Part shown: piece after piece, positions 1 through 32,000 of the stretch
Layout of the letters: each line of letters opens with the position of its first letter
Numbering within the stretch: position 1 is the stretch's first letter
Assembly (NCBI RefSeq): GCF_003367075.2
Contig: NZ_CP065936.1
Span: forward strand, 2,460,001 to 2,492,000
Reading direction: 5' to 3'
DNA length: 32,000 nucleotides
From: Cylindrospermopsis raciborskii Cr2010
GTDB lineage: Bacteria; Cyanobacteriota; Cyanobacteriia; Cyanobacteriales; Nostocaceae
Made by a program: the position numbers and the translations under genes
The notes under the pieces: model-generated
Told to the model about the DNA's origin: nothing
Database searches by the model: none
The model's input: only the letters and a program-made list of their open reading frames with translations

Positions 1-808
1 GGCGCAAGATCTGCTCAACAGATAACCAGCTATCATCATAGGCTGAATCTATTTGTATTATCCCTGGTTGGGATAAATATTGGAGCATCATTAATTCTTT
101 TGCTCCCAATCGACGGGAAATTTTTGGTAACTCTTGGTGGTGCAAAACCCTTTCAAAGTCATTTTCTGGGATTTTTGGCTCATGAAAGTTTTCCTGTTTT
201 TTGAAGTTTTCCCAGGTTTGTAGGCAAATTGTTCCCCCCGCTGTTGTACTGAAACCAGCTTGCCATTTTGGATTGCTTAAATCCGGTATTAAGGGTTTTT
301 GGGTTAAACAGCACACTTTGATCTGTGGGCTTATTCCAGCTAATTTTAACATATCAAAGACTCCCTTAGCTAAATGTGCTACTATGGCAATCTGGGGAAT
401 TGGGGGGAGGGAATCTAAGGTGTCCAGATGTTGATTTAATAGGTCATATAGCTCTACTTGGGTATGCTCCTCCAATGCTTGATGGAGGGCAATTTCTGCT
501 AGGTATTGACTCGCTGCCAGTTTTCCTAAACTTTTGGTGAGTCCAGGATAGGTCTTGAGGGTCTGTGCTTGGTTAATCTTATAAAGGTTTGATGTTTGAG
601 TAGGGTTAGATTTGCCAAGGGAAATCAACAATTCATTCACTGTGAATATTCCACTTCTACCATTTAGGCTGGATTGGTACTTTCTGGAACCAGGGGCGAT
701 CGCCTTAATTAGGCCCAACTCCCTGGTTAACACGGTGAGTATTTTATCCGACTCACCTAGAAACTGGCTTTTGAGATTGATTCCCCTTACGTGATAACTC
801 CCGTTCAT
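1..808 (-). CDS. recO: DNA repair protein RecO (N-terminal ~269 aa; 3' end runs off the window)
   Basis: Absent from the ORF track because there is no stop inside the window. Manual minus-strand translation from the ATG (complement of 806-808) gives MNGSYHVRGINLKSQFLGESDKILTVLTRELGLIKAIAPGSRKYQSSLNGRSGIFTVNELLISLGK...YPGLTKSLGKLAASQYLAEIALHQALEEHTQVELYDLLNQHL... The frame stays open to position 1. It matches the RecO OB-fold and helical regions as I recall them from cyanobacterial RecO. Confidence 0.85.
   Translation of the reverse strand, partial: MNGSYHVRGINLKSQFLGESDKILTVLTRELGLIKAIAPGSRKYQSSLNGRSGIFTVNELLISLGKSNPTQTSNLYKINQAQTLKTYPGLTKSLGKLAASQYLAEIALHQALEEHTQVELYDLLNQHLDTLDSLPPIPQIAIVAHLAKGVFDMLKLAGISPQIKVCCLTQKPLIPDLSNPKWQAGFSTTAGGTICLQTWENFKKQENFHEPKIPENDFERVLHHQELPKISRRLGAKELMMLQYLSQPGIIQIDSAYDDSWLSVEQILR
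696..703. repeat. HIP1 octamer GCGATCGC (first of at least 18 dispersed copies)
   Basis: I found exact copies starting at 696, 2118, 3658, 4659, 5389, 7581, 15208, 16239, 16456, 17969, 20735, 21349, 22200, 23094, 23243, 23923, 24677 and 29807. Fewer than 1 copy is expected by chance in 32 kb. Confidence 0.9.
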
Positions 809-814
809 TAGTAA

Positions 815-1498
815 TTACCCCTGTGATTTTTCTGTATCCAGGCGCTGATGGAGTAAGTCTATTCCACGAGATGTACCCAGTCTGGTTGCACCGGCCATAA
901 TTAGATCTATGGCGTCTTGGTGGGTACGAATTCCTCCAGAAGCTTTTATTCCCACCCTTTCTTTTGTTATTTGTTTTAAAAACTCCACGTCTTTCACTGT
1001 TGCTCCACCATTCCAACCCGTACTAGTTTTTAAAAATGCAGCACCCGCATCCATAGCTATTTCAGCAGCCACTTTTTTTTCTGTATCTGTCAGTAAACTG
1101 GTTTCTAAAATTACTTTGACTGGTTTCCCAGTTTCTTCGCAAATTGTGGCAATTTCTCGGTGTAATTGCTCAGTCTTGCCGATTTTTAACCAGCCTAAGT
1201 TAATCATTAAATCCAACTCCGTGGCACCATTTTCTACCGCCTCCTGTGCTTCATATAATTTGACTGTTGAGGTGGTCAACCCTGTGGGGAATCCAATTAC
1301 AGTACATACTTGTGGCTTTTTGTTGTGTAATAGCTCCGCCGCTTGCTTAACATGGGATGGGTGAATACAAACTGCAGCAAAGTTAAATCTATACGCATCC
1401 TCACACCACTTTTCTACCTGGGGTTCTGTTGTGGTAGGTAAAAGCAGGGAGTGATCAATAAATGGGGCAATATCAATTTTTGGGTAGTCTGTTGTCAT
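815..1498 (-). CDS. deoC: deoxyribose-phosphate aldolase
   Basis: 227-aa ORF. DeoC-type TIM-barrel motifs are present ([29 protein letters not shown] with the Schiff-base Lys, IKASGGIR). The stop lies 6 nt upstream of the recO start. Confidence 0.9.
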
Positions 1499-1499
1499 A

Positions 1500-2180
1500 T
1501 CACGATTCTACCTCAATTTTGTGCCTAAGAACATCCTCGGCTTCTTTTGCAACTGCTTCTACTGAGTCAGTAGCCAACACTTCTAGAACTTTCCTAGCCT
1601 CTTTTCCACCTAAATTGGCTAAAGCATGAACTAAGCGATGACGTACTTGCCAATCTGGGTTTTCAGTATAGGGAGCTAGAATAGTTACTGCATCTGGGTT
1701 ACCCAATTCACCTAGGGAACTAATGGCCGCACTTTGGACTAAACCATTATCTGATTCCAGAGCTTTTTTGAGCAAATCTACTCCCCTTGGATCTCCCAGG
1801 GATCCAAGGGTGGCAATTATGCTGAATTTTACTACCCATTCTGGGGTCTCATGGTAAAGCTTTTCTAAATCGGGAAAGGCTACTTGTAGTTTTAGCGCCC
1901 CCAAACAATCAGCTGCTGCTGCTTGTACATCCGCTTCAGGATCATTTAGCAACTCTCTTAAAATATTTAGGGAAAAATCTAAATCCTCCGTCCCTAAGGT
2001 GTCTAATTGACTTACAGCACAATAACGCACTCTCGAATTTTGATCTTTAATGGCAATTTGTAATAATTCTAAACCCTGTGCGGGTTCCAATTCCCGAATT
2101 TGATTCACACCACGAAGGCGATCGCCTAAATTTTCAGAAATGAGTAGTTCTTTAACCGTTTTATAAGATATGTGAGCCAT
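1500..2180 (-). CDS. HEAT-repeat protein (PBS-lyase HEAT-like repeats, CpcE/NblB-like)
   Basis: 226 aa with a reiterated D/N-x-x-x-VR/VQ-x-x-A-x-x-x-LG unit ([80 protein letters not shown]). The stop codon lies 1 nt from the deoC start. Confidence 0.75.
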
Positions 2181-2383
2181 TGTTTTTAAATTTGAAGAGT
2201 ATAATTGGGATTTTGGTGTGACCGGGTAGGTAAGTAATCAGTTGTAGGATTTTAGAAAGGGTAAAACCCCAACAATTGGTGGTTTTTGCCAACTGATAGT
2301 GGAAATTTTGCCAGGGAATACAAAAATTGACCCCTTTTTTGCCAAGATAGAAATAATGGAAATATTATTCTGTAAAAAGCTAC

Positions 2384-3115
2384 TTGGCAAAAATCAGCAT
2401 GACTCAAACAAACATGGAAAACTACGGCAAAAGTTTTCTCGTAATCATTGCGCCAATTTCTTTTTTGATTATTGTCGTTCTCAACACCTGGAAGTTTTTA
2501 CTCATAGGGTTATTCCTCATGATGAGTCTTCATCTGTGGCAAAAGTATAGGTGGGAAAAATGGTGTGATCAGGTAAATCCTCTGTTTTATGAGTTAATTG
2601 AGGAAAATCAGGGAAAAATCTCCTCGGTTGACCTGGCCATCAGGGGAAATTTTCCAGGAGACGACGCAAAACGCTACCTAGAAAAGAAAGCCAAGGAATT
2701 TGGTACTAATCCGGTAGACTCAGAAACCGACAGTCCATACTACTACTTTATCACTGGGAGTATTCTGGGTGAGATTTTAGATGGTAGCGAATCAGATATG
2801 AAACCAGTTGGTAGAGCAGTAACTAAGGAGGCCAGAACTCTACTATCTCCACCTGTACTTGTTTTAGAAGGTAAGGAAGGAAATAAAGAAGGTCAAATCA
2901 CTAATCGCTTGGAAACCAAATCCCTGGAGAAACAGCTAGCTTTTGGTTCCCTAATCCAGTCTGAATTGGCCCAGCGCTTAGGTGTTTATTCAAGTACAGT
3001 CTACAAACGACGCAATGATCCTGATTTTTCGGAATGGACTCGTAGTCGAGACCCAGATGGAATTGCTTGGTCTTACTCCCGCAAAAATAGAGAGTTTTTC
3101 CCCATGGATAAATAA
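2384..3115 (+). CDS. hypothetical membrane-anchored protein with C-terminal HTH-like segment
   Basis: 243-aa ORF with a TTG start at 2384 and an alternative ATG at 2399. It has two hydrophobic N-terminal helices (FLVIIAPISFLIIVVL, FLLIGLFLMMSL). The C-terminal segment SELAQRLGVYSSTVYKRRNDPDFSEW looks like a helix-turn-helix. I recognise no family. Confidence 0.55.
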   Translation: MAKISMTQTNMENYGKSFLVIIAPISFLIIVVLNTWKFLLIGLFLMMSLHLWQKYRWEKWCDQVNPLFYELIEENQGKISSVDLAIRGNFPGDDAKRYLEKKAKEFGTNPVDSETDSPYYYFITGSILGEILDGSESDMKPVGRAVTKEARTLLSPPVLVLEGKEGNKEGQITNRLETKSLEKQLAFGSLIQSELAQRLGVYSSTVYKRRNDPDFSEWTRSRDPDGIAWSYSRKNREFFPMDK

Positions 3116-3127
3116 CCGGTGGTGACT

Positions 3128-4267
3128 TTAACTATTGATTCCCACCGCATCACCAATGGAACCCAAGCCGTGATTTTGCAGTTTTGCTAATAATCCTGTC
3201 AAGACTCGGCTTGCCATCATTGGTCCCTCATAAATCCATCCAGTGTAAACTTGGATTAAACTTGCACCTGCTGTAATTTTTTCCCAGGCGTCCTCTGCGG
3301 TAAAAATCCCTCCCACACCAATAATTGGTATTTGACCCTGGCTTTGTTTATAAATAAAACGTATAATTTCTGTGGAGGGTTGACGTAATGGCAATCCGCT
3401 AATTCCTCCAGGTTCTGCTTGGGGTGGGTTACCAGTTTTTTCTATCACCTGGGTTTTTAGTCCTTCACGACTAATAGTAGTGTTAGTGGCAATAATCCCT
3501 GCTAGTTTATAGGTTTTGGCAAGATTAATAATGTCTACTATTGCTTCCCATTCCAGGTCAGGTGCTATTTTGACAAATAATGGCTTGGGTTGGTTTTGCG
3601 TACTGTTTTCTGTTTGAATGACCTCCAATATTTGACTGAGCATGGGTCTATCCTGAAGCGATCGCAGTCCTGGAGTATTAGGAGAAGAAACGTTGACCAC
3701 AAAATAATCACCTAAGCTATTTAGCAACCGAAAACTTTGTAGGTAGTCTGTTGCTGCTGCTTCTAAGGGGGTGATTTTAGATTTACCGAGGTTTATGCCT
3801 ATAGGTATGGCAGGTAGCTGTTGTTGATAAAGCAAAGTTAGTCTTGCAGCCATAGCAGCAGCACCGGAATTATTGAAGCCCATACGGTTAAGAGCTGCTA
3901 GGTCCATGGGTAAACGAAACAAACGAGGTTGGGGGTTTCCTGGTTGTCCGTGATAAGTGACAGTACCTAACTCAGCTAAGCCAAAACCGAACATAGACCA
4001 AAGGTGAGATCCCATACCATCTTTATCAAATCCTGCGGCCAAACCCAGCGGGTTAGGAAAATTCAAACCGAATAGGTTCTGTTTTAACCTATTGTCATGG
4101 ACACATAAAGAATCCCCGACAAAAGATTTCAACCATCTAGCACGATGAGGATGGGAAGGTTGTAGAAACCAATCTATGCCACTTATTAGTCCATGATGCA
4201 GCCACTCTGGATCTGCTTTTACTAGATTAAATAAGAGGGGAAGAATTACTGCCTTATAAATATCCAA
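3128..4267 (-). CDS. pyrD: dihydroorotate dehydrogenase (quinone), class 2
   Basis: 379 aa. Class-2 DHODH motifs are present ([45 protein letters not shown]), along with the N-terminal membrane-association extension. Confidence 0.92.
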
Positions 4268-4380
4268 TTAATATCCAAAAAAGTTGTCAAGTGATTAACT
4301 ACCTAATTACCTTTTTTTAGGTTACCATAGTGTAAGATTAAAATGGTAACACATTTACAGCAATTTCTAACCTTCCATTT

Positions 4381-4533
4381 ATGGGGCGTAAACTTTCTAA
4401 ATCTCACCTACCTGAAAAAATTTGCCCTGTATGTCAACTACCCTTCACTTGGAGGAAGAAATGGCAAGATTGTTGGGAAGATGTGAAATACTGTTCAGAA
4501 CGCTGTCGTCGACGTCGTTCTCAAACTACGTAA
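4381..4533 (+). CDS. DUF2256-type small zinc-ribbon protein (50 aa)
   Basis: Below the ORF-track size cutoff. Manual translation gives [50 protein letters not shown], with a CxxC...CxxxC arrangement and a basic tail typical of DUF2256 as I recall it. Confidence 0.7.
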
Positions 4534-4560
4534 AACTTAAATACATACTTAAACTAATAA

Positions 4561-5523
4561 ATGTCTTTATCAACACAAAATCAAGTACAACCTAAACTGA
4601 TTATTCATGGTGGAGCAGGTAGTTCCCTCCAAAGTAAAGGAGGATTGGCCAGCGTCAGGCGATCGCTCCATAACGTCATAGAAGACGTATACTCAATGCT
4701 ACTCTCTGGTGTATCTGCCAGCGAAGCAGTGGTTAGGGGGTGTCAACTCCTGGAAGACGATCCTCGTTTTAATGCTGGCACAGGTTCAGTCTTACAATCC
4801 GATGGTCAAATTCGCATGAGTGCTTCTTTTATGAATGGCACATCTGGCAAATTTAGTGGAGTAATTAACGTTTCTCGGGTGAAAAACCCGATTGAAATGG
4901 CCCTATTTCTACAACAGTCTCCTGACCGGGTATTGTCCGATCATGGTTCCCTGGAGTTGGCACGAGAGTTACAAGTTCCAAGTTATAATGCTTTGACAGA
5001 TTTACGACTCAAAGAATGGATACAAGAAAGAGAAGACAAATTTAAGAGAACTATGGCTGGAGTAGTTGCCGAACCGGAAACCCCAGATCCTGAAGCTGGG
5101 AGGGGAACCATTGGCGTAGTAGCTTTAGATACCTTTGGGCAGTTGGCTGCAGGCACTTCCACTGGTGGTAAAGGCTTTGAACGCATTGGTAGAGTCAGTG
5201 ATTCTGCTATGCCAGCAGGTAACTATGCTACTAAACATGCAGCAATAAGTTGTACAGGTATTGGAGAAGATATCATTGACGAGTGTTTAGCCGCCAAAAT
5301 TGCGGTTCGTGTTGGTGATGGAATGTCTTTAAAGGAAGCGATGTGGCGTTCCTTTACCGAAGCCAGTAAAAACCAAAGAGACTTAGGTGCGATCGCCCTA
5401 GATTCCACGGGAAACATATCCTATGGTAAGACCAGTGAAATACTATTGGCAGCTTATCACAATGGTCAGAGCATTGGTGATACCCTAGAATGGAATGATG
5501 GAGAACTAGTTGGAATAGATTAG
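4561..5523 (+). CDS. isoaspartyl peptidase / plant-type L-asparaginase (Ntn hydrolase)
   Basis: 320 aa. It has the HGGAG N-terminus, the autoprocessing/nucleophile site GRGTIGVVALD, and the GTSTGG and GIGE motifs of the asparaginase_2 family. Confidence 0.88.
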   Translation: MSLSTQNQVQPKLIIHGGAGSSLQSKGGLASVRRSLHNVIEDVYSMLLSGVSASEAVVRGCQLLEDDPRFNAGTGSVLQSDGQIRMSASFMNGTSGKFSGVINVSRVKNPIEMALFLQQSPDRVLSDHGSLELARELQVPSYNALTDLRLKEWIQEREDKFKRTMAGVVAEPETPDPEAGRGTIGVVALDTFGQLAAGTSTGGKGFERIGRVSDSAMPAGNYATKHAAISCTGIGEDIIDECLAAKIAVRVGDGMSLKEAMWRSFTEASKNQRDLGAIALDSTGNISYGKTSEILLAAYHNGQSIGDTLEWNDGELVGID

Positions 5524-5624
5524 GTCGGGGTTGGTAGGGTAAACCCCACCAGAAATTCCCAAACTAGAATAAAATCCAACTAGAATTAGAATATATATTT
5601 TCAGTATGTTGACTAATTTGCTCT

Positions 5625-6719
5625 ATGTCAGTTTTAGCAGCGATAGCAGTTTTGGCGACCCTTATCTTAGTACATGAGTTGGGACATTTCATAGCAGCTA
5701 GATCCCAAGGGATTTATGCCAATCGTTTTTCCCTGGGTTTTGGTCCTATTTTGTTGAAATATCAAGGATCACAAACAGAATACACAATTCGTGCTTTCCC
5801 CCTGGGTGGTTTTGTGGGTTTCCCCGATGATGATCCTGATAGCACAATTCCCCCCAACGATCCCAACCTATTGCGAAATCGTCCTATTCTAGATCGAGCA
5901 ATTGTCATTAGTGCTGGCGTGATGGCAAATCTGGTGTTTGCTTATTTAGTCCTTGCTTTGCAGTTAGGTGTTGTAGGTATACCAAAGGAATTTCAATATC
6001 AACCTGGAGTTTTAATCAAACCAATTAACGAGCAATCAATAGCTTACCAGTCTGGTATTAGAGAAGGTGATATTGTTATTAGCGTTAATGGACGTGAATT
6101 AGTGGCTGGTAAAGATTCCACCCTATATCTAACACGGGAAATTCAAAACCATCCCCGTCAACCAATTGATTTGCAACTCCAACGTCAAGACCAGGAAATT
6201 GCCCTACAAATCACCCCTGGGGAAAATCCAGAAGGGAAAGGATTAGTAGGTGTGGAACTTGCGCCCAATGGTAAAGCTATTTACGAGCGTCCTCAAAATC
6301 CCATCCAGATTTTTACTGTTGCAGGAGAGAGATTCCAGCAGTTATTTGTTGGCACAATTAAAGGATTTGGACAACTGATCACTAACTTTCAACAAACCGC
6401 CAGTCAGGTGTCGGGTCCGGTCAATATCGTCAAAATTGGTGCTAAATTAGCAGCAGATAATAGTGCAAATCTCCTTTCATTTGCAGCTATAATTAGTATT
6501 AACTTAGCAGTTATCAACATCTTACCATTACCAGCTCTGGATGGTGGACAATTGTTTTTTCTGTTGATTGAAGGTCTATTTGGTAAACCCCTACCTATGA
6601 AAATTCAAGAGGGAGTTATGCAAACTGGACTAGTGGTGTTACTAGGACTGGGAATTTTCTTGATTTTTAAAGAAACTCTCCAGTTAAGTTTTATCCAACA
6701 AATATTTCAGAAAATGTAA
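5625..6719 (+). CDS. rseP: RIP metalloprotease RseP / site-2 protease (M50)
   Basis: 364 aa. It has an HELGH zinc motif in the first TM helix, a central PDZ-like segment (GIREGDIVISVNG), and the C-terminal NILPLPALDGG motif. Confidence 0.88.
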   Translation: MSVLAAIAVLATLILVHELGHFIAARSQGIYANRFSLGFGPILLKYQGSQTEYTIRAFPLGGFVGFPDDDPDSTIPPNDPNLLRNRPILDRAIVISAGVMANLVFAYLVLALQLGVVGIPKEFQYQPGVLIKPINEQSIAYQSGIREGDIVISVNGRELVAGKDSTLYLTREIQNHPRQPIDLQLQRQDQEIALQITPGENPEGKGLVGVELAPNGKAIYERPQNPIQIFTVAGERFQQLFVGTIKGFGQLITNFQQTASQVSGPVNIVKIGAKLAADNSANLLSFAAIISINLAVINILPLPALDGGQLFFLLIEGLFGKPLPMKIQEGVMQTGLVVLLGLGIFLIFKETLQLSFIQQIFQKM

Positions 6720-6760
6720 TTCCAAATCACCGACTAATCGAATAAAACCGGTTAGTCGCA

Positions 6761-7444
6761 ATGTTAAAATCATCAGAATCCTGCGTCTCCATGGGTAATA
6801 AAAAAATCTCCAAACTATCTAAAAGGGGACTAGCTTTAGAAATTCTCTCTCGTCTTTATCGTCTTTATCCTGATGCAACCTGTTCTCTAAACTATCAAAC
6901 CCCAGTCCAACTTTTGGTGGCCACTATTCTTTCCGCACAATGCACGGATGAAAGAGTTAATAAGGTAACCCCAGATTTATTTGGTCGCTTTCCCGATGTC
7001 CAAAGTTTAGCAGAAGCAGATGTATTAGAATTAGAGAAATTAGTTCATTCTACTGGTTTCTATCGCAACAAAGCCAAAAACATTAAATCCGCGTGTATGA
7101 TGATAGTGAGTGATTTTAACTCAATTGTTCCAAATAAGATGGAGGAACTATTAAAACTACCCGGGGTAGCAAGAAAAACGGCAAATGTGGTCTTAGCTCA
7201 TGCTTATGGTATTAATGCGGGGGTGACGGTGGATACCCACGTTAAAAGATTAACTCAACGGTTAGGTCTAACAGCAAGTACCGAACCAATTAGCATAGAG
7301 AAAGATTTAATGGAACTACTACCCCAACCGGAATGGGAAAACTGGTCAATAAGATTAATATATCATGGTCGTGCAGTTTGTAAAGCTAGATCTCCCAGTT
7401 GTGAAAATTGCGATTTAGTTGATGTATGTGCTAAAAAACTTTAA
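6761..7444 (+). CDS. nth: endonuclease III
   Basis: 227 aa. It has an HhH-GPD fold (LPGVARKTANVVL, DTHV) and the C-terminal 4Fe-4S cluster loop CKARSPSCENCDLVDVC. The true start may be the internal Met at 6791 (MGNKK...). Confidence 0.9.
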   Translation: MLKSSESCVSMGNKKISKLSKRGLALEILSRLYRLYPDATCSLNYQTPVQLLVATILSAQCTDERVNKVTPDLFGRFPDVQSLAEADVLELEKLVHSTGFYRNKAKNIKSACMMIVSDFNSIVPNKMEELLKLPGVARKTANVVLAHAYGINAGVTVDTHVKRLTQRLGLTASTEPISIEKDLMELLPQPEWENWSIRLIYHGRAVCKARSPSCENCDLVDVCAKKL

Positions 7445-7472
7445 TAAAAAAATAAAAATCTATTGTAACTCT

Positions 7473-9008
7473 CTACTGCATTCTATCTATAGTTCTATAT
7501 TGAATTGCCTCTGCGACGTGTTGAGACTTTAAGTTTTCCTCATCTGCTAAATCCGCAATAGTCCGTGCTACTTTAAGAATGCGATCGCTCGCCCGTGCGG
7601 AAAGTCCTAGTCGTGTAATTGCACTTTCTAACAGCTTACGACTTGTATCATCTAACTTGCACCATTTTTGTAGATGACGACTTTGCATGTGAGCATTGGA
7701 TTTAACATGGGGTTCAGACTGAAAACGAAGGTTAGCAATAGCTCTGACTTTTTGCACTCTTTCTCTGACAATTTTGGAGGATTCTCCCCTGGTTTCGCGA
7801 GTAATTTCCTCTGGTTTCAACCGGTTTACTGCTACCTGTAAATCAATTCTATCCATTAATGGACCCGACAACTTTGCCCAATATTGTTCTCGTTGTCGGG
7901 GGGAGCAAGTGCATGGTTGGACTGCATCACCATAATATCCACAAGGACAGGGATTGGTACTAGCAACCAAAGTAAATAGTGCTGGAAAAACTACTGATTG
8001 ACGAGTGCGAGAAATAGTTACATATCCATCTTCTAAAGGTTGTCTCAAAAATTCCAAAACATCCCTTTTAAATTCTGTTAATTCATCTAAAAAAAGCACA
8101 CCTCTATGGGACAGTGAAATTTCTCCGGGGCGAGGAAAACTACCACCTCCCACTAGGGATGGACCGGAAGCGGAGTGGTGAGGACTGCGAAAAGGACGCT
8201 CGTACACTAATGAACCACGGTTTTTCAATAAACCAGCAACAGAATGAATGCGAGTCACTTCCAAAGATTCAGAAAATTCCAATGGTGGCAAAATCCCTGG
8301 TAAGCTTCTGGCCAACATTGTTTTTCCACTCCCGGGGGGACCGACAAAAATCAAATTGTGTCCCCCTGCAGCGGCGATTTCTAATGCTCTCCGGGCGTGG
8401 GATTGACCCTTAACATCCTGCAAATCCGCCGAGTTAGAAGATGTAGATAATAGACTTTCCTGGGTGGGTTTTAAACTTACCTTCTTGTGGTTTTTGATGT
8501 TATTTAATAAATCCACCACTTGTAAAATGTTAGTGCAACCGTAAACATTTAAACCCTCTACTACTGCTGCTTCTTGAGTATTTTCCATGGGTACTACTAA
8601 ACTACTAATCCCCAATTTTTCAGCAGCAGCTGCAATGGGTAAAACTCCTGTAACGGGTAGGAGTGTACCATCTAGGGAAACCTCGCCTAAGAATAAAAAT
8701 TCTCCCAATAAATCAAGATTGACTTGTTCTGATGCGGCCAAAATTCCTATACTAATAGGTACGTCAAAAGCAGGTCCTTCTTTCCTAAGATCTGCGGGAG
8801 TCAGATTGATCACTATTTTACGTACAGGAACGTTAAAACCTGCATTTCTCAAGGTTGCTTTTACCCGTTCCTTAGACTCTTGAATTGCTGAATCGGGTAA
8901 ACCTAAAATGATAATTCCTGGTAATCCTCCACCAGAAATGTCCACTTCCACGCCTACTTTCACAGCGTCTATACCAACAATGGATGCACTCCAGACTCTA
9001 GATAGCAT
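7473..9008 (-). CDS. comM: YifB/ComM family Mg-chelatase-like AAA+ ATPase
   Basis: 511 aa. The N-terminal Lon-protease-like region is MLSRVWSASIVGIDAVKVGVEVD. Walker A is GPPGSGKT and Walker B is VLFLDEL. A CPCGYYGD...CTCS zinc-type insert and a C-terminal ChlI-like helical domain are present. Confidence 0.9.
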   Translation of the reverse strand: MLSRVWSASIVGIDAVKVGVEVDISGGGLPGIIILGLPDSAIQESKERVKATLRNAGFNVPVRKIVINLTPADLRKEGPAFDVPISIGILAASEQVNLDLLGEFLFLGEVSLDGTLLPVTGVLPIAAAAEKLGISSLVVPMENTQEAAVVEGLNVYGCTNILQVVDLLNNIKNHKKVSLKPTQESLLSTSSNSADLQDVKGQSHARRALEIAAAGGHNLIFVGPPGSGKTMLARSLPGILPPLEFSESLEVTRIHSVAGLLKNRGSLVYERPFRSPHHSASGPSLVGGGSFPRPGEISLSHRGVLFLDELTEFKRDVLEFLRQPLEDGYVTISRTRQSVVFPALFTLVASTNPCPCGYYGDAVQPCTCSPRQREQYWAKLSGPLMDRIDLQVAVNRLKPEEITRETRGESSKIVRERVQKVRAIANLRFQSEPHVKSNAHMQSRHLQKWCKLDDTSRKLLESAITRLGLSARASDRILKVARTIADLADEENLKSQHVAEAIQYRTIDRMQ

Positions 9009-9179
9009 TTTACTATGGGAAGAACTTTTGATATCACTCCACTTTATAAAAGCAGATTTGTTCCCAGATTGCCATTGGGGAAATTACGCAAAACTACTCT
9101 AAAACTACTTTTGAGATGGCCAGATTTGTCCTAAAATTTACAGACAAACCACTTTAGCAATATTTAACAGCAATTCTTC

Positions 9180-9530
9180 ATGACTTTAACTCCAGACACC
9201 ATTTTCGGTAAAATCATCCGTCGGGAAATACCCGCCAACATAGTTTATGAGGATGAATTGGCTTTAGCATTTACAGATGTTAACCCCCAAGCACCCACTC
9301 ACATTCTGGTCATACCCAAGAAACCCATAGTCAATCTAGCTACTGCACAAGCGGAAGACCAGCTGTTGTTGGGACACTTATTATTAACCGTACAAAAAGT
9401 CGCCCAAATAGCGGGTCTTGAACAGGGTTATCGCGTAGTTATGAATACAGGACAGGATGGAGGACAAACAGTCTATCACCTGCACATACACATCCTGGGG
9501 GGAAGGTCCTTGTCCTGGCCTCCAGGTTGA
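9180..9530 (+). CDS. HIT-family (histidine triad) nucleotide-binding protein
   Basis: 116 aa with [20 protein letters not shown] and the histidine triad HLHIHILGG. Confidence 0.9.
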
Positions 9531-9589
9531 AAAGACCCAAAATCCCCGAGTCAATCCGGGGGTAGGGAGGCACAATTATTCTTAGGATG

Positions 9590-9642
9590 GGTTAGTGGTA
9601 GCCTAACCTGTGCGGGTGTTGGGTTTCATACTTCAACCCAAC
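9590..9642. other. twin-hairpin element between the HIT gene and psbA
   Basis: GGTTAG(9590-9595)/CTAACC(9603-9608) forms one hairpin. GTTGGGTT(9618-9625)/AACCCAAC(9635-9642) forms a second. Both are read directly from the sequence. There is only one copy in the window. Confidence 0.35.
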
Positions 9643-9756
9643 CTACGTTCATCTTACTATTTAATTCCACCCACTCCTGGAGGTTTATATTCAAAAACTA
9701 TTTGATAAACTTATCATAATCAGGAAATGTTATCAGATTTACTAATAGTAAACCCC

Positions 9757-9785
9757 TTTACAATAGAAGAAGTATCCTTTAAATT
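9757..9785 (+). promoter_or_regulatory. candidate psbA promoter (-35 TTTACA, 17-nt spacer, -10 TAAATT)
   Basis: TTTACA at 9757-9762 and TAAATT at 9780-9785. This would give a 5' UTR of roughly 60 nt, in the range known for psbA. There is no experimental support. Confidence 0.35.
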
Positions 9786-9853
9786 AGTATATCAAGTAGG
9801 GATAACCGCCTACTTATTATCATATCATAAAGCTCATAAAGCAATCATAAAAA

Positions 9854-10936
9854 ATGACCACTACCTTACAACAGCGCTCTAACGCTAGCGTATGGGATCG
9901 TTTCTGTGAATTCATCACCAGCACCGAAAACCGTATCTACGTCGGTTGGTTCGGAGTGCTAATGATCCCTACCCTATTGGCTGCAACCACCTGTTTCATT
10001 ATTGCCTTCATCGCTGCTCCCCCTGTGGATATTGATGGTATCCGCGAACCCGTGGCAGGATCTTTGATTTACGGAAACAACATCATCTCCGGTGCGGTTG
10101 TTCCTTCCTCCAACGCCATTGGTTTGCACTTCTACCCCATTTGGGAAGCTGCTTCCTTAGATGAATGGTTATATAACGGTGGTCCTTACCAGTTGGTAAT
10201 TTTCCACTTCCTGATCGGTTGCGCTTGCTACTTAGGTCGTCAGTGGGAATTGTCCTACCGCTTGGGTATGCGTCCTTGGATCTGTGTAGCTTACTCTGCG
10301 CCTTTGGCTTCTGCTACTGCAGTATTCTTGATCTACCCCATCGGACAAGGTTCCTTCTCCGACGGTATGCCTTTAGGTATTTCCGGTACATTCAACTTCA
10401 TGATTGTGTTCCAAGCTGAACACAACATTTTGATGCACCCCTTCCACATGCTAGGTGTAGCTGGTGTATTTGGTGGTAGCTTGTTCTCTGCAATGCACGG
10501 TTCTTTGGTAACCTCTTCCTTGGTGCGTGAAACCACCGAAACCGAATCTCAAAACTACGGTTACAGATTCGGTCAAGAAGAAGAAACCTATAACATCGTT
10601 GCTGCACACGGCTACTTTGGTCGTTTGATATTCCAATACGCTTCATTCAACAATAGCCGTTCTTTACACTTCTTCTTGGCTGCATGGCCAGTAGTTGGTA
10701 TTTGGTTTACTGCTTTAGGTGTAAGCACCATGGCATTCAACCTGAACGGATTCAACTTCAACCAATCCATTATTGACTCTCAAGGTCGTGTAATCGGTAC
10801 TTGGGCGGATGTAATCAACCGCGCTAACTTGGGTATGGAAGTAATGCACGAGCGCAATGCTCACAACTTCCCCTTAGACCTAGCTGCTGGTGAAGTTGCT
10901 CCTGTTGCTTTGACTGCTCCTGCAATCAATGGTTAA
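9854..10936 (+). CDS. psbA: photosystem II D1 protein (Q130, D1:1-type)
   Basis: 360 aa and near-identical to canonical D1. By my own residue count, Y161, D170, E189, H198, H215 and H332-region motifs are present. The C-terminal extension follows LDLAA ([15 protein letters not shown]). Residue 130 is Q (GRQWEL). Confidence 0.98.
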
Positions 10937-10965
10937 TCTCAAACAGTTTTAATTGATTGAAAATG

Positions 10966-10992
10966 CCCTCCAGTAATGGGGGGTATTTTTTT
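10966..10992 (+). terminator. rho-independent terminator of psbA
   Basis: CCCTCC(10966-10971), loop agtaat, GGGGGG(10978-10983, one G-U pair), followed by TATTTTTTT. Confidence 0.6.
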
Positions 10993-11501
10993 GGTTTCTT
11001 TTTTCAATTTTTTTAATTCAATATAAATATCCTGATCCATAGGAAATTTAGCAGAAAAGCAAAACATGATTTTAGCATACTTCCTTCAACATTATACTGG
11101 GTGACAGTATCGATAATTTCATTTTTTTAGTTAGTTATGTCTATCATTATGTCTAGCTGGAAATCTCAAGACAGGGACGACGATAAATTAAATACTGATA
11201 ACGCAACAACATCAAAATCAATCTTTCACCATCGTAAACTACCTCTAAATACTGATTGAGAATTTGAAAATTAGAGTTTTATTGGTAGTTAGGTAGTGGT
11301 GGAGGAATGCTCACCAAAGCTAATCAGATGGTACATACCTGTCCAAGAAGTTATTTATATTTCTCCAGCAATAATTATTGGGGAGTAGATTGTAATGATA
11401 TTGGTGCTTATTATGATGATTAAGCCCAATCTTTTCTAAAACCCAATAAGGATGTTTTTATTTGACGACTACCGACAAATAACATAGGAAAATCAACGGA
11501 A

Positions 11502-11876
11502 ATGGTTAGAATAAAGTCAGGATTCAACGCTGATGACCAACACCCCATTCAAGCCACTTCAGCAGATATTATTCTGCGCCAACAGCTGGAATACTCTATC
11601 AGTCGCTACTTTTATCATGGGTGTGACCGGAATATTCAAAACTTGCTCTCTTACTGTCGTTGGTACATGATAACAGATACTAAAGCTTTGACTTTAGTAA
11701 TTGAGTGTCCAGACCAGGTAAGCAATTGGCGAATTTTGCAAAAAATTGTCCCCATGGCTAGTTTACTTTACAGTGTGGTTAGCAGTGCCAAAATTCGTAT
11801 TTGTCCGCCCGATGCTGGTGCTATACCATTTGAAATGAGGGTAGATGAACTCTCTGTTTATCGGGATTGGGCGTAG
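11502..11876 (+). CDS. hypothetical protein (124 aa, four Cys)
   Basis: ATG ORF preceded by an aggaaa purine stretch. It contains HGCDR, SYCRW, IECPDQ and RICPPD. I recognise no family. Confidence 0.45.
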   Translation: MVRIKSGFNADDQHPIQATSADIILRQQLEYSISRYFYHGCDRNIQNLLSYCRWYMITDTKALTLVIECPDQVSNWRILQKIVPMASLLYSVVSSAKIRICPPDAGAIPFEMRVDELSVYRDWA

Positions 11877-11904
11877 AACCCGAGATTTATAGGTCTTATA
11901 AGTC

Positions 11905-12378
11905 CTAAGTAAAGTTAGCGTTCTCAATTGTTGTAATTAGTTCTGCAAAAACTAATTGAGCGGAGTGATTAACAGCAGGACTTAAATCTAGACCAAAATC
12001 TAGATTTTCCGCTTCAATCAAATAAACAGTCACATCCTGGGGGAAATCATCCGCAAAGATTTTTCTCCCAGCAGCTAGGGCGTGATCCCAACGGAAATCA
12101 TGCAGGTTATAACCCACTTGGGGTAGACCTTCCAATTCTTTCCCTGGGACTCTAAATATAGCACCAGGTTGGGAATTCGTGCAACTAGCATCCACAATAA
12201 TTAATTTTTTGCTTCCTCTAGCTTGGAACATCACTTCTATTCCCCCAGTACCACAATCAAAAATCCTCACCTGGGGGTGGGGATTTTCCGCCACATATTG
12301 CTGTAATTTCTGGGCAATGATTACCCCCACACCGTCATCATTACGATTGAGATTTCCGCATCCGATGATAGTTAACAT
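11905..12378 (-). CDS. [NiFe]-hydrogenase maturation endopeptidase (HupW/HoxW family)
   Basis: 157 aa. The N-terminus MLTIIGCGNLNRNDDGVGV, then DCGTGG, IIVDA and the LHDF region correspond to the HybD/HycI protease family metal-ligand positions. I cannot decide between HupW and HoxW from sequence alone. Confidence 0.85.
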   Translation of the reverse strand: MLTIIGCGNLNRNDDGVGVIIAQKLQQYVAENPHPQVRIFDCGTGGIEVMFQARGSKKLIIVDASCTNSQPGAIFRVPGKELEGLPQVGYNLHDFRWDHALAAGRKIFADDFPQDVTVYLIEAENLDFGLDLSPAVNHSAQLVFAELITTIENANFT

Positions 12379-12390
12379 GGAATGTTGATC

Positions 12391-13569
12391 TTATTTTTGC
12401 CAATACTTATATGCTGCATAGGCCAATGTCACGACTCCGGTAATAATTGCAGAGTCATCTACCTCAAATTGAGGATGATGTAAGGGATGATTGATAATTC
12501 TGTCTTTATAACCCACCCCGAGACGAAACATGGAACCAGGAGCATAATCCAAATAAACAGAAAAATCCTCTGCTCCTAGGGAGGGTTCTGGTAAAACCTG
12601 TACGTAATCGCTACCCCATGCTTCTTCCGCAGCAGATTGTAATAATTGGGTTAGGGAATAATCATTTTGCACGCTGGATATACCATGACGGTAATTCACT
12701 TGATATTTGGCATTATAACAATTACAAACGTTAGCAACTATTTTATCTATCCATGCTGGCATTTGACTGCGAGTTTCTGGGTGAAGAGACCGCACTGTAC
12801 CTAGTAACTGAACTCTATCGGCAATTACATTTGGGGCTCTACCACCACTAATTTTACCAATGCTCAATACTACAGGACGTAAGGGATTTTGAGTTCGACT
12901 AATAGCTTGCTGTAGGGCAGTAATTACTTGAGATGCAATCCAAATTGCATCTACTGCTTCATGAGGACGAGCGCCATGTCCAGATTCACCTAAAATAATA
13001 ATTTCTAAATCGTCTGCTGCTGCAGTTAATGCACCATAACGAATACCTACAGATCCGGCAGAAATAGACGGAAAAACATGAACCCCTAAAATGGCACAAA
13101 CATCATTCATTGCTCCCTCTTGTACCATCCAACCCGCACCCTGGGCAATTTCTTCTGCAGGTTGAAATAAAAACCTGATTCTCCCTTCTACATGGTTGGC
13201 TATTTCCGATAGCACCATGGCTGTTCCTAGACCTACTGTGGTATGAACATCATGTCCACAAGCGTGCATCACTCCATCCCTGGATGAACTATGGTCTAGT
13301 CCGGTACGTTCTTGTATAGGTAAGGCATCCATATCAGTACGAATTGCCAAAATCTCCTCTCTCGGATGATTGGTGAGTAATTCCCCGACAACACCAGTTT
13401 TACCCACTTCCTCTAAGACGTGCAATCCGCTGGAAGACAACACACCCGCCACAAATGCTGCAGTTTGATGTTCTTGACCACTCAGTTCCGGGTGAGCATG
13501 AAGGTGACGGTAAATTTCTCGTAAGCGAGGTGCAATATTATTACTTATTTCCTTAATGCGGTTTAGCAT
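12391..13569 (-). CDS. M20/M20D family amidohydrolase (N-acyl-amino-acid amidohydrolase-like)
   Basis: 392 aa. It has LHAHPELSGQE, MHACGHD, FLFQPAEE and GHGARPHE motifs typical of peptidase M20D. The stop lies 12 nt before the maturation-protease start. Confidence 0.85.
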   Translation of the reverse strand: MLNRIKEISNNIAPRLREIYRHLHAHPELSGQEHQTAAFVAGVLSSSGLHVLEEVGKTGVVGELLTNHPREEILAIRTDMDALPIQERTGLDHSSSRDGVMHACGHDVHTTVGLGTAMVLSEIANHVEGRIRFLFQPAEEIAQGAGWMVQEGAMNDVCAILGVHVFPSISAGSVGIRYGALTAAADDLEIIILGESGHGARPHEAVDAIWIASQVITALQQAISRTQNPLRPVVLSIGKISGGRAPNVIADRVQLLGTVRSLHPETRSQMPAWIDKIVANVCNCYNAKYQVNYRHGISSVQNDYSLTQLLQSAAEEAWGSDYVQVLPEPSLGAEDFSVYLDYAPGSMFRLGVGYKDRIINHPLHHPQFEVDDSAIITGVVTLAYAAYKYWQK

Positions 13570-13818
13570 TTTTGAAGTTATTTGGAATGTACTTTGCTAA
13601 GCTTCCTACCATGATAGTTGATTAATTGGCTAATTCAAGCATATACAGATTCTTTTTTTATCAAAAAACCAGCCAGGGATCTAGTAAAACCTAGAAATAT
13701 AAATTTTTTATAAATTTTTGTTAATTGAACTCTCAAGGGGTAGCCAAAATGGAATAGATTGGTTATATTTTACTTAATTGACTATACCGAAAGACTTATA
13801 GACTATTCAATATGTGAT

Positions 13819-13861
13819 CCCCCCAGTTTGGAACTAACCTCTCTGGGGGGGTCTTGTTTTT
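13819..13861 (+). terminator. orphan intrinsic-terminator-like hairpin (candidate sRNA 3' end)
   Basis: CCCCCCAG(13819-13826), a 16-nt loop, CTGGGGGG(13843-13850), then GTCTTGTTTTT. It sits in the divergent region between the M20 gene (-) and ffh (+), so it terminates no annotated gene. Confidence 0.45.
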
Positions 13862-13942
13862 GAGGGAGCTAGGTTCTCAAATCAAGTTTGACAATCATAA
13901 ATTATATACAATGATATATAATGTAAATTCATATTTGACCAG

Positions 13943-15385
13943 ATGTTTGATGCACTATCTGACCGCTTAGAAGCTGCCTGGAAAAAACTCCGGGGACAAG
14001 ACAAGATCTCCCAATCTAACATTCAAGATGCCTTGCGCGAAGTGCGTCGTGCTTTGTTAGAAGCAGATGTTAACTTACAGGTAGTCAAGGATTTTATTGC
14101 CGATGTTGAAACTAAGGCCCAGGGAGCAGAGGTAATATCTGGAGTACGACCTGACCAGCAGTTTATCAAAATTGTTTATGATGAACTAGTGCAGGTCATG
14201 GGAGAAGAAAATGTACCCCTAGCAGAAGCACAAAACCAAACCACCGTCGTCCTGATGGCTGGTTTACAGGGTACGGGGAAAACTACCGCTACTGCTAAGT
14301 TAGCTCTCCATTTAAGAAAAACTAATCGCAGTTGTTTGTTGGTAGCTACGGATATATATCGTCCTGCGGCTATTGATCAATTAGTTACACTAGGTAAGCA
14401 AATTGACGTACCTGTTTTTGAAATGGGTAGTGATGCTGACCCGGTTGAAATAGCTCGTCAAGGAGTGGAAAGAGCCAGGAATGAAGGGATCAACACGGTA
14501 ATTGTTGATACAGCTGGAAGGTTACAAATAGACCAGGACATGATGGCGGAATTATCCAGGATCAAATCAACTATTGAACCTGATGAAACTCTATTAGTTG
14601 TGGATGCCATGACAGGACAGGAAGCAGCTAATCTGACCCGCACCTTTCATGAACAGATTGGGATTACCGGTGCTATTTTGACTAAAATGGATGGTGATAG
14701 CCGAGGCGGTGCAGCTTTATCAGTGCGGCAAATTTCCGGAGCCCCAATTAAATTTATCGGTGTGGGGGAAAAGGTTGAAGCTCTACAGCCATTTTACCCT
14801 GACCGCATGGCATCCCGTATTTTGGGTATGGGTGATGTGCTGACCTTGGTGGAAAAAGCACAGGAGGAAATTGATCTAGCTGATGCTGAGAAAATGCAGG
14901 AGAAAATTCTCTCGGCCAGGTTTGATTTTACCGACTTCCTCAAACAGCTGCGCCTCATGAAAAATATGGGCTCTTTAGGTGGGGTTATGAAATTAATCCC
15001 CGGAATGAATAAAATTTCTGATGAGCAGTTAAAACAAGGGGAAACCCAACTAAAACGCTGTGAGTCTATGATTAGTTCTATGACTAAGCAAGAGCGTAAA
15101 GACCCAGATTTGTTGGCTAGCTCTCCTAGTCGACGCAGGCGAATCGCTTCCGGTTCTGGTTACAAAGAATCGGATGTGACTAAATTAGTATCAGACTTTC
15201 AAAAGATGCGATCGCTAATGCAGCAAATGGGACAGGGTAATTTTCCGCCAGGTATGTTTGGTGGGGGTAACCCCCTAGCAGCAGGAAATCGTCCCAGTCC
15301 AGGTTGGCGGGGTTATCCTGGAGGCGCACCACCTACCACCAAGAAAAAGAAGGAAAAAAAGAAAAAAGGATTTGGCACCCTATAG
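13943..15385 (+). CDS. ffh: signal recognition particle protein Ffh (SRP54)
   Basis: 480 aa. The N and G domains carry GLQGTGKTT, DTAGR and TKMDGD. An M domain is present, with a Gly/Pro-rich and Lys-rich C-terminal tail (TTKKKKEKKKKGFG). Confidence 0.95.
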   Translation: MFDALSDRLEAAWKKLRGQDKISQSNIQDALREVRRALLEADVNLQVVKDFIADVETKAQGAEVISGVRPDQQFIKIVYDELVQVMGEENVPLAEAQNQTTVVLMAGLQGTGKTTATAKLALHLRKTNRSCLLVATDIYRPAAIDQLVTLGKQIDVPVFEMGSDADPVEIARQGVERARNEGINTVIVDTAGRLQIDQDMMAELSRIKSTIEPDETLLVVDAMTGQEAANLTRTFHEQIGITGAILTKMDGDSRGGAALSVRQISGAPIKFIGVGEKVEALQPFYPDRMASRILGMGDVLTLVEKAQEEIDLADAEKMQEKILSARFDFTDFLKQLRLMKNMGSLGGVMKLIPGMNKISDEQLKQGETQLKRCESMISSMTKQERKDPDLLASSPSRRRRIASGSGYKESDVTKLVSDFQKMRSLMQQMGQGNFPPGMFGGGNPLAAGNRPSPGWRGYPGGAPPTTKKKKEKKKKGFGTL

Positions 15386-15476
15386 GTTTCCCTATTCCTT
15401 GATGGCTATGCTATAGTTGGGGTTTAATGCCCAAAAAATGACCACTGATAAATTAACAGGAGAATAAACTCTCAAC

Positions 15477-15740
15477 ATGATCAAATTGCGCTTAAAGCGA
15501 CTTGGTAAAAAGCGGGAAGCAAGCTACCGTATTATTGCCATTAACGACCTATCTCGTCGTGATGGTCGTCCTTTGGAAGAACTAGGATTTTACAACCCCA
15601 GAACTGATGAAGTGCGTCTTGATGTTCCTGGTATTGTAAAGCGTCTGCAACAAGGCGCTCAGCCTACGGACACAGTTCGTCGCCTTTTAGTAAAAGCTAA
15701 TGTTTTTGAACAAGTCAGTGCCAACGCCGCATCATCATAA
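15477..15740 (+). CDS. rpsP: 30S ribosomal protein S16
   Basis: 87 aa. [21 protein letters not shown]...GFYNPRT is a canonical bS16 N-terminus. Confidence 0.95.
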
Positions 15741-16119
15741 GCTAGAGACAAAATTATCAACAACCAGTCCTAACTATACGGGACTGGTGAGATTTCTTGT
15801 GGAACCATTTTTGGACTCCCCAGGGTCTTTGAGAATCGATTGTGAAATGTCCAATACCCTAAAACGGGCTTGGATTCGCATTGCTTTTGACCCTACGGAC
15901 AAAGGCAAGGTTTTTGGTCGGGGAGGACGCAATATTCAGGCAATTAGGACTGTAGTTACAGCAGCAGCAGAATTAGCGGGTCAATCGGTATATCTGGACA
16001 TTTATGGCAATAATTCCCATAGTCCAGATGGAAGTGATGAGGAAGAAAAAATATTCCCACCCAAATCACGGAGTGGAAATACCCCCGGATCTTTTTCTAA
16101 ACCCCGTTTCCGTCGTTAA
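15700..16119 (+). CDS. KH-domain RNA-binding protein (YlqC/UPF0109-like); start uncertain
   Basis: The KH core is [21 protein letters not shown]...[16 protein letters not shown]. The ATG at 15700 overlaps rpsP by 41 nt. The only in-frame alternatives after the rpsP stop are CTG 15784 and GTG 15787. Confidence 0.75.
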
Positions 16120-16196
16120 GTTATCAACAACCTCATACTGGGATCCTTAACTTCTTTAATGAGGTTAAGGATGTATGTTCCACGAATTTTACAAAT

Positions 16197-17150
16197 ATGG
16201 CAGGTACGGTTATAATTGGGTTGCCTAATATTCCTAGTGCGATCGCACTAGCAGGATATGGGGAAGCAAATCTGAAATTTCTGTCCCAACAAACGGGAGC
16301 TAATTTGGTTCTCAGGGGACAAGAACTTCTGGTTTCCGGTAAGGAACAACATGTGGATCTAGCAGTGAAAATAGTCCAATCCCTAGAAGAGCTTTGGAGT
16401 ACAGGGAATAATATTGCCAGTGCGGATATTTTAACCGCACGTCAAGCAATAGAGGGCGATCGCCAGGGGGAACTGCAGGATTTACAACGGGACATTCTGG
16501 CTAAGAGTCGTCGTGGTCAAGAGGTTCGCGCTAAAACTTTTCGTCAACGACAATATATTGAAGCCATTCGCAAACGAGACCTAACATTTGGTGTTGGTCC
16601 TGCGGGCACGGGTAAAACCTATCTTGCTGTTGTGGTTGCTGTACAAGAACTGCTATCTAATCAGTTTGAAAGATTGATCTTGACACGTCCTGCAGTGGAA
16701 GCTGGGGAAAGACTAGGATTTTTACCTGGGGACTTGCAGCAAAAGGTTAATCCCTACCTGCGTCCTCTTTACGACGCTATTAATGAGTTTATTGACCCGG
16801 AAAAAGTACCCAACTTGATGGAACGGGGAATCATCGAAGTGGCACCTTTGGCGTATATGCGGGGACGTACTTTAAACAATGCCTTTATCATTGTTGACGA
16901 AGCCCAAAATACTACACCTTCCCAAATGAAAATGGTGCTAACCCGCTTAGGCTTCGGTTCCCGTATGGTTATTACCGGTGATCTCACCCAAACTGATTTA
17001 CCCCTCAATCAAGACTCAGGTTTGACCGTGGCCTTACAAATTTTAAAACACGTTGAGGGTATTGCATTTTGTGAGTTTACCCAAAAGGATGTGGTGCGTC
17101 ATCCCCTGGTGCAAAGGATAGTTTCCGCCTATGAAAAACACCAGAAGTAG
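16197..17150 (+). CDS. phoH: PhoH-family ATPase
   Basis: 317 aa with Walker A GPAGTGKTYLAV, Walker B FIIVDEAQN, and ITGDLTQTDLP. Confidence 0.9.
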   Translation: MAGTVIIGLPNIPSAIALAGYGEANLKFLSQQTGANLVLRGQELLVSGKEQHVDLAVKIVQSLEELWSTGNNIASADILTARQAIEGDRQGELQDLQRDILAKSRRGQEVRAKTFRQRQYIEAIRKRDLTFGVGPAGTGKTYLAVVVAVQELLSNQFERLILTRPAVEAGERLGFLPGDLQQKVNPYLRPLYDAINEFIDPEKVPNLMERGIIEVAPLAYMRGRTLNNAFIIVDEAQNTTPSQMKMVLTRLGFGSRMVITGDLTQTDLPLNQDSGLTVALQILKHVEGIAFCEFTQKDVVRHPLVQRIVSAYEKHQK

Positions 17151-17158
17151 GGAAAACC

Positions 17159-17182
17159 CCCGCCATATAGCTATATAGCGGG
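17159..17182. terminator. palindromic hairpin between convergent phoH and the DUF4912 gene
   Basis: CCCGCCATATAG(17159-17170) pairs with CTATATAGCGGG(17171-17182) with one mismatch. There is no clear U-tract, so terminator function is uncertain. Confidence 0.35.
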
Positions 17183-17221
17183 AGAGAAATTGCAGTTATA
17201 AAGTAATGTAAAATTCAATAC

Positions 17222-18481
17222 CTAAGAAAGCCATTCCAGAACAGCTTCTTCCTTGGTATTAGTATGGCGAGAAGGTGTTTCCCGTTCAAACTTCATGTGA
17301 ATAGAGCGGGTTTGCTCACCATCAGCAGCAACAGCCAAAATTGGGTAGTCAATCAAACCATCTTGGAAGGACATTTGGAAACGGAATGTACCATCTGGAT
17401 TGAGTTTAATTGGACGACCACCAATGGTCACCGTAGCATCTGGTTCAGTCGCACCATAGACAATTAGTTCCGCATCAGCAACCAACCAAAATTGTCTAGG
17501 ACGTACAGGTATTGCGGAAGCAGAGAATCCGACACCGGACATGCCAACACCAGACATATTAACGTTAATGCCAGATGCAGTGGGGACTGCCCACATACCA
17601 ACACCGGATGGGAAGACATAAGAACTTATAGCCTGTTCTGGACGTACGGAACCAGGTACATGCTGCATAGAGCCAAACAGGGAACCAGCAACTCTTTGTG
17701 CTTCCCCTGATTCCGCTAAATCATAGATTTTGTCACGAACTGGATCACCTCCAGGGATTGCAGTAGAAACTCCAATCGCCGCTTTCTTAGCAGGAGGTAT
17801 TAATTCATACTTGGTCTTACCACGCAGGTCTTCCTCAAAATCCACGGTGATGAACACATCTTCAATCCAATCCGAGGGATATACAGGAGGAATATGAACC
17901 CTCGCAGAACGTGCTAGCACCAACCAGCGACCATCGGGAGTACGATAGCCAATATCTATAACATAATCGCGATCGCTCACAGGAATAGGTAAGTACCATT
18001 CCCTAGCCAATTCGTCCGCAGGATATTCCTGAAGACTATGAGGACTTTGATGATCTAAATCAACATCGGTGACATCATAAATCCGTAGAGCCAATTGTTG
18101 TCCACCTTGGCGACGCAACTCTTGCTTATGCTCATTAGGTATATCCCAGTAGGTGTAAGCCCATTGTGGATCCCGGGGTAAAAGTACGATGCGACTTTCA
18201 CCATAACCACCTGGTAAATCTCCTAGTCCAGCGTCCACGTCAGACAAAGAACCACCATTACGATCTTCTTGACCTAGTTCAAATTTTGTTGCTTCCACGT
18301 TTTCCTGCGCCTCCAGTGACTGAGATGGACTAATCGAAAATTTGCGAGTTTGCACTTCTTGAATTGATGCCAGCAGTTGGGATTTACGCATTCTGCTGTA
18401 CCGAGATACACCATACTCACTGGCAACTTTACGGAGTTGCCTGAGGGTCATCTCCTCCATAGGTGGGCGTTCTTTTGCCAT
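17222..18481 (-). CDS. Rho_N-domain / DUF4912-type protein
   Basis: 419 aa. The N-terminus MEEMTLRQLRKVASEYGVSRYSRMRKSQLLASIQE matches the Rho termination factor N-terminal (SAP-like) helix pair. The central and C-terminal regions (RIVLLPRDPQWAYTYWDI..., LIVYGATEPDATVTIGGRPIKLNPDGTF) match what I recall of DUF4912. A GGAGG Shine-Dalgarno precedes the ATG. Confidence 0.75.
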   Translation of the reverse strand: MAKERPPMEEMTLRQLRKVASEYGVSRYSRMRKSQLLASIQEVQTRKFSISPSQSLEAQENVEATKFELGQEDRNGGSLSDVDAGLGDLPGGYGESRIVLLPRDPQWAYTYWDIPNEHKQELRRQGGQQLALRIYDVTDVDLDHQSPHSLQEYPADELAREWYLPIPVSDRDYVIDIGYRTPDGRWLVLARSARVHIPPVYPSDWIEDVFITVDFEEDLRGKTKYELIPPAKKAAIGVSTAIPGGDPVRDKIYDLAESGEAQRVAGSLFGSMQHVPGSVRPEQAISSYVFPSGVGMWAVPTASGINVNMSGVGMSGVGFSASAIPVRPRQFWLVADAELIVYGATEPDATVTIGGRPIKLNPDGTFRFQMSFQDGLIDYPILAVAADGEQTRSIHMKFERETPSRHTNTKEEAVLEWLS

Positions 18482-18819
18482 TGGCTTTAGCCTCCAGTAG
18501 TTTGTAGGGCAAATTGCTTCCCCTGATTATAGGAAGGTTCATAAAATGTTACCCATTCTAAATGAATTTTCATTCCTGACTTCTGGTTTTGCCCAGTGTA
18601 TAAGCGTTTTTATTGTTTTTTTAATTTGTTTACATACTTTCCGATTTTGGGATCGGGCGGTGTGTTTTTCCTGATGAAATACTAACAGGTAATTATGCCT
18701 ATTGATCAAGGAGTAGAGTGGGTTTTTTACCCATTTTACCTATTTATCAGGTCTTCGGGGATCAATTGTTATCAAATTATAACATTTACTCCCGGTTCAG
18801 GGATAGTTTTGTTAGGAAA

Positions 18820-19848
18820 TTATGACATTCTACCCAAACAGCTTTGGATAAATTTGCCGTAGACCCTTTTCATCAATAAAGTTGCCAATCGGAATTTAGT
18901 GAGTTGGGGAATAGTAGATAATTGATGGCTTTGATGGTCAAAAAAGTGGTTAATTTCCGATAGGATTACTAAAAGTCGTGCTGTGATGCTTTCAGTTCGA
19001 TGCTCAGACAAAACTTGATTAGACAAAGTTAAATGAACTGAGGAATCCAATATTTTTATAATGCGTTGTAAATCATACTCAATAGAATAACCAGCTATTT
19101 TATAGCAATTAAATGCGGGATCTAAATAATCTGAAAGACCACCGTTAATACTAGAAAAAACCTGACAACCACATGCTAAAGCTTCCATGGGTTGTAACCC
19201 AAAGCCTTCAGTAACAGACTGTTGGGCCCAGTATTCCGCAGAGTCATAAAGGTAAATCTTCGACCTATTGAATAGTCCTGGTAAATCTGGAACATAAGAA
19301 TCCGCTACTAAAACCCGACATTTTTGTTGGAGTGCGGGAATTAATTGCTGGAGTAGATATTCTGAGGACTTGCGAGACTGGACTAGGACATCAATATCCC
19401 TGTCTAAATGAAGATTAGTAAACTCGTCAGAAATTTGATTAGGTAAGTAATAAATTAAATTATTGGGTGCTTTTTGTCCCCAGTATCCCATAGTATTGCG
19501 ACTGACCGCAATAATAGGTATAGAAGATGGCAGATGAAATTTATATCCAGCACTGTGAGCATGATAGACCACATTGTATTTTTGCAGTTTACGTACCAAT
19601 TTAGGAATGTCAAATCCCCAGCTAACCACAAAAATCACATCCTGCAAATTTGGGTTTGGGAGGAGATCGTCCAAAAACAGTAGGTTTTTTTCCCGTTGTC
19701 GATAGGTGACAACTTCTGCATTACAGATGTTGCGGACTAAACTAATGGTTTTTAACTCAGCCCAAAGACCACCACAGGCGAACTTACCATTTGTTCCCGG
19801 TAATAAAAAGTAAAGTTTTCTCATTTTTTTTATAGATGTCCCGTTCAT
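18820..19848 (-). CDS. putative GT-B fold glycosyltransferase (GT4-like)
   Basis: 342 aa. The C-terminal half carries an E-x7-E type motif (EGFGLQPMEALACGCQVFSS...GG..DYL). The N-terminal half is unrecognised. The gene is very AT-rich. Confidence 0.55.
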   Translation of the reverse strand: MNGTSIKKMRKLYFLLPGTNGKFACGGLWAELKTISLVRNICNAEVVTYRQREKNLLFLDDLLPNPNLQDVIFVVSWGFDIPKLVRKLQKYNVVYHAHSAGYKFHLPSSIPIIAVSRNTMGYWGQKAPNNLIYYLPNQISDEFTNLHLDRDIDVLVQSRKSSEYLLQQLIPALQQKCRVLVADSYVPDLPGLFNRSKIYLYDSAEYWAQQSVTEGFGLQPMEALACGCQVFSSINGGLSDYLDPAFNCYKIAGYSIEYDLQRIIKILDSSVHLTLSNQVLSEHRTESITARLLVILSEINHFFDHQSHQLSTIPQLTKFRLATLLMKRVYGKFIQSCLGRMS

Positions 19849-19918
19849 GCTAAAATGCTTCTTTGGATTTATAGGCAGCTTTTTGATAGAGCAAACAGAT
19901 GTTAGTTTGTCAAATCAA

Positions 19919-20212
19919 TTAGCTGATATTTGAATCCTGTGAACCATTTGAGATATCGTAGTTAGGCAATGTACAACAATTAATATCATTTAAGCATACT
20001 TTTCCCCACTGTAAAGCCCAACGTACTAAAGCTACTCGGTTGTCTGTCCTGGTTTTGGTCAAGATATTGCTAATGTGGTTATCAACCGTACGTTTACTAA
20101 TTTCCAACTTTGCTGCAATTTCTTGGTTAGTTAAGCCTGCGGCCACCAAGTCGATGATTTGCAGTTCTCTATCTGAGAGAGTAACAGGGGTCCGAGACTC
20201 ACTAGTAGCCAT
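19919..20212 (-). CDS. LuxR/GerE-type HTH protein without receiver or ligand domain (LuxR solo, 97 aa)
   Basis: LSDRELQIIDLVAAGLTNQEIAAKLEISKRTVDNHISNILTKTRTDNRVALVRWAL is a complete GerE-type HTH. Only about 12 aa precede it. Confidence 0.8.
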   Translation of the reverse strand: MATSESRTPVTLSDRELQIIDLVAAGLTNQEIAAKLEISKRTVDNHISNILTKTRTDNRVALVRWALQWGKVCLNDINCCTLPNYDISNGSQDSNIS

Positions 20213-20433
20213 GATTTATAGATTTCTCCGTTAGTATTCCAAAGATTAACTCTGTTGGTAGTTAAAAATAGACAAATTTGTTATATTATTGCACCAAATA
20301 TTCTAAAAGATAGGATAAATTTAAGATATAATTTAGTTGTTTGATCATATTGAACAGACTAAAAATAGTGAACTCTATTGTTTTTGAATCCATTCCTACA
20401 GACTCCCCAACTAGGTCATTTATCTAAAGTCAG

Positions 20434-21414
20434 ATGAGTAATTCCAGTGTTTTGTGTCTTGGCGAGATTTTATTTGATTGTCTAGCTGATCAAATAGGTC
20501 TAAAATTAGAAGAAGTGAACTCCTGGACTCCTTACCCGGGGGGAGCTCCTGCTAATGTGGCCTGTGCTTTGGTTAAACTAGGAACAAAAGCAGGATTTAT
20601 CGGTGCTGTAGGACAGGATGAACCAGGTGACACCCTGGTAAAACTCCTGGGAGATGTAGGTGTAGATACTAGAGGTGTTCAACGCCATCCTACAGCTCCT
20701 ACCCGTCAAGTTTATGTGGTTAGAGACTTGAATGGCGATCGCACTTTTGCTGGATTTGGTAAATATCATACCAGGGAGTTTGCTGACACCTGCTTAAAGG
20801 CCAGTGATTTACCTGAAGAGTTGTTTAACGAAGCGGATTTTTTAGTCTTGGGAACATTAGAATTGGCCTACCCCGAAAGTGAAGCCGCTACTCATCAAGC
20901 TTTAAAACTAGCGGAACGGTATGACTTAAAGATTATTTTGGATGTGAATTGGCGACCTGTGTTTTGGCAAGACAGCGAGTTAGCAAAGCAGAAGATTCAC
21001 CAAATATTACCCAATTGTGATTTTATCAAGCTGACTAAAGAAGAGGGCGAGTGGCTATTTAATACTAGTGATGCCGGGGCAATTACTTATAGAATTAACT
21101 CTTTAGAAGGGGTTTTAGTAACAGATGGAGAAAATGGTTGTTCCTATTGTTTGGCGGAAAATGAGGGCAAACTACCAGCCTTTTCCGTACCCGTGGTGGA
21201 TACCACTGGTGCGGGAGATAGTTTTTTGGCTGGGTTTGTCCATCAGTTAAACCAGTATGGCATTCAAGCTTTAAGCGATCCGCAAATTGCCAAATCTGTT
21301 ATTACCTATGCCAGTGCGGTAGGTGCCATGACTACTATCAACCCAGGAGCGATCGCATCTCAACCAACTGCACAGGAAGTAGAGACTTTTCTCCATCGAT
21401 TTAACCCCGAATGA
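20434..21414 (+). CDS. PfkB-family carbohydrate kinase (fructokinase-like)
   Basis: 326 aa with an N-terminal VLCLGEILFDC...PGGAPANVA and the C-terminal PfkB signature DTTGAGDSFLAGF. Confidence 0.85.
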   Translation: MSNSSVLCLGEILFDCLADQIGLKLEEVNSWTPYPGGAPANVACALVKLGTKAGFIGAVGQDEPGDTLVKLLGDVGVDTRGVQRHPTAPTRQVYVVRDLNGDRTFAGFGKYHTREFADTCLKASDLPEELFNEADFLVLGTLELAYPESEAATHQALKLAERYDLKIILDVNWRPVFWQDSELAKQKIHQILPNCDFIKLTKEEGEWLFNTSDAGAITYRINSLEGVLVTDGENGCSYCLAENEGKLPAFSVPVVDTTGAGDSFLAGFVHQLNQYGIQALSDPQIAKSVITYASAVGAMTTINPGAIASQPTAQEVETFLHRFNPE

Positions 21415-22981
21415 CAACGATTGCTCTACCCCCTGGACTGACCACTTCTTCTGTAGTCGTGCGTTCTTCAATGGGAAGTAAACCAGGACGGCGATCGAAG
21501 ATGACTAACCAACCCGTATGGAGTCCCAGTCCCGCGAGATATTTGTCTAACTGTTGGAGTCCCTGGGGGAGTGGATCTTTCTTACCCGGTTTCCACACCT
21601 TCAGTTCCATCCCCATCACCACTGCACCGTAGCGCAAACAAATATCCATGCGACCTGAGCCGATCGCGTACTCCCGCTCTAACCTACCGCCACCATTCAG
21701 TACGCGATGCAAAAACGCCATTAACACCAGATGAGGAGCAATTTCATGGTAAGGCGCACTTTTCAAAAGAGGTTCCCCATGTTGTCGCCAAAAGTCCAGA
21801 AAAGACCCCAGTAGTGCCTCTGGATTCAGGCTACGATCAGGGTTTAGCCAATGGGGATTAAGAGAAGGTGCAGGTAAGGAAGCAGTGGTTACATAAGCCA
21901 GCACCCTGGGAATAATCTCTTTGTAAATTGGGTTAGCTACTTGCAAGCCACTGCCATTTTGCAAGCGGCAAAGTCCTAAATCCAGTAACAGTTGTACATC
22001 ATCCTCTGGTATATTCCCCAGTTCATCACCAGATAACATGGGTTCAAAAATAGCCTGAATTTCAGGCTCTCGCAACCGCTTCACTAAGCTATCTAGGTGG
22101 GTTTCTTGACGTTGAATAATCAATTCCTTCGCCTGAGCAACCTCTGCAACGGTAATGGGCTGAGTGGGATCAGTGACTAAGACTTCCACCAGTTGACGAG
22201 CGATCGCATTGACTAACCAGGGTTGCCCTTGGGTTAAATGAAACACTAACGCCACGGCTTCTGGTAAAAACACCTGTCCCGTTGCGTCCGTGTGTTGCTG
22301 GTAGAGAGTAGTCACCTCTGAAAGGGTGAAGTTACTGAGGGTAAAGGACTCTAGTTTTATATTAAAGGGGCTAGCAGTATTGAGGCGAAAACTACCACCA
22401 GAAGCAACCTTGTAATCCCGTACATCTCGCACCCCAATCAAGGCTAGGGAATGGGGAAAACCGTGGGGACGGAGGGGAAAACCGGCTCGTAACTGTCGCA
22501 GCACTGTAATCAGGGTTTCATCTTCCAGACTGTCAATTTCATCTAAAAAGACCACCAGAGGACGAGGAGAAGCGAGAGTCCAAGCCTGAAGATAGGTTTT
22601 AATATCCAAATCACTGGGGTCAAGTAAACCCATTTCTTCTTGAATGTCTCGCAACTTGGGTGGTTGTAGTTCCCCAGGTAAAGTTACCTTAGTCGTGCCA
22701 ATCCAACTCCGAATAATATATTTTTCAGCCAGTATAGGGTCATGTTTGAAGGCGGATCCGGTTTCTACTGACAGAACAATCGCTGTGTAGTTACCACTTT
22801 CTGTTAACTGCTGTGCGAGGGTCATCATAGCAGTGGTTTTTCCCGTTTGACGGGGAGCATGAATGACAAAATAACCTCGCTGATCAATCAGGTTCCCTAA
22901 GGTGGGAAGACGATCGAGGGATGAAAGCATATAGTGGATGTCGGATTGGCAGGGGCCAGCGGTGTTAAAGTGTTTGGGCAT
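21401..22981 (-). CDS. P-loop ATPase fused to a C-terminal PD-(D/E)xK nuclease-like domain
   Basis: 526 aa. Walker A is HAPRQTGKTT and Walker B is LVVFLDEID. The C-terminal GRMDICL...MGMELKVWK forms a D...ExK motif. The N-terminus MPKHFNTAGPC..DIHYML resembles the AAA-ATPase-like/PDDEXK_9 type family as I recall it. Confidence 0.8.
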   Translation of the reverse strand: MPKHFNTAGPCQSDIHYMLSSLDRLPTLGNLIDQRGYFVIHAPRQTGKTTAMMTLAQQLTESGNYTAIVLSVETGSAFKHDPILAEKYIIRSWIGTTKVTLPGELQPPKLRDIQEEMGLLDPSDLDIKTYLQAWTLASPRPLVVFLDEIDSLEDETLITVLRQLRAGFPLRPHGFPHSLALIGVRDVRDYKVASGGSFRLNTASPFNIKLESFTLSNFTLSEVTTLYQQHTDATGQVFLPEAVALVFHLTQGQPWLVNAIARQLVEVLVTDPTQPITVAEVAQAKELIIQRQETHLDSLVKRLREPEIQAIFEPMLSGDELGNIPEDDVQLLLDLGLCRLQNGSGLQVANPIYKEIIPRVLAYVTTASLPAPSLNPHWLNPDRSLNPEALLGSFLDFWRQHGEPLLKSAPYHEIAPHLVLMAFLHRVLNGGGRLEREYAIGSGRMDICLRYGAVVMGMELKVWKPGKKDPLPQGLQQLDKYLAGLGLHTGWLVIFDRRPGLLPIEERTTTEEVVSPGGRAIVVIRG

Positions 22982-22984
22982 GGT

Positions 22985-24343
22985 TTAGCAATGTCGATGA
23001 CAAACTTCTACTAATGTGCTGGTAAAATTAGGATAGGAAATAGCTGCTGCTTCAGCACGATGAATGGTAGTAGTACCAAGAGCATTTAAAGCTGCGATCG
23101 CCAAACTCATGCCAATTCTATGATCTGTATAACTATCCACCTCCGTACCTACTAAAGTAGTACCACCAATAATTTCCATACCATCAGGTAACTCAGTAAC
23201 TCTAGCACCCATTTTATTCAACTGTTGTGCCATTACAGTAATGCGATCGCTCTCCTTGACTCGCAACTCTGCTGCATCTCTTATTATAGTTGTTCCCTTA
23301 GCAAAGGTAGCAGCAACGGACAAAATAGGAATTTCATCAATTAGTCTAGGTATAATATCGCCAGCAATGGTACAACTTTGTAGTTGACTAGAGCGCACAT
23401 GCAAATCAGCAACAGGTTCTCCTGCGACTTCCCGCTGATTTTCTAATTGGATATTTGCTCCCATAATAGTCAAAGCTTCCAGAATTCCTGTGCGGGTGGG
23501 ATTGACACCGACATTTTCTACCACTAAATCAGATCCAGGAACAATAGATCCAGCAACCAACCAAAAAGCAGCAGAGCTGATATCACCAGGAACAATCACC
23601 TTCTGACCATAAAGTTTAGCGTTACCCGTAATAGTCACACTATTGCTTCCTGGGTCTATGGTTAAATCCGCTCCAAAAGCCTTTAACATTCGTTCACTGT
23701 GATCTCGAGATAAAGCTGGCTCTGTTACCGTAGTTTTTCCTTCCGTGTTCAAACCAGCAAGAAGAATACAAGATTTGACCTGAGCTGAAGCAATGGGGGA
23801 GTGATAATGGATGGGTTTAAGAGATTGCCCTTGAATAGCTAAAGGTGCTAAAGTATTACCCTTTCTACCCCAGATTTGAGCTGACATTTGTTGTAAAGGC
23901 TTGACCACACGGGACATGGGACGCGATCGCAAGGAATCATCACCAGTCACAGCGAAAAATCTGCCAGGATGGGAAGCTAACAAACCCAACATTAGGCGAA
24001 TAGTCGTACCCGAGTTGCCCGCATTTAAAACATCGAGAGGTTCTTGGAAATTCCCTAAACCAATACCCTTAACCCGCACCAACTGGGTGTTCAAATCAGA
24101 AATTTCCGCACCCAGAGAACGAAAACAGCTGGAGGTGCTGCGGGGATCCTCACCCAATAGCAGTCCTTGAATTTCCGTTTCTCCCTCAGCAATAGCTCCC
24201 AACATCAAAGCGCGATGAGAAATAGACTTATCACCGGGAACCTGAATGCGACCTTGTAGAGACAAATCGGAATCAGATCTGTGAATAATTAAGTTATGAG
24301 AACCAGTTTCTTGAGTTTCTAAGGTTATAATATCAGCTGACAT
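22985..24343 (-). CDS. aroA: 3-phosphoshikimate 1-carboxyvinyltransferase (EPSP synthase)
   Basis: 452 aa with [38 protein letters not shown] and RVKESDR motifs. Confidence 0.95.
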
Positions 24344-24490
24344 TAGAGTACACTAGCTTTGGAATAGGTGGGAATTTTTCAGTCGCTTCTGTTGCTGTCA
24401 CTGGTAAATTCCTCCCCAATATCCTACCCCTTTTTAGGTCCTAGTATCCAAGTTTCTAACAAAACATGCTCTCCCATATAGCTGCGGCGA

Positions 24491-25009
24491 TTGATCATGC
24501 TCACTCATCACCACAAACCCGTTTGTTTATCTATTATTTCCACCGATTTACCAGTTTGGTCAGTGGTGGAAACTCCTGCTACCCTATATCAAAAAGATAG
24601 TGAAAGGTTTCACCTACTTCTAACAGCACCCCCCTTAATTAGTTGTGAAGCAGACAATATGTCCACTACGGAAAATGCGATCGCTCCCATCCACAAACAT
24701 TTGCAAACCCCTCCCAGTCCCAGAGTTTTATGGTTAGAGATTTCACCCTACCGAATAACCATGACCATGCAGGGTAATACTCAAATCAGTTACAGGCATT
24801 TTTGGGAGAAAGGGGTTTATGGAATTAGTCGCTATTGGCTACCTCTGGAATCTTTACAACCATGCCAACCCATTCGCTTACGTAATTTTACCACTAATCT
24901 AAAATTAACTGGAAAAATTTTGCCAGAAAATTTACGGATTGAATATGAATTGTGGTCGCAAAAGTTGCAATTGGGTCGATACATTCTCAACTTGGAAATT
25001 CATCATTGA
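24491..25009 (+). CDS. hypothetical protein upstream of the ThyA-fold gene (start uncertain: TTG 24491, ATG 24497 or ATG 24659)
   Basis: ORF of 172 aa, or 116 aa from the internal ATG. The stop lies 9 nt before the next start, which suggests co-transcription. I recognise no family. Confidence 0.45.
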   Translation: MIMLTHHHKPVCLSIISTDLPVWSVVETPATLYQKDSERFHLLLTAPPLISCEADNMSTTENAIAPIHKHLQTPPSPRVLWLEISPYRITMTMQGNTQISYRHFWEKGVYGISRYWLPLESLQPCQPIRLRNFTTNLKLTGKILPENLRIEYELWSQKLQLGRYILNLEIHH

Positions 25010-25018
25010 TCTGTTCAT

Positions 25019-26551
25019 ATGACACCAGAAGTTAAAATGGATAGATTTAATTACATTGCAAAGTATAAAAGCAATCAATTGATTTACGGTCATGGAAACA
25101 CAGCAGTAGTAACTGGTTGGACCGTAAAAGAAGCCCTATGTAAACGTCTACAACCATCCGAGTATGCAGTTATTGGACAGTTGTACTCATCAACTAGGGG
25201 GATAAATATATTAGTTCGCAATTTGTTGTTAAATCCCCATGTGCACTATTTAATAGTTATAAATGCTACTAAAGAAGATAAAAATGCTGGTGCTATAGAA
25301 TGTTTGCTAGATTTTTTTGCTCATGGTGTGGAAGAAAATTTTAGTGCTAGTGGTCGCAGGTCTTGGGTAATTTGCTCTTCTATTACTGGATATATAGATA
25401 TTGATATTGACCTGAATGCTTTAGAAAAACTACGTCACAGTATAGAGGTAGCAACAGCAAAATCAATTTCCCTAGCGGTGGAAAAAATTAAATATTACGC
25501 CCAAAAACCTATGATTGCTCCTTGGGGTATGGCACTAGAATTTCCCATATCTCAGTTTGAAACCACAATTTTACCGGGGGTACGCTACGGCCATAGAATA
25601 GAAGGTAAAACCATAGCTGAAACCTGGGTGAAGATTATCCATCGGATTAAAACCACAGGGATAATTAGACCTAGTGCTTATGATAGTCAATGGCAAGAAT
25701 TAATCGATTTAATGGCAATTATCACCGATGAACCTGATGATTTTTATTTTCCTGAGCCTAATTATTTACCCATCGAAAGAAGCTATTTACCAGAATATAT
25801 TTCCCAGGTTTTAGATGATGCTCCTGACCAAGAAGGTGTCAAATATACTTATGGGAAAAGATTACGTTCTTGGTTTGGCAAAGACCAAATTCAACAGGTC
25901 ATTGATAAATTAATTAATGATCCTGATTCTGCTAGAGCAGTCATGTCTTTATGGGATGCGGTCAAGGATGAGCATGACAGTCCACCCTGTTTAAATCATA
26001 TTTGGGTGAGAATAGTAGATGATCAATTATCTCTAACAGCAACATTCCGTAGTAATGATATGTTTTCTGCTTGGCCAGCCAATGGGATGGGATTAAGAGC
26101 TTTACAAAAATATATTTATGATGGCATTGTCCGGGGATCTGATATTCATCAGAACCTCCAACTTGGACCGTTAATTACTGTTAGTCAAAGTGCTCATATT
26201 TATGATGAATGCTGGGAACATGCAGAAAATGTAATTGCTTCCCACTACCACAAAATATGCCAAAAAAAGGATTACTATGACCCAGCTGGCAACTTTATTA
26301 TTTACCTCCAAAATGGTAGCATTATAGTGGAGCATACTACTCCTAATTCAGGCGAAGTAGTTAATTGTTATTCTGGTAAATCCTCCACTCAACTCTCCCG
26401 AGAAATAACATTAAATTCTCCCGGACTACAAGTTGACCACGCTATGTATTTGGGTTCGGAATTACAAAAGGCCGAAATAGCTCTATCCAGTGACTATCAC
26501 CTGATTTATCAACAGGATAAACCCTTGAAGTTTAGTCTGAACCCGGCTTAA
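25019..26551 (+). CDS. thymidylate-synthase (ThyA) fold protein with additional N- and C-terminal domains
   Basis: 510 aa. The central region carries ThyA-like motifs [36 protein letters not shown] (putative catalytic Cys), [26 protein letters not shown] and SQSAHIY. The flanking ~190-aa N-terminal and ~100-aa C-terminal regions are not ThyA-like. Confidence 0.8.
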
Positions 26552-27558
26552 ACCTGATAGTATTCCCTATACCATTTAACAAACTGTCTCACTCCCACCT
26601 CGATAGGAGTATCAGGCTTAAAGTTAACGTCTTGAATTAAATCATCAACATCCGCATAGGTGATAGTCACATCTCCAGGTTGTAGGGGTAGCATATTTTT
26701 TTTGGCTTTTATCCCTAGGCACTGTTCTATAACTTCAATGAAGTGCATTAACTCTACCGGACTGTTATTGCCAATATTATATATTTTGTATGGCGCTCTA
26801 CTGCTACCAGGATCAGGAATATCACTAACCCAGTTAGGATTGCTTTGAGGGATAGTATCTATAACTCTTACTACCCCTTCGATAATATCATCAATATAAG
26901 TGAAGTCACGCTTCATTTTACCATAATTAAAAACATCTATGGGCTGTCCGGATAAAATAGCTTTGGTAAATGAAAAGTAGGCCATATCTGGCCTTCCCCA
27001 AGGACCATAAACAGTAAAGAAGCGTAGTCCAGTAATGGGTAATTCATACAGATGACTGTAAGTATGTGCCATTAGCTCATTAGCTTTTTTAGTAGCTGCG
27101 TATAAACTAATAGGATGATCCACATTGTCATGGGTAGAAAATGGTATTTTGGTATTAGCTCCATAAACAGAGCTAGAGGAAGCAAATACTAAGTGTTTCA
27201 CTCCATAGTGACGACAAGCTTCTAAAACATTAGTAAATCCTATGATATTACTATCAATATAAGCGTGAGGATTTTTTATGGAATATCTGACCCCAGCTTG
27301 AGCTGCTAGATTAACAACCACATCAAATTGGTGTTGGGCAAATAAATTGTTGACCCTCTCGCGATCAGCTAAATCTAGGGGGATGAAGCTAAATAGTTTA
27401 TTGTGGGGTTCTAATTGCACCAATCGAGCTTGTTTTAAAGATACATCGTAGTAGCTGTTCAGATTGTCAATTCCTACCACATAGTCACCCCGATTTAATA
27501 GGTAGTTACTCAGATGGAATCCAATAAAGCCTGCTGCGCCAGTAACTAAGATTTTCAT
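26548..27558 (-). CDS. NAD-dependent epimerase/dehydratase, UDP-glucuronate 4-epimerase-like
   Basis: 336 aa. [16 protein letters not shown] is the Rossmann GxxGxxG motif and YAATKKANE is the catalytic YxxxK. The overall pattern is that of the CapI/LpsL-type extended SDR family. Confidence 0.88.
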
Positions 27559-27639
27559 AATACTTCCTAATGATAATAATGGTTATCCCCCATGAACATA
27601 GATATTGTTATTATATGGTTTAATTGTTATATACTTATA

Positions 27640-27712
27640 TACCCCCAGGGGAATTCGAATCCCCGTTACCTCCGTGAAAGGGAGATGTCCTAGGCCTCTA
27701 GACGATGGGGGC
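27640..27712 (-). tRNA. trnE: tRNA-Glu (anticodon UUC)
   Basis: The reverse complement is GCCCCCATCGTCTAGAGGCCTAGGACATCTCCCTTTCACGGAGGTAACGGGGATTCGAATTCCCCTGGGGGTA. It folds as a cloverleaf: acceptor GCCCCCA/TGGGGGT, anticodon stem TCTCC/GGAGG with loop CTTTCAC, and T-arm GGGGA-TTCGAAT-TCCCC. It closely parallels E. coli tRNA-Glu. CCA is not encoded. Confidence 0.93.
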
Positions 27713-27731
27713 GCTGGACTTCACTGTTATT

Positions 27732-27760
27732 AACCTACCCTATTATTTCGGGAATGTCAA
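27732..27760 (-). promoter_or_regulatory. candidate tRNA-Glu promoter (-35 TTGACA, 17-nt spacer, -10 TAGGTT)
   Basis: On the minus strand, TTGACA is the complement of 27755-27760 and TAGGTT is the complement of 27732-27737, about 20 nt upstream of the mature tRNA 5' end. Confidence 0.3.
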
Positions 27761-28043
27761 CTAGTTTAAGAAAAATTTTTTTTGCTAACTTTTTTGGGTA
27801 AGAGTAAACCTCTTAATTGCAGCAATTGCACATCTTTCAATCCAAGATTTCCTCACATTTCCGACATAATATGCCCAGCGGGTGGCTAAATCCGGAAAAA
27901 ACATGTAATATAGGGAGCCAAGTAGAAAAAACGCCCTCGGATTCGTCATGACGGGAATGTTATTTAGACTTGTAAACTTACACTTGTAACTATTGAAGAG
28001 GTTAATTAAAGGATTTTGAGGCCAAGATCACAAAATCCACAAC

Positions 28044-29936
28044 ATGGAAACATCTTTTCAAATCACTTTACAAATGGTACTAACGGTTCTGGTAGGTATT
28101 AGTGCCCAGGTGATGGCTGCACACTTCCGTCTGCCAAGTATCGTACTACTACTCCTCTTGGGCATCATCCTGGGTAATGATGGTGTGGGAATATTACATC
28201 CTCAATTATTAGGTATCGGATTAGAAGTGATTGTCTCCCTAGCAACGGCAATCATCTTATTTGAAGGTGGACTGAAATTGGACTTCCGTGAGGTGGGTAG
28301 GGTTTCAGTGAGTTTGCAACTGTTAGTAACCCTGGGGACTTTAATTACCTTGCTGGGTGGGAGTATGGCAGCCCATTGGCTAGGAGAATTTCCCTGGAAC
28401 TTGGCCTTTCTTTACGCCTCCATAGTTGTAGTTACTGGACCAACTGTTATTGGACCATTAGTTAAACAAATTAATGTAGATAAGCAAGTTGCTACCCTAT
28501 TAGAAGGGGAAGGGGTTTTAATTGATCCTGTGGGGGCAATTTTGGCTTATGTGGTGCTGGATACCATTGTTAATGGCGATCCGGATCCCATGGGAGCAAT
28601 TATGGGTCTAATAATGCGACTGGGTGTGGGAGGGATTATTGGAGTTCTAGGCGGTTTAGTCATGAGCATGGTCTTCAAACGTGCCAACTTCCTCTCCTTT
28701 GAACTGAAAAATCTGGTAGTTTTAGCATTGCTATGGGGTCTGTTTACCATGGCGCAAGCCATCCGCAGCGAATCTGGGGTAATGACCACAGTTGTAGCGG
28801 GTGCGGTATTTGCTAACTCATCCGTTCCCGAAGAACGCTTATTACGCAGCTTTAAAAATCAACTGACAATTCTGGGCGTTTCCGTACTGTTTATTTTATT
28901 GGCAGCGGATTTATCTATTGCTAGTGTTTTTGCCCTAGGTTGGGGCAGTTTATTTACCGTCCTGGTATTAATGTTTGTAGTGCGTCCAATTAATATTCTT
29001 TTGTGTACTTGGAATAGTGGTCTGAATTGGCGGCAAAAGTTGTTTTTAAGTTGGGTTGCTCCCAGGGGAATAGTTTCCGCCTCTGTAGCTTCATTATTTG
29101 CCATTTCCCTAACCCAACATGGAATTAATGGTGGAGATGCCATTAAGGCTTTAGTATTTCTGACTATTATTATGACTGTTTTTTGTCAGGGTTTAACAGC
29201 TTCATGGCTCGTGAAATGCCTAGGAATTACTTCAGAAAATTTAACAGGAGCCTTGATAGTTGGCTGTAATCCCCTCAGTTTGCTGATTGCTCGCTTTTTC
29301 CAGGAACGGGGAGAGAAGGTAGTAATAATTGATACTGATTCAGAATATTTAGCTCAGGCGGAAGCTCAAAACTTGCCTGTGGTTGTGAATAGTGCTTTAG
29401 ATGCTCAGGTTTTAGAAAATGCGGGTATTGCTAAAATAGGTACATTCATAGCAATGACTAACAATGGAGAAGTGAATTTTGTTTTGTCCCAGCGGGCAGC
29501 AGAAGAGTTCAATCCACCTCGAGTTTTGGCCATATTCCCCCGAGATCCTCATGGTAATGTTTCAGTTCATAGTAGGGTCAGTCAGGCTTTTGTTTCTGAC
29601 CTACCAATAAAAACCTGGAATGAGTATTTGAGCGGTGGTAGGGTGAAATTGGGAAATACAACTTTAAACGAAGAAGAATTTGAAAGTCAACAGCAGCATA
29701 TTCAGGAAAAGATTCGCACTGGCGTACTAGTGCCCTTGTTATTGGAAAGAGAAGAAAGGTTACAGGTAATATCGGTGAATGAAACTTGGGAAGTGGGCGA
29801 TCGCATTATTTATCTGTTGTATGATTCCCGACCAAGTCTGTTAAAACTTCTCTCTGGATCCAGTCAGTCCGGGGTTTTAGCCTTAGAAACTTTACCAGAG
29901 GTGGAGGAAAAAATGCCTATGAGCAAATTCTTTTGA
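28044..29936 (+). CDS. cation:proton antiporter (CPA1, NhaP-type) with C-terminal RCK/TrkA-N-like domain
   Basis: 630 aa. About 390 aa of polytopic membrane domain carry Na+/H+ exchanger motifs (LFEGGL, VVTGPTV, IDPVGAIL). A soluble tail follows, beginning LIVGCNPLSLLIARFFQERGEKVVIIDTD. Confidence 0.88.
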   Translation: METSFQITLQMVLTVLVGISAQVMAAHFRLPSIVLLLLLGIILGNDGVGILHPQLLGIGLEVIVSLATAIILFEGGLKLDFREVGRVSVSLQLLVTLGTLITLLGGSMAAHWLGEFPWNLAFLYASIVVVTGPTVIGPLVKQINVDKQVATLLEGEGVLIDPVGAILAYVVLDTIVNGDPDPMGAIMGLIMRLGVGGIIGVLGGLVMSMVFKRANFLSFELKNLVVLALLWGLFTMAQAIRSESGVMTTVVAGAVFANSSVPEERLLRSFKNQLTILGVSVLFILLAADLSIASVFALGWGSLFTVLVLMFVVRPINILLCTWNSGLNWRQKLFLSWVAPRGIVSASVASLFAISLTQHGINGGDAIKALVFLTIIMTVFCQGLTASWLVKCLGITSENLTGALIVGCNPLSLLIARFFQERGEKVVIIDTDSEYLAQAEAQNLPVVVNSALDAQVLENAGIAKIGTFIAMTNNGEVNFVLSQRAAEEFNPPRVLAIFPRDPHGNVSVHSRVSQAFVSDLPIKTWNEYLSGGRVKLGNTTLNEEEFESQQQHIQEKIRTGVLVPLLLEREERLQVISVNETWEVGDRIIYLLYDSRPSLLKLLSGSSQSGVLALETLPEVEEKMPMSKFF

Positions 29937-30140
29937 TAGGTTGATAGGTGGACAGTTATTATTTGTAGAATAGATGAAGCCACATTTGGAAAATGGGAAT
30001 ATAATTTAAGAAATCAAGTTTCTAGTTGGGCATGGCACAAATGGCTGTGACTGCAAACCCCAAGTAAGTTATGTTAGTTGCCCGCCTTTTGCCTGCTGGA
30101 ACTAGCTGACAGCAACTAAGTCGAGTGAACGATTCAGATT

Positions 30141-31388
30141 ATGTCTTACGTCTCCGTCCTGAAAAGCATTCCAGAAATATTAGGCCAGCCCACAGGAATA
30201 GCTGCCATAGCTTCTCTTGGTATCCATGGGGCTATTGCCTTGATTGTGCCATTAATGCCCATTGATTCTAATCACAATCAGACTGCACGAACTGACACGA
30301 CTAAGGCTGTGGGACTAATGGAATTGAGTCCTGCTGACCAAAATAGACTGCCACAGTCTACTTCAGCCCAAATAGCCGCCCAGCTCCCCCAACTGGCCTT
30401 ACAATCCCAAATTCCCCTGGGTGGTTTGAGTGTTGCTGGACAAGAACCTCCTGTTCAGCCAGTTTTACCCCCTCCCCTCTTACCTCCTATCCCTACCTCT
30501 TCTTCTAACTATAATCTTTCTGTATTGCCTCAAAGGCAATCACTGCCAAGGATCCCCGCCACTAGTGTAGATAAAGCTAGTAATTTACGCTTCAAAGATA
30601 AATTTTCCCCTTCATCAACATCTGCTTTTGTCAATAATATAGATGCCCAAATTAGACTAAATCAATCCAATGATAGTAAATCACCACAAGCTGATAACCA
30701 AGTAACCACGGAAATACCAAGTGAGCCTTTAAATAATCCTTCTACTGCTAAGATTGATAGTGACCCTAGTGGCGGTGCGCAAGACACTGGGGTAATAGCT
30801 CAAAACCAGTCCCCAGCTAACTTTAATCCACAGCAAAATGTAGCTGATTCCAATCCATCTTCTCCTTCACCTACTGCAGGCCAGTTAGGTGGGCCCCTTG
30901 CGGTTGTTCCAGACAAGCCAGTTCCAGATATTCCTACAAAGTTACAGGAACAAGCGCCTAGTTTGCCTAGTTCCCAACCAGAAGTGCAAAACCCTGTATC
31001 TCAAGGGAATGATGCCAGAACTCAAAAAAGACAACAATTACTCGCTAGGTTGGAATCCTATAACAAACTCAGACAAACCATTCTTAAGGAATACCCTAAT
31101 TCTAAAGAACAGTACCCAATCCGCCAAAGTGTGTCTGTGAACAACCGGGATATGGAAGGTGTAGTTTTCGGTCGTTTGGTTGTGGACCCTGATGGCAAGG
31201 TTTTGGATATTAAGTTTCAAGACCAATCGGTGTCTCCCCAACTCCAATCTCAAACCCGGGAGTTTTTTAACGCCAATCCCCCTAAAGGTGAACAGAACAT
31301 TAGTTCTTATCCTTTCCAACTCCGTTTCAATTTGGTCAATAATGCCAGTGAGAACGTTCCTCAAACTCAGGGCGCAACCCCAAAGTAG
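30141..31388 (+). CDS. membrane-anchored Pro/Gln/Ser-rich protein, possibly TonB-like C-terminal domain
   Basis: 415 aa. It has one N-terminal TM helix (IAAIASLGIHGAIALIVPLM) and a low-complexity region of about 250 aa rich in P, Q, S and N. The C-terminal ~90 aa (EGVVFGRLVVDPDGKVLDIKF...) have the beta-rich look of TonB_C. The assignment is tentative. Confidence 0.5.
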   Translation: MSYVSVLKSIPEILGQPTGIAAIASLGIHGAIALIVPLMPIDSNHNQTARTDTTKAVGLMELSPADQNRLPQSTSAQIAAQLPQLALQSQIPLGGLSVAGQEPPVQPVLPPPLLPPIPTSSSNYNLSVLPQRQSLPRIPATSVDKASNLRFKDKFSPSSTSAFVNNIDAQIRLNQSNDSKSPQADNQVTTEIPSEPLNNPSTAKIDSDPSGGAQDTGVIAQNQSPANFNPQQNVADSNPSSPSPTAGQLGGPLAVVPDKPVPDIPTKLQEQAPSLPSSQPEVQNPVSQGNDARTQKRQQLLARLESYNKLRQTILKEYPNSKEQYPIRQSVSVNNRDMEGVVFGRLVVDPDGKVLDIKFQDQSVSPQLQSQTREFFNANPPKGEQNISSYPFQLRFNLVNNASENVPQTQGATPK

Positions 31389-31454
31389 GTAGGTAAAATG
31401 AGCATGGCTTGTTTAGTGGTGGTCATCACATCATAGTTTTGATCTCCACTAAAT

Positions 31455-31811
31455 CTACCATCCTGTTTCTGCCATTTGAAAAACATAGAGACCCACCTCT
31501 AGAATTTCTTCCTTGGTTAACTTGTTCTTAAAAGCAGGCATGGCACTTTTCCCATTCTGAATTTGATTCACAATCGCTCCAATAGGGTCAGTGTCATAGT
31601 TTTCTAAGTATTTTTGCATGGCTGATGTTTTCAGAGTCTTATTTTCAACAAGTATGTTACCACCCCCTACATGGCAGGAAGCACATTCGGTCTTAAAAAT
31701 AGCATGACCTCTACTTGTTTCTGCTGATAAGACTGGTTCGATAATAAGTGTGAAGCTAAAAAATACAACGATCGCTAGAATTAAAACTAATAACGGTAGA
31801 GGTCTAGACAA
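31455..31811 (-). CDS. petJ: cytochrome c6-family protein (signal peptide + CxxCH haem c domain)
   Basis: 118 aa with a TTG start 8 nt downstream of a GGGAGG Shine-Dalgarno. The signal peptide ends LSA/ETS. The haem motif is CASCHVGGGN and the Met-ligand region is NGKSAMPAF. It could be a c6-like isoform rather than the canonical c6. Confidence 0.85.
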   Translation of the reverse strand: MSRPLPLLVLILAIVVFFSFTLIIEPVLSAETSRGHAIFKTECASCHVGGGNILVENKTLKTSAMQKYLENYDTDPIGAIVNQIQNGKSAMPAFKNKLTKEEILEVGLYVFQMAETGW

Positions 31812-31840
31812 GAAATTTTCCTCCCAATAATCACTATTTG

Positions 31841-31870
31841 ATTATACGTCAATGGCACGCTGGGCGTGCC
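31841..31870 (-). promoter_or_regulatory. candidate c6 promoter: TATAAT -10 with a GC palindrome at the -35 position
   Basis: On the minus strand, TATAAT is the complement of 31841-31846. The perfect palindrome GGCACGC-TGG-GCGTGCC (31854-31870) ends 7 nt upstream of the -10. Its proximal arm (31864-31870) covers the hexamer position 17 nt upstream of the -10. Confidence 0.3.
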
Positions 31871-31913
31871 ATAAATTCACTCTAACCGTTTTTAAAAACC
31901 GAAGCTATATCTT

Positions 31914-32000
31914 TTAGCTAGCAACAGTTATTTTACCCGCCATACCAGCGCCACGGTGGGGAGCACAGTAAAAGGTATAGTCACCAACAGGTGCATCCGC
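31914..32000 (-). CDS. petE: plastocyanin, C-terminal 28 aa (5' part outside window)
   Basis: Manual minus-strand translation gives ADAPVGDYTFYCAPHRGAGMAGKITVAS*. This contains the type-1 copper ligand motif YxC-x2-H-x4-M of plastocyanin. It is absent from the ORF track because it is truncated by the window edge. Confidence 0.85.
   Translation of the reverse strand, partial: ADAPVGDYTFYCAPHRGAGMAGKITVAS

Follow-up and report, generated by a model that had tools for sequence, protein, structure and literature searches.

A probable thymidylate synthase of cyanobacteria and their phages with an archaeal-type core between MtrA-like and DUF4346 domains

Introduction

Thymidylate synthesis is essential and a drug target, and no enzyme class other than ThyA and ThyX is known to carry it out in any organism. 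The methanogen-type thymidylate synthase (TS; TIGR03283, approximately 200 aa) is a stand-alone ThyA core without the bacterial C-terminal tail, and both its full reaction and its cofactor are reportedly unresolved. The biochemistry of ThyA in methanogens has been called poorly known (PMC9012536). Bifunctional DHFR-TS proteins of protists and plants carry an N-terminal accessory domain ahead of the TS part in a chain of approximately 500 aa, and T4 gp42, MilA and AfhB of phage HY126 act on (d)CMP with an Asp at the base-reading position. In MtrA, the cobalt ligand His84 is hydrogen-bonded to Glu54 (PMC4915002). Cyanobacteria are folate prototrophs (PMC1971073), and only some of 202 cyanobacterial genomes encode K00560 (ThyA) (PMC12873609). 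Here we describe a gene of Cylindrospermopsis raciborskii Cr2010 that most likely encodes the cyanobacterium's own TS, in which an archaeal-type core lies between an MtrA-like and a DUF4346 domain.

Results and discussion

Gene and domain architecture

The window analysed is a stretch of 32,000 nucleotides (contig NZ_CP065936.1, positions 2,460,001 to 2,492,000), and the positions used below and in Table 1 are counted from its first nucleotide. The 510-aa open reading frame described in an earlier note on this sequence was confirmed on the plus strand. That note had also proposed a central PF00303 region with MtrA-like and DUF4346-like ends, and this arrangement was verified by profiles and by the predicted structure. 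The AlphaFold model of the full-length protein (hereafter the fusion) has a pLDDT of 95 and a pTM of 0.91. The fusion is an ordinary member of a known, biochemically uncharacterised TS variant; a literature search returned neither an enzyme activity nor a paper for the MtrA-like/TS/DUF4346 architecture. Whereas the methanogen-type TS is a core on its own, the fusion adds an MtrA-like and a DUF4346 domain to it, and does so in folate-using cyanobacteria and phages.

Table 1. Features of the locus, with positions counted within the window.
Feature	Position	Strand	Description and basis
Three-domain thymidylate synthase gene	25019..26551	+	510 aa; MtrA-like domain, TS core, DUF4346; ORF and Pfam/NCBIfam matches
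N-terminal MtrA-fold domain	25019..25528	+	Residues ~1-170; family profile and domain model
Minimal methanogen-type ThyA catalytic core	25589..26254	+	Residues ~191-412; TIGR03283, PF00303, Foldseek
Cys324 codon, predicted catalytic nucleophile (PPC324LNH)	25988..25990	+	Aligned with E. coli Cys146
R344-S345-N-D347 ... N355, predicted phosphate and uracil contacts	26048..26083	+	Equivalent to E. coli R166, S167, D169, N177
C-terminal PterinBD-DUF4346 domain	26279..26518	+	Residues 421-500; PF14251
UP170, Nostocales-specific hypothetical protein	24497..25009	+	170 aa from ATG 24497; adjacent to the enzyme gene but outside the enzyme system
UP170-fusion spacer, 9 nt	25010..25018	+	Sequence read
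aroA (EPSP synthase), ancestral upstream synteny anchor	22985..24343	-	PF00275 recorded on identical contig
NAD-dependent epimerase/dehydratase gene, convergent	26548..27558	-	3' end overlaps the 3' end of the fusion by 4 nt

The catalytic core

Membership of the ThyA family is supported by a significant PF00303 match to residues 274-408 (56.6 bits against a gathering cut-off of 24.3, E=3e-15), and the same domain was found in all 64 of the diverse relatives compared. Residues 194-400 span positions 3-199 of the 201-position TIGR03283 model (E=6e-41), so that the minimal core is shared with the methanogen-type enzyme from end to end, at a score below the equivalog cut-off (140.3 against 174.55 bits). 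The protein queries were E. coli ThyA, FolA and Tmk and M. tuberculosis ThyX, and those for ThyA and ThyX gave the expected behaviour. BLASTP and phmmer alignments with E. coli ThyA place Cys324, the Cys of the PPCLNH motif, on the catalytic Cys146, Y278 on Y94 and SAHIY on DTHLY. Among the nucleotide contacts, R344, S345 and D347 correspond to R166, S167 and D169, N355 to N177, and H393 and Y395 to H207 and Y209. The ThyA motifs, retained Cys, R-S-x-D, uracil-reading Asn and H-x-Y quoted in the earlier note are all present and aligned. Conservation of the catalytic Cys and the nucleotide-contact positions is at least 90% in the 64 relatives, which extend down to 31% identity. The Asn at position 355, where the (d)CMP enzymes have Asp, indicates uracil as the base.

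The fusion thus shares with classical ThyA (E. coli type, PF00303) the fold, the Cys, Arg-Ser-x-Asp, Asn, His-x-Tyr and Tyr94, as well as a dUMP-pathway context. It differs from it in its two added domains and in the extent of the core: hhalign aligned only residues 273-407 with E. coli 88-221, and neither the folate-binding loop with W80 and W83 nor the C-terminal closing segment (E. coli 222-264) has a counterpart in the profile alignment. Of the Arg pair with which the partner subunit of ThyA binds the dUMP phosphate (R126', R127'), one member is also lost, DSRR being replaced by DSAR (A305, R306) at a position that varies among relatives. In Foldseek searches, the core matched ThyA, dCMP hydroxymethylase, MilA and AfhB at E~1e-11, with 9iqu (target TM 0.80), 5jnh and 1b49 at the top. 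T4 gp42, MilA and AfhB are among these best matches and, like the fusion, are phage-borne; the structure matched best, 9iqu/9iqc, is a TS-fold enzyme that depends on flavin. DHFR-TS is listed as well, through its TS part.

The accessory domains

The earlier note had likened approximately 190 N-terminal residues to MtrA, and the comparison is borne out. The family profile matches the MtrA structure 5LAA at E=2e-7, and the domain model (pLDDT 95.6) has MtrA structures as its sole significant Foldseek matches in the PDB (TM 0.61-0.71). On the window protein itself, PF04208 reaches 11.8 bits where 25 are required and NF002126 gives E=2e-6, under its own cut-off, while PF04208 matches 23 of the 64 relatives with a best E of 4.7e-22. 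By family profile and predicted fold, the domain is an MtrA homologue, sharing the Rossmann-type fold and sequence homology with MtrA and its cytoplasmic relatives (PF04208/TIGR01111; 5LAA, 5L8X), and it is soluble as the cytoplasmic relatives are (PMC4915002). Unlike MtrA, it has neither a membrane anchor nor Mtr partners, and most of the GAIPF(Y/F)xEN motif is not conserved. A His or Glu at the positions aligned with His84 and Glu54 is absent from every family member examined: these positions hold Asn/Ala/Ser and Ser/Pro/Ala, respectively, and the loop is variable and includes an indel. On this basis, cobalamin binding in the His-on mode of MtrA was rejected for the family. The nucleotide-tail pocket of MtrA (G57, V61, N64, N-P) does align with conserved residues of the fusion (G61, L65, N68, N72-P73). 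Conserved motifs of the domain are GW34T, IGxLY56S, R67-N68-LLxN72-P73 and GYID, with W34 invariant and N68, N72 and P73 more than 90% conserved. Such strong conservation suggests a specific ligand, one that a housekeeping role for the enzyme does not by itself name.

In carrying an N-terminal accessory domain, the fusion resembles DHFR-TS, from which it differs in having an MtrA rather than a DHFR fold and in possessing a third, C-terminal domain. No Pfam DHFR match was obtained in the fusion protein, and no DHFR was among the significant fold matches of its N-terminal domain. As a Rosetta-stone test, the 157- and 159-aa hypothetical proteins flanking the short TS of methanogen virus vir249 were compared with the MtrA-like domain and proved unlike it (hhalign probability <1%).

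The C-terminal region of approximately 100 residues, which had been likened to DUF4346, is indeed matched by PF14251 (80.9 bits against a gathering cut-off of 29.6, E=1e-22, model positions 2-86 of 86), and the domain occurs in 64/64 relatives. Its motifs are DPxGNF, H474AxYLGxE481 and YxQ499D. A profile search with DUF4346 detected no relative of solved structure. The domain also appears in the models NF002128, for an MtrA-type protein, and TIGR00284, for a dihydropteroate-synthase-like protein.

Distribution and gene neighbourhood

Homologues of the fusion number more than 1,500, mostly of 495-520 aa, and the architecture is common to 359 clusters at 50% identity. Approximately 400 genomes in a species-representative collection encode it, with 62-85% identity across cyanobacterial orders, and it has been kept in the small or eroded genomes of Raphidiopsis brookii D9, Trichormus azollae and Prochloron. 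The fusion is also carried by 95 phage contigs, all of them metagenomic viral contigs; the full architecture was absent from the sequenced phages, plasmids and BFVD viral structures searched. No ThyX was found on cyanobacterial plasmids, and the phage ThyX sequences found were marine or actinobacterial.

The comparison of neighbouring genes covered 82 non-redundant loci of cyanobacteria belonging to at least five orders. A dCTP deaminase gene (dcd) follows the fusion in 41/82 loci and a dCMP deaminase occupies the same downstream slot in 19, while a dUTPase lies nearby in 11-14. A distant family member adjoins DCD and thymidylate kinase, and the phage genes adjoin ribonucleotide reductase (NrdA/NrdB), dCMP deaminase or Tmk. 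In the window, an epimerase/dehydratase gene stands in the place of the ancestral dcd or dCMP-deaminase neighbour. No ThyX or FolA homologue was found within 8 kb of the fusion in approximately 170 loci. In half of the loci (41/82), a gene of the CobA/CobO/BtuR family is found at a distance of one or two genes. Since the P-loop of this CobO-like neighbour is degenerate and no phage locus contains the gene, its presence looks like synteny with dcd.

Role of the fusion

We give a probability of roughly 70% to the reading that the fusion is the cell's ThyA-family TS, converting dUMP to dTMP in place of ThyX, with the accessory domains complementing a stripped core. On this reading, Cys324 would attack C6 of dUMP held by R344, S345, D347 and N355, and C5 would accept a one-carbon unit, most probably from 5,10-methylene-tetrahydrofolate, to yield dTMP. 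The core would work as a minimal archaeal enzyme lacking the folate-clamping loop and the bacterial tail, and the MtrA-fold and DUF4346 domains may supply the missing surface for cofactor binding, cofactor handling or oligomerisation. The fusion would take the place of ThyX in some cyanobacteria, and it is carried by phages as well. Counting against this reading, the residues with which bacterial ThyA contacts folate have no aligned counterparts, one Arg of DSRR is Ala, the TIGR03283 score stays under the equivalog cut-off, and the conservation of the MtrA-like domain suggests a ligand that the reading does not name.

The earlier note had considered a plain housekeeping TS unlikely. The conservation across orders, the synteny with dUMP-supplying genes, the phage nucleotide modules and the COG counts speak against that view, and because of the last three we read the fusion as the enzyme that makes dTMP from dUMP in a housekeeping role where cyanobacteria lack ThyX, rather than as a supernumerary one. 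Its retention in small or eroded genomes and the absence of ThyX and FolA homologues within 8 kb of it also favour this reading. In a COG table of 31 cyanobacteria, 23 have ThyX and eight have ThyA, as COG labels that leave the architecture unspecified, which fits one TS per genome (PMC5954106). We infer that the fusion is the sole TS of its genome. The evidence thus approaches the situation that the earlier note had opposed to its own proposal, namely a sole TS that is an ordinary folate-dependent enzyme with lineage-specific flanks.

A TS with a non-canonical cofactor appears unlikely, although several observations point towards it. The MtrA-like domain would bind a corrinoid in a base-off, His-off state, or another redox or one-carbon cofactor, and dTMP would be formed without dihydrofolate, by methyl transfer from Co-CH3 or by cofactor reduction of the methylene intermediate, making FolA dispensable. 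Consistent with this are the true homology of the domain to MtrA, the aligned nucleotide-tail pocket, the occurrence of DUF4346 with corrinoid and pterin modules, the nearby CobA/CobO/BtuR-family gene, the core without the usual folate clamp and the flavin-dependent best structural match. Nostoc PCC 7120 has moreover been reported to lack folA (PMC4531292). The loss of His84 and Glu54 together with the loop indel argues against it, as do the degenerate and phage-absent CobO-like neighbour, the lack of a pterin-binding TIM-barrel domain that could reload a corrinoid, and phage loci whose 8-kb flanks hold no gene for cofactor supply. Production of a modified pyrimidine nucleotide such as 5-hydroxymethyl-dUMP instead of dTMP, in the manner of the phage TS-fold hydroxymethylases and hydroxylases, is less probable still. 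From TS motifs alone a methylase and a hydroxymethylase would be indistinguishable, the structure is equally near to the dCMP hydroxylase AfhB, MilA and the T4 dCMP hydroxymethylase, and the gene is frequent in phages. Against this, the gene is chromosomal and conserved across orders, its syntenic slot is inherited vertically, and T4 gp42, MilA and AfhB act on (d)CMP, whereas Asn355 specifies uracil and the neighbours of the fusion supply dUMP. Thymidylate kinase and ribonucleotide reductase genes lie close by, the inspected loci had no glycosyl- or amino-transferases of the kind that mark hypermodification clusters, and in genomes without ThyX the fusion would be needed for dTMP.

A sizeable fraction of cyanobacteria, filamentous and otherwise and with bloom-formers and symbionts among them, together with a freshwater phage clade, appear to use a clamp-less ThyA core fused to a relative of MtrA, a methyltransferase subunit that binds cobalamin, and to a DUF. 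If the accessory domains only stand in for the folate-binding parts, this would be a modular replacement that corrects the generalisation that cyanobacteria use ThyX. If they alter the cofactor or the redox balance, the fusion bears on 'life without FolA' and on the cofactor of the archaeal minimal TS. Should a non-canonical cofactor be involved, a third mechanistic class of TS would exist in many FolA-poor cyanobacteria and their phages, and the fusion would offer a Rosetta-stone hint at what the methanogen-type TS uses as its partner or cofactor.

Upstream gene and base composition

The small open reading frame that had been noticed ending 9 nt upstream of the fusion was confirmed on the plus strand. 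It may start at ATG 24497 (170 aa, UP170) or at TTG 24491 (172 aa), and the junction reads TGA-tctgttcat-ATG. UP170 is a real Nostocales-specific orphan: its 898 homologues, nearly all of 170 aa, are all named 'hypothetical protein', full-length identity across 31 loci is 66-93%, and no Pfam, NCBIfam or PHROG match was found. The earlier note had raised the possibility that the small gene and the fusion form a pair conserved across cyanobacteria, which did not hold up, direct adjacency being confined to the lineage of the window and R. brookii D9. That the two genes work together as a unit on an AT-rich island gained by horizontal transfer retains almost no probability and is already largely refuted. 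Its attractions are the common strand with the 9-nt spacer, the low GC content of the fusion and a cyanobacterial ThyA gene tree that is discordant with species trees (PMC12873609). Opposite-strand genes (AhpC, HLIP) nevertheless part UP170 from the fusion by 1.1-4 kb in 27 other Nostocales loci, a PCC 7120-type genome has UP170 among unrelated genes with no fusion within 10 kb, and neither phages nor genomes outside Nostocales have UP170 near the fusion. On synteny and independent occurrence, UP170 was rejected as a functional partner. The order of aroA (minus strand) and UP170 (plus strand) recurs in at least 22 Nostocales loci; as AroA-UP170-fusion is ancestral synteny, the arrangement is not an insertion, and the close adjacency is a derived deletion state rather than a conserved pairing.

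The AT-rich, HIP1-free stretch described in the earlier note is real as an observation, but its deviations do not exceed chance. With a GC content of 0.373, the fusion is the lowest gene in the window (mean 0.425, sd 0.030), about -1.8 SD from the mean, and its GC3 of 0.280 is equalled by three other genes there. The HIP1 sites at 24677 and 29797 bound the free interval, the window has another gap that is longer (7.6 kb), and 18 randomly placed sites would leave a largest gap of 5.1 kb or more with P=0.67. On these values and the ancestral synteny, a foreign AT-rich, HIP1-free island was rejected. Low GC, the HIP1 gap and UP170 are incidental and unrelated to the function of the enzyme.

A thymidylate synthase core between two added domains

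The earlier note's reading of the 510-aa fusion protein as a central ThyA fold with an MtrA-like N-terminus and a C-terminal DUF4346 domain is borne out by Pfam, NCBIfam, an N-domain profile and structure models, and all the motifs it quoted are found in the product. PF00303 matches centrally, as had been expected, at residues 274–408 (E = 3e-15), and PF14251 (PterinBD-DUF4346) at residues 421–500 (E = 1e-22). The top NCBIfam match is TIGR03283, a methanogen-type thymidylate synthase (TS), at residues 194–400 (E = 6e-41); nearly all 201 model positions are covered, at 140 bits, under the equivalog cut-off of 174.6 bits. Since a profile-profile alignment with E. coli ThyA spans only E. coli residues 88–221, two parts of bacterial ThyA, the W80/W83 folate loop and the C-terminal closing segment, are missing from the core, and DUF4346 starts in the place of that segment. 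In a fold search, the TS part of the full-length model (pLDDT 95, pTM 0.91) matches ThyA, T4 dCMP hydroxymethylase, MilA and AfhB, a flavin-dependent dCMP hydroxylase, about equally. A DUF4346 profile search detected no relatives of solved structure.

Residue equivalences were taken from BLASTP and phmmer alignments with E. coli ThyA. The catalytic Cys and the R-S-x-D, Asn and H-x-Y residues, described earlier as retained, align in both, while the phosphate-binding DSRR of ThyA reads DSAR, with one Arg replaced by Ala. By residue equivalence, the core has the complete nucleophile and dUMP-binding set, and the Asn at its base-reading position predicts uracil, not cytosine.

Features of the fusion locus, aligned active-site residues and two related loci
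Feature	Location	Strand	Remark
Fusion ORF, 510 aa	25019–26551	+	Window ORF calls
Upstream ORF (UP170)	24491/24497–25009	+	Ends 9 nt 5′ of fusion ORF
Epimerase gene			Convergent; 3′ end overlaps fusion 3′ end by 4 nt
AAA_35/AAA_22 ATPase ORF, 526 aa	21401–22981	−	
Catalytic Cys	Cys324		E. coli Cys146
R-S-x-D	R344/S345/D347		E. coli R166/S167/D169
Base-reading Asn	N355		E. coli N177
Tyr	Y278		E. coli Y94
H-x-Y	SAH393-I-Y395		E. coli DTHLY
Fusion member L088	8001–9470		Logan SRR22388078 contig
Methanogen virus TS region L175	3499–5124		BK063678.1

Taken as a single sequence, the N-terminal domain resembles MtrA weakly (Pfam E = 0.19; NF002126 E = 2e-6). At the family level the kinship is solid: the family profile matches the MtrA crystal structure 5LAA (E = 2e-7), Pfam MtrA is matched by 23 of 64 diverse relatives (best E = 4.7e-22), and MtrA structures are the sole significant PDB fold matches of the domain model (pLDDT 95.6; TM 0.61–0.71). 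MtrA binds cobalt via His84, which forms a hydrogen bond with Glu54 (PMC4915002). The fusion domain, in contrast, has neither residue, the equivalent positions being Asn/Ala/Ser and Ser/Pro/Ala in pairwise, profile and multiple alignments. The loop that carries His84 in MtrA varies and has a 4-residue indel, and no member examined in the alignments, high Pfam MtrA scorers included, has His at that position. On this evidence, the domain is predicted not to be a conventional cobalamin binder. It is nevertheless under strong constraint, since several residues of the MtrA nucleotide-tail pocket (G57, V61, N64, then N-P) align with conserved G61, L65, N68 and N72-P73, and W34 is invariant.

Family size and distribution

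A word-indexed search returned 1,578 relatives, the best 120 of which are all cyanobacterial, 495–535 aa long, 65–100% identical and annotated as "thymidylate synthase" or "DUF4346 domain-containing protein". An exhaustive search of cluster representatives gave 2,774 matches (359 at E ≤ 1e-30), mostly full-length three-domain proteins with identity down to about 31%, and both PF00303 and PF14251 are present in 64/64 sampled relatives. Scanning one genome per species gave 400 relatives, and every one of the best 80 is cyanobacterial (Nostocales, Oscillatoriales, Chroococcidiopsidales, Leptolyngbya, Thermosynechococcaceae, Crocosphaera and Prochloron), the closest named genome being Raphidiopsis brookii D9 (85% identity). 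The gene is identical in GCA_045377475.1, GCA_045377515.1 and GCA_045377415.1. The fusion is a large family, not an oddity of the window. These proteins are already called thymidylate synthase in databases, which also list the domain matches, and the window gene is an ordinary representative of a known, uncharacterised ThyA variant. A literature search on the architecture, PF14251 and TIGR03283 found no paper, and to our knowledge the biochemistry of the archaeal minimal TS is still unsettled. In L088, a 33%-identical member adjoins enolase, phosphoglycerate mutase-like, pyruvate kinase and TrmB genes, a housekeeping context in a possibly non-cyanobacterial host.

The fusion also occurs on 95 viral contigs of IMG/VR (up to 200 kb, 43–69% identity), where its neighbours include both ribonucleotide reductase subunits (phrog_84, phrog_86), RusA resolvase and virion structural proteins, and on some contigs also dCMP deaminase or Tmk. 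The full architecture is absent from sequenced phages, plasmids and BFVD entries. In a clade of about 40 related freshwater phage contigs (L104–L150, IMG/VR), the three-domain TS has an insertion of ~30 aa directly before the catalytic PPCLNH, and its gene adjoins NrdA and NrdB. In methanogen virus vir249 (Methanobacteriales), a short 230-aa TS lies between overlapping 157- and 159-aa hypothetical genes, with dCTP deaminase and guanylate kinase nearby; comparison of the two flanking genes with the MtrA-like domain gave no resemblance.

Gene neighbourhood and proposed function

All ORFs of 82 non-redundant cyanobacterial loci were clustered, and recurrent clusters were annotated with Pfam. In Nostocales the ancestral gene order reads AroA< (small ORF>) UP170> AhpC< HLIP< FUSION> [dcd< or dCMP-deaminase>] CobO-like< adk> rph> pgl>. 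A convergent dCTP deaminase-like gene (PF22769) immediately follows the fusion in 41/82 loci, a co-oriented dCMP deaminase (PF00383) takes that slot in 19, and a dUTPase (PF00692) lies immediately downstream in 11–14. The two deaminases are alternative dUMP-supply routes. Their alternation spans Nostocales, Phormidium, Kastovskya, Coleofasciculus, Symploca, Leptolyngbya, Aliterella, Gloeocapsopsis and Thermosynechococcaceae, and so does not reflect one over-sampled block. One 43%-identical member adjoins DCD, thymidylate kinase, Dam methylase and DNA polymerase III alpha on a contig of otherwise mostly hypothetical genes. Genomic context thus points to conversion of dUMP to dTMP.

A CobA/CobO/BtuR-family gene (PF02572, E = 1e-30) lies 1–2 genes downstream in 41/82 loci, adjoining dcd or dCMP deaminase across cyanobacterial orders (L010, L029, L035, L043, L054, L078, L080 and other loci). 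It was treated as synteny because its Walker-A loop is degenerate (VFTSSHRSFFTS) and it is found in none of the phage loci. In about 32 loci (L014, L023, L040, L052, L057, L060, L071 and others), a second DCD-like protein (PF22769, ~246 aa), whose C-terminal tail is hydrophobic, is encoded 0.1–3.6 kb downstream of the fusion. Its partner is either a dUTPase or a protein weakly similar to nucleoside 2-deoxyribosyltransferase. The pair forms an insertion of variable orientation ahead of dcd, between it and the fusion, and could be a cassette for nucleotide depletion, mobile or directed against phages.

The earlier note thought a plain housekeeping TS unlikely; indirect evidence instead favours a putative housekeeping role over that of an extra enzyme. 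A COG table reproduced in PMC5954106 lists 23 cyanobacteria with ThyX and 8 with ThyA by COG label, which sum exactly to its 31 genomes; the 8 may include this architecture. The gene is retained in the small or eroding genomes of R. brookii D9, Trichormus azollae and Prochloron. In a study of 202 genomes, only part of the phylum has ThyA (K00560), and its gene tree disagrees with species trees (PMC12873609). Nostoc PCC 7120 is described as having ThyX and lacking FolA in a passage of PMC4531292 citing Myllykallio 2003; no fusion was found there within 10 kb of the synteny anchor UP170, and ThyX is also encoded by the Nostoc phages A-1 and N-1 (PMC4916379). This pattern fits non-orthologous displacement, not a second specialised enzyme.

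The product would be dTMP, as gene context suggests, and the one-carbon donor presumably methylene-tetrahydrofolate, cyanobacteria being folate prototrophs (PMC1971073). The MtrA-like and DUF4346 domains might, speculatively, take the place of the absent folate clamp or act in cofactor handling. Non-canonical cofactor chemistry, which we consider unlikely, gains some plausibility from DUF4346, which also occurs in the MtrA-type model NF002128 and the dihydropteroate-synthase-like model TIGR00284 (NCBIfam) and so travels with corrinoid and pterin modules. A hydroxymethylase would be compatible with the sequence but fits poorly with chromosomal conservation, and is very improbable.

The upstream neighbour and composition of the locus

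UP170, the 170-aa protein encoded just upstream, is a lineage-specific orphan of fixed length, without a name or known structural relative. Its 898 homologs are all from Nostocales, nearly all exactly 170 aa and all named "hypothetical protein"; in 31 loci its identity along all 170 residues is 66–93%, it is ~70% identical across essentially all Nostocales, and Pfam, NCBIfam and PHROG gave no domain match. The TTG form is conserved only from its third residue onwards, which places the start at the ATG at 24497. The 9-nt spacing reported earlier is confirmed by the sequence, but the proposed pairing is not conserved: adjacency of 9–12 nt is limited to the window's own lineage and R. brookii D9, whereas in 27 other loci opposite-strand AhpC and HLIP genes occupy a gap of 1.1–4 kb. 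UP170 has unrelated neighbours in a PCC 7120-type genome and does not occur close to the fusion in phages or outside Nostocales. Its adjacency to the fusion is a derived condition produced by deletion, and the two genes are probably co-transcribed in the window as an accidental consequence.

Among 27 window genes, the fusion is lowest in GC (0.373; mean 0.425, sd 0.030), but three others equal its GC3 of 0.280. The HIP1-free stretch noted earlier is real, a 5.1-kb gap among 18 sites, but not unusual: a 7.6-kb gap lies elsewhere, and a maximum gap of at least 5.1 kb has P = 0.67 under random placement. The suggested composition anomaly therefore fails, and with ancestral synteny added, nothing marks the locus as a foreign island, which was rejected. 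The 526-aa ATPase ORF is a strain-variable insertion, present in GCA_045377475.1; two sister assemblies lack it and have pfkB and aroA almost side by side.
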